From assembly GCA_051294905.1 (NCBI GenBank), contig CM119383.1, positions 12,028,001 to 12,092,000 of the forward strand: 64,000 nt of DNA, in the 5' to 3' direction. Below the pieces are notes generated by a model. That model searched no databases, was not told the origin of the DNA, and saw only the letters and a program-made list of their open reading frames with translations. A program made the position numbers and the translations under genes. Positions within the stretch are counted from its first letter, which is position 1; each line of letters opens with the position of its first letter. Of the stretch, positions 1-64,000 are shown one piece after another. This DNA is from Botryllus schlosseri (lineage: Eukaryota).

Positions 1-357
1 TGTCTGGGTATATCCTAGTACGGCCCATATCATCAGAGAGAGTCAGGCATAAAATACTAGCATAGTGTGGCTTTTTCTGATTCAACTCCGAGCTATGACT
101 ATTCACTCACATGTCTATGTTTTCAGACCATTTACACTTTTACTTCAAGGGCTTTAAAAGAAATATTACTCATTTTTCACTTTACCAACTTCATCGTCGA
201 TAAAATAGCCTCAGAATAGTTATTCATCATTATATAAGATTAACAAGTTAGAAATATAACAAGAATGTACGTTTGAAACACCGGAAACTGTCATACAGAT
301 GTACTCGCAATTTTGAAAATTGTGAATTATCAGAGAGATTTATAACCTAAATAAATT

Positions 358-3300
358 TCAATTCACCGTGCACATCATCCTTTCACGTGTTTTGCGAGCA
401 TCACCGGCAGTGAATAGACTATGCACTGTGATACGTTGCGATTCCAGCCTCTGCACGCCTGCAAAATACCAACAAGTAACACACGTGAATGGAGTGCACG
501 AGTCAACCAGGACCCAACCTCCTTGTTCCTGATCCAACAAAACAACAGCGTCGGACACCACTAGCCCGGTGTCTCGTAGAATCTGGGCAGTTGCGAGAAT
601 GGTCGAACCGCTTGTCACTACATCCCCGATTATCATGCAATTCGTTCCTTTGACACAGAACAAATTGGAGATGGATGAGAAATAGTATACTAGTGAAGCC
701 AGTTTTCCAAATAAAACAAATAAGGACGCGAGTCACCTTTTTCATATGACTTGACTTGATGTTCAGAAAATGCGGACTCGTGACTCGAAGCAAAATTTAC
801 GAGTCAATTTCAAGTCATCAAGGAATCGATGTCGAGTAAATCTCTGTATCTTGTATACGTTCAAATTGTTAACGATACGATGGTCCGCTGGTGTGACATG
901 TGAGAGCAATCTATCACTCAATGATTATGCGTTGTACCGCCCCTCGATTGTTATATCACAAATGAGGTGATCGCAACCACAGTGATCGGAGCTTGCAGCT
1001 TACGTTGTCGTGAACTAGTAGTAAAATAATATACCGTACTACTGGTACTAGCAATGTATCTCTGTTCTAGAAACTGCTCACAGTGCCCATGTGCTCACCT
1101 TATCCAACCCTCTTGCATGATATAAATCGAACGAATATCGTTTATCATCATCATCATCATTGGTTTATTAGCAATTTTATCAGTTCAATACACCACAAAA
1201 AATGCGATACAATGAAAAGACAGGAAGATGTCGAAGCGACAAGGAGTAGTCTATGGAATCTTATTTATACGTTTATAATTGTATATCACGGATAAGTAGG
1301 TAAGTAGATAAGTAGAAGGGTATTGTACTTGCACGGTCGCACCATATTCTTTTTTCAATATTCTGAGGTTTCGTACTATATCCTGTGTTGTGGCCGATAA
1401 TTCTAGACTGGGGACCTGGGGCTACCGCTACATGCATGGTTTAGCAGCTCTACGTATGCGTGAGCGATACAGCGCCTTTTGCGTGTATAGTAGTACTGTA
1501 GTACTCAACTCTTTCGATTCCGAATAAATGGGGACTCCATCTGCATTTAAAACAGATTAATGCAATGACTTAATCATGTCTCGTACTTTCAACTTGACTC
1601 GACTAAAGACTTGACTCGTGACTTGACTTGACTCGACTTGACTGAACTTGACTCGAGTCACCTCCAAAAATCAAGTCACTTGACTTGACTCGAGACACCT
1701 TTGAAAATCGATTGACTTGAGTTGACTCGAGTCAAAATGTCCAATGACTCGTGACTCGAAGGTAGTGACTTGATATCAACAATGCATTTCAGATCAGGGG
1801 TACCAACTTTTGGCATCATTATTCCATCTACGCTGATCAGAAAGATGCTTTTCGTGGTTTTGAAAGCAACCACTATTCCATCATAAGTCTGCGATGTCTC
1901 GTACCAATTTTATCTTTTAAACTATTTACTCAGGCAATTTTCAGACCTTACATTTTTACTACTGCTATATCAAGTGGTTTTAGGAATCTCTACTTGGAAG
2001 AAAGTTTCGGTAACACTTCAACTTGATAGCTCTTTTACCGACTTCTGAACATAAGTTACAACAGACAACCTACCAGCCTTGTAACGATCCGTGATTGCTT
2101 TTTTCGATTTCTCATCCTTCGTGTCTTCGGGTTGCAACACCATTGGAATTCCGTTTGCAAAGCTTATACACACTGTAACATACTCTGCTTTCGGTGGTGA
2201 TCCACAAAGGAGAGTGACAGGTGTGATTTCTTTGAATCTCTCATAAATCAATTCTTGAATGACTTTCATCAAGTCCGGAGAAAGCGCGTCCTAAGAATAA
2301 TAAATTTCATAACCACTTTACCAGCATATATAATATGAGCGGTTAAACACCAGTAAAGGGTGCATATTAGTGGAATAGAATCTGTAGCTACGGCACACAG
2401 TTCCGAAGAATAGCCACTGCCTTATATTGATGACTAAGTCAACTCAGTGAGCCAGGTTTAGATGTATCTAGACGAGTGTTTCTTAACCTGGTCGCCAGCA
2501 CCCCCCAAAGTGCGATTTGGATTTTGAAATGGACAGAAATGCCCAGGGGTGATATGGGGGCACTGAAGATGAATGGCGTCGCAGTAGGGACATATCATTA
2601 TGTAGTAGAACAACAGTTCTATATATCCCTGAGTTCTGGTTGCAAATTAACATTCAACAAAATCTGTCAAATCTCAAAATTTTTTGTCGCACTACACACG
2701 AAATATACGCCGACGATGTTTGCTACACGTTTCCATGTGTGCAGTGGTTTATTGTAATTCATACAAAATTAATTGCGCATACTTTGAGATCGTCAATTCC
2801 CCGTTTAAATACTCCCGTCACATTAGCTCGGGATATATTCCACGAAATGTTTCGAACTAGGTATTTTATCCCGCAGCGAACAGCATGTCGAAATAGAAGA
2901 AAGAAGCATTGTACCACTTTTAGGACTGAGAATCCATTGCAGAATAAAGATGCTTTGAAGCTTTTCGGTTAAAATGCTTAACTAAAGATATTTCTAATTG
3001 AGAGCTACAAAATTAAATCTTCAGAATATCATATAGCAGGGGTCTCAAACATGCGGACTGCAATGGCATTTTGGATTTTTAAGCATTCAACAACATTCAA
3101 CTGCCACATATCGTTTTTAGATTTGAGAACTTAAAAATCTCTCCAAAACTGCTCCAAAAACCTTAAACTACTCATCAAACTTCAATATCGAAACACTTCC
3201 AGAAGCTAACATAGCGGTGGAAGATCTGCTATTACGTCACATTACTTGTTCATTACAATAAAATTGATTCGACAGAAAACTGACTGAAAAATTGTGATTT

Positions 3301-5103
3301 CGACTTTTGCGGGATCTTTCGTAGAATTACTCGACTCGGTTAGGGTTAGGTGATATAATGAAAATGACTCGAGTTGAGTCGGTTCAAAAGTTACAATCAG
3401 AGAAGGACTTGTGACTTGGAACGCCGTGTGTTGGTAAAGCCTTGGACACAACAAACAGTCAGGAGCAATAGTAATATATCAAAAGGTCATTGCATAGAGT
3501 AGCGGATTTTGCTATCTAAGCAGGTCGGTATGGCAACCATTGGTATTCTGTTCACCTACTTGATGTATATAGTTAGTTACAACTTGGGTCTCTCTATTCA
3601 TGTTATTATTGTCGATTAATGGTGACGATTAACAAAGGACAGTTGTAACACCAATGGAATGTTAGGCAATTGGACATTTCTATACTATGACACATTAATT
3701 TCATATTTATGTTGTTATTTATCTGTTCCAATGGTCACAGGTAAATCTAACGCTGATTTAATTTGACTTTTATAATGACATGATCAATAGCCTACTTATC
3801 AGGAGTAGACCTATGCCCAAAACCTGGATGGGTTACACTACTCAAATGCTCAGATATCAGATCAATCCTTGTTAAATTCTAAAATATTCTACCTATAATT
3901 GTGGCGCATCAATCGTCTGCTAGCTGAAAAATTGTAACGCGACAGCTTTTATGATGTCATGATGCATTTGTCCTCTTGCTTTGTGTCTGTATCTCATTAT
4001 TTTGACAAGTTATGCCAAGTAAAACAACAATTCTATTCAAATATTTAAAAAATGTGTTTCTTTTCGTGCCAGGCGTGAATATTACGATAGTACATAACAT
4101 TGTCACGATGTGTGTGAAATTCCAGTCTACGAGGCCCCGTCAAATAAAGCCTTGGTAATACATTGTGCAGACCTGCCCCTAGGTTTTAGACAAAGGCCTT
4201 TTAAAAACAATTGTGTTTTTTAGGCTGTATAATTATGATATAATGGTGTTAATACTTTCCCAAAAACATGTTGTATGAGCCTACAAACGATTACCACCCA
4301 ATATAGCCGATGTATACGATATGGGATGGTTGAAACACTCAAAATAGTCGGTTCAACAGCTATATTTACCCTATATTTTCAATTGTCAATGCAACCCTAC
4401 CTATTATTGCTGCTGGGGCCCGCAGCGTCACCAAAAACTAGGAAATTGGCCCGCGAGCACATTTGAGTTTGAGACCCCTGTTATATAGGATGTTTGTGAT
4501 AAACAGTGTTGTGACCCGCAACCTCACATGAACGTTATATAACATTGGTTTCTTTCTCTGGAATACATCCATGGTAAAGTTGATAACTCATGGGTGCATT
4601 ACTAGATTTATTGTGAGCAAAGATCTCTACCACTATCTCAGTTGATTTACTCGTCACAGAAAGCAATGAAACAAAATCCAATAAAATTAATGTCCCCGTC
4701 TTGCCAGTCGCAGAGGTGAATTCGGGATGTGTACACTGGGCTCAAACCAGATGGTATGAGCCCGTACCCGACGGTTGTTATAACAACCAGAATATAGCAC
4801 ATACAAGTATTACAGCGTTAATTAGTCGATGGGTCCTCCAATAGTAAAGTCCAAACCCGAAAAGACCGACTAGACTTCGAACTCCAACCTCTTGTTTTTA
4901 CTGCCATCTTAAAAATAAGGGGGGTGCCAGACCTAGGCAATTATCGAAAAAGGGCGCTGCAAGAAAAAAGGACAAGAACCACTGACCTTTATCTCCAAAA
5001 ACACATCTGACTTCGTTTTGTGTTTTAGTGTGAATTCGCCAAAGCGCAATGCACCCACGTCAATAAGTCGTAAAATCAACTTCTCTATCTCCTCTGAAGA
5101 CAT
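358..5103 (-). CDS. UMPS-like orotate phosphoribosyltransferase (type I PRTase) domain protein, degenerate active site
   Basis: Four phase-compatible GT-AG exons: 4987-5103 ([27 protein letters not shown]), 2074-2290 (LLCGSPPK...GIPMVL), 519-647 ([14 protein letters not shown]...VVLLDQEQG) and 358-458. Motifs align with the metazoan UMPS OPRT domain. A possible donor near 365 (ACG|gtgaat) means the gene could continue beyond the window. Confidence 0.78.
1143..1262 (-). mobile_element. 3' end fragment of CR1/L2-type LINE with (GAT)n tail
   Basis: Near-identical to the terminal sequence of the RT-bearing copy at 21065-23020 (atcatcatcattggtttattagcaatttt...). Confidence 0.8.
1564..1790. repeat. 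Fragment of GACTCGAGTC/GACTTGA-rich MITE family
   Basis: Dense gacttgactcgagtc motifs, also seen at about 25800-26200, 27325-27704 and 37170-37230. Confidence 0.6.
3037..4480. mobile_element. Non-autonomous hAT-type DNA transposon
   Basis: TIRs caggggtctcaaac / gtttgagacccctg; 8-bp TSD tcatatag / ttatatag (1 mismatch); lies in intron 1 of the OPRT-like gene. Confidence 0.85.
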
Positions 5104-5529
5104 GTTACATATCATCAGTGGCGGATGAATAGTAAAACTGCCAGGCTTCTCTATTTATTCACAACATCGCTACGCTACACTGGAAACAGAAAAAAGATTA
5201 CTTAAGTTTAAATAAAGAAAAGCAGTACGACTCGCTACATTAAATAAACTTCTTTTGCATCCTAACCTAAAAGTTTGGGAAGCTGATGGCTACAAGAGGT
5301 CTGTAATCACTTTCAACTAATGGTATTCGCAATAGCCGCATTATCAGTTGGATTGCGAATATTCATGTATTTATGTTCATCGTGGGCATAAAAATAAGAG
5401 TGAATAGTTGTAGTTTTAATATTGTCCACCCACGGATACCTCTTAAAACTAGTCTGCGGACCTCCAAGGGGTCGCCGAGCATATTCACATTCAAATCAAA
5501 TTCTACCAGACTCTACTCAGCGAATACTA

Positions 5530-5660
5530 GTTTGCGATCGAGATTACCGGACCACAATATATCGACCTCGCCTTCTGACACATGCCACCTCATTTTTAAC
5601 GCTTATCCTTTTATGTCATCGTCATTCAGCGTGCAAGACGCTTCTTTACATCGTCTAGGC
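5530..5660 (+). mobile_element. Diverged LINE 3' remnant
   Basis: gattaccggaccac...atcgacctcgcc...catgccacc resembles 23325-23400 and the reverse complement of the LINE tail. Confidence 0.55.
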
Positions 5661-6787
5661 TAGGGGTGGGCAATTATTTTTCCCTGTGGGCAAATAAAAA
5701 CGAAGAATACGTTGGCGAGCTGAGTCAAAAATTTGAGCTATATTCTGCGGCGTAATAATTGTATTTCTAAATTGAAAGCAGTGAATTACATTCTTAGTAG
5801 CCTACATGGTGCTCAGTACATTTATTGATATTAGGCAATGGGAAAGTGATGGTTAATTACCAAAAATAATATTTATTCGCCGTCATAATTCATAACTATG
5901 GTAAAACGATACATTTTAAACTTTTTTTAACCCGCAGTGCAGACACGTTTTTGATTAAGACAATAAAAATATATTTAGGATGCCAGTACTGCAAAGCTCG
6001 TCTTGGTCGCTGCCCCCCAAGCAGTGTACAGCTTGTTCAAATAGGCTTTGTTGGTGATGGAATCTAGCAGTGCTTCAGAAATTCGCCCTCCCTTATACGA
6101 GTGTCAGTCTCGTGTCTTTTGCCACAATACCAGCTTAATTTATAGTCCACGGCAACTTGCTCGCCGCAAACTAACAGTACGGGTCTAACCCTGACTCCAG
6201 TAAACAAATATTTGGCGCTCTGAATCTTCTTGGAATTTTGGCCGTCAGCACTCACGTTTCATTTTTTTATGACATGCCCGTCCGTTCATCGTTTCATCGG
6301 GCGCACCGATTGACTTCTTTACGAATTAGGGTTTGGAAACGTATCACGTAACAATTTGAAGCACAGGGTGTGTAAATGTTATAATGGCAACAAAGAAGCT
6401 TTAAACAAAACTATGTGGAAACAGTGACTTTTTGGGATTTTAATTGTTACGGCACACGTTGCTACATTGACTTCATTTTGAATAGGTATTACTCGTATGA
6501 CGTACGAAGGCTACTGGTACGTAATCTCGGAAAATATATAAACGGGCCTCTTAATTACCGAATGTCCGGTTCAGTGTAGTCCACAGATTAACATTCAAAA
6601 ATAGGTTAACATAGAATTTTATGTTCTAAATTCCAGCGAACTTTTCGCAGGCCGCACTCTGCCCAGGTCTGGTCTAAGTGGGTGTCTGATTTCAAAGACT
6701 ACTCTAAGAAATGATGAAAGTATTATTAAAACTGATTGATTGATTGACTGACTGATCGAAACCTTCCTATCTTATTGTATCACAATC

Positions 6788-7080
6788 TTCTGATGTTCTG
6801 TGATCTGATAAAATTATTACTAAAACTGATACTGACGACTCGCTAGTTTACCAACCCTTTCTCAGCTGCTCCTCACTGTCTTTAAGGTTGAGGAGATCTT
6901 GGATCACAAGAAGAGAAATAAATCGAATTCAATACAACTTCGCCGATCTTTGCAAATGTCAGAAAAACAACTGTCTGCCAAGAACCGGAAGACAAACAAG
7001 GCATCCGCACCTGGGGACTCCCCTTCATCGCAAAAAAACAAAACCGCACTACCTACGCAGTGTGACGTCAGATTTAAATG
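6788..7080. repeat. Dispersed/tandem repeat unit A (second copy about 10400-11330, split by a LINE)
   Basis: Shared ttctgatgttctgtgatc...aaccctttctca...gccgatctttg...ccggaagacaaacaag...tacgcagtgtgacgtcagatttaaat. Confidence 0.7.
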
Positions 7081-7120
7081 TCCAAATATATGTATGAATA
7101 TTGAATACAATTGAATAGTA

Positions 7121-9430
7121 CAGTGCTCTTCAACCGGGGTGGTCGTACACCCTAGGGTGTACCAAAATTTGCAAAGGGTGTACCACTCGGATGGGGTGTA
7201 CAGGGGTGTACCAGATCCGAATTACAATGACTCGATGGCTTGCTATCACAAAGGCAGGTTTACGGGTCAGTACAGGTTGACGCACAGGTTGATGAGCAAT
7301 ATGGTACGATGTTATCTCAAGTGTAATGCTGTACACCACTGTGATGTCATAAGCAAATATTAGCCGTCGGCAATAGACCAATGGTTCCGTTTGGTGTTGG
7401 CAAGTATGCAGTTAACAAACATGTGTTTAGCTCAGAGATCTCAAACTCAAATGTACTCGCGGGCCAATTTCCTTGTTTTTGAAGACGCCGCGGGCCGCAG
7501 CATAAAGGATTGGAAAATTCAATGCAGAATTTGAAAATAGGCCTTATTTGACGGGACCTTGCCGATAGGCATTCCACAAACATCGTGAAAATGTAATTTA
7601 CTATTGTACTATTCACGCTCGACACGAAAAAATCACATAATTTCCAATGTTTGAATAAATTGGTTTTGTTGCGGGCATAATTTTTTAGAATAATGAGTTA
7701 TAGACATCATGCAAGAGGGTGCATCATGAGTCGTAAAACTGTCGGGTTATAATATTTCAGCTAGTGGACCTTTTACGTGCTACAAATTTGATGTAGAATA
7801 TTTTGAAATCTACTGAAGATGTATCTGATATCATGGCATTTGAGCAGTGTAGCCTAATCCGGGTTTTGATATAGTCGTGATAAGTAGGCTATTGTTACTG
7901 TCCTTGCCAAAGTCAAATTATATCAGCGTTGGATTTTGCCTTCGCTTAATAATGGAACATATCAATAACAAATCTAAATATAGTCATTATTGACCATAGT
8001 AATAGCATTCTTTCTTAACGTTTTTAGAGATCGCACCTCTTGCGCTTCTAATAAGATTTCTAGCTTCTGTCCATTTTCAATACAATATTCCAAGTAACCG
8101 TTCCGAGTCGCAAGTCCTCTGATTTTAACGTTTGATCTAACTCAACTCGAGTGATTTATATTTAATCCTCTCGTCAATCCGAAATCGAGTAATTGTGCGA
8201 AAGGGCGGACCAAACCAAACCACAATTTTAGTCACAAATCATCAACGGGTCATGTTTTATCATCATGAACTAGAAATGTGACGTAATAGGTGATCTTCTA
8301 CCGCATGGTAGTGATGTGATAGTGAAGTTTGTTGAGATTTCAGTGATTTTTATAGTAGTTTTTGGGTTAACTTCAAGTTGTTATATCTAAAAAAGATATA
8401 TGTCACTTAAAGATACTGTCATATACTTGAAATTCCAAAATGCCATCGCGGGCCGCAAAAAATGCTCTCGCGGGCCGCGTGTTTGAGACCTCTGGTTTAG
8501 CTAGTCATTTGTCTTTTAGTGATTTTTGAGGAAACCGCCGCGATAGCTCAGACTTTTTGAATCTGCACTTCCTAGCCGACGGTAATAAATACCGCAATGC
8601 ACATAAATGAAGTGACGTAGCCACCCAGGGTCGAAACAGCTTCCATGTTGAAATCGAAACCCTTTTGTTTTAAAATGCCGATTGTATGTCCAATATTACG
8701 CCGTACATTTGCAATTTAGTATTTTGTTATTAGTGATGTAAATCAGCGACAACAGACTGTGTATAGCGGTATACGATCTGAGGTTACTGACATCTCTTGC
8801 AGCCCATGTTCTACTATCGACTGTGCGTGGTGTGGGGCAGGCCTGATACGCAGTAGGCTGGTGCGCCTGCTATCATCGCTGATCTGAATTACCGCTTCTG
8901 CAGCAGTAGCTTTACCTACTCTCTCCCCAATACTGTTATATTTAGGTTGATTATCGTTCGTAGTGTCATGCTGTTTTTGCTCTGACACGAAGTAAATTCC
9001 AATTTGCGTGGCGGGGGGCATAACTGGCTGCGAATAGACTCTGTGACCAAATACTATTTTATTCAAATCCAAATATTTTGACGGCAATAACTCCGCTTCT
9101 ACTGGTCGAAATTGAACCATATTTGAAGAACATCGTTTTTATAGACAACCTAATACTTTCATGGGGTGAACAGAAATATTTCAAATTTTTCGTTATTTAT
9201 TTTTATATAATAAATAGAAACTTTCTTATCCCGTAGCAAGGCGGCTACTGGTTGCAATTGAACCAAATTTGGTGTGTAGGCTTAAGTTAGGTAACCTAAC
9301 AATTTTATCAAGTAGCCAGTACGATTTGAGAAAAAAAGTCATTTTTGCAGACCCCTAATGAACAGGGGTGTACGAGTTTTGAGCAAACGTTAAAAGGGTG
9401 TACCACGTCGAAAAAGGTTGAAGAGCACTG
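7121..9430. mobile_element. Non-autonomous hAT-type element (outer)
   Basis: TIRs cagtgctcttcaacc / ggttgaagagcactg; perfect 8-bp TSD gaatagta; gggtgtac subterminal repeats at both ends. Confidence 0.92.
7433..8494. mobile_element. Non-autonomous hAT-type element (inner, related to 3037-4480)
   Basis: TIRs cagagatctcaaac / gtttgagacctctg; perfect 8-bp TSD gtttagct; gcgggcc subterminal motifs. Confidence 0.92.
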
Positions 9431-9455
9431 GAATAGTATATTCATATTGAAATGA

Positions 9456-9489
9456 ACCCGAATATTTTCGGCTGACACTCGTCAGGGGT
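9456..9489 (-). ncRNA. Minimal type I hammerhead ribozyme (family A, intact)
   Basis: Minus strand reads accc-CUGACGA-G-ugucagc-C-GAA-AAUAUU-C-gggu: full core, 1-bp helix II, palindromic helix III, 4-bp helix I. Confidence 0.8.
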
Positions 9490-9583
9490 AATCGTCAGCA
9501 ACTAGTAGAGAATTCGAAAGAACAACGTATATCAACAATCGTAACACAAAATATGACGTCACCAGCATGAAATGTCCAACACG

Positions 9584-9869
9584 ATCATCATCATCATTGG
9601 TTTATTAGCAATTTTATCAGTTCAATACACCACAAAAATGCGATACAATGAAAAGACAGGAAGATGTCGAAGCGACAAGGAGTAGTCTATGGAATCTGAC
9701 ACCCACCTTGGCCTAGGCGATGTAAAGAGGAGGCATGCACACTGAATGAAAGTAGAGAAGATAGTATAGAAGAAGAATGCGACAAGAAATAGGGCGGCAT
9801 GTCATGGGAAGCGAGATCGATAGGTCAGTCGTGGTCCGGTAATCTTGAGGATGGACTGTATTTATTTAG
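9584..9869 (-). mobile_element. CR1/L2-type LINE 3' fragment inserted in the Penelope 3' UTR
   Basis: (atc)n tail and 3' UTR near-identical to 21065-21350; the flanks rejoin to the sequence seen uninterrupted at 24820-24860. Confidence 0.85.
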
Positions 9870-9878
9870 AGAGAGCGT

Positions 9879-10205
9879 TCAATGTACTATTTTTGGATGA
9901 TACACGAACTCTTTTTGTTGACACAGCCTTGGCTGGTGTATTTTGATAAAAGTCGACTCCAAGGCACACAAATGAAAGTGTGAGCGACTCTTTCCGAGTA
10001 TGCGAAATCTGTCGTCTCGATAATTTTTCGCACAGGCGGGATTATCCAACAAGTGTTTGCCAATTGCAGAATTTATGGCCTTTGATTGTTCCGCATCAAT
10101 CTTGAGCGGATGAGTTAAGGGTGAGCTTTTCACCGAGCGTGTTCTAATGAATCTAGGGACATGCTGATTTATGCGTTCCTGCAAGCGCTTTGACGTTCTT
10201 CCCAC
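9879..10205 (-). pseudogene. GIY-YIG endonuclease domain fragment of Penelope-like element
   Basis: YVGRTSKRLQERINQH...SAIGKHL...FRILGK...LESTFIKIHQPRLCQQ matches the PLE endonuclease pattern; the RT part is missing. Confidence 0.85.
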
Positions 10206-10415
10206 ATATTGAATAGCATGCGCATGTTTTGTTTGCGTTTTACTTCAGTAACCATCCAGTAAAATGGAGATTTGTAGTATTAATGGCGGTAAAATCATTT
10301 AGAAAGTTATATTATATTATTGTTAGAGCATACCGACATATCCATGAATCGAACGTCACTATTTACTCTCGTACAGCCAATCTTTCCATTGTATCGCAAT
10401 ATTCTGATGTTCTGT

Positions 10416-11018
10416 GATCATCATCATCATCATCATTGGTTTATTAGCAATTTTATCAGTTCAATACACCACAAATTTGCGATACAATGAAAAGACAGGA
10501 AGATGTCGAAGCGACAAGGAGTAGTCTATGGAATCTGACACCCACCTTGGCCTAGGCGATGTAAAGAGGAGGCATGCACACTGAATGAAAGTAAAGAAGA
10601 TAGTATAGAAGAAGAATGCGACAAGAAATAGGGCGGCATGTCATGGGAAGCGAGATCGATAGGTCAGTCGTGGTCCGGTAATCTTGAGGATGGACTGTAT
10701 TTATTTAGTAGTAATTGCTTGTATTTCGACTTGAATGTGGACATGCTCGTCGACTGTCGGATGGCCGGCGGGATACTGTTCCACACATCAGGTCCGGCAT
10801 ATTTGATGGAGCGATGATCTTTTCGGTCGATCATATGATATTTGGACGACGTGGACGCGCGTGTGTTGTACTTGTGCGCTTTGGATTCGGAGGTAAAGAA
10901 GTCATTGAAATATTCGGGGCAACGACCGCAGTGAAACTGATACATAAACTTGGCGATTTCTAGTTTCCGCATATCTTCTATGTTTAGGACGCCGAATCTC
11001 TTCAGCAGCGACTTATTG
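10416..11018 (-). mobile_element. CR1/L2-type LINE 3' fragment (ORF2 C-terminus + UTR)
   Basis: ORF 10664-10972 is identical to the C-terminal part of ORF 21309-21710; (atc)n tail. Confidence 0.88.
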
Positions 11019-11639
11019 ATCTGAAAAAATTATTAATAAAACTAATACTGCCTCCAGTTTAACAACCCTTTCTCATCTTCTCTGTACTATCTTCAAGTTT
11101 AAGTTGATCATAAGAAAAGAAATGAATCGTATTCAATATTAGTACTTTGCCGATCTTTGGAAATGTCAGAACAACAGCTGTCTGCCAAACACCGGAAGAC
11201 AAACAAGCCATACGCACCTCGGGATTCCCCTTCACCGCACAAATTCAAAGTTGTAGACAGTGCATGTGCAATTGTTCATGCACGGATTGCACGCCTATAC
11301 GCAGTGTGACGTCAGATTTAAATTGCTAAATATATGCATCCGCAATGCGGATTCCGCATGTTTTGTTCGTGTAGTACCGCGGAGTCCGCAGTAAACTTGT
11401 GGTGTTAATGCCGGTAATATCATTTCGAAAGTGATACTATATTAATGTCAGAGCATAGACTTTAGACATATCCATATAAATTGGACGTCAACGTCACTAT
11501 TTACTCTCGTACAGTGTCTACCTGTCTATAAACACACCAGCCGCTGTCACGATTCCGTTCAGAAACTGAACCGTAATGATGATGTCATCCAACACTGTGC
11601 GAAGTTTCACGGTTGTTACTCAATGATAAGGGGGCCTAT

Positions 11640-12300
11640 GGGAAACTGTTGAATCGCTACTAAGATTTGGTGTTCTGGACATAAATGATTTAAGCTAGAA
11701 ATTGTCAAATTTATGTATCGTTCCATTGCGGTCACCGTCCCACGAATGTCAGCTATATTTCACCCCGAAATCAAAAGTAAGTTACATCACACGCTCGTCC
11801 TCAACTATCACCTGCCATATGTTCAGCACGGAATACAGAAAACGTTTAAAGGCCTAGCCAGACAGGACGCCTAACCCTATCAAGTATGCCAGACCTCAAG
11901 TGTAGAACAGCACCTCGCCAGCTATCCGACAGTCATCGAGCATTTGTCCACATTCAAGTCAAGATACAAGCAATTTCTGCTGAATAAAGACTAGTCAGTA
12001 GTCATCCCTCAAGATTACCGGATTTACCAAAATTGGAAGCATCGTGATGACAATTTTGCTGCCATTGTTTACTTTTTTATTTTCCTTTTTAAACCAACAT
12101 TTTTTACAGCCAGTATGTAAACTCTGTATAGAGTCAAGTGTACCTGTTTGATGCTGGTGTGATCAGACTAGTTAACCTTCACTGTCGTATCGATCACTCC
12201 TATCTTATACCGAATACTGTGCATGCATATTTTCTGTACCACCATCATTGCCGTCTGTTATTTTTTATGTATTTAAGTTGGATGAAAATAAAGAATCTCT
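11640..12300 (+). mobile_element. Older diverged copy of the same LINE family
   Basis: Decayed RFGVLDINDL-KLEIVKFMY-like coding sequence and caagattaccgga 3' motif. Confidence 0.55.
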
Positions 12301-12687
12301 CTCTCACACGTAGACGTCCTTCAAAAACTGCTATGCATATAATTGAAGTAGTCTAGAAGCATATCCAAATTAGTCGCGCTAAGGCAAATTAGACCACTTC
12401 TAGTGATTCTAACTGTGCCCAGAACTACAAAAGTAAATCACACCAGATTCATCTATCGGCTCTTCCACTGCTAGCTTGCAGCAACTCTATTGTACCTGAT
12501 TGAGCAAAATGAACCCACTTAATGCAGACATGAGTTTGACGAAATCATCCTCTCCATATATGTTGATGTGTATTGTGTATTTTAAACAAAGATGTGTCAA
12601 CTGTGCATAGAGACTAAACAAATATCCACTAGTAGTCGCTCGTACCGGTTACAGACGCTATAAAAACAAAATTCACTGTACTGTGAC

Positions 12688-15600
12688 CTAATATTCGAAC
12701 TGCATTATAACTTCTTCCCCTTGTTTATGCCCTTTGCTTTGAATATCAAATCCAATTCGCCTTCCAGTGCCTCATTGGTGCCACGGAGTCCTTCTATGAC
12801 ATCATAAGCCCAAAGGAAGTACTCTTGCACACGTTCTGCCGTCCAACCTTTAACAGACATGTACATGTAGGATTACAAGTGGTCACGTTTGTAGTAATAT
12901 GAATAAATTTTCGAATGGGCCACAAATATTTTAATCCTACCACTTAATTGGGGAACCACATTTTGAATTACCTTAAACCGGGGTAACATTGGACAATTCT
13001 CAACAATTCCGCTTTGTATCTTGGAATTGCTAGGGTGTAGGGGAGGCAAGTTTTGTGTTTTTTTGGAGTCATGGAGCAAAGATTAGAATTAACTAATCCA
13101 AAATCTTCATGGTCATAAATAAGTACCTTATTTTTGTAAATTATCCGTGTCCAAAGTTACCTGTGCATGTGGGGTAACTTTGGACAATGTAGTTTTTTGT
13201 ATGCCTTTACCCTCTATTGTTTATGAAACCTCGTAAATGAGGCTTATTTGGTAAGAGTTGATGAGAGCAGTGACTAAAACTGAAACAAAATAGTATATGT
13301 CTGGCCTATTGCATGATTTTTACCTAATCCCCCCCCCCCAAAAAAAAATAGGTAGTTTTTGAAGGCTAATGCCCCCTTATTCATCCCTTTACTCAATTTT
13401 CCCTCATGCCTTCACCAATTGGGACTTATAATAACGTATGGTGACAATGCGGTATCCCACTGGCAGTGTCAGCAATCGACAGCAAACATTAAGTATGTTA
13501 GCGTGATTTATTGCCAATTTCGAATATATTACTGTTCTAGAAAAGATATATTTTCCCTTTCCTATGTCCTCTGATGGATATATTTGTCGTAATTTACGAT
13601 ATCCCATATTCAGCAGGCGCATCTTTAGGAGTAGCCTATGTGATAAGTTTTTCAAGTAGCTTACACCCGATTACAATCTCTCAGCTCATTGCCTACCCAT
13701 TTTTTCATATTTTGGCAAACTCTTAATTTATTAACCTTCTCATTCCATTTTAAGAAGCCATCCGGCCGGTCATAAGGAATATAGTTGACGATACCCTTTG
13801 ACACAGATGAAGCAGCCACTTTCCAGAGCTCTAAATATCACATTTTTCACTGTCCAAAGTTGCCCCGTTCTGATAAAATTTGACGGGGTAACTTTGGACA
13901 TCACATTTTCTTGTATTGATCTAAGGGTGAGCCCACTGAGATTTTGGCCATGGATTAAGACTACTTAGAGGTATCTGCTGCCAAGTTTTGAATCTATGAA
14001 TCACATGCTATCTATGTTTGGCTGTAAGAAGTTTATTGGCCATCAATTTTGACGAAATTGACCCCCTCCATTAATTTATCGATGTTGGGTCAAGTTTATC
14101 TGGTAGTGAAATGAATCCACCTTTTATAGAGACTACTTGTAGTACTGTTGCCTCATGAAAAAGAATTGGACATCCAGCGGCAACTCTTTTTCATCGATAA
14201 CCATTTAAATCTTTTACTGCTTAGTGTCCAAAGTTACCCTTAAGTCCAAAGTTACCCCGGTTTACGGTACTCACCTTGAGGGGCCTCCCTACACAGATCT
14301 CTGAGATTGTAAAGTTTATCCGCAAGTTTCACGAGTTTGGCCTGACGGGACTTATGCGGAGCGTTCACAATTTGCAAGCGTTTCCTTTCCATCTTGGGAA
14401 GAGATTTATCGTCCGTCACTTCAGAAACTATGTCCCTGACATGAAAATATGCCAGTTGTTGATATTCCAATATCTTCATGCAACTCAATTACAATGTAGA
14501 TGAGTAACAAAGTCCTAGTTTTTCGAAATACTCAGGTAGATGTGGTCGAGTTCAGTTCAGCAGTGTAATTATGGCATTAGACCACTTCTAATTCAACCAT
14601 TTTTGAGGTCTAACTAATCACATTTTACATTTGCCAAGTACAATTGAATAGTATATTCATATTGAAATAAACCCGGATATTTTCGGCTGACACTCGTCAG
14701 GGGTAATCGTCAGCAACTAGTAGTGAATTGGAAAGAACATTGCCAAGTAGAATGCAGAGTCTGGAAAATCTGCATAACATTTATTAAATCTTCATGACAA
14801 CATGACATGCAGCCAGTGTAGCATGGTGTCAAAATATAATCCAGAAAATCACACGTATTTACAGCTCTATAGGTTGGTTCTGTTGGAGGCAACGGTGCAT
14901 CTTGTGTTACCAGCAATTGCACTATTGAAAGTATTTGAACAAGACATTTGGAGTACAGAACTTCAGAATAACGCGAAACAATAACTTAATATTGGTAATT
15001 TATTTGCTAAAAGCTTTTCGACTGACTCTCATCAGTAGCGAACGGCATTGATAGGGTGAATCAAATTCAAAAAGTAGTAACTATTTAGTCTGCTTGACGT
15101 AATAATAACAAAAACAAACAACTAGTGCAATGCCTCGTACAAATTAGCTCTTTTCAATGCTTTTGAGTAGTTTCGAAAAGTTTTAAAAATCATTACTTGA
15201 CCTTGTAATTAAATAGAATTACGACATCAATTTATATTTCATGTTCAGCAGTTCAATTTAATCGTTAATTCGGCCTATTTTTACCATATCTGCTTCAATC
15301 GACAGAGATATTTTAACACTAAATATATTTATGACACAGCCATTAGGGTCTGCCAACACCCATGCAAGAAGCACATTCAAAGGGCACAGTCAGCAATATG
15401 ATTTTCAGTATCAGTTTATCATTTCAAAACACCACAAAACTGCGATACAATGAAAAGATATGTGTCGAAACGACTTGGAGTTGTCTTTTAAATCAGACAC
15501 CCACCTTGGCCTAGGGAGGCGATGTAGAGACTAGGCATGTACAGTGAAAAGTAAAGCAAAGAATGTAAGAGGCAATCAGCATAATTGTATTCGACCACAT

Positions 15601-15998
15601 AGTGTATAGCACCTTTACATGATGAAATTACCTCAATGTTTACCTTTTAAACACCACGAATCAACGTGCCCAATAAAGGAAGGAACACACCTTACATTTT
15701 TTCCAAAACATTCTTCTATTTCATCTAACGTCGTGTCCGTGTCCTCGACTGTATCGTGGAGAATCGCCGCTTGCAAAACTTCAAGTTCACACACATTACC
15801 TTCTTCCGATATTATGTTTGCAACACCTTCAGCAAATGTGTCACACCATATTTTATTCGACCAGTTGAATTAAAGAAAGAAATGAAACGGACCTACTGGG
15901 TGGTTGATGTAAGGCGTCTGCAAGGAATCCTTGCGTCTTTGATCCTTATGCTTCTTGGCCGCAAAATCGGCCGTCTTTATGAGAATTGATAAATCCAT
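12688..15998 (-). CDS. HDDC3: HD-domain (p)ppGpp hydrolase / NADPH phosphatase MESH1
   Basis: Exons 15893-15998 ([14 protein letters not shown]...TPYINHP), 15691-15826 ([10 protein letters not shown]), 14275-14435 ([15 protein letters not shown]) and 12688-12847 ([14 protein letters not shown]); all junction phases are compatible. Confidence 0.95.
12971..14267. mobile_element. Non-autonomous Tc1/mariner-pogo-type element
   Basis: About 24-bp TIRs cc(t/g)taaaccggggtaac(a/t)ttggac, flanked by TA on both sides; internal ggggtaactttggaca repeats. Confidence 0.85.
14671..14704 (-). ncRNA. Minimal hammerhead ribozyme family A, mutated copy
   Basis: Same motif as 9456-9489 but helix III reads AAUAUC (U16.1 lost). 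Confidence 0.6.
15006..15039 (-). ncRNA. Minimal hammerhead ribozyme family B
   Basis: Minus strand gcua-CUGAUGA-G-agucagu-C-GAA-AAGCUU-U-uagc; palindromic helix III AAGCUU. Confidence 0.65.
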
Positions 15999-16626
15999 GA
16001 TGACAGAATATATTGGTTATGGGTAATCCTGAGTTAAGAAATAGCACCAAACATTCACGACTGCAATGCTTCATCAACAGTACTTGCCGCAACTTGTTTC
16101 AAATAAAATGATTGGTATTTCTATGCATTGACCATAAATTCATGACTTGCAGGCTGCAGGTCATTCTTACATGACAGAGGTAAGATCAAGGCCCCAGCAT
16201 GATTTACATAGGATTTCTATGAAATAATGACTGGAGCACACTTGCAAAAATGGTTTGACACCACGAATTATTTTGTTCAAACAAAACTTGGTCACTAGAT
16301 TACTGAAATAGAATAGACCAAGCGATACGATATACCTATATTACATGCAAGTCAGTGCTCGTACTCGGGATAATAATTATACTGACCAGACCAATTCAAA
16401 AAGCGCCCAACTCAGAATGTTCTTAAATCATCATCTCTATAAACCGATTTAAAATTACTTTGCCTCCGGTAATTTCCGACAGAAATTGTCAACAACTCAG
16501 TGTCAGTATCTACCAAAGTTTGTATTTGCAGCGACATAAGTTGTCTTAAGATTCCGGAATCAAGACAACTAAAATTCAGACTACACGAGTATGCTCAACA
16601 CCTACCTCCATGTTAACGTTAACATG

Positions 16627-17442
16627 TTAGTCACCACTCTCTATCGTTACTTCAACCAATTGTTCAGCTAAATCATCATCAGTATCAGTACTCTCCGCCT
16701 CAGAGATGTCACCGGACGACGGTAACGCATGATTAGGATTACCGTGTTCGAGACTAAAATCAATGTCAAAAGGATCTCTGTCTTCCACAGCACTATCAAT
16801 ATTGTCTCTCTCAGTCTGCAGCCATTTCTGTTCCACACGCACGATCTCTTCCGAGGTATTGCAATTTTCGTAAACCGTAAACAAAGCCTCGTTCAAAGGA
16901 TAGAAATTCTCTCCCCATTTGAACGGCTTCAGTACCGAGTCAGCGCTTTCTTTCAAGCCGGCGATGTACAAGGCCGCCGCAAATGCTTCGGCGCAGGATA
17001 ATTTACAAGGCTTGCCGTAGTTGACAGGGTTGCACGCGACCAAATAAGGCAAGAGTCTTGGAAAACCGCCTCTCATTTTTGAGAACGGCGTATCTTCAAG
17101 ACGGGCCCACGAGCAATCTATCACGGCTGCGCCGTGTTGAGAAATAATATCCCTGTCTCCCGCGCTTACGTATTCCACGGCCATGGGGCTTAATATAATG
17201 CCGGGGAATCGCTGCTGAAGTCGCAGTATCCTAACGGCCCCTTTGCGTACGAGTTTACGACCTGAACACCTCTTTGGATCGCAATGGCCCAAGTCCCACA
17301 TCGCTAGCGGGCAAGATATCGTAAAATTATTTGCGTCGGCCGGTGCGGCGTCATGTAGTTCCGCTGCTTCGCGTGCTAGATCTTTCGTAACGGCTCGGTT
17401 CCTACGTCCGGACTTGCCCTGGCTACCTTTGTGACGCGGCAT
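16627..17442 (-). CDS. TSR3: 18S rRNA aminocarboxypropyltransferase, single-exon CDS
   Basis: LAMWDLGHCDPKRCSGRKL, AVIDCSWARL, LPYLVACNPVNYGKPCKLSCAEA motifs; acidic tail. Confidence 0.96.
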   Translation of the reverse strand: MPRHKGSQGKSGRRNRAVTKDLAREAAELHDAAPADANNFTISCPLAMWDLGHCDPKRCSGRKLVRKGAVRILRLQQRFPGIILSPMAVEYVSAGDRDIISQHGAAVIDCSWARLEDTPFSKMRGGFPRLLPYLVACNPVNYGKPCKLSCAEAFAAALYIAGLKESADSVLKPFKWGENFYPLNEALFTVYENCNTSEEIVRVEQKWLQTERDNIDSAVEDRDPFDIDFSLEHGNPNHALPSSGDISEAESTDTDDDLAEQLVEVTIESGD

Positions 17443-18077
17443 AGTTAAGGCGCCCTTGCTATGAAAATCTATTACGAGAAGACAGTTTCGAGTAAACTTA
17501 GTTTCTGTTGAAAGAGCGGATGCATAATTATATAGTTTGTAGAAGATACAAAGAAAACACTAATTTGGAACTCATCAAAATCACATGTTTGATTAACGTT
17601 ACGTTCATGGACATCAATGGTAGAGTAAATTACATGCTCACGGCGTTACAATTCCACCGTGCCAATTTTGTACACAAAAGAATTGTTTATATCAATCGCC
17701 ACATAATTGCTAGAAGACAATTTCATTAACTGCTCAACTGCTCAAGTGTACAGAATGAGGCATTCACACACTGCTAAGTGATGAAGGCTGTAAGCGTAAA
17801 ATATAATGTGACAGGTCTCTTACCAAAATCTCACAAAATTTGAGATAATCAAAATCAAGGTTTACAAAATTCAACATTTACATATACGAGTCAATATATC
17901 ATTGATGGAACATAGATATGTGGCCACTGTACAGTGAAGTAAACTGTTATCGGTATTTTGAAGACTTTTGTGGCATCTTGAAAACAATAGTTTTTTTCAA
18001 GTCCCTCCCGCCACACAAAATCAACATCTACAGCCATATACAAAAATATCCACACAGAGCAGGTTAACTAAAAAGCA

Positions 18078-18608
18078 TCAATTCAGCATCATAGCCTTGA
18101 TCATGTGTTCCCGCAAGCGCGCATTTGTCGGTATAGAAAAGGCAATCTGCGCAAGAGTATATTTCCTTTCCAACAGTTCCTTCAGCTCTCTACACGCAAC
18201 TCCCTTCTCTAATATATAGACCATTAGTTCTTCGGGTTTCAGCATCGCCCCACCACCGCCAGCGATGGTGGTGCCCCTGTTGTTATAAGTTGATGTTCCT
18301 CCGATAGTTGCCTGTGTAAAGTTTCCTCCAGTAATCGTAGTGCTATCATGATGAGCGCCTTTGTCGTAGATTTTCATTCTCTCGTTGAATGTGACATCGC
18401 CGTCATTACCGAGAGCTGCTTGGGCGATGTAATTTCCCTGGATATTGAATTCAGAAGAGCCCTGTGTTATCTTTGCGTACTCCTCGGGCAGGGTAATTGG
18501 TCCGGTTTCTGCACTCGCTTCGTTGTCAATGACTACTTCCATCTCTTCTTTCGTTTCCGTGTGTTTCGTGACAAATCCAGACGTATCATTCTCGAGGGTG
18601 TTAGACAT
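18078..18608 (-). CDS. Uncharacterised 176-aa protein A (two Gly/Asn-rich beta-repeat rungs + C-terminal helical domain)
   Basis: ATG-started ORF with an acceptor-like tract upstream; its C-terminal about 120 aa align with the neighbouring ORF, which indicates protein-level conservation. Confidence 0.75.
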   Translation of the reverse strand: MSNTLENDTSGFVTKHTETKEEMEVVIDNEASAETGPITLPEEYAKITQGSSEFNIQGNYIAQAALGNDGDVTFNERMKIYDKGAHHDSTTITGGNFTQATIGGTSTYNNRGTTIAGGGGAMLKPEELMVYILEKGVACRELKELLERKYTLAQIAFSIPTNARLREHMIKAMMLN

Positions 18609-19180
18609 GACTATGAATGTTAATTATGACAACTCTCTAAACGGAAAAAAATAAAAATTCAGAGAAATTAATAGAATTTGGAAGGGTAAGTAGCATAGGC
18701 AGGCTCCATGTCGAGCTAAAACCCAAAACTAGACCCTTTAATGAAGTAGATTATGAGTGCGATACATTTCATATATACTTGACTTCAATCACAAACAAAC
18801 GACTCAGCTGTTGACAGTTCTTGATAGGGTTTCCAGCATAATGCTGAGAATAGTTCATAAAATTTTCAATGTTATAATTATATTGACGATCCATTCAATA
18901 GCCTAAATCATGGAACTTAATGTATATAATAGAATTTCTTCCATAAATCTGTGACTATTCATAATATTCATTGAATTGAACATAGAGCTAATCCTATAAT
19001 CGGCATAAAATGAAATTGTTCACAAAGTGTACATATAAATAATAGTATGCCAAGCAGACTGTTCGTCTATCAACACATTAACAGTGGATATAATAATAAT
19101 AAAAGTAACCTAGACTCTTTCAAGGATAATATGTAGCGATGGTTGTGGAAGCAATGTAGCCTATGACTCGCATCATAGCT

Positions 19181-19440
19181 TAAGGTTATCATACGTCCTC
19201 ATTTGTCCTCTTTTTTGAGATTTTGTCCTCTATTTTGAGAATTTTGGTTAAATAGAGGGCAAAATTCGACTGAGATACAGTATATCAGCATTGAAGTAAC
19301 GCTCCGGCGTTGTTTTTTTCAGTCAACCGACCGCGAAGTGGGATAAAGTTACCATATTTTCAGGATTTTCCTCCGATATTGCAAGTCTGAAGATTTTGAA
19401 AAAGTGTCCTTTTATCAGATTTCCAAAATATGGCAGCCCT
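19181..19440. mobile_element. MITE of the tagggttaccata...tatggtaaccct family (hAT Blackjack-like)
   Basis: Termini taaggttatcatacgtcctc / aaaatatggcagccct; related to 58948-59293. Confidence 0.65.
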
Positions 19441-19577
19441 CTATAGCTCACCGCTGTTACATAATTAACCAGGTCGATTCAGCTTGGCTTTAAGATAGGC
19501 TGAAATTGATTCACAATAGAGCATCAGGATGGGAAGTTGGATAGGCCTATTAAAGTAATGTCCTGGTACTCTGTAGT

Positions 19578-20153
19578 TTATCCGCACAGAAGCACAGTCA
19601 CCATCCGATTCATTCTTTCTCTATCATCCGGAATTGCAAAGGCAATGTTTGCTAGCGAGTATCCTTTTTGAAGTAGTTGAGTCACATCAGGAAGTTCCAT
19701 TCCTTTGCACAGTATGTCAAGCAATAATTGCTCAGGTGATATGCCGATTCCAGCGTTACCCGCTCCGATGACACAGTTGTCGTTATTCACTGTCGCCTCC
19801 CCACCAATATTCGCTTGCGGAAAATCACCCCCTGTAACTTTGATAGCGGTCTTGTGTGCGCCTTCGCCATAAACACGGCTACTCTGATTCAAAGTAACAG
19901 GCCCCTTGCTTCCAATTATAGCAACTCCGATTCGGCTCTCAGACATATTTATATCTCCATTCTGGGGTATATATCCGGTCTTGGTTTTAGGAATAGCTGC
20001 CGGCGATGCTTTGGTGGAGAGCGGTGGTAAATTTCCAAGTTGACGTTGTTTTTCTAATATTTTTTGAGCGTTGGCCACCATTCTATTTGCGTTCGCAACC
20101 CGATCATCTATCTTCTTTTGCTCTGCCGCACTAAGTCCATAACTCCGTGGCAT
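19578..20153 (-). CDS. Uncharacterised 191-aa protein B, paralog of protein A
   Basis: In-frame ATG at 20151-20153 (MPRSYG...); shares GAH, TGGxFxQAxIGG, PExL and YxLAxIAFxIP with protein A. Confidence 0.75.
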   Translation of the reverse strand: MPRSYGLSAAEQKKIDDRVANANRMVANAQKILEKQRQLGNLPPLSTKASPAAIPKTKTGYIPQNGDINMSESRIGVAIIGSKGPVTLNQSSRVYGEGAHKTAIKVTGGDFPQANIGGEATVNNDNCVIGAGNAGIGISPEQLLLDILCKGMELPDVTQLLQKGYSLANIAFAIPDDRERMNRMVTVLLCG

Positions 20154-20329
20154 GGTCAGTATTCGGCGTGCATGAATCAAATATTGATGACAATATCTAC
20201 AAGAAAATAATGCATCGTTAAATTGGGTGCATTATCAGATACCAGATATGGGGCGATTACCCCGTCAATGTAATCGATTACGGTCGCAATTAGATTACGA
20301 TTACGATTACAGTCTTATAGTCTCTGCAT

Positions 20330-20490
20330 TACTTTTCATTCAGTGTGCATGCCTCTTATTTACTTTGCCTAGGCTAAGGTGGGTGTCTGATCTTAATGGC
20401 TATTCCAAACACCTTCCTATCTTTTCACTGTATCGCAGTTTTGTGATGTTTTGAAACGATGAAAATATTAATAAACCTGATTGATTGATT
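20330..20490 (+). mobile_element. LINE 3' end, sister subfamily with (GATT)n tail
   Basis: cctaggctaaggtgggtgtctga...taataaacctgattgattgatt; same as 23395-23585. Confidence 0.75.
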
Positions 20491-21064
20491 GATCGAGGAA
20501 AATCTCGCGGTAGTTGATTACAATTACGAGTGAGTTGACTCGTCTCAAAATGTGCAATGACTCGAGATCGAGATGAATCGTGATTCAAAGGTATCTATAT
20601 AATCCCAACACTGCTGTCACGAGGCAAATCCGACATCATGATACACCAAACTATACCTTATTCTGTTTAGCCAATATTCCTAAATAGCGAATATCCCGAT
20701 ACGCGATACCGATGATACATACCATACGCACATTCGTACACACATACTTCCGTTATACATAACCAGATAACCTCAATACACAATTGGCATGTGCCACTGC
20801 CACTGCTACACGACACAAACATTACATTTCTTGAATAACATGGTATACACGTAGGACGATTTTTCTTCATCTAAGTGCTAGTGTCTGCAATCCTATTGAA
20901 AATAATAGGAAGACGGAACATCGATAGTCAGCATCGATGTGACTTCCTCTTTCTGTTTCTTCCTGATTTACAAGCCAGCGTCAAAGGAGTCCGGATATTT
21001 CATTATCCGGATCTCGCCACAGAGTCCGAATCACTGGGCTGTATAAACCGGGAATAATGAAACA

Positions 21065-23020
21065 ATCATCATCATCATCATTGGTTTATTAGCAATTTTA
21101 TGAGTTCAATACACCACAAAAATGCGATACAATGAAAAGACAGGATGATGTCGAAGCGACAAGGAGTAGTCTATGGAATCTGACACCCACCTTGGCCTAG
21201 GCGATGTAAAGAGGAGGCATGCACACTGAATGAAAGTAGAGAAGATAGTATAGAAGAAGAATGCGACAAGAAATAGGGCGGCATGTCATGGGAAGCGATA
21301 TCGATAGGTCAGTCGTGGTCCGGTAATCTTGAGGATGGACTGTATTTATTTAGTAGTAATTGCTTGTATTTCGACTTGAATGTGGACATGCTCGTCGACT
21401 GTCGGATGGCCGGCGGGATACTGTTCCACACATCAGGTCCGGCATATTTGATGGAGCGATGATCTTTTCGGTCGATCATATGATATTTGGACGACGTGGA
21501 CGCGCGTGTGTTGTACTTGTGCGCTTTTGATTCAGAGGTAAAGAAGTCATTGAAATATTCGGGGCAACGACCGCAGTGAAACTGATACATAAACTTGGCG
21601 ATTTCTAGTTTCCGCATATCTTCTATGTTTAGGACGCCGAATCTCTTCAGCAGCGACTTATTGGATGGGCAGCCAGGCCCCTTTGGGGCCCTAGCTATGA
21701 TTCGGAGCACTTTATGCTGTAGTTTCTGCAGTGGCTTGAGTGCAGTTTTACTGGCAGCCCCCCATCAGAGGATGCCATAATGTAACTTCGATTGGATTAA
21801 GGATTTAAAGAGTATCAGAAGAACCCATGCTGGCATGAAGCGCCCAAGGCTGTAGAACAGGCCGCACTTCGGTGAGCGAGATAGTGTAATGGTTATGCGT
21901 CCGGCTTCTCGAGCGGTAGGTCGTGGGTTCGATTCCCGGCCGGGTCATACCAGAGACTCGAAAAATGGTATCCGCAGCTATCCTGCTAGGCGCTCAGCAA
22001 TCACGGATAGCATGGAGGAGAAAAAAAAACGGGGGCGCAGACTAGATGACCTCATGGGGCCGTATCGCAACTCCGTCGCCAAAGCATCTCGATGCTGCAG
22101 GCGAGAAAGAATATCATATCTCTCTCTCTCTCTCTCTCTAGGGACTGAATATGACTCTTCCAGGACATGTTCGAGTCCAGTAAAACTCCGAGATATTTGG
22201 CATTATCTGTGTTGGAATGCGGGCTGACCAGCGATATTAACGGTCAGGTTATTTTTTGAATTAACTGTCAGCAATTGCGATTTCGAGGCGTTTATGCAAA
22301 GGTTGTTCTGGGCCGTCCACTCATGGACTTTGGGCATTTGGTCACCAGTCAGGGCATCCAGCTCTGCCGTCGAAGATGCGGAAGAGAGGAGGTGAGTATC
22401 ATCAGCGAACAGTGTGGTGTTCAATGAGGAGGTTTCAAAAATGTCGTTGACATATAAGGTGAAAAGGACCGGTCCAAGTACTGAGCCCTGGGGCACACCA
22501 CACGTCACCGGGTGAGGAGAGGACAAGGTATCTGAGATCGCAACCATTTGTTGGCGTCCAGTGAGGTAACTTTTCATGAGCTCAAGTTGTGGGCCCCGAA
22601 GTCCGTAACGCGCCAATTTCGAGATGAGAATTTTATGATCTACGCAGTCAAACGCTTTTTTTAGGTCGAGAAAAATGCTACATCCCACATTTCGCCTCTC
22701 TGAGATATCATAGTACTGTTCGGCCACTGTTAGGAGGGCATGAGCGGTTTGGTGTTTGTTTCGGAAGCCAAATTGTTGAGGGGAAATGATAGACATTTTG
22801 GCGAGGAATGAGGACAGGCGGGAGAGGAGCAACTTTTCGAATACAATCCCGATGCATGGGAGAATGGATATCGGACGGTAGTTGGTGACATTAGTTCTAT
22901 CCCCAGCTTTGTGTACAGGGACTACTCTGGCTTTTTTTTAGATAGCTTGGGTAGACTCCATTTTCTATCATGAAGTTGAAAAAATGGGCCATGTATTGAC
23001 CGATATGCAGGCTTATCATT
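21065..23020 (-). mobile_element. 5'-truncated CR1/L2-clade LINE with decayed reverse transcriptase
   Basis: NYRPISILP, QFGFR, FLDLKKAFDCVDH, GVPQGSVLGP, LFADDT, KYLGV motifs; frameshift near 22205, in-frame TGA near 21770; split by a SINE; (gat)n tail. Confidence 0.93.
21876..22140 (+). mobile_element. tRNA-derived SINE
   Basis: A box tagtgtaatgg, B box ggttcgattcc, non-tRNA body and (ct)n tail; near-identical copy at 32116-32377. Confidence 0.9.
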
Positions 23021-23324
23021 TTAAAAAACCATGATGAGATTTGGTCAAACAAGATTGATACAATGAAAAGAAAGGAGCCTCGACGAATTGGAATAGGGAA
23101 AAATCAAACACCCACCGTGGTCTACATATAGGAGCAGAGAGTAATAATATTATGATCAGTTTATACGGACGGAGCCTTCACTAAGTAGTTTCGATTCATT
23201 TCTTTTCCTTATATTGCAATCTTCAAAATATTAATAAAATTATGATCATTTTTCTTCTTTACATGAGCCAGGGACACTTTATGAATTAAACAGTAAACCA
23301 TCATAATCAATACTAGCCAGTCTT

Positions 23325-23585
23325 CAGGATTACCGGTCCACGACCTAACATCGACCTCGCCCTCCGCCACATGCCACCCCATGTCGCTTGCGTCTTATAG
23401 TCTCTGCATTACTTTTCATTCAGTGTGCATGCCTCATATTTACTTCGCCTAGGCTAAGGTGGGTGTCTGATGTTAATGGCTACTCCAAGTTGTTTCGACA
23501 CCTTCCTATCTTTTCATTGTATCGCAGTCTTGTGATGTTTTGAAGCGATGAAAATAATAATAAACCTGATTGATTGATTGATTGA
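23325..23585 (+). mobile_element. LINE 3' end, (GATT)n subfamily
   Basis: ggattaccggtccacgacc...aataaacctgattgattgattgattgat. Confidence 0.75.
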
Positions 23586-23777
23586 TAATCGTCAGATTAT
23601 ATACAATCATACAGTTATCACGAGAGATATCATTACGTATTTACACATCTTTTAATTTGAGATGGAGTTGCAATACGGGGAGAAAATTGGATGGAAGTTA
23701 TTTTCTTTTTCGTTGAAGTTTAGTGATGTGTAAAATCAAACTTATCTGTGATCAGTGGTGATCATGCATGCAAAGCT

Positions 23778-23791
23778 GTTGTCGTGACAAC
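23778..23791. promoter_or_regulatory. Candidate RFX X-box
   Basis: Near-palindromic gttgtcgtgacaac about 100 bp upstream of the FBXL13 ATG; resembles the X-box pattern GTTNCCATGGNAAC. Confidence 0.45.
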
Positions 23792-23887
23792 GAGTTCCGC
23801 AGAATGCTAACTGGTCGCTGCTGCTTTTCTTGAGAGTACCAATACTACTGTTACAATCGCATAGCACATTCCGTGGAGGAGAACAGA

Positions 23888-26800
23888 ATGGCATCACTTC
23901 AAGGCATCGATCCAGCTTTGAAAGAATATTTAAAAGTTCATCAACTTCCAGAAGTGTACGAGGTACGGTATACGTGACAAAACTCCAACTGTAATATACT
24001 CGAATATCTAATACTGAGACTGAGAGTATAACAACGTCAACACCTAATGCTGTGTTGTTCCAGTGTCTTCTGACTGGCCTAATGATCACATGCCCTGATG
24101 ACCCATACAGATGGGTAGTGGAAAACATCAAAAGAATAAAAGACAAGGGATTGGACGGTATATCATGGTATGCACATGGTAACTTTAAATTGCTGCTGTA
24201 TAGATTATCAATCAATATGTACCCGGTAATACCCAGAGTGGAATCGGTGGCAGTGGCACGCGCAACGTCACGCGAGCATTTATATCTGATCACGCCGATT
24301 ATTGAATTATGTTGACGTCACAAAGCGGTACCAGATCCAGAATAAGGCGCTTGCGCTTTACAATGAAATCAAACAAGCGTGTCATTTGCGTAACAGCGAA
24401 TATACGGCGTAGCCCTAATCCGGCGTATACCAGGTCTATTTTAGCACATTGTGTCGTTTTATAAGCAATTCAGTATTAAATCAGAGCGAAAAATATTTCC
24501 GTCACGCGGATGAAATTTTCCAATCACGCGAGAAATCCGTCTGTCACGCACAACATGTTGTCGAAAACAACCACCGATTCTAGTCTGGGGTAATACATAC
24601 GGTATTGTGATACCGGTATCAGAAATCTGATAGCTGGCGACCTTAGCGCAAAATTCAATCAATTCAATCTATATATTAGAACAGCTTCTTTGAGGTACAG
24701 AACTTCAATATACAATTGAATAGTATATTCATATTAAAATGAACCCGAATATTTTCGCTCACACTTTCATTTGTGCGCCTTGGAGTCAACAAAAAGAGTT
24801 CGTGTATCATCTAAAAATAGTACATTGAACGTCCTCGTATTCGACATTTCGTGCTGGTGACGTCATATTTTGTGTTACGATTGTTGATATACGCTGTTCT
24901 TTCGAATTCTCTACTAGTTGCTGACGATTACCCCTGACGAGTGTCAGCCGAAAATATTCGGGTTCATTTTAATATGAATATACTATTCAATCTATATATT
25001 AACAATACAATGAGTTATGTTATGGTCGGGGCACTGTAACCACCCGTTCCCTTTGACTTTTATTCAGATGTTTTAACATGCATGCTTACTCGCAAATCCG
25101 GAGCGTGTTGATATGACCTATGTACCAAAAATAGGTTTAGGAAATAATAGTTTAAAGAGACTCTTGGCTGTACAGCTGCAATATATCGTCGAATAAAATA
25201 TTGATATTGAAATAAACCCGAATATTGTTGGCTGACACTTGTCAGTCTACTAGTGCATGGGGAATTCAAGAGAACTTTGCATAGTATATCAACAGTCATA
25301 TCACCGATTGAAAATAGAGGTTTAAAATTTGTTGCATTAAATATAGAGGTATGCTTTGTTGATATTTAATCTTCAGAGGATGAATCAAGGACGACTACAT
25401 TTATACTTTGTTGAAATGGAAAAACATCCTTGCCTGTTGCAGGGACTAGTTGGGTTAGGTTACAAAAGCACAATAGTTTATTCTTATGTTATATATGAAG
25501 CATTTACATATAGTAGCATGACATTATTGTGTGAGTTTCAGAATTCATGTATATTCCGCAGGGATATGTTTGTTCCCATGGACTGTAAGCCGAAGTTGAA
25601 GCAGATGGCCGAGAGCTATTTGGATGATATTTTCAAATTTTATGATCAGCTGAATGTGAGTAAATCGTCTAATGCTCTAGTCTAGTATTTTACCTCGTCG
25701 ACTGAACACATATGATCCTTACCCATATCCTATTTAGGAGAGGCCCACGGGAGTCAACACTAGCACAGGCCCCATTAACATAATACCTATTTATCATCAG
25801 GGCTCTAATGACTTGAGTCACAAATTTTCGTTGACTCGAGTCATTTTCTTAAAAATTGAAATGGACTCGACATCTAGGCCTACTCACATCATTGCGCGTG
25901 ACTAAACCCAATTCATTCATGTGACTCATGACATTCCTTATGACTTGATTCGAGTCTTTTGTATCAGAACCGATATACATAAAAATAAGGCCCATAAACT
26001 TTCTTTATCCGTTTGAATAAACATGTTACGAGTGAGAAAATTGAGTAGGCTATGTTATGAATATGAATCTTTTGATATTACCCAGTTTCAAAAAAGTCAG
26101 TTGAACCTGACTTGAACTCGATAATGGACTCAAGCGTCTACAATATGACTCGTACTCGACCCTTTGCTACCTCACTTGGACTCGGACTTGACACTGTGGT
26201 GAATTAAAAATGAGTTTGCATTCCTGTTCGTGGGTTTGGTAGGAATAGTGTGTTTTGTAAATGTGAGCTATGCATTCCCAAATTTGTGATTATAATTTCT
26301 CCTTTCTGTAAACATGACTTAGATTGCGCTAGTTCTCGATTTTACCTACCGCTATAATTGGTTACGGGTGAGAATCCAAACAAATGAGAAACGTGTTTCA
26401 CGACTTCATTTTACAGCCGACGCCAGATATGTTGAAAAAGGCATACATCCACTACTACAGGACGTTGCGAAAAGTCTGTTTCAAGGGATGGTTAAAGTTT
26501 TATCTTGATAAAAAGAATTACCGTAATACGATTCGGAACAAAGTAAAAGAAGCACGCGAGTAAGATGGTGATTGCTGTCATAATATTTAGTGACCATAAT
26601 CACTGATATGCTATGTATATTGTAGCATTAAATACTGATTAATACGCAATCTAGGATAGAGATAATATTTGTATCATATACATGGTCATTAATATTATAC
26701 TGCAACACTCAATATGCACGCCACGCACGGTTACGAGTACAAAAATCATGATTTATTGCCATCGTATATATGCTTTATTTGTCTGCATCGGCAGCTTTAT

Positions 26801-29800
26801 GATCACTGCTTTAAGATACAATTATAAATGAAAAAGAAAGTGACCAATGGTCACTGACCATTAACCATATTACTTCTAAGTTTTGTATTTTAAATATTTT
26901 GTTTCCTGATCAAGTGCTATTAAGATATTGTGTGTTTTCATTTTGAAGTTCTGTAATCAGGGCATCTTATTCATGTTATTTTTTTCGTTGTAGCTATCAC
27001 CGTAAAAGAATGATGAGAATATCATTTCAAAAGTGGAATGGATGGAAATGTTACGTGAAGAATCGCCAAACAAGTAGGTCTCTTTAACATTGTATTTTGC
27101 TCCTTGTGGTGAACACTAAAATCCAATATTTGATTCCTATATCACGGCACAGTCAACCGACATAAATATAGTCAGCGGTTCTATCATTATCATCCGTCCA
27201 AGACCAGAGGTGGTCAGATAAGTCATCGTGGTTACTCAAGAAGTAGAAGTAACGTCTTAGATTTCTACTCAAATACCAGTAGTACTGGAGATATTTCATG
27301 TAAATAACAAAGTTAGTGTTCTAGCAGGGTTGTAACCAAGTCACAAGGTTCCGAGTCACAAGTCAATCTCACTTTTATGGTTTTGACCTGAGTCAAGCCA
27401 AGTCAGTGAGTAGAGGGTCGAGTCCAAGTCATTGTGTTCACTGTTCAGTTTTGAGTTCAATCCGGTTCAACCCTATGGAATGGCTCGCATTTAAAATATC
27501 GTCATTTTCCTCAGTTCTAACAGTTTCCGGCCCTATTTTCCTAGTATCAGGACTGATAGACGAAATGCGGTGACTTTACCATTCTTCGATGTTAAAGAAA
27601 TGCCTCTTGGCCGTCCAGTACTCGAGTCATTTTACGCATTAGAAAAAATGACTCGAGTCAAGTTGAGTCACCAAAAAATCGTGACTCGAGTCATTACAAC
27701 CCCGTGTTCTAGACCTAGTTTTGCCTAAAAATCTAAAAACCGTTGAGTAGAAATGGATTTAGTCTAAAACATAATCACTTGGGTAAGTAGTGCAAGAAGG
27801 CTAAACCTACATGATTACTCGGAAAAAGTAGTATTACTTTGTTACTCACCACCTCTACTGTTACAACTGGCTTACTAGGTGTGTGCAGCCTTTACCAATC
27901 CCAAAATAATTAGAGGAATAGCAGATTTATTGCTGTGGCTTGACTAATGTCTATATTATTTTATGAGATTTCAATTTCGCTTTCCAGAGGGCTTCGATAT
28001 CATATCAAAAGTCTGGAACGAAAGCGTGTCTCGGACTGTGTTTAAAGCGTGGAGGTCAGTCGCTGTCGACGCGCGAAAGACAAGAGAATATTTCGAACGA
28101 TTGGAGAGAGGAGAATTGGATGAAGAATTCGGGGGAGACTACGGGGACCCAGACCTTCCATCTGAAACATTCCGGTATCAAAATTTTATTTTTTCTACAA
28201 ATTTGTTGTTTGTAATCAATCAATCGATGGTACTATTATGTTTATATTTTTATTTTTTCGGTCAAAAATAGCCAGTAGAAAAAAAAAATTTTGCAATCAT
28301 TATAGTCGTCTGCAGCCCGATTGAGTTCAGCTGACTAGCTACAGTGCACAGCGCTAGCGGTATGCGGCGGCTCACAATAGCAAAGATCCACACTATCGAA
28401 TATAAACAAATCTAACACATGAAAGCAGGAAAAATATGGTAAGTGTATTTCCAATAAGCGGAGAGTCGGAACCAGAGTTTGCGCTTCGGTGCTGTAAGTA
28501 AATGTTGTGCAGAACTAATCAAGGAGATAGGCTTTTGTAAGTACAGAACTTCACTATAGCAGCGAAAAAATATATTCATATTGCCAAATATATTCCACTC
28601 CAAGCTTTTCGACTGACTCTCATCAGGAGCGAACGTCAGTAAATCAGCTGAACCTAATTCAAAATATAGAAAGAATTTTGTCATTGTGATGTAATAATGA
28701 CAAATATACAGAGTCGCGAACGGCAATAAAATAGCCGTGTAACAACACAACAGAAATAAAATATTCCCAAAGTATAGATATGATAATGGTTGTGTAATAG
28801 CGATGGCCACATGTTGAATTTCTCTTTCAGGGATGAAGTGTCGCTGCTTCCAAGGAAATCTGCGATTCAAATCTTCAGCAACTTGAATCTGTTTGACTTG
28901 AGCAACTGCGCGAAAGTATGTCGGGCGTGGAAAGTCATCACAGGAGCTCCGTCGTTGTGGAGTCATCTGAATTTTAACAGGATTAAAAACAAGTGGGTAT
29001 TTTCTGCTGGCGGAATTTGGTGGCTTTGTGTCGGGAATAATCAGAGGTCGTCAGTGAAATAGTACTTTTACAGAGTATTCCAGTAAGGTTGGCTACAAAT
29101 TGTAAAAGTACACTGTAAAATGGGTTCTGGTACGTAGTTCAACCGTCACACCCATTCCAGATGGATCGTTTCATGTGGAGATTCCCTTTTTGCGTTTTCT
29201 TTAGGTGGTATAGGATAACAGAACCTATTGCACACCTGACAAATATCTCCATATTAAATGGTGCGTTTGGCTCATTTAGATCTGCTAAAAGGGGTGTGAA
29301 AGCAAAATCTGCTGATGACATTATTTGGGTCCTACAATAGGGTTGAAATTCCTTATCCAGGGGCATATGTACATCATGCACTCGATGGTATGCATATGCA
29401 GTATGCACAGATCGTGTGTATGTATATCATGAGTCAGTGTATATGCCACAAAAACACCAAGGACAAAAATATATAACATCCTATTCCTATGTATCACCAC
29501 AACTGCTTAAATGTAGAAGATTGCACCTATTCGTAGTGTCAACAGTTATTTTGCGTTAGTCCTTGAGGGGAATTCTTGCAACATTGAAAGTAGCCACCTC
29601 TGATGTCTTGGAAATAACTGCTTCTATTTGTAATTGTGTAGAAATTCATGCCATTACTTCCTTTTGAGTCGAACCTCTGATTTCTATAGCGGCCTTTACT
29701 AATGAATCCAATTCATTTGTCACAGGGTCAACGATCGGGCCATTATACAGTGTGTGTCAAAGAGCAGACCGTATTTGGTGCACCTTAATTTAAGGCAGTG

Positions 29801-32800
29801 CTATTCGATTCACTGGCCGGCATTTAAAGCCATTTCAGAATGCAGGAATCTTCAGGACTTGAATCTTTCCGAGTGCAAAGGAGTCAATGTGAGTGGAACG
29901 TAGACACTGCGCTCAAATTTGCGATGTTACAAGCGCAGGGACATTTTATGTCTCAAAACCTATTGTATAGGCTACTTCTAATCTAATAGAAAAGTCTAGT
30001 TTACATGTCTTATCTGTTTGAAATGTATTGGAATACTGGCTAGTTCAGAAATACAGTGAAAGCATCATGTTTGCAGGATGAAAATATCCGAGCGATTGCC
30101 GAAGGATGCCCTGTTTTGCTCTACTTGAATATCTCAAGAACAGAAATAACGGACGGATCGTTGAGAGTATTGGCAAGAAGTTGTCTGAACATGCAGTACC
30201 TAAGCCTGGCACACTGTGTCCGGTTCACAGACAGGTATCAAAAATATCAATTCGCAGCATGCCTGAAGGAGGACTCATTTCCATTTGTGTCTGATAATGA
30301 TGGCAGCCTGCAAATTTCACTTCTTGGAGAGAGTCTTTCATGTTTTTCAACTGGGCTTGTAACTAGGGCTGGGCAAAATCGAGTACCTGAGTGATTCGAT
30401 TCTGAATCACGTAAAATGCTTCGAGTCGAGTCGAGTATTCGAGTATCACTCATTATGACGTCACAACAGAATGTAGTATGTCAAAGTCCAAATATGAACC
30501 TTTTATGCCACCACGAAGACCATAATGCCTGTTATTCGTCACATTAACGATACGTCGGTATTTTTTCGTCCATACCGATTTCATTGCGCTTCTTGACAAT
30601 GTTGTGGGATGATCATGACTTCAGAAATGTGTTATTTCCAGTAACGTTCGTAGCTTTGTACTATGTCTCTTATGCTGCGACACGGCAAATCAAGGTTTCA
30701 AGGCTGCATCAGTGGAAAATAGTATCAGACCAATAATTCTCGTCAGCAAATTAACTTTCAGTTGCGAGGAGCGCATAATTTCAGTACTCGAAAAAATCGT
30801 ATTTTACTACTCGACTCGAATCATTAAAATTAATACTCGATTCAGATTCGAGTACTCGAATCATTGTGCCCAGCCCTACTTGTAACATGAAGTACTTCTG
30901 ACATGTCATGAATGATCTTGTAAAGTGCTACTTCTACTTGCAATTGAGCAGAAATTTGTGACTTTACTTCTACTTGAGTAGCAACGCTGAGTACTTCAGT
31001 CAGTTTGGTCTCTATTTTTCTATCTCAAATCTTCGATAATTTGTCAATAATAAAAACTTGATTATGATATTATAATGTGTGCTTCTTTTAGGGGATTGCA
31101 TTACCTCTCGTCCGGTAAAGGATGCAAGAAACTGACGTATCTTGACATGTCGGGATGCGTCCAAATTAGCTGTCAAGGTTATAAACACGTCGCGCATGGG
31201 TTCCCCGCTCTACAGTCGTTGCATCTGAACGACATGCTTTCGCTGGACGATAGCTGCTTGAATGTGAGTGACAATATTAATTCCAACCAACCAACCAATT
31301 AATTCCAAGTGTATCTTTTCTTATGAAGATCTGGACATGTCAGAATGCTTTCAAAGTGACTTGTTTCATATTCTCTGTATTTTTAGTCAGCAGTTCACAC
31401 AATGCAATCAGCTCTCACTTCCTTTGTTTGAAAAGTCGTTAATCAGTTAAACGAAATTCTCAGAAATTCTCCAGTATCATTTCATTAGGAGGAAGTCGAA
31501 ATGATTTGGTTAGGTCAACCAATGAATCACGCACACAGCCACCTTGGTATAAAATTATAGCTACTAAAAGTCGAATGCTGTGTTACAAAGAGCGATGTAC
31601 TGTACACTCAATGAGAAATAGCCTTCAATTATCTTCCATGCCGTCTCTGAAAGTCTTACTGCACCATCATTGCTCCTGCTAGTGACAGGTTTCCATATTT
31701 TAATTGATATAAGCTGGAATGTCTTTTCTCATTACGATGGATAATGATCTAATCACGGAATCAAACACATCAGGCTCTCATGAAATGATTTTTTTTTCAG
31801 CATATTGCAGAAAAATGCTCCGCAATCAAGACGCTGGTGCTGCTCGGTTCTCCAAACTTATCAGACGCTCCGTTCAAAACACTCGCCCAGTCGAAGAAGC
31901 TGCAAAAAATACGTATCGAGGGCAATCCGAAAATCACCGACAACACATTTAAAATGCTCGGAAAGTGTTGCTCACAGCTCAACCATATGTAAGTGTTTTT
32001 TTCACGCAGATCACTTTTATTCGTTTCCTTTTGTATAACATTGCAATATTTTAAATCATATTGAATTTTTATAGCAATATACTAAGTTTTGTTCTTCTAC
32101 ATTTACTCAGGGATATAGAGAGAGAGAGAGAGAGATATGATATTCTTTCTCGCCTGCACCATCGAGATGCTTTGGCGACGGAGTTGCGATACGGCCCCAT
32201 GAGGTCATCTAGTCTGCGCCCCCGTTTTTTTTCTCCTCCATGCTATCCGTGATTGCTGAGCGCCTAGCAGGATAGCTGCGGATACCATTTTTCGAGTCTT
32301 TGGTATGACCCGGCCGGGGATCGAACCCACGACCTACCGCTCGAGAAGCCGGACGCATAACCATTACACTATCTCGCTGGTATATAGATATCCCTGCAGT
32401 TGCCATCATTAATTTACGAGACATATTTATATTACATGGAATTATTGCTCTTCGATCCGTTAGACGTAATTTTTATCCCATTTAATTGTCGTGCTGTTCT
32501 CTATTCCGGTGGAGAATTATATTTTAATCTTGTTTACATTTTAACAAATTGTAGTTTTTACGTAACATACAGTATTCCTTTTTTGCTGCGACTTTTAATT
32601 TCTCTTGTTATTGACATAATTGGTATTTTAAAGTTGTAATTCATCCGCACATTGTCAAGCCAATTCAGTTGCAGACATGAGTATCATTTCATTTAGATCA
32701 AAAAACTACACTTATGAAATTCGGAACACATTCTTTTCTTGCCATTGCAAGTTATAACAATGTGCTAATTGTAGTTACACTTCTAGTTCATCAAGTTACC

Positions 32801-35800
32801 ATATGGTCACCAAAATCGGATATGTTCCGTTGCTAGGTTACATTCTGAAAGACTTCAGTACATGCTGATATCGATGATTACAACCCTGCATAGAAATTGG
32901 ATTGGTGCGAAATAATCATAACTTAGTCCGATGGTAATACGTCGATTGTTTCAGCTATGTTGTTGACTGCCAGCGTGTTACCGACATGATGCTGAAGGCA
33001 CTCGCGATATTGAGAAATATCGTTGTGATTAATGTGGCGGATTGCGTCCGCATCAGCGATTCGGGAGTGCGTCAAATGGTGGAAGGTCCTTCCGGACAGA
33101 AGATACGCGAAATGAATTTAACAAATTGCGTCAGAGTCAGTGACGTGTCATTACTTCGCATTGCACAAAAGTAAGCTCTTTGAATTATCGTATGCGCATT
33201 TCTCTTCAACTACGGGATTCACGCTTTTCTGATGGGTCGGAATGACTAAAATTGACTTGGCATCATCAATTTAAGAAACGAGATCTGTCTGCAAGTAGCG
33301 AATAGTAGAATGAATTAGGGAAAACAGCATAGGCCTAGTACACAAACTGCTTATTGCTGGACATGGTGATTCATATCTAAGTAAGTCAGTCAGATTTATT
33401 TTCTCAATAAAGCCATGGCACTGAATAATAAAGCGAAACATGAAATTGTGTATAATAATATCTGTAGCAATGGACAAGGTTATGCCAAAGGGACTGGTTA
33501 CGGTTAGTCATTAAGTCAGACGCAGCCTTTAGAACGTAGAAACTCAAATTTTGTGAATTACTGTGCCTTACGATGAAAATATCTTTACATGGAGCTGGGT
33601 TCTCATTAGTTTAATTTTTCCCATTACAGATGTCACGGGCTCACCCATTTAAGCCTCTGCTTTTGTGAACATGTGACTGACGCCGGCATTGAATTACTTG
33701 GCAGCATGAACGCGTTAACGAATCTTGACCTCTCTGGAACCAACATCCAGGATCAGGTAACCAATGTTTTAAGGTTTTTGCAAACTTTATGACTTGTAGC
33801 GCATAGCAGATCACTATCACTTCATAACTGTTTCTGGTGATAATTCGCCATAGCTAAGGTCTCATGAGACATAAATGATTGCAAATTTTGATAAAGAGAC
33901 CGGGTCAGAAGGATTAGGATGTGGTATTTAACCTAGTGTCACTGTTACACCAAGATTGTTGGGGTAATTAATGGCTGATAACCGGTAAACAAGCCTCTAC
34001 TAGAATATTCAATCAAGTTCTCACTACAGCTTAGACAAGTTTGGCTTCACAGATAAGAAATTGTTTTGCCTATATAGGTTACTTTTACCCAAACTAACCA
34101 GAAGCTCAGAAAATTGCTTGTATCCTAATGCTTTTCACATCAACGATAGTATGTAATTTTACAAATCAAATATCCGTTCATCTTCAGGGTCTCGCCGCAC
34201 TTGGAACGAACAGCAAGTTGAAATCGTTAACAATTTCGGAATGTTCATCGATCACAGATTTGGGTTTACAAAAGTTCTGTCAGCAAGTGAAAGAGTTGGA
34301 AGAATTAGACGTTTCCCATTGTATGACACTGACCGATACCGCGATGAAAAACCTGGCCTTTTGCTGCCGAATGTTGACCAGTTTGAACATCTCCGGATGC
34401 CCGCTTGTAAGTCAACTGGTCATATGTGCACTTTGAGTCTACTTAATCTGACTATTTAGTGTTTACACACTTGTCAATGCTTCTAGCTAAAGTGCTGGAG
34501 ACATTATTTACACGCTACTGTAAAGTGGGAATTAGTAGATAACATGATTTCGTTTAGTGTGTACTACTGTCTCAAGTGGTTGTTAGACTACTTCCACTTC
34601 TACTTGACTGATTCTTAAGTAAATAGAAAGTAGTTTGGGAATATATTTACATCACTCTGAGCGAAATTCTCATAACCAGGATAAGTCATTATATTTCCTA
34701 AGACTGAACCCTTTTGTAATGGTATTATTCGTTTTGCGTTAATCGCAAAGCTGCCCTTCGATTTGCCAGGGCTGTGGAGTCGGTAAATTTTACCACCGAC
34801 TCCTGAGTCTTTAAATTACAGACTCTGACAGTATTACCAATTTACTTCGAAAATTAAATACCACAGTGACGTTTAAACGACTATCATTTAACTATTAAAC
34901 TTACGCAAACATATGATTAACGATGGCATGCAAAATTGTTTCATTGTGGCACAGCTCGAGTTATTCACTGTGCAATTAACATGGAAGAATGCCTTTGCAA
35001 ATATCATTCCTTTTTTATATTTTATAACATGGACTCTCTAATATCCTAATATGTATGAAACCTTCGAACACGACATATATCCAATCCTGTATAATTAAAA
35101 TGTAGATAAAATATTCGAAGTGTAGCTCTTGTGCATGAGTCAGCAACTAGTACAGAGATGTAGCTTACTAATTTTCTCATTATGCACTATACTGAGTACA
35201 AGCACACATGCTCTCACTACTAACATTGGTCAAAAACGAAATTCAGGAAGTAGTGAAATAGTATATGTCTAGTCTACATGCACTTACTCAGTATTCAAGG
35301 ACTAGGACTTGCAGTCTTTCTTAATCATTTGTTTGACCCAAGCAGCTAAGCTACATTACAAATATTTTCAAATTTGTCAAGTGATAAGCATCGTTTGGTT
35401 ATATTTACATCAATTTTACAAACTCTGACTCCACAGCTCTGCGATTAACTGCTAAAAGTATACAAACCCTGGAACAAGTCAGCCCTCAAAATTATCGGGC
35501 TATAATCTGACATATCGACCTCCCCTATTGACACAGGCAGCATTCATTTTCCTTTCGTGTGATCCTTTCTTAAATCCAATGTGTATTCCTGTTATTTACA
35601 TGCTGTAGGCCAAGGTGGGTGTCCGATTATAAGACTTCTCCAAGTTGTTTCGGCACCCCAATATTGCGGTGCAACAATTTGATAAAAATTTAAATATAAT
35701 GGTGTTGATGATGAAGTCTACCTTTTGGAACCACCGACTCACATACTTTCACTGAAAGTAACTTTGGAAATCGGGACTTCTACTTGCAATTGAGTGGATA

Positions 35801-36387
35801 TTGACAACATTGCTTCTCGTAGTCTTGAGATATGTCTTCATCACTTTCGAAATTGTCATCATAACCACGTTAGTTAGTGAAATTGTCATTACAACTGGAC
35901 TGATATCAGCTGGGCTCTACTCCTATAGACAGTATAGTGTGTTACCATTGCACGATTGCACCCACTCAATTTGGTGAAACTTTCTTCCAGTTCACTGACC
36001 TCAGTATTCAATACCTGTCTGGCGTCTGCCACTACATCCACGTGCTAAACATATCCGGCTGCATCCACGTCAGCGACCGCGCGCTGCGTTATTTACGCAA
36101 AGGATGCACACAGCTGCACGTTTTAACGATGCTCTATTGCAAAAGTATCACAAAGTGAGTACGGAAAAAGGAGCCGTAGAAAGGTATCGATCGATAGTAT
36201 TGACGGGATGCTGTTTCTCAGAGCCATGGCGCACAAGTTCCGTTCCAAGGTCGACCGGTTGGAATACAACAGCGACGAAGTGCCCGCCTGGTTCAACTAC
36301 GCGGCTGCCCCGTCTTTACACGGCAAGAAACGGACGCCCAAATCCAACGAAGCTCCAAAATGGATCGAACTGGAAGAACAGGATTGA
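23888..36387 (+). CDS. FBXL13: F-box/LRR protein 13 (dynein regulatory complex subunit 6)
   Basis: Exons 23888-23962, 24064-24167, 25562-25655, 26417-26559, 26994-27073, 27988-28174, 28831-28992 (F-box), 29726-29888, 30077-30235, 31092-31263, 31801-31988, 32955-33170, 33630-33756, 34188-34406, 35991-36154 and 36222-36387. All phases are compatible; LRRs such as GCKKLTYLDMSGC and IREMNLTNCVRVSD match FBXL13. Confidence 0.92.
24696..24990 (+). mobile_element. Short Penelope-like insertion with inverted terminal repeat
   Basis: The inverted terminal segment is joined to the 3' end of the GIY-YIG ORF (matches 9880-9990 reversed), followed by the 3' UTR with a hammerhead. Confidence 0.78.
24930..24963 (+). 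ncRNA. Minimal type I hammerhead ribozyme (family A, intact)
   Basis: accc-ctgacga-g-tgtcagc-c-gaa-aatatt-c-gggt. Confidence 0.8.
27325..27704. mobile_element. hAT-type MITE (GACTCGAGTC family), nested in an agaggtggtcag-type MITE (about 27205-27857)
   Basis: TIRs cagggttgtaa / ttacaaccccg; perfect 8-bp TSD tgttctag. Confidence 0.85.
28597..28630 (-). ncRNA. Minimal hammerhead ribozyme family B, probably inactive copy
   Basis: Minus strand gcuc-CUGAUGA-G-agucagu-C-GAA-AAGCUU-G-gagu; G at the cleavage position. Confidence 0.55.
30364..30878. mobile_element. hAT-type MITE
   Basis: TIRs tagggctgggca / tgcccagcccta; perfect 8-bp TSD cttgtaac; tcgagta/gattcga subterminal repeats. Confidence 0.9.
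32116..32377 (-). mobile_element. tRNA-derived SINE (second copy)
   Basis: Reverse complement of 21876-22140 with few differences. Confidence 0.9.
34767..35441. mobile_element. hAT-type MITE
   Basis: TIRs cagggctgtggagtc / gactccacagctctg; partial TSD cgatttgc / cgattaac. Confidence 0.75.
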
Positions 36388-37282
36388 TTTTGCTCAAAAA
36401 CATCAGAGAATAGTCAAAAACATCGAGCCAGGCCAACGGAATTCCAGAAATTCCGTGTGACATTGCACATTCTATTTTTAACATATATGAATATATATGC
36501 ATTCGCTTTGATGTACAAAGATTTCCGATTAATCGACAACTACTCCAGAAACTGACTGGGTGTTTTATGCATCGTTTCGATTTTCTTAACCCTACATAGC
36601 TTTACGACAAGTGCCAACATTATTTCCTGTGATGCGAAAAGCGTTTTACATTTTGTCTGTTACTTTTGGTCTGTTGCAGTTCAACATGAGGGATGCCGGT
36701 GCTAGGTGAACTAGCTGTTCGAAGTCGTAGTAAATTCAACGTACAGTGTGAACGAGCTATATTGAGCAGAATTCCACATTCAAATAATGATCTGACGTTT
36801 GCTTTCACACATGTACAAGTTTACCGGTAAGGCTCCTCTCTTTTCACGGTATGACTACACGACTAGCCAATCGGATAGAATCGACAAGTGTTGGTATGTA
36901 AGAGAAATTTGTTACCAAATTTTGTCGAATTTCCCGAAAAAGGACTCACTAAAGTTTTTATCCGCCTGACTGATTTTCATATTATACTGCCAATTGAGGC
37001 AATTAACATGGCAGTTGTGGGCATGGCAAAGCTGTTTTGTCCATGATATACAATAGATACTGATGGAACTAACCATATTCAACGCGGAAAGGGAATCCGG
37101 TAAATAAAGGATTAGTATTGATCAGGTTAAATCATCAGGTTACTTTGATGACATTAAAATTGACTAGAAAAATTGTCTCCGAGTCAAGAGTCATGTCAAG
37201 TAATTTACAAAATAGACTCGAGCCATCCCAACACTGGTGTGAACTGAGAAATGCACCGTCGCATACCGTGGCAGTAGAATGG

Positions 37283-40200
37283 TCATCTTGATTCGCAACG
37301 CCTGTCTGGGATTCTCCATCGTACTAGATAATGACTCTTCTTCCCGACTGTGATGAGGCTCATGTCGTTCTTCAAAACGTGAAAATCACTCAGCATTATC
37401 TGCTCGGCCGCTTTCATACGGATTCCGTTCACGGTGACGCCGCCGTTTCGAATGGTCTCCATGCCGATTGAGCCTTCCGGTATAGCCTGTCGAATCAAGA
37501 CTGCCATTTTTAGTAATTGCATAGCTGGCAACCCGCGCTTTAAAGTTAATAAAACTGGTGTCAATTAAAAGCTAAATAAAAATTCAAATTCAATCTGAAA
37601 ATCAAAAAATTCAATCTGCTCAGTTCAGTGGAACCTCAGCAAAATCTTGCTCATAGTCAGAAATCAGCATTATTATGAACAAGCTATGTGGGCACGTCAG
37701 CAGTCATACAGAAGCACATTTCAGCTTGGTGTAGACCAGTGGTTGCTAAACCTTATGACTTTTTTTGACCTAAACAAACTGAATTTTGACCTAACCTATG
37801 CAAATTAGGTGTTTTCCCGCGTAATGTTAAAATTGTACTACTTATCTTCATTTCTGGTTGGAACTGACTGTCCTAAAGAAGTAGATTGGCCTGAAAAAAC
37901 GTTTTTGGCTTAGAAACAGGCAACTTTTTACACGAAAAAACCAACATTTTAACGAAATCTGGCCCTATGAAAAATTCAGGTGGTTACAATATGTATTATG
38001 GTAGAAATAATTAAAAAAATTTGTAGTACAACGACAAATACTTTCCTACATTCTTGGGTAGAAAGTGCATGTCCTTACTAAGAAGCTTGCCAAGGATGTT
38101 CAACAAGCTACAAGCTGTAAAATATCTAATAAGTTCACCGACAGTGCAAAATCTACGATACAAACAAAATGCAGACGTCAAAAAAATTTTGAGTTTAAGA
38201 AAAATTTTGACAAATTTCGACCTAACGCTACAATTTTGACAAAATTTTGACATGTAAAAAAAAACGCTCTGGTTATCACCCATTTAGTTGGACACTTTTG
38301 AACTCTTGTCAATTGTCATCCACTCGTGGATAATAATAATAAATCCACACCTTGATCTTGAGTGCAATGTCATAAATGGTCGTGTCGGGTTCCAGTATCG
38401 CATGATGTATTTTCATCCCTTTGAAGGTGGCGTCCACTTCTTCATCCGTTAGCGCTTCCAAATGCTCCAACGACCCGCGATACAAAACATCTGTGCATCT
38501 ACATTAGGAATGACGCATTGTTCAAAGTCGTCCTATCAGCAAATGGACAGTGTGTCACACACACGACTGCGCCTGAATTTTGTTACAATACCGATATAAT
38601 AGATTTGTGCCAATATTTGCTGCCTATATCAAAATGCAACATATTAAAAGTGGAACTTCCAATTAGTGGCAGTAATTTTAAAGTATATTCCACATAAACG
38701 TCATCTATTTGCAATAATACTCCAGTGAATACAAAACTAGTACTTCCAGTTCAACAGGCGTACTTGCTTTTCATGAAGGACAAGTCCACATTTTCACCCA
38801 GAACTAAACTTGTAAGGTCCTTCTAAATCATTTCAACGGTACCAAAGAATCTCTTAATTCTGGGAATGATGGCAACATTGGACAGGTCCATAAACATCGA
38901 TCATAGTTGGCTAATACTGATGTATAGTTCTGGTTGACGAAGGCAACATTGCAATCGATTATTATGATTACTTCCTTATATCGCAATTGTGATTACATTA
39001 TAACAGCAGAAGAACGATTATTTCCAATTACATTTGCTTCCGCTTCAAATGGCAGAACAGTTCAAATTCGAGCGACTTCAAGGTGATTACGATCTTTCAA
39101 CAGTCACAGAGTCTCAGATCGAAGAAGGGCGGAAATTCAGTTAAAAGATATGTAGGAAAAAATTGCACTGTCTTGAAGAGCAAATGGGCATACGCCGCAA
39201 AATATATCTTGTATATAGAAAATTATTATTTTATCAGATTACGGTTACTACAAAATATTGTAACGAATGACTATTATGTTACAAAAATATTTCGCTTCTA
39301 GTAAGCCTAGTGTCCCTGAGAACACAAAGAATTTATCTACCCAACCCTATCAATAATTACGAAGCGCCAATTACCTTTCGGCAGATTTGAGACCGTGTTC
39401 CCTGTGCAGCAGCTTGCACACGTTTCTGGCAAGAACTTTTTGCGCGTTACGCTTTTCCGGATGTTTTCGATGCTCTTCCATTATTTCGTGGATCGCGCCA
39501 AGTTCGATGAAGGTGAAAAATTTCAAGAATCTGAAAAAAGATACGCGATATAAGATATCAGAATGCGATATGAGATACGCACATGGGCCACCAACTTTAC
39601 ACAGTGTAGGAGTTAATGAGCACCGTGCAGCAGTGGGCATAACCATGATTTTACCATATCACTTTTTACTTAACAAAATCCAATGTCTAAAATGCCGGTA
39701 GTTATGCCTAAAGAACTGATAGGTCGAAGTGGTAGTAATCAAAAAACAAAACCACTTGACTTAGTAGTGCAGTTGGGCCAAACCGAGGACTCCAAAAAAG
39801 TACAAACACTTCATTACCGACCACCTCTGGTGACGTGCTGATAAAAAGATACGCTCAATTCTCACCGTTCTACATCTGAATCTCGTTGACGCAGGAAATA
39901 CTGATATAGTTCAAACGGCGATGTTTTATCCGCGTCCAGCCACACCGCGTTGCCTGCCGATTTACCGATCTTCTGTCCAGACGGTGTCGTCACGATAGGG
40001 GTCATCAGACCATACACTTCTCCGCCAGTCAACCTAAAAGAAACCAAGTACTTGCAACCCTTTCAATAAGATACAGGTTACATATGCACAAATATAATGA
40101 TGCTCAAAGATTGACATTTATGTCGCATCATAATTGGCCAATGCACAGATTGCACACGACTCGCTGTAAATGAAAGTATATTGCTAGGGAATTACATTGC

Positions 40201-43200
40201 GATTTGTATCACAAAATGTGTTGAAAAACCGTTCCAGTTACTTACGACCTAGGATTTTGAGCAATAACTCACATGATCATTCGATCCTATTTCGTAGAAA
40301 ACTAATTGCATCCGATGATGGACCAATTTTGGATTCGGTTAATGGCTGAGACTTGTCAAATTTCAAACTGTGAATGTGAATATTTACAGGGGAGCCAATA
40401 TTTGCCAGGTTAAGGCAGTGACTGCGATTGAGTCTCAAGTAGGAGGTGAAATTCACCGACAACCATCATCTCGATAAAATTCATGCAACGCCAATACCGA
40501 CAGTAAGCCAGATCGCTGGGCATGAACCATCTCGTCCGGTTTGGAAATGATTAGCACATCTGCCGGGCCATATCTTTTAAAATGTAGGTGAATTCGTTTC
40601 TCAGATCTCTTGAATCAAATTTTACATACATGATACACATCTTTACTGTAATATTCCTATCAACGTTCGTAAGCATTTGAAAACATGCGCATAGTTATGA
40701 AAAATTATGGTCAGGGTTGGTTCAGGTCCGGGGGTCTGTTCAAGTTGGATCTTTTTTTGAGAAGGTGACTGAAAAAGTGCTACAGGTATTAGACCCTAGT
40801 ACATTTCACCGGCAGTATAACCAACTGATAATAATTTTAAAACAGTGGTGGGCAACCTGCGGCCGTAGAAGGACATTTGTGCGGCTGTGGACATGAAAAT
40901 TGAATTTCCGAAATGACCCCAGAATTTTTGAGAGATTTAATTGATTTTGAAATTCTCTTCGCGCTACGCGAGATTAACTACAACATAATTTTTCGATTTT
41001 AATATAGTAGCGCCCTTTGCAATCTGAGCCCCAAAGTAAAGACGTGAACAGTGGAGGAAAATAGAAATAGCAACTAGGAATCGCCGTGTGCTCCTCACGA
41101 AAGAAATTTGTGTCCGATACGTTTGGGAGATTACAATATCTTACCACAATACCGACAATCCTGATGAGAGGTCAAGAAATAACAGCATGCAACAAAGTGA
41201 CTAATAAGAATTGGCCCACCCGAATATGCATCATCATTTATAACTTGCCCTAAATTTTCAAAAACATTCCCTCCATCAACTCGTGAATCTGATCACATGG
41301 GCTGAGAAAGGATAGATATTTGATAGTAATATTTGAAACTACTAATATTAATGACAGTTACTTCAGTTAGTTCATCACGACTATGTCCTGGAATGCGGTC
41401 GTAGGCTACATAAGTAATCGAAATGCGGCCGTGAACAGCAAAAAGGTTGGCCGCCCCTGTTATAAAACTTAGCCTCTATTGAAACCCTACCTGTCGATCA
41501 GACGTCTGCCAGAAGTAATGTTACCCAACTGATCGCCGCCGCCAAATTGAAATCTACAATTGTACTTTTTGTATAAATGGTACCAGTCGTATGCTTGAAA
41601 TACTTGGTAAAGAAATTCGGGCAATAGCAGACCCTCTTCACTATCGAGTCGGTCTCTCACAAATCTTTTATCTAAAATAGAAACCAACAATATATTCAAA
41701 GAAAAGGTCCCGACAAAATGAAAATAACAGTCTAGTTTGGTGTTTCCTGACCATTGAACTGCACATTTAGGGAAGTTTCACAGTTTCCATTCTCTTGATT
41801 AGGGGCGCGATTCTATTCATTTCAACCGTTCCATGTCAATTTGGTATTTATAAGCATGTTTACAGGCAATGCCGGCAGATTCTAGGATGCCACAAGACTT
41901 AAACAACCACCAGCCTAAGAAAAAATAATCTAAAACTCATTCAACTTTTTAACAGCTGTGTTCCATCTCAGCCTGGATGAGTGGTTTGAAAAGTGAGCAA
42001 GATATTATAAAAAGTAGCCAGAGATATGAATCTTGTGCATACTTGGCCACTGCGCAGGAAATCTTCTTAGCAATTAACACAGGATGACTACAGACGCTGC
42101 AAAGCGCTGTAATTTCCTGTGCTTACTGCAGTGAATCAACACCAGTGATCATGATAATCTCACTTGGAAAAGGGAAGAAAGTTTATCCGCACACTACTCT
42201 CTACTCTAGTACATGCAGTAGTTCATAAGTTGAGAATAAATGCCTGGTTTTACAACAGTCTAAAAGCAAAGCCCCTTGAACTAGTAGTGACAGCATGCTC
42301 ATGCTCAAGTTGGCTGCTACTGTTATGTTGAGTTATGAGTAAAGACTTAATTCCTCATCATTCATGATAGTGGTAGGCAAGAAGGGGGTTACAGATTATA
42401 TATATAATATTAGCATATTATTTGAAGGATTCGAAATGAAACCAGGAAATGACCATGCCATTGCAAATCCGATTGTTGAAGCAGGAACAGTAAAAACAGG
42501 GCCACAACACACATCCATCAATATTATCTGCCATCGTGGAACAGATGGCATATGATGTGTCGAATCACAGTACCATGCATACTTGATTCAAGAGATGAAA
42601 TATCTATTGGTAATCAAAATAAAATAGAATATTTCCCATATGCCTATGCCAAAAATTTGATATCATAAGAATACATCTTGCTTGAACCTTCTTAAAGGCA
42701 ATGATATTTGCAAATGCGGGCTCGGCAGCCAAATTTGGCAAATTGCACGAAAACATGCACCTTACACGAAAATAATCACGATACTACCTAACATTGCTCC
42801 CATTCTGAATGTTCTTCCCTCTTTCGACATGAAGTCAATAACATTGAAAGTGCGATACCAGTCGTAGTTGCGCAAAATTTTCAGTTTGGGAAGTCGCTTG
42901 ACACCACGGTTAACATAGATTTCTCGGTCGTGGGTTTCAAACAGTTTCGTGATACAGTTTTCGATGCCAGTGGAATTCCTGTCTATGGTTTCATCCGAGA
43001 GTCTTTTGCGGTCTTTCGTTTGATCACTGGGATCGCCGATTCGAGCGGTTGCGTCGCCGATCACAGCAATTGCATCGTGACCTGAACAAGAGATAGTCTT
43101 ATAAAATATTACATCATATTCCTGGACAGGGGAAAAGTTTAAATGAAGCAAAATTTCGTTATTGATGTTTACACCAGGAGACAGATGACTCAATAGTCTC

Positions 43201-44060
43201 CGATAAATGAGAACTTCAGGTCGAAGTGTAAGACGAAAGGTCAGATTTATTCCGGCCGATAATCTACACCTTACAAAATTACAATTATTAAAGTGAAATG
43301 GCGAACAATGTAACAGCGTGGTAACCTTACAAATCGTGTTAGATCGTGATAAAACTGAGGTTATGTATGTCAGTGATCAACACACCAACAGGTGAGCGTT
43401 CCATCATATAACGGTCTACACTGCAAACGAATTTACACATTATTGTTTCCAAATACTGCAAAATACGGCTTCCGACATGGAAGTTTATTATCGTGTGCAC
43501 TACCAAGGTATTTAGAGGAAGGAGATGCAAAGGTTATCGAGTCAGTATCAAGTCTTTAGTCTGACCAGACCTGGGACTGAACCCACGTCGTACCAATCAG
43601 GAAGCTGTACGCTGTATCATTAAGCGATACACACGGCGTAAGACCTTTATCCACATGAATTTGTCATCAATTCTCGCTGATTTCACAATAACACTACAAC
43701 ACTTATTTAGCTTGAAACGTAACAGATAGTTGAAACCTTTCGTGCCACATCAATTCGCCGCCGATTTCACTCACCTGCCCGTTGGCAATGCAAAAGCAGC
43801 ATGAGAGACATTAAATTTCCGACATGCAGACTGTCTGAAGTTGGATCGAATCCGCAATAAAAACATTGCCGCGTTAGTAATTCGTCAGGCAACGTCGTTG
43901 CGGCGGCCGGAAAGATGTCTTCTAAAAGTCCGCGTTTGTGTAGATGAAGGATATTTTGCGGTTTAATTGTAGATGAACTATTGCGGTTGGAGGCTATTCT
44001 CATATCGCAACGTATAAAACGCAACAAGCGCCTTAACCGTATCATCGAGTGCACCATCAT
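37283..44060 (-). CDS. YARS2: Tyrosine--tRNA ligase, mitochondrial
   Basis: Exons 43775-44060 ([15 protein letters not shown]), 42788-43081, 41491-41671 ([11 protein letters not shown]), 39866-40033 ([14 protein letters not shown]), 39375-39530, 38351-38498 and 37283-37486 (S4-like); Arg-rich N-terminal transit-like peptide. Confidence 0.95.
40843..41459. mobile_element. hAT-type MITE
   Basis: TIRs cagtggtgggcaacc / ggttggccgcccctg; TSD ttttaaaa / ttataaaa. Confidence 0.75.
43540..43630 (-). mobile_element. Diverged tRNA-derived SINE head
   Basis: Minus strand ...gtgggttcagtcccaggtctggtcagactaaagactt resembles the B box and ggtcataccagagact of the intact SINE. Confidence 0.5.
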
Positions 44061-44403
44061 GGACGGCTGTAAAAATGAATGGAAATTCAAAGAAAAATCA
44101 AGTAGTGTAGGGAACATTTCAAAATGAGCTAGCAATGGCAAGATGTCATGTTAAAAGGGATATATACCGTAAAGGGGTATAAATATGACACAGGAATGTT
44201 AATCAAATCAACATACCCTATCGGGTCACTACAGAAAACCGTGCACGATATCAGATTACACGACAACTCCTGTTACGGCAGACACTCGATAGCAGCAGGC
44301 CAAATTGTGATACAGTCAACAATTACAATTCGATTGAATGGCAGCTTCACAATGTAGAGGCGGGGTACGACTCGTCAAAACTGTCGCCGGTATCAACACA
44401 TTT

Positions 44404-45228
44404 TCATCCATTATCATCCAATTCTTTGGACGGACAGCAGTAATAGTCGACAAAGCATATGTGCCCACTTTCGTTTTTAATCATATACTGAAACGACAGA
44501 AAGCCCCTGTGGTCGGTCCTGACACAGATCTTGCTTGCCAGACTAATAGCTTTTTCTGACGGCTTCAGCAGGGACAATCGATATTGATTAACCTGCGTTT
44601 CGGAGCATTGGAAGCTTTCCACCATGTCCGAGTCCTTGTGTATGTCATTATCGGTACGACCGCAATACCCCGAGCTTGACAGGCGGAAAAAAGGCTTTTC
44701 GGGAGACATTGTAATTTCTATCACCTCAGCAGTAGCGTCTAGTTCATTGAAAGCGTCTCTGAGACAGTCTGCTTTCAGTATGATTTTATTAACGACATTG
44801 GCTGCGCAAAACTCAAAATCTAGCGTCTCGTCAAACTCCTGCGTTTTAATGCAACAGTCTGTTGTTATATTGTCTTCCGACAAGGTTAAGATCAAAGGAT
44901 GCCCATAGCCACCGTACACCATACGCACGGAAGTCGCAGAAACGGAATTGCTGCCAAATATAGTCAGGCATTCTTGCAGTACGTTGAGGTTGATACAAAA
45001 CGTGGACTCTTCATTGACCTCGTATTCGTCGAAGACAGAAGCCTGTATGAAAGCGTTGGCCTGTAAGCATTTCGCGTCTTCCACCGTGACTTTTAAGCCG
45101 TTCTCGGTGGCGAAGACGGTGGCTGCGTTTTTGAAGTGTATCGCTTTCAAAATTTGCGACAGATTCCTGGCGTTGGCTAACGTGGCTTTGAAAGAGTAGC
45201 CTTCCTGAATTTGCGAGTCACCGTCCAT
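44404..45228 (-). CDS. RAD1: Cell cycle checkpoint protein RAD1 (9-1-1 clamp), single-exon CDS
   Basis: NGLKVTVEDAKCLQANAFIQ, GYGHPLILTL, RTDHRGFLSFQYMI, FVDYYCCP; first ATG at 45226-45228. Confidence 0.95.
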   Translation of the reverse strand: MDGDSQIQEGYSFKATLANARNLSQILKAIHFKNAATVFATENGLKVTVEDAKCLQANAFIQASVFDEYEVNEESTFCINLNVLQECLTIFGSNSVSATSVRMVYGGYGHPLILTLSEDNITTDCCIKTQEFDETLDFEFCAANVVNKIILKADCLRDAFNELDATAEVIEITMSPEKPFFRLSSSGYCGRTDNDIHKDSDMVESFQCSETQVNQYRLSLLKPSEKAISLASKICVRTDHRGFLSFQYMIKNESGHICFVDYYCCPSKELDDNG

Positions 45229-46752
45229 TTTTGCCAAGTCGTGAACGGTATCTGGTCTAACAAACTCTGAAATTATGGCAAAACTCAAATTTTATTGTCA
45301 TACAGAATAAAAGCCAATCACAGTTCAAATATCATCTGATCTTTGCTTAGAATCAGAAAATTACATAAAACACAAGAAATTAACTTGTACATACAAAACT
45401 CCGAAACAATTCCTAATTGTAGGTATCACCAATACTTCTCTTTGTGAGTCTACGTACGGTTTCATCAAACGCACTACGCAATCATCTACACGGCTATCGA
45501 TGTCGAACTAAGTCAGAGACTGGCAGAATATTAGCTAGTCACATTCCATCAGGTAAAAACAGTTCGTAAATATAAGAGCACAGTAATAAAAACTATTTAC
45601 CGAAGTTTCTGAAATAATACAGTGAAGCACACAAAATATTAGCTACAAAAATATCACGAGTGGAACGAAGGTACAATGTCCTTTTTGCTAGAATTTAAAT
45701 TTCAGGTAACAGCAGTCAGTGGCACTACTAGATAAATTTCTACATAGGCAAAACGAAATGGATTTAATGTACAAAGGCATATTATACATATCTATGTAAT
45801 AGATAAGACTGAATTCATAACAATGTAATCAGGCTGACAAAATAGTGTAGAAGTGTGTATGGAGATCAGTGAATTACGGTAGTTACAATACCCAGACAAC
45901 AATATCCGAAGCTAGAATCTAATCTTATGGTGAAGATACAACATGTGAGCTCATTTAATTTTGTTACACCGAGTCATCACAACACACCGAAATATAACAA
46001 ACATTTCAACAACAATTGTCATACAGAGCACATTATAAGGTCACTTGTAATCCATGGGCAAAGATTAATCCTATTCATATACAAGTATCAAATATGGAGT
46101 GCGAGAAAACTTCGAGACCACGTAAATGCTAAATAGTCTAAAGATCACAGTTATAAAGATTATAATTCCTACTACCCTGTCCCGGAACAAACTTAACTGT
46201 GTAGGCTAGAAGATGCGGTTCTATTCAATATCCTCGACGGGATGTGGATGTAGTAATTAGGAACAATAGATTCACAGATTTTGTAAAAGCCAGAGGTTTT
46301 CAACCTAGTGGGGCACGACTCACTTTTCATAAGGCCACAGAGCTTGCATAGTTTATATACATTGTAGCCATACCGTCCTTATTTATTAGGTCCATATTAT
46401 AAAGGGAACAGAGTAATATACAGAATTACACTCCAACTGTGGATGAAGCCGTGATGCGGGCTTCAACACCAGACCAGGCGAAAGTGACGACATTTCGTAT
46501 CATTTAGTCATCTGCTTGCAAGATAGTGATCAGCTTCCTAAATTTCGCGGCTAGGCTTTTCTGTGAACGTTACTGGGCCGAAGACATGTTTTTACTAAGC
46601 TACTAGGCCATGAATAATAGAGGTTGAAAACCCTCGGTATAGGCCTAACTTGGGATTCTAAAATTTGATAAATGACGAAGGGTATTCATGAAATCAAGCG
46701 CCTGAATCGATCTTCAACACACAAGTTACTACGACCAACGTCAAAGCAGACT

Positions 46753-48456
46753 TTACGATTCCGCCTCCGCGACCAACGCTGCCTGGGCCGCAGCTGTCGC
46801 GCCCACCGGGTTCGTGTCCTCCTCCGCGTTCTTCAACTCCATCAAAATCAAGTCGCTGAGAAAATGCACCTGCTTCGGCTTGGCCAGCAATTTCTTAAGC
46901 TTGCTATCGAACGCGCGCTTTTCCTGCTTCTGCTTGTAACAAAACCGCCTGTGAGCTTCGCTGTTGTCGCGGTACAGTCGCTGAAAGTTAGCGGCGGCCG
47001 ACGCGGCCGTCTGCTTACTCTCTGCGATAATATCCCGGTACGTGGTACCATCTTTGGAAGGCACACTCTGCACCAGCGTCAAATTGACGAGGACATTAAA
47101 AAATGACTTTCGTTCGAATCCATATAACTCGGTAAACTGCGACAGCAACGGAGAACGCCCGTAGATGTTAAAAACGTTTTTTGAGAATTCCAAAGAACGC
47201 CCTGCAACACACGAAGAATTATCTTTCGCCGCGTTGGCGTGCGTTTTCAAAACCTTCGTATTTCCAGTACCACCAGTTACAGTAGAGCCAGGTTCTTCTG
47301 TGATAGTCGACAGAGTACCGTTGTGCTCCGACATCAGCTCAGCCACACGAGGGTTGTTAAGTTTCGGGGAAGGACCGTTCGACGGTAATTCCGATTTCCC
47401 AGCCGTTTGTCTCGCTGCGGGCGCTTTATGAGACCCCGTCGGTGATCTAACTGTTTTGTTTGACCCCGTGGAGCTGTAGGAGCTCCCCAACCGTGCCCCG
47501 GGAACACCTCGAGGGCCTGAATCCGATTTTTTCTTCTTCTTTATCACCTCTTCTTTACGCATACCCTTCACTTCGAGAGCAGCATAATTCCAACTAGCGT
47601 ACGACCGAGGTGGCGGCGGAATCCCCGCAATCCACTCCCCACACACCCTAGCGAGCAACTCTTTAAACCCGGTCTCGTCAAATTGCCTCCAAGACTGCGG
47701 GAACGCCAAACAGAATGCAGAATACGTCGACTGTGCTAAGATGTCACCGTACGACATAAAGAACAGATCGCGAAACTTAGGCGACTCCGCGACTAGCAGC
47801 AAGCTCACAAAATTCACCGAGATCCTTTTGAAGAGCCTCGCTTGATTTACGGCGTTAGGATGGAATTTTTCCAAGAAAAACCACCAGAAAGCGTCCCGCA
47901 AAATGAATTCCTGGATATCGGAATACAGGAGACGACAAAACTCACGCCGGTAAGCTGGTTTTCGCGGTAAATCGACCTGCGCCGACACCACGTGATCCAG
48001 CACTCTTTCCGCTTCCAGACCGTGCGGTAATGCATTGCAAGCTCTCGGATTCCAACCAGGGTATTGTTGTAACTCCACCAGCCGCGGGGAATCGCTGGCC
48101 TTCGCTGTGGAGCCGACAGGCTTCTTTTTCTGTTTCAAGTCGTATCTTTTTTCGGAAGGTGTAGCCTGCCGGAGGCTAAATGCAGATATCAAACTTTCAG
48201 GACTTGATTCAGGCCGTAAAACGGGTTGCGGCGTCTCTCCCTCGAACGCGACTTGGCTGTCGTACTTTGATAGTTCCTCGTCAAGATTTGTGATTCTTCG
48301 ATTAACTTCACCAATAGTTCCGACCAGAAACGAAGCAGGAGACTCTTTCTGTTGCTGTTCCAAAAAGCGAATCTGACTTTTGACCTTTTTATCGACGTCG
48401 AACAAATCCTCTTCGCAAATGCTCATCGGGGACGCGATACGGTTGATATGCGCCAT
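46753..48456 (-). CDS. FAM227-family (FWWh domain) protein, single-exon CDS, 567 aa
   Basis: LRDAFWWFFLEKF, LFKRISVNFV, DILAQSTYSAFCLAFPQS match FAM227A/B; the A or B paralog cannot be assigned. Confidence 0.85.
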   Translation of the reverse strand: MAHINRIASPMSICEEDLFDVDKKVKSQIRFLEQQQKESPASFLVGTIGEVNRRITNLDEELSKYDSQVAFEGETPQPVLRPESSPESLISAFSLRQATPSEKRYDLKQKKKPVGSTAKASDSPRLVELQQYPGWNPRACNALPHGLEAERVLDHVVSAQVDLPRKPAYRREFCRLLYSDIQEFILRDAFWWFFLEKFHPNAVNQARLFKRISVNFVSLLLVAESPKFRDLFFMSYGDILAQSTYSAFCLAFPQSWRQFDETGFKELLARVCGEWIAGIPPPPRSYASWNYAALEVKGMRKEEVIKKKKKSDSGPRGVPGARLGSSYSSTGSNKTVRSPTGSHKAPAARQTAGKSELPSNGPSPKLNNPRVAELMSEHNGTLSTITEEPGSTVTGGTGNTKVLKTHANAAKDNSSCVAGRSLEFSKNVFNIYGRSPLLSQFTELYGFERKSFFNVLVNLTLVQSVPSKDGTTYRDIIAESKQTAASAAANFQRLYRDNSEAHRRFCYKQKQEKRAFDSKLKKLLAKPKQVHFLSDLILMELKNAEEDTNPVGATAAAQAALVAEAES

Positions 48457-49921
48457 GATCTATCACAATCCTGACCCAACTAAACTAACTATGTCACCAT
48501 CTGAAATAACAAGAAAATCTGCTTATAACGTCGAAGAGTAATTTTACTCTAAACAAAAACGAAGACTTAAATCGTCAACAATTTAGACTCAATCCAACAC
48601 CGAGAAATTGCACAAAAGATAAGCTACAGCCTATCGGTACACCCGATAATAATTAGTTGAATAGTTGGAATGATTGAGACGTAAAAAGACTGAACAGCCG
48701 AGAATTTTAGAACTCTAAACAGCATCGTAACTCCACAAAAAAACATATCATGTCTAAGCCAGTTTCAGTTGCATTTGCGAGTATGTTAGCGGAAATACAA
48801 AAACCAGATCAAACGCATCAAAACTTTAAGTACTGCAAAATATAAATAGATATAGAACTGCTAACTACAGATAGAATTACTAGACCGCGATTAAAACTAT
48901 GAAATGAAATTGCGAATAGCAAAACCGACTTGTGCAGGCTGAAAACTGTACATGATTTCACGTGAATCACAAAACAGAATGGGAGATGCCAAATTTTCGA
49001 TTTGAAAAGTTTAGGACATTAGGGCTGGAATTCGGAATATAATGTAGACTGCAAAAGAATTTGAGAAATTTGGGTTGAAAGTTTCAAGAACACACATTTT
49101 ATAATGCGAGCTGTTTTTTCCTCATGATTTTCAACAACAAGATACAGACACAACACAAGCACATACAATTACGTGACGGACCTTTCACCAGACACAATAA
49201 GCACGGCAGATTTAATGTGCAATAATATGTTCAAACATATTAAGATTTGATGGCTGTTTTAGGAGCTGAATCCTGTACTTATGCAGACCAATTGATAGCT
49301 ATCGACTATCGAGTATTCAAACCAGTGTTTTAGCACTAAATCCACCTAGTACTATTGCATTAAATTGCAATTTGTATCAAGACAAAACCTACACTGGTTG
49401 CAGTTCCCATGTTTGGATAGTTTACAAACCACGGAATAAATAACATTTCTAGTTGACATAATGCAGACCCATGCCTAGTGCCAAATATAAAGCAACAAAA
49501 CTATGATTTACTGTATTATAAATTAGCGCATGGCAAAGTGAAAGCATTCCTCCTCAGTCCTCATTTGTCTATAGTATTGACTATTGACTCTATACCAAAG
49601 TTAAAAAATTAGGCTTAAAATTAGCATAGTGGAAGATATTACAAATTTGCTGTATACAGTGTAACCAGATTAGCATGTAGAAGTTGATCTGTGCTGGAAA
49701 TTTCAGACAACGATTGCCTATCGCAATATAAAAATCGTGAGAGACCAAAACACAGCCAACTTTCAGCACGCAAACAAACTGGAAAATGCACAAACTTTTG
49801 CATCACAATGTCACGCCAATTAAGCACAATAATTGCCCTTATTTCAGAACCTGCTTTAGCACGGACCCAATTGTGTTAACATCACGCCTCAGACTGCTAG
49901 TTGCGTGATGTCAGCACACAA

Positions 49922-50770
49922 TTAGAGCCTGCAAAGACATACGAGGGTTGGTATGAATGCGGAAAAAGCTATTACGATTGGAAGTATCAAGCTACTGTTA
50001 TCTTCCGCGTATGGGTTGATGGCTGGGGGACCTGATTTAATTTTTCTATCTTTACGGTCGTCACTGCCTGATGACTTTTTCGCTGAATTGTCATCATCGT
50101 CAAGGCTATCTTCCTCTTCCTCTTGCTCCTCCTCGTCCACTTCCTCCTCATCATCATCCACTTTATTTAATAGGTCTAACGGAGGTAAGGGAGTTACATC
50201 ATCGACTGAACCTTGCAAGACGTAAAATGCACAGACTTTTGGATTGTCAGCCGCCCCTTTCTGAAGCTCCATCGATAACACTCCGTTAAAGCTCGACGTC
50301 TCTCCGCCTATCTTCAACTTGCCTTTCTTCACGGTGAACGGGACCATTTCGTCATGAGCAGTAGCATGTCCGACTTTTTCATATATGTCCAAATTCGTGA
50401 TAACCGAATGCTGACCATTGAGGACGATATCAAAAACCTTCTGCTCGGGACTGTTGAAGTAAACTTCCGAGAATTTCATCACAAGAACATAATCCCCGTC
50501 AGATTTGACCGGTATGTCGTAACTGAAGGATTCGTGGTGCCACCTCTCGGTTTGGTAAAGGATTTGGTCTTCTGGAGGCGATCTGCGGATGTTGAATCTT
50601 TGACCATAGTCGCTCGCAACTCCGACCGATATAGGATCAGCTATATAACGAATTCCGTTTTTATCTACATGGTTTCCGCCGCCTGCATTTACCGCGTATA
50701 TTACGTTCGCTCCCGCAGTTAAATCCGATAGTGAAAGAAATAACGCGAGAATGAATTGAATTACAGCCAT
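49922..50770 (-). CDS. MLEC: Malectin, single-exon CDS
   Basis: Signal peptide, VIYAVNAGG, LYQTER, LKFSEVYF-like and DNPKVCA motifs, acidic linker and C-terminal TM helix. Confidence 0.95.
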   Translation of the reverse strand: MAVIQFILALFLSLSDLTAGANVIYAVNAGGGNHVDKNGIRYIADPISVGVASDYGQRFNIRRSPPEDQILYQTERWHHESFSYDIPVKSDGDYVLVMKFSEVYFNSPEQKVFDIVLNGQHSVITNLDIYEKVGHATAHDEMVPFTVKKGKLKIGGETSSFNGVLSMELQKGAADNPKVCAFYVLQGSVDDVTPLPPLDLLNKVDDDEEEVDEEEQEEEEDSLDDDDNSAKKSSGSDDRKDRKIKSGPPAINPYAEDNSSLILPIVIAFSAFIPTLVCLCRL

Positions 50771-50946
50771 CTCTGATTATCACGCTGCAGAACAATATTG
50801 CATTCACTTTACTCCGCAACGTCGTAGACTGCAGAAATTCGCAAGCTCGCTGTGACGTGTCTGTTGAGAACTGAACCAAGCCGGCGACACAGCAACCGCA
50901 CGGTTGCGGGAGTGAGTCGCCAAGCTAAAGCTTACGCATACAATCA

Positions 50947-50954
50947 TGACGTCA
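50947..50954. promoter_or_regulatory. Perfect CRE/ATF palindrome upstream of malectin
   Basis: tgacgtca, with further tgacgt half-sites at about 50855 and 51014. Confidence 0.35.
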
Positions 50955-51137
50955 TTGATCACAGGGTTTTCGGCAGTCGCTGAGACGCTGACCTGACTCA
51001 TTTGGGTGGCAAATGACGTAATTTGGGCACATTTCCATAATGGTTGGCACCAGGATTTAAAATTTGGAACCAGAACGTCGGATTTGGCACGTTGGCACGT
51101 TGTTTATATAGCTCAGTGGTTGGCATGCACTCCCGAC

Positions 51138-51777
51138 CAGTGATGAGCATCGGAGCGGAGTCGGAGTGGATTCGGAGCGGAGTTTTGCCGATTTTGTGAC
51201 AGCATAGGAGCGGAGTCGGAGTTTACTACAAATATTTTTTCGGGGAATTTCGGAGTATTGTAACTTTTGTCTCCGATATCTTTGCATAAATCTGACCAGA
51301 ATACACTAATGATTATGATTACAAATCAAAACACCAACAGTTGACACCTTGTAAAGTTGTAATAACTAATATTACTGGTAACATGCAAAAATGATTGGCA
51401 AGTACATGAAAACCAGCCACCTGCACTGCAATTGGGGACTGGAGAATATAGACAATACTATGAGATGAGGCCAACCATATTATCACATTTATTTAGTAAG
51501 ACACATTACCAAGTGCATGTACCATGCTTGCCACTCTAATGATATGGTTAAAATGGTATGATTGGCCACGAGCTATATCTTAACCTAGTGATCTAGCACG
51601 GCATTTTCGTTGAGCATTGTCTGTAGTTAATTATGTAACTTCGGATACTTGACGAAATTCTTCGGAGTATCTCGGAGTCATGGGCTTGAGCTCTTCGGAG
51701 TCGGAGGGAGTTTTCCTCAGACACTAAAGTTGTCGGAGGGATTCGGAGTCTCGAAAAGCACTATCCGCTCATCACTG
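51138..51777. mobile_element. hAT-type MITE in the divergent MLEC/TYMS intergenic region
   Basis: TIRs cagtgatgagc / gctcatcactg; perfect 8-bp TSD ctcccgac; cggag subterminal repeats. Confidence 0.9.
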
Positions 51778-52566
51778 CTCCCGACTTGGTGCGGCTTTCG
51801 TTGCGGACTTCTACAGATTTAACTATACAAACCATAGCCTTTATAAGGATACGATACAAATACGATACAAGCTATACCAATGACATATCTATATACATTG
51901 ACTATACGGAGAAAAATGAATTCCGCCAAGACGCACGAGCTTCCTATCGCTGTTGAAGCTTATTCCGAGCCAGGTGACGTAATGGTGATGAGTCCGGCTT
52001 CTTTATCACAGGTAGGTCGACAAAAAGGGTCAAGTCCAACCAATGATATTGGTCCAAGCGTCCAACAGATCATACTTGACGACAGGTCGTACGGGAGTCG
52101 AGTCGGTGAAATTACCTTTTTTATTTTTAGTCAATCCAATAATATTGGCCGTGAAATGTGCAAATTAACCATTTCTGTTCGCTATTGTAGCCTGTAAAAA
52201 GTGTCCTTCAGTTCAGTTCATCATTTCAAAACACCTCTTTCAGCAGATGGCAATCCTTCGCTTCTCCGTCGGAATCAAATTAGGAAATTATTATGACAGG
52301 GGATTCCTATGCATCTCAAATCATGAAGTGGAGCAAAATGGTCCCGAGGAATATTCAAGCGGTGGTTCAAATCTATTAGATCATCTTTAGTTTACTCTAA
52401 GTCGTTTCGACACCTTCCTATCTTTCATTATATTTCATTGGCGTATTGAAAGAATTAGCAATCATTGATCCTATTTTCATCAGCTGTCTATAAACTCAAT
52501 GGTAACAATGCCGAAATTTCACGCATAGCTGGTTAACGCGGTAAGAGTTGACCTATACGTTATTAG

Positions 52567-53586
<1,020 letters not shown>

Positions 53587-54191
53587 TTGCATAAATTTCA
53601 AAAATATAGGGGCGGGGGGTCATTGTAAAATCAAGTTCAAAGCCTATGAAAACATATCCATTTTGGCTCTCTCTATGGAGGCCATTATAATGCCACGTTT
53701 ATTAAAGTTCTGCAAACTATTTCAAAAACAATGGCTCCAGACTATGATGAGTTTCTGTGGAGCAATACGTTACAATCTTTTATGCTGGGTTTTGTGGATT
53801 GCTTAATTGAAATAAACTTGTGGCATAAGCTCTAGACGGTTTTACGCTGCCCCAATGTGATGTAGGTCTACTAAAAACTTATCAATTTGAGGTTCATTTT
53901 ATCGTGACTTTCATCGCATGAGTGGTATCTACAAAAATGGACTGGTGGTATTTCTGTTAAAACTTATGAAGCACGGTAGTAATCATATTTCTTTTTCATA
54001 AAATCATAAGGTTTTGTTGTTTTGCACCAAAATTTCAAATATTCAATCATATTCGACTTGTAGTGTACACTAAATTTCGTTGTTCTGCCGAAGATGTTTG
54101 CCACACATATTCAATTCGATATTCGTTACTTACATCACTTGCGCTGTTGCGCAGTAGATGGTTCATGGTCGGTTCTTAGTAGTATCCAAAC

Positions 54192-54684
54192 TAGATGTTG
54201 ACTGATGTTGATTTGGGCAGGCCGATAACCGATATCATAGGCTGATATTAATATGGAAGGAGCAGAGAACCATTTTACTAAAAATATTATATATTAGGCA
54301 AGATGACACTTGTTTATGCCACGGAAAACTGAACAACAAACGAGAAAACTGAAAAAAAAAAGAATTATTGCTCAATTGTGCACATTCATTGAAATTTGGG
54401 ACAACCCAAAAAGATAAACATGATACAGAATCACAGATCAGTCCAGTAGATGTAGATTATAATGCAGGAAGCATAGTTTCTCTGTATGTTCACCCAGTTG
54501 AACTCGTCCTGCATGGGTAAATCGGTCACGTATCGTCCTTTGCGTTGTCGATTTTTTGAGACTGAGCACACGGAGCATTGAATTTCCAATATTTTTGAAT
54601 TGTTTTTTAGATATTAAATATCGGCCGCGATATCGATAATCGGGAAAGTTCCAAATATCGGCCGCGATAATCGGTCGACCTCTG
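54192..54684. mobile_element. hAT-type MITE between TYMS and PRIM1
   Basis: TIRs tagatgttgactgat / atcggtcgacctctg; perfect 8-bp TSD atccaaac. Confidence 0.85.
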
Positions 54685-55027
54685 ATCCAAACTGATCCTA
54701 TTGTACTATCAGATACTTATTTCTGTTTCGTGAATGTATTATTCTTGCTTATATGGATATTCGCACAGTTGATTGGCTACTTATATCTACAATTATACCA
54801 GGCTATTCTGTCAAACATAGATACTAACCAGTTAATGCTCATTTTCTATGGGATGGATTCTGATGTGCATTGGTTATCGCTATTCCTACTTGTGCTTTAT
54901 GATTCTGGAATAACCGACTACAATGACCATCACAGAGTAGTATCCATTTTGTTAAATATTCAATTTCCATGGTTTTTAGAATTTTCTGGTTAAAATTTTT
55001 GGATATACATACGTTCATTACAGCACT

Positions 55028-56299
55028 ATGCCTGAAGCTACTGAAAAAAGTCCTGAAACTTTTGAATACGATCCTGCGAGCTTGCCGAGTATACTTCCAA
55101 TCTATTACAAACTTTTATTTCCGTTCGGAACATATTATTCATGGCTCAGTTACGGCGGATTCGAAAAGTCGCAGATGGCCAACCGGGAATTTTCTTTTAC
55201 GCTGAAGGACGATATTTACATACGCTATCAGTCTTTCACAAATCAACAAGAATTGGAGAGAGAAATACAGAAGGTAACGCCGTACAAAATCGATCTGGGA
55301 GCTGTGTACACCCACCCTCCGAAAGATCACAACAAAGTGAGCGGAAGCCAATTCAAACCGGTTGAAAAAGAGTTGGTTTTTGACATTGACATGACGGATT
55401 ACGACGATGTAAGGAAGTGTTGTAAGGGTGCCGATATATGCAAAAGGTGTTGGCCGTTGATGACGATGGCGATACGGTTGATCGATCGCGCCTTGCGAGA
55501 TGATTTCGGATTCGAGCACAGATTGTGGGTGTACTCCGGCCGTCGTGGGGTCCATTGTTGGGTGTGCGACCCACACGCCAGAAAGTTACCGAACAAGGCG
55601 AGGTCTGCTATCGTGGAGTATCTCACGGTGATACAAGGAGGTAACACTGACAAACGCGTGACTTTGAAAGATCCGGTGCATCCGTTTTTGCGGCATTGCA
55701 TCACGACCATATCGAAAAAGTATTGGGAAGAGTACCTTGAGACGCAGGACATTTTAGAAACGGCGACGGATGTCGATAAAGTAATGAAGATGGTTCCGGA
55801 TGATGAAGTTCGTGACGCTTTGACGAAATCTATGAACGAGACCGGCGAGTCTTCCAAAACGAGATATGAGAAGATACGTGTGGCGACAGCAGAACGCTTT
55901 CAGACGGACCCGAAAAGATACAAAAAACTGCGCTATGTGCCGCAGGAGATCATGTTGGAGTTTTGTTATCCCAGGCTGGATGCAAACGTCACGACTGGCA
56001 TTAATCACTTGCTCAAAAGTCCGTTTTGCGTCCACCCCAAGACGGGGCGAGTTTGCGTTCCTATCGATTTGGACAAAGTCGATGAATTCGATCCGTTCGC
56101 GGTTCCGACCGTGGCGCAACTCTGTTCGGAACTGGACTCGCACAAGGCTGACGAGACTGTTGACGCCCAAACTCGTAAAAGCCAGATGTATAAAACTACC
56201 AGTTTAGCGCCTTATATGAAAGTTTTTGAAGATTTTGTTCATAGCTTACTTTCCACCGCTAGGAAAGGTAGAGCTGAAGGCGAGAGTGTGGATTTCTGA
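55028..56299 (+). CDS. PRIM1: DNA primase small subunit, single-exon CDS
   Basis: NREFSFTL, ELVFDIDMTDY, YSGRRGVHCW, HLLKSPFCVHPKTG. Confidence 0.97.
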   Translation: MPEATEKSPETFEYDPASLPSILPIYYKLLFPFGTYYSWLSYGGFEKSQMANREFSFTLKDDIYIRYQSFTNQQELEREIQKVTPYKIDLGAVYTHPPKDHNKVSGSQFKPVEKELVFDIDMTDYDDVRKCCKGADICKRCWPLMTMAIRLIDRALRDDFGFEHRLWVYSGRRGVHCWVCDPHARKLPNKARSAIVEYLTVIQGGNTDKRVTLKDPVHPFLRHCITTISKKYWEEYLETQDILETATDVDKVMKMVPDDEVRDALTKSMNETGESSKTRYEKIRVATAERFQTDPKRYKKLRYVPQEIMLEFCYPRLDANVTTGINHLLKSPFCVHPKTGRVCVPIDLDKVDEFDPFAVPTVAQLCSELDSHKADETVDAQTRKSQMYKTTSLAPYMKVFEDFVHSLLSTARKGRAEGESVDF

Positions 56300-56526
56300 G
56301 GATTTTATTACTAGCTTTACTGTAACGAAACTACTACACAGCCTTGACTGTAACGCACATAGTTGAACAATCATCGCCAGAGCCAGTAACTCTTAATCTC
56401 TGAGAATACGCAACATATTTTGAATTGATCGATCGCATATGCCGGTCGCAGCCTTGAAAGTTTTTACATTTGCTTAAAACTGCCGCCTCTATTTTTTATC
56501 TGTTTATGTTTAGCAACTAGTCTACC

Positions 56527-58380
56527 ATGTTATCCCGCACTAAAAATGTTATACCGCTAGTGTCGGCTCGTTTGATATCGACCGCAACTCAATCGAGAAA
56601 CGAAAGATTCTATCCGAACGTAATACTCCGTTCCGATCTCGTCAGTGAAGAAGGACTTGTTCGGGAAAAGGTACTAAACCCGTGAGTTAAGGGTCAATTG
56701 TGTTAAATGTACGTGATGTGATACTATTTAGAAAGCTTCTGACCATGATGAAACTATGATTGTGCTAATTTACCGTGTGGTTACTACTGAGGGCCAGCGT
56801 AAGGCAAATTTTATACTGCAAAGGCAACCTAGCTGAAACTTGACTTCACTTAATGGTCTTCAAGATCAAAACATTTCAGCTTGTGCTGCAAACCGGCCCT
56901 TGAACTCAAATAGAACTTTGCTACGTAACTAGCGCTGAATGGATATCACTGTTTCACTGACTGATTTTATCATAAATCCGCAGGTCCTGACGAGGGCCAA
57001 GAAAAACATGTTTAACGAGGAAGACCACGTGGCTACGAATCCTCATCGCTATGGAACCGTGAACATCATGGTGGAAGGATTCGACATGGTGGTCGTAGAA
57101 AAATTCACGCAACACATCCACAGGCTGGTGCTGAAACACAAGATCAAGGTGCCGGAAGTGTAAGCGCTCTTCGTTTGGTATAGTTTTTATTGCGTTGCGA
57201 ATTCTTGGATAAAAACAGTCACGGAAAGAATAATAAATCGGTAATGTCGTCAGTCTTCGTGAGTTTGGCATTACGTTTGTATAAAAAACTTCACATGCAT
57301 TTTGACATCAACATCGGCAATCAAAATTGCATTCGACGGGACGCAAATTGTTAAAGAATACTCCTGCGATGTATAAATTAACATTGCTGTCTTGTCGAGC
57401 CCATTTAGACATGATGTTAGCCGATCCTATTACAAAAGGTAATGCTAACCTCTTCTGCGATCTCATAAAATTTTGTGAGGTAGCACCCGTATAGCATCAA
57501 TTTCTATTCTAGATATGCGTTGCCGACGGCGTTCGTTTCCGTGAAACACGTTCTCAACGAATTCACCAGCAACGTGAACGAAATGCAAAACATTGCGGAC
57601 CTTCCATGGCACGGGCGGGTGGTGCAGGTTTACGACATGGAGGCGTTAACGGCGCCGATACTAACGCAAACTTTAGCGAAGCAAGTACCGCCCGGAGTCA
57701 AGCTGTCAATACACGAGGTGGGGGTGCTTAATCGCTAGCATCATACCGTTGAACATACCCAGAGGTGATCCACGTATTCATCGTTGGTACCGAAATACAA
57801 ATAGCAGTAACGATGTCAATTTCTACTTCAGCAGTAGCCTGCGAGTAGAAGTAGCAATTTCCAAGTAGCCTAAGTAAAATAGTTAGTATCGTACGCCTAG
57901 CTTTGTCTAGAAAACGAAAACTGAAGTACAAGTCTAAAATTAAAACCACTTGATTGCAAGTAGACAAAATACGAGTATTTTTAAAATGTAATTTTGCCGA
58001 ATAAGATCAAATTTATCTTTACTACCGGGCCTTGGGGGTTCCGTATCAAAATTCCAGACATGCGTCTTGAGCTGTTTACAGTAGCTAAATTTGGTAACTG
58101 ATCAATGGAACATGAGTAGGTTAAGCAGCGCTGAATGTCCGGCTGTCTGTAATCTTATTTGCAAACATGCTGATGTCCGACAAGACCCATCTACAATATA
58201 GCATCGCATGTAATAAGTGCATGAGTCAACGATGGTCTTCTAGCTTGACTTTTACTATAATGCACCGATTTTCCGTTACCGACGCAGTACAAGGAAGAAG
58301 ACTTTATGCGGCGGCACAACGAAAACGAGGAACTCAAAGAGGCGCAGAAGGATTATCGTAAATTGCGTTTCGGAAAATGA
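56527..58380 (+). CDS. MRPL48: Mitochondrial ribosomal protein mL48
   Basis: Exons 56527-56670, 56984-57159 (YGTVNIMVEGFDM), 57513-57717 (YALPT...VVQV...PPGVKLSIHE) and 58288-58380 (YKEEDF...EEL); phases are compatible and the sequence has the S10-like fold pattern of mL48. Confidence 0.82.
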
Positions 58381-58399
58381 GACCGAAGGACGGGCCCGG

Positions 58400-61300
58400 T
58401 CACGTGTTTGTCTTTTTGTCGCCTTCGTATTTTGCCGAAGATGAGGAGGACCTTCGTAGGGAGGAGTGTGACGTCCCAGGTTTTGACGAAGGATCGGCGG
58501 TGGCCTTCGCAGCCCTGCAATCAATGAATGAATAATGATTTGTTTTTGATATACCGTAACAGTGTTGAATGCAAATATTATGTGTGTGAAATTGAATTCT
58601 GTGTTCCCGAGTACGCGTCGGTCGAACGCTGGTTGACAGCAACAGGACAGTAAGATCGTTGTGTAGCCGGAAAATGTGGTGTTTTCATTACCACGCGTGT
58701 GAAAGTGAAGCTGTATTTCTACTCAATTGCTAGTAGAAGCGATTTCTAAGACATGCAAAACGAAAGGGGGAAAGTGTGTGGTTCTTCGAAAGTAACGACA
58801 CATAAGATAGGTGCACGCGATATTTATATTTACATTCAATTGTTGTGAGGCAGGGATATTTTTCCTGTTACGGCAATTTCACTGATGACGTCAATGGAAA
58901 CGGCTTCCGAATAAGCGAAAACCCACGCCTACAAAGTAGTTTACTTTTAGGGTTACCATACGTCCTCTTTTAAGAGGATTTGTCCTCTTTTTTGACTTTT
59001 TTGAAAGTGTCCTCGAAGGACGCCCTTTTGTCCTCACTTTTAGATTAGGTCAGATTTAGAGCAAATTGCGAGTAATAGCCGTAAATTAGCACACAAGTGA
59101 CGGTCCAGCGGGTATTTCGGAGTGAAAAACGGTGAATTTAGCTCTGAGCGAAAAGATGACCTTTTTTTTAAGTCATCCACCTAGAAATGTGGAGAGAAAA
59201 ATGGTATTTTGAGCTCTGAGCGGACTGGTTTTGCAAGTCTCAAATTTCTGAAAAAATCTCCTCTTTTTAGATTTCCAAAATATGGTAAGCCTAGTTTACT
59301 TTGGAATTGAAATGAAGTAGAACGACTTGAATGAGAAGTAGGAGTAGCTAACATCTACTAGAGAATTTGTTACTGACCACCTCTGATATTCTGGTTGTTG
59401 GTTTTGATATTTAACAAAATTACAATATGTCATGTGCCAGCTGTAGAGCCCAATCACAGTGATATTTATTAGTTATTAGCGGATATGTCAGGTAATCAGT
59501 CAGATAATCTCAATAGCAGGGTACTACTCATTAGAAAGAATCAGGCTTGTATTTTGCCGTGAAGGTGGAGATGCTCGAGACGGTTGCCGGCAAAATGTTG
59601 TTCCACAATCTAAGTAGACCTTCTGACATGGAAGTCAAGTGATGCAGCTCTATCATATGATTACAATATAATTTTTAATGTTGTGGGTAGCCACTCTTTT
59701 ACCCATTCTACTCAAGACTATGCAAACTTTCTATTTCTACGTGAATTCGCGTTGGGCAGCCTTAATAACGAACCTCGACTGCTAGCAGTGACCAAAGCTA
59801 TTCCCATTAGTATAGCAATGCTTCAGACAAAAATTTATCGCTCAAGCATCTCAATCATTTCATAGCTGGCATTAATTATGATCATCTTGCCCGAATTTGA
59901 CTAGGTTACTGCGATGCTGGATTCAAATATGGATATAAGAATGGATAAGGATAGGGTAGGAATTTGATGACCAAATTTGTAAATGTCAAACGACTGAAAC
60001 TCGCTTGTATCAGAAACACAACTTCCGTTTGAATATGCGGCGGTTAGTGAAACAGTGTATCAGCAATCAAGTGCATGTCATGTTTTTCAAATTGCTTGCA
60101 TCTTACAATTGCAGAAATCTTCAATTCCTCACTTAACTACCTTTTAGTGATAGTTGTGAAATTATGTTATGCAGTTGCGACTAATCGTTTTCCATCATTC
60201 GATCGTACTGCCTCAATACTTTCCACTATGACTCTGGTTGCGTAGACCGCTAGTTTCTATGGAGAACATGCATCAGCTATTCTCAAGATTGATTGATGAC
60301 TACCGCAGCAAAAAGGTCTTATAGCAGAACACAAGAATGAACAGGCAAAATAAGACGACAAAAAAACCATGCATTCCGTATTATACCAAATTTAATAACG
60401 TCAACAAAACAACATTAGAATGCCGTCCAATCATCGCCGGACGATACAAGCGACAGAAGAACGACGAAAGAATCAAAAGCTGCTAAATGCAATAAAGATA
60501 CAGTAGTAATGATGGTACACAAGGAAAGCACTGCAGTATTCGTTTATACTGCATGATTAAAACGGTGAACGCAAAGAAACTATATATATGGCGAAGGAGT
60601 TAGATCAATAGGAAAATTATCCACGGCGCCTTTCCAGGACACGAATTCTGCAGAACCGATGCGTCGATATGAATATCGGCTGGCAGACAAGTCAAAAAAT
60701 GTATAATTTCAATTACATCGGCGCTGACAGTGAAAATAGAATCGTGGAAAACGCGTCGATTAAAACATAATTCCAGAGGGAGGTATTGATACATTCGAAG
60801 CTCGGTGATGCATTGCCAAGACAAGCATCGCCCGCTAATACACACAGGTCATGACCAACGAAACACAAGTTCCACGGCCGCTCATTGGAGAAGTGGAAAT
60901 ACACAAGTCAAAGATGGATTCAAATAGGCTTGAAATTGGTATTGATGTGTTCTTGGACATTAGCATGATGCAGATATTAGAGTCAGAGTGATATTTACTG
61001 AAAGGGTGGTTTGAGCTGGAATGGGGCTGGATCTGCCTGGACGTCAATTCAGACTGGAATCAATTTCCGATTCGGATAAAAAAAAAAGCCTGAAAGTACT
61101 CAATGGGCATCAAACACAAAATCGCTGAATAAACACTATCTCTCACCGTCTAATTACATTTAGCAACATTGGAATTTAAGTGATTTTCGTTATTGTCAAA
61201 AACAATCCTATGACCTTGAATATCATTGACAAATCCACGCATCGATGATCGAAAAATACTGGGGTCCGGGTCATCACAGCCATAACGCAGTATGCTGTGA

Positions 61301-63230
61301 CGCCTCCAACACCAGGAATCAGTAAGCGAAAGTGTCATCTCGATTTCACTATCAGCGTGTATACAGGAATCGCAAATCATTGAAACGCTAATAGGAATCG
61401 ACACATAGGAAGGTCAAACGTGCGAAAATGAATCGTAACAGAAGCTGGAGAGGAGCATGCGAAAAAACAAGGCGTAAAGCGAAAAAGAATCGTCACAACG
61501 CAGGCGGTATATCAGAGTTGCCGTGACTTCTCACATCTGCAGTTTGAGGTAAACATATTCAGCCCGCGACATATATTTAATTACTATATTCACATCAATC
61601 AGGGCAAATGAAATGGACCTATACAATTCCGTTTGAAGTTTACGCCCTAGATTTTGAAGCAGTGTTTGTGATTACTCGCGTTAGACGCAAGTCCAGCAAT
61701 AGCACAGGGGATTAACTGGCTACCGTGTAGATCGCACACAAACGTGAGATCACTCTAGGTCGAGAAATAAACTATACGAAAGCAGTATATTATATAAATT
61801 TTGGTCAAGACCAATTCTGATATTGAAAATGAAATTTCAGGAGTAAACAAAGTGACCGTTGAGGGTCGAGACTTGAAAATGACCGATCGATTAATCTCAC
61901 AGAATGCACGAGCTCTGAAAAGTGGACAACTGGACACGCGTTAGTATCGTAGAGGAGACTGATATCACAAAGTTGGGCTTTTTGTACCGTTTACTACCTG
62001 ACTCCTCCACACCTTTCAGGCGTATTTTAAGCAGCGGTGGTTCTCAAGCATCAATCCGCCGCTTTGCATAACAACGAAACCCATCGCGCGAGATGCCAAG
62101 CGCACAAAGCATACAAAGAAAAAGAAAACAGCCATGCTAGCATTCCGACGGCGACTGTCTCGAATCACTCGTAGGCGACGCTGCGTCGGGCGCCTGATTC
62201 GCGTCGGCCACAGACCTTTTGATGATCCGCTCTAAATACTTGCGAGAGTTGATCTCTTCTTCCAGCTTCTCATGGAATTTTCTTTGCTCCTGAAAACGTG
62301 AAGCGAATGGTTAGCTGAGTAGAAGTGGGCCGTAAATTTCTACTCTATTACTAGTAATACTAGTGACAGGGTAAGCAGAGTAGAAGTTATGCCATAAATT
62401 TATACTCTATTACTAGTACAAGTGACTCGTTAAACATAATGAAAAGGCACAAAAGGGACTGAAGAAAGTAATTTCAAAAAGAAGATTTGGTCGAGAGGAC
62501 GAGAACTTTGTTAGCAGTTAATCGGAGGTGGGTAGTTTCAAAATGGCGAGATGCTTCTTTGTGACCAACGCCAACCGTATGACGAATGACACTGCAAACT
62601 GGCGCCATTTTCGCAAGCATATTCAGTTTCTGTGATACATAAGGTCTACTTCACCAGGTTCTTAGTTCTTACGCTAGTTGCACGTTCCGCATTACAGCGG
62701 CGACCGACTCAGGTCTACCATAAGATCTGCGATAGCAGGTCCTTTTCCGTGTCTACCTTGCAAAACATGAGTAACTACGAATAAAGAGTGTGCGGAACAA
62801 AATATAATATCGATGTCTTCATGAATTCAACAAGAAACACACATCGTCACTAAAATAACTTACAGCAATAAATTCACAATTTCCTGTCTAATCACGCAAA
62901 ACCGATCACAACCATACCATGATAAATTACAACACCGACGTCACCGAAAAAACCAGCATGCGATTATTACTGTAGCGAGCAATGATTACGCATTGCGCAT
63001 GCGTGAAGAAAGTGCCTACCTTGACAAGCATGGTGACTTGGTCTTTGAGGTCATATACAGTGTCGACAAGGCTCCTATTTGCGAGACAAAATACAATCGT
63101 TACACGAATAATCACCGGGACCCAGTCGCTCGATCTTACTTTTCCTCGAGACCTCCGTCAGCCGCGTCTTCCACGATTATTTTCTCTTCCAAAATTGAGG
63201 TCTGTCTCGGCTTCGTTCCAGGCAAATGCA
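58400..63230 (-). CDS. 3' exons of a PIX-family Rho GEF (ARHGEF6/ARHGEF7), gene continues beyond the window
   Basis: Exons 63140-63230 (EEKIIVE), 63020-63074 (SLVDTVYDLKDQV) and 62137/62216-62289 (coiled coil LEEEINSRKYLE), plus candidate terminal exon 58400-58514; matches the beta-PIX C-terminus. Confidence 0.85.
58948..59293. mobile_element. MITE of hAT Blackjack-like family
   Basis: TIRs tagggttaccata / tatggtaagccta; direct repeat gtttacttt (9 bp) on both sides. Confidence 0.8.
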
Positions 63231-64000
63231 CTAAAGAAGGAATATGGCAGTGCTCGTTACTCGATCACCATCCTATTCTCTCTCTACACATACTAGTCAT
63301 CCTTTAAGATGTTTAATGAATCAAGATAAATGTAGATGCTTGTTGATGACTAGCACCTTGATACAACCAAATACTCCCGAAAACCAGGCCCAGTAATGTA
63401 AGCAGTATTATAATGTGAAATTTGAGTGATATACCAACAAGCCTGTACGTCACAAGGCAGGTATCTTTCGTTTCTTCCTACAACTGCAAGTGTATGGCTA
63501 AAAGAGGAGCCAGTCTATCCTTCAAACCAGAATTTACGGGACAGACGCATCATTTTGTTCGGGTGTGAAAGGTTACTCGCAGCCAGAAAGCTCGAGGAAA
63601 TTGCGATCATGGACTTTAGGACAGTTACGTATCAGTGGTAGTGTTGGAAACTATCATGGCATTTCATTGTCAGATACGAGTTAAATTCAGATCAAAGTTA
63701 GATAGATATCCGAATGGGGATTTCGTCGCATTCCGATATTTTCACACTATTCTTTTACTAAATAAAAGGCAGAATGGCATTTTTGGAGCATAATGGGAGG
63801 CGTGGAGATGAAATTAATAGCCAATCGGCATGTACTTGAACTAAGACACTTTTACTTCCTAAAGTATCTAGTAATATTGTTCAAAATCGATGGTTCTCAT
63901 GAAATCATTGTCTTCAGTCAGTCTCCAATGTCTAGTGACTTGAAAATGCAGTTCAACAGTGCAGTTTTTCTACAACTACATTTTCTCAGAACAGTCGAAC

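Follow-up and report, generated by a model that had tools for sequence, protein, structure and literature searches.

In this study, we describe two neighbouring genes, A and B, in a 64,000-nucleotide window of the Botryllus schlosseri genome (contig CM119383.1, positions 12,028,001 to 12,092,000), and we tentatively regard them as two long-diverged paralogs in a family of small intracellular proteins that extends across the ascidians. The family has been undescribed so far, and we report its expression, architecture, trans-splicing and synteny, as well as a copy of its motif in an IAP gene. Each protein consists of a variable N-terminus, a double strand motif and a helical C-terminal domain, and the family could be, at somewhat below an even chance, a set of adaptors that act through a homotypic strand motif and are connected to IAP signalling. 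The coding sequences lie as follows:

18078-18608, minus strand, gene A coding sequence (176 aa plus stop, one coding exon; open reading frame list)
19578-20153, minus strand, gene B coding sequence (191 aa plus stop, one coding exon; open reading frame list)

A family of ascidian proteins

A and B are 34% identical over 144 aa (BLASTP, E 1e-30). The initial annotation had noticed their common C-terminal part, which stands, while its length is about 144 residues rather than about 120. It had also called the two genes orphans, and this does not hold: the family spans ascidian orders, with about 25 relatives of the same architecture in at least five ascidian species and three members in the B. 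schlosseri genome, A, B and a multi-exon third paralog, C. All named relatives are uncharacterised ascidian proteins (Styela, Ciona, Phallusia and Clavelina), with LOC100187324 and LOC100179113 as the Ciona loci. Literature searches by family accession and locus name returned no paper, and a Pfam scan of 25 members gives no Pfam or NCBIfam match above threshold.

The N-termini differ between the paralogs in the way first described, acidic in A and basic and coiled in B. Residues 1-50 have a net charge of about -8 in A and about +5 in B (residue counts), and AlphaFold2 predicts one long helix in B (pLDDT ~95):

20040-20129, minus strand, B N-terminal basic helix (residues 9-38)

The family protein sequences show neither a signal peptide nor a membrane segment.

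Several other candidates were set aside. The phage Gp38 match (E 0.004; 17 bits, where the cut-off is 25; in 2 of 25 members) is attributed to Gly/Asn/Thr-rich composition. The full-length family profile also matches a bacterial RTX-like calcium-binding repeat protein (P0022, seven stretches, INLTGNEFGQAIIGNAGAN) and a TPR/CHAT protein (P0030), and both matches are taken as compositional or convergent. The Botryllus histocompatibility factor BHF, considered as a small disordered ascidian allorecognition protein, is set apart from A and B by its published description, with three N-terminal cysteines and multiple disordered regions (PMC12065747).

Two strand repeats joined by a conserved linker

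The four repeat strings quoted in the initial annotation are all found in A and B, as are its GAH linker, Gly-rich hinge and helical tail. The repeats and the linker are located at the following positions:

18381-18455, minus strand, A repeat 1 (residues 52-76), SEFNIQGNYIAQAALGNDGDVTFNE
18348-18380, minus strand, A conserved linker (residues 77-87, RMKIYDKGAHH; family alignment)
18273-18347, minus strand, A repeat 2 (residues 88-112), DSTTITGGNFTQATIGGTSTYNNRG
19884-19958, minus strand, B repeat 1 (residues 66-90)
19776-19850, minus strand, B repeat 2 (residues 102-126)

When the repeat 1 profile is aligned to the repeat 2 profile (24 members), hhalign gives a probability of 91% and an E value of 1.2e-6 over 27 columns; this E value indicates that the pseudo-repeat is real. 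The repeats are about 22 aa long, keep a fixed register of 36 residues and are joined by a 15-residue connector. Their Gly/Asn/Gln-rich core reads I-x-G-G-x-F/I-x-Q/N-x-x-I-G-G/N. Counted from the conserved Gly, which is present in 19 of 24 members in repeat 1 and in 23 of 24 in repeat 2, both repeats have hydrophobic residues at -13, -11, -6, -1 and +5, Gly at -9 and 0, and Asn/Gln at -12 and -4. In 24 of 25 members, drawn from different ascidian orders, the stretch between the repeats is free of indels, and the linker consensus VYxKGA is kept over the same range (family alignment).

AlphaFold2 models the repeats of A and B with a pLDDT of only 30-60. The only structure predicted there is a weak beta-hairpin across the A linker (pLDDT ~59), and the same antiparallel hairpin is predicted in B. 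A complex prediction with four copies of A residues 48-122 has a score of 0.01, which gives no verdict for or against binding. A PDB sequence search with the family profile and with the single-repeat profile returns no match.

A four-helix C-terminal domain

The C-terminal tail is modelled by AlphaFold2 with high pLDDT in both proteins (87-96 in A and 95-97 in B), and in A its helices cover residues 125-134, 139-147, 152-158 and 163-175:

18081-18242, minus strand, A four-helix domain (residues 123-176)
19581-19736, minus strand, B four-helix domain (residues 140-191)

The tail had been proposed to be a UBA-like three-helix bundle. A UBA is a compact three-helix bundle of about 40 residues, and the family tail resembles it in being small, helical and C-terminal, with a conserved L-x-K-G loop after helix 1. 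However, the predicted tail spans 52 residues and has four helices, Pfam UBA gives no match and no fold match is significant, the Cbl-b UBA is found only at a Foldseek E of 6.7, and 6xqi, which contains hHR23A, reaches no more than Z 3.0 and ranks behind unrelated helical proteins. The proposal is not supported by these results. The best structural match of the tail is an mTERF repeat (Z 4.4). Searches with the A and B models against PDB (Foldseek, VIA wide), AFDB clusters and Swiss-Prot give a Phallusia member of the same family as the only significant match, and ESM Atlas gives no usable match. By these models, the tail is a novel four-helix domain.

A lone motif in an IAP gene

Searching the 495-Mb genome with the single-repeat profile recovers just the six repeats of the three family genes, and the next match is IRITGGNFGQTVIGS, at a marginal E of 0.035, with 9 of 15 residues identical to the core of A repeat 2. 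This best non-family match genome-wide is one 15-18-residue copy of the motif in an IAP gene on C3 (region 29,799,000-29,806,200), where it is in frame in a candidate exon with splice sites on both sides. The motif exon has a BIR exon and a UBA-like exon on one side and a RING exon of IAP type on the other. The BIR (PF00653, E 1.6e-9) and the RING (zf-C3HC4_3, PF13920, E 1.7e-12) both pass the cut-offs, and their exons flank the motif exon on the same strand, so that the gene, judged from its sequence, has the BIR and C-terminal RING of an IAP. The signalling role proposed in the initial annotation thus gains a candidate connection to cell death through this one copy.

In vertebrate cIAP1/2, a CARD, which is a homotypic death-fold domain, lies between the UBA and the RING. 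No CARD is detected between the UBA-like and RING exons of the C3 gene, where the motif occupies the same place; it is, however, a strand motif of 15-18 residues and the CARD a six-helix bundle. A comparable marginal match on C12 lies in sequence that is not coding-like. Only 8-11 motif candidates are found genome-wide, and the repeat profile finds no motif within 1.5 kb of 12 NACHT exons.

A possible homotypic adaptor

Since the same motif sits once in the IAP gene, the motif may be an interaction tag. In the explanation that we tentatively prefer, each protein combines its variable N-terminus with a 60-residue double-motif module and the four-helix C-terminal domain. The double motif would be unstructured in the free monomer and would act as a homotypic interaction module: beta-strand addition would pair it with the motif copies of the paralogs and with that of an E3 ubiquitin ligase of IAP type, the latter carrying its one copy between the UBA-like and RING parts. 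The output would come from the four-helix tail and the variable N-terminus. The low pLDDT of the repeats (30-60, compared with ~95 in the tail) is as expected of a segment that folds only on binding. We infer the motif-mediated binding, the link of A, B and C to the IAP, and a pathway in cell death or immunity.

A small folded beta domain would account just as well for the conserved linker and the fixed spacing, and AlphaFold could miss it because the alignment holds only 25 sequences. It is accordingly conceivable, though somewhat unlikely, that the 60-residue module is an ordinary small hairpin-based beta domain, perhaps with a fixed surface that binds a ligand or partner, in which the repeat is left over from its origin and the IAP match arose by chance or convergence. 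The invariant spacing and linker conservation across ascidian orders and the hairpin predicted in both A and B point this way, as do the marginal E value of the IAP match and the similar C12 match in non-coding-looking sequence. However, the alignment that leaves the module at a pLDDT of only 30-60 is the same one that gives the tail 95; the module is rich in Gly, Asn, Gln and Thr and has few large hydrophobic residues for a core; and the IAP match is in frame within what looks like a genuine exon of a cell-death gene, as chance matches rarely are.

Comparison with HET-s-type and RHIM motifs

The initial annotation had likened the repeats to the HET-s and RHIM amyloid motifs. HET-s-type motifs comprise two 21-aa repeats separated by a loop of 6-18 aa, in which position 19 is a conserved Gly and positions 5, 8, 10, 16 and 18 of the repeat are hydrophobic; the loop sequence is not conserved, and an aromatic and di-glycine segment follows repeat 2 (PMC4518210). 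The family likewise has two imperfect repeats of ~21-22 residues, with its 15-residue connector inside the loop range of the HET-s-related amyloid motifs (HRAMs). Its repeats also end in hydrophobic-x-hydrophobic-Gly-(Asn/Gly), an aromatic and Gly-Gly segment follows repeat 2, and the region, predicted to be unstructured as a monomer, adjoins a helical domain in the same protein. In HET-s itself, the offset between the repeats is also 36 residues.

The likeness to HRAMs is partial at the level of residues. The family matches the HRAM hydrophobic positions 18, 16 and 8, whereas in place of positions 10 and 5 (-9 and -14 from the Gly) it has hydrophobic residues at -6 and -13, and position 10 is Gly. 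Unlike the HRAM loop, the connector is conserved in sequence (VYxKGA) and invariant in length in 24 of 25 members. The helical domain also differs, being C-terminal, 52 residues long and not HeLo, and the host is an animal. No NLR partner with the family motif was found (12 NACHT exons +/- 1.5 kb; 8-11 candidates genome-wide).

The RHIM core tetrad is (V/I)-Q-(V/I/L/C)-G (PMC9444067), and tunicates are reported to be without RHIMs (PMC4262963). A regular-expression search finds the tetrad in 0 of 25 members, in which the tetrads ahead of the conserved Gly are AALG, AIIG, ATIG and ANIG, and hmmscan at E<=1 finds no RHIM profile among the 25. A, B and C are matched neither by PF12721 (RHIM) in a whole-genome search at E<=10 nor by PF11558 (HET-s_218-289) at E<=10. 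With these results and the partial hydrophobic pattern, membership in either class is not borne out. The family resembles the RHIMs of RIPK1, RIPK3, ZBP1 and TRIF and the cRHIMs of the insect IMD pathway in being a short Gly/Asn/Gln-rich strand motif in a non-globular context. It differs from RHIMs in that the Gln/Asn precedes the Gly by four residues instead of two, and in lacking a kinase, death domain, Z-alpha or TIR context. ZBP1 carries its RHIM in two copies, and RHIM and cRHIM proteins such as RIPK1 and IMD are IAP substrates; this IAP connection has a parallel here in the family-motif copy inside an IAP.

These comparisons bear on whether the module could be a true amyloid, a two-rung beta-solenoid signalling like the HET-s prion-forming domain, in which a paralog or a single-motif partner such as the IAP templates the fold with prion-like spread. 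The two related repeats with their register and connector, the HRAM-like repeat ends and following aromatic segment, the low monomer confidence and the motif copy in another signalling protein are all consistent with it, and the reported RHIM absence leaves a gap that such a motif could fill. We nevertheless consider it unlikely. It is opposed by the missing tetrad and Pfam matches, the shifted hydrophobic positions with Gly at -9, the conserved linker and the want of an NLR-type partner; the repeat profile also does not find solved amyloid or beta-helix chains, and the sole weak AlphaFold structure is an antiparallel hairpin across the linker rather than parallel stacking. It is distinctly unlikely that ascidians have an amyloid-like two-rung motif of their own, with A, B and C as adaptors or effectors that co-polymerise with the single-rung IAP copy replacing the CARD. 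If true, HET-s/NWD2 and RIPK1/RIPK3 would have an independent counterpart in these animals.

Transcription and synteny

Both genes are transcribed and processed, as seen in RNA reads and contigs, with an RNA depth of ~30-50x for A (X23) and ~10-23x for B, both higher than that of the neighbouring TSR3. The transcript features and this neighbour are as follows:

18609-18638, minus strand, gene A 5' UTR and trans-splice acceptor (ttAG at 18638-18637)
17561-18077 (approximate), minus strand, gene A 3' UTR (RNA depth; contig ends at 17561 and 17689)
20154-20198, minus strand, gene B 5' UTR and putative trans-splice acceptor (cttgtAG at 20198-20197)
18751-19577 (approximate), minus strand, gene B 3' UTR (depth and contig ends; sequence)
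16627-17442, minus strand, TSR3, a ribosome biogenesis gene given as context (Pfam Ribo_biogen_C, E 5e-51, and Fer4_RLI)

The A mRNA is trans-spliced to a spliced leader. Its 5' end at 18638 is loose in 37 RNA reads, the sequence has a polypyrimidine tract followed by AG, and the spliced-leader 20-mer occurs 528 times in the genome, compared with 0 for the reversed control. An in-frame TAA at 18624-18626 means that the A protein begins at the ATG at 18608. For B, contigs of two runs end exactly at 20198, one of them with 26 unaligned letters past this position, and we infer an acceptor at 20198-20197. The coding sequences are single-exon, as first annotated, but the mRNA of A, and probably that of B, carries a trans-spliced leader. 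The listed B reading frame opens at a TTG at 20180, and the 191-aa protein is counted from the ATG at 20153; a 48%-identical B relative from another species (contigs of three runs) starts with MPRGN at the equivalent ATG. The B 5' UTR contains a 5-codon upstream open reading frame, and an ATTAAA is found at 18737-18742. The 3' end of B lies ~75-110 nt upstream of the A acceptor, and that of A ~120-250 nt upstream of the TSR3 start codon.

A has relatives of 78% and 54% identity, both from one other sample. Compared with other individuals, A shows four synonymous and five conservative non-synonymous differences, too few for measuring selection.

In Styela clava, an A-type gene adjoins TSR3 in the same order as in B. 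schlosseri. That the reading frames are non-functional, as chance, transposon-derived or viral remnants, is hardly credible: repeats of very high depth do flank the genes (19160-19343, a high-copy repeat inside the B 3' UTR, 20264-20631 and 21000-21900) and no Pfam family is matched, but both genes are transcribed and processed, ~25 relatives share their architecture in at least five species, the TSR3 microsynteny is conserved, the genome holds only three copies, and no transposon or phage family match reaches threshold. The check for a match to a transposon or a known soluble beta-helix likewise found none.

Significance

Short strand motifs that assemble signalling complexes (RHIM, cRHIM and HET-s-type) play a central part in the regulated cell death of vertebrates, insects, fungi and bacteria, and tunicates are the sister group of vertebrates. 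A conserved, expressed family with a duplicated motif is of interest given the reported absence of RHIMs in tunicates (PMC4262963). Even if the motif is not amyloid, two undescribed conserved modules are defined, the double motif and the four-helix domain, and about 25 "uncharacterized" ascidian proteins receive names and boundaries. Together with the motif copy in the IAP gene, the family is a concrete candidate for how an ascidian pathway may be wired without death-fold or RHIM adaptors.

Genes A and B share a genuine double repeat and are transcribed

Two neighbouring ORFs, A and B, lie on the minus strand where the initial annotation had placed them.

18078-18608, minus strand, ORF of gene A, 176 aa
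19578-20153, minus strand, ORF of gene B counted from its ATG, 191 aa

BLASTP aligns the two proteins at 34% identity across 144 residues (E 1e-30), and the repeat strings, GAH linker, Gly-rich hinge and helical tail described for them are all found, so that the annotation's observation as a whole is confirmed. When the profiles of repeat 1 and repeat 2, built from 24 family members, were compared using hhalign, they matched with a probability of 91% (E 1.2e-6, 27 columns), and the pseudo-repeat is therefore real and no artefact of reading. Relative to the conserved Gly, both repeats carry hydrophobic residues at -13, -11, -6, -1, and +5, Gly at -9 and 0, and Asn/Gln at -12 and -4, and the spacing from repeat 1 to repeat 2 is exactly 36 residues in 24 of 25 members.

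Both genes, whose silence had been named as refuting the original proposal, are transcribed. Coverage of the bulk RNA-seq run X23 spans 17504-20263 (about 6% of the run read), with depths of about 30-50x for A and 10-23x for B, versus about 2-6x for the neighbouring ribosome biogenesis gene TSR3. Thirty-seven reads with a loose 5' part stop at 18638 in gene A, where the loose part, in minus-strand reading ...ACATGGGG-ATTGGAGTATTTGGTTGTATTA, joins an AG located after a polypyrimidine tract (acceptor positions 18637-18638). It contains ACATGGG, the end of a SMART template-switch oligo. The 20-mer TGGAGTATTTGGTTGTATTA occurs 528 times, dispersed across the genome, versus 0 times for the reversed control. 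The loose part contains a spliced leader, deduced as ATTGGAGTATTTGGTTGTATTA(AG), and the A mRNA is therefore trans-spliced 30 nt ahead of its ATG; an in-frame TAA between acceptor and ATG means that the 176-aa protein is complete. In gene B, contigs from two runs end precisely at the A of cttgtAG at 20198 (site 20197-20198), one of them carrying 26 unaligned letters past that point, and we infer that the B mRNA is trans-spliced like that of A. A trans-spliced mRNA seems to have been retrocopied at one place on contig C3 (L010, G000:C3:14625029-14625058, minus-strand reading), where the leader runs directly into 5'-UTR-like DNA and an ORF (MADKKDILKRLDSL...).

The three genes B, A, and TSR3 follow one another in the same orientation, about 75-250 nt apart: the 3' end of B lies about 75-110 nt upstream of the A acceptor, and no more than about 250 nt separate that of A from the start codon of TSR3. 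Their packing looks operon-like. High-copy repeats occupy 19160-19343, 20264-20631, and 21000-21900, as well as 10664-10972 and 21309-21710, with contig word depths of thousands to tens of thousands. One ORF, MRKLEIAKFMYQFHCGRCPEYFNDFF..., recurs at three places (10664-10972, 21309-21710, and 7717-8248 of sub-region L029) and is therefore probably part of a mobile element.

Relatives of A and B in ascidians

A and B had been called orphans, which is wrong. A word-based search returned only three relatives, all from Logan assemblies; a profile run against 1.84 billion representatives gave 28 matches, about 25 of them with the full architecture. All named relatives are ascidian 'uncharacterized protein' entries, from Styela clava (three loci), Ciona intestinalis (two loci), C. 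savignyi, Phallusia mammillata, and Clavelina lepadiformis, and a third paralog, C, lies in this genome.

G000:C4 about 8230539-8238364 (L017 4040-4207, 4984-5157, 8702-8839; L030 3201-3365), plus strand, paralog C, third family member
14252-14488, minus strand, HDDC3/MESH1-like HD-domain exon downstream of TSR3, identified by eye

Paralog C is nearest to the Styela clava LOC120329665/LOC120330353 type, and its conserved parts fall into four exons (repeat 1; linker and repeat 2; hinge and helices 1-2; helices 3-4), so that A and B, whose coding sequences lack introns, probably show the derived state. In the tree, A shares a supported clade with the relatives P0001, P0002, P0004, and Styela clava LOC120338966, while a separate supported clade unites B with P0003, P0005, and P0007; the duplication is old. 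The Styela clava A-type gene is a single coding exon directly upstream of TSR3, followed by an HD-domain gene, and the order in the window (A, TSR3, HDDC3-like exon) matches it. Neither the A/B/C family nor either of its two modules has been described before.

The tail and the repeats match no established module

AlphaFold2, run with a 25-sequence alignment, predicts four helices over 52 residues in the tails of A and B (pLDDT about 95) and one confident helix in the basic N-terminus of B. The proposed UBA-like three-helix tail is thus unsupported, with UBA structures reaching only Foldseek E 6.7 or Z 3.0 at best. No member matches a family in Pfam or NCBIfam; fold searches (PDB by two methods, AFDB clusters, and Swiss-Prot) return solely a protein from within the family, that of Phallusia (E 6.9e-7), and those with the tail find nothing beyond Z 4.4 (an mTERF repeat). 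Within the reach of these tools, the predicted tail is therefore a small helical domain of a new kind.

The tetrad (V/I)-Q-(V/I/L/C)-G, the defining feature of the RHIM (PMC9444067), is present in 0 of 25 family members, and a whole-genome scan with the Pfam RHIM and HET-s models at E<=10 does not match A, B, or C. HET-s-related motifs consist of two 21-aa repeats with an invariant Gly at position 19 and hydrophobic positions 5, 8, 10, 16, and 18, a loop of 6-18 aa whose sequence is not conserved, and an aromatic/di-glycine segment after repeat 2 (PMC4518210). Like these, the family has two repeats, here joined by 15 residues, the Gly, hydrophobic residues at 8, 16, and 18, and an aromatic/Gly-Gly segment, whereas positions 10 and 5 differ and the connector is conserved (VYxKGA). 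The suggested RHIM or HET-s membership therefore fails.

A candidate motif copy in an IAP gene

A 25-position single-repeat profile run over the six-frame genome recovers all six A, B, and C repeats; after these comes TNSTIRITGGNFGQTVIGS on contig C3 (E 0.035), single-copy in the genome, whose 15-residue core is identical to A repeat 2 at 9 of 15 positions, the same closeness as B repeat 2.

G000:C3 about 29799289-29806138 (L028 6690-7889, L023 1334-1606, L029 3430-3639), plus strand, IAP (inhibitor-of-apoptosis-type) gene with BIR, UBA-like, and RING exons; one candidate copy of the A/B-type motif (IRITGGNFGQTVIGS) is placed between the last two

The motif is in frame within an exon whose acceptor (tgttttgcgtatttcAG) is strong and whose donor reads GGTGAG. 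The same strand carries, farther upstream, a BIR exon (PF00653, E 1.6e-9) and another exon reading ...ARQMGFTEDQIRTAQ..., which by eye seems to run on into ...TADLLIESIL of the motif exon; we take this stretch to resemble the UBA of cIAP/XIAP, although Pfam UBA_6 reaches E 0.31 at best. An IAP-type RING exon (PF13920, E 1.7e-12) lies downstream. This candidate IAP exon would thus carry the A/B-type motif once, through a short and marginal match. No CARD is found between the UBA-like and RING exons, and the CARD of vertebrate cIAPs sits roughly where this gene has the motif. Because IAPs ubiquitinate the RHIM protein RIPK1 in vertebrates and the cRHIM protein IMD in flies, a link of the motif to cell-death machinery is suggestive.

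Repeat profiles give 8-11 candidates across the whole genome. Another marginal match, SEISGGNFPNAVIGTS (L025, G000:C12:1137687-1137722, plus strand, E about 0.4), lies in a seemingly non-coding open frame and is probably a chance match or a decayed fragment. Around 12 NACHT exons, the repeat profile finds no A/B-type motif up to a distance of 1.5 kb. The NACHT (NLR) expansion is large, with 224 first-look candidates, many clustered on contigs C1, C10, and C16; all 94 that were scored have E<=1e-10.

Possible roles of the double motif

We tentatively read A, B, and C as a family of small adaptors, in which the double strand motif would serve as a homotypic interaction module and would tie the family to the IAP ligase. 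That the module is instead an ordinary small beta domain is less likely. For the repeats, AlphaFold2 gives a pLDDT of 30-60, with no structure beyond a weak antiparallel hairpin that spans the linker. A true two-rung amyloid, which the HET-s-like layout would suit, is less likely still. Among solved chains, the single-repeat profile matches no amyloid and no beta-helix. A complex prediction with four copies of A residues 48-122 returned no verdict. A positive fibril or binding result, if obtained, would be of real interest, because tunicates appear to be without RHIMs (Kajava et al., PMC4262963).
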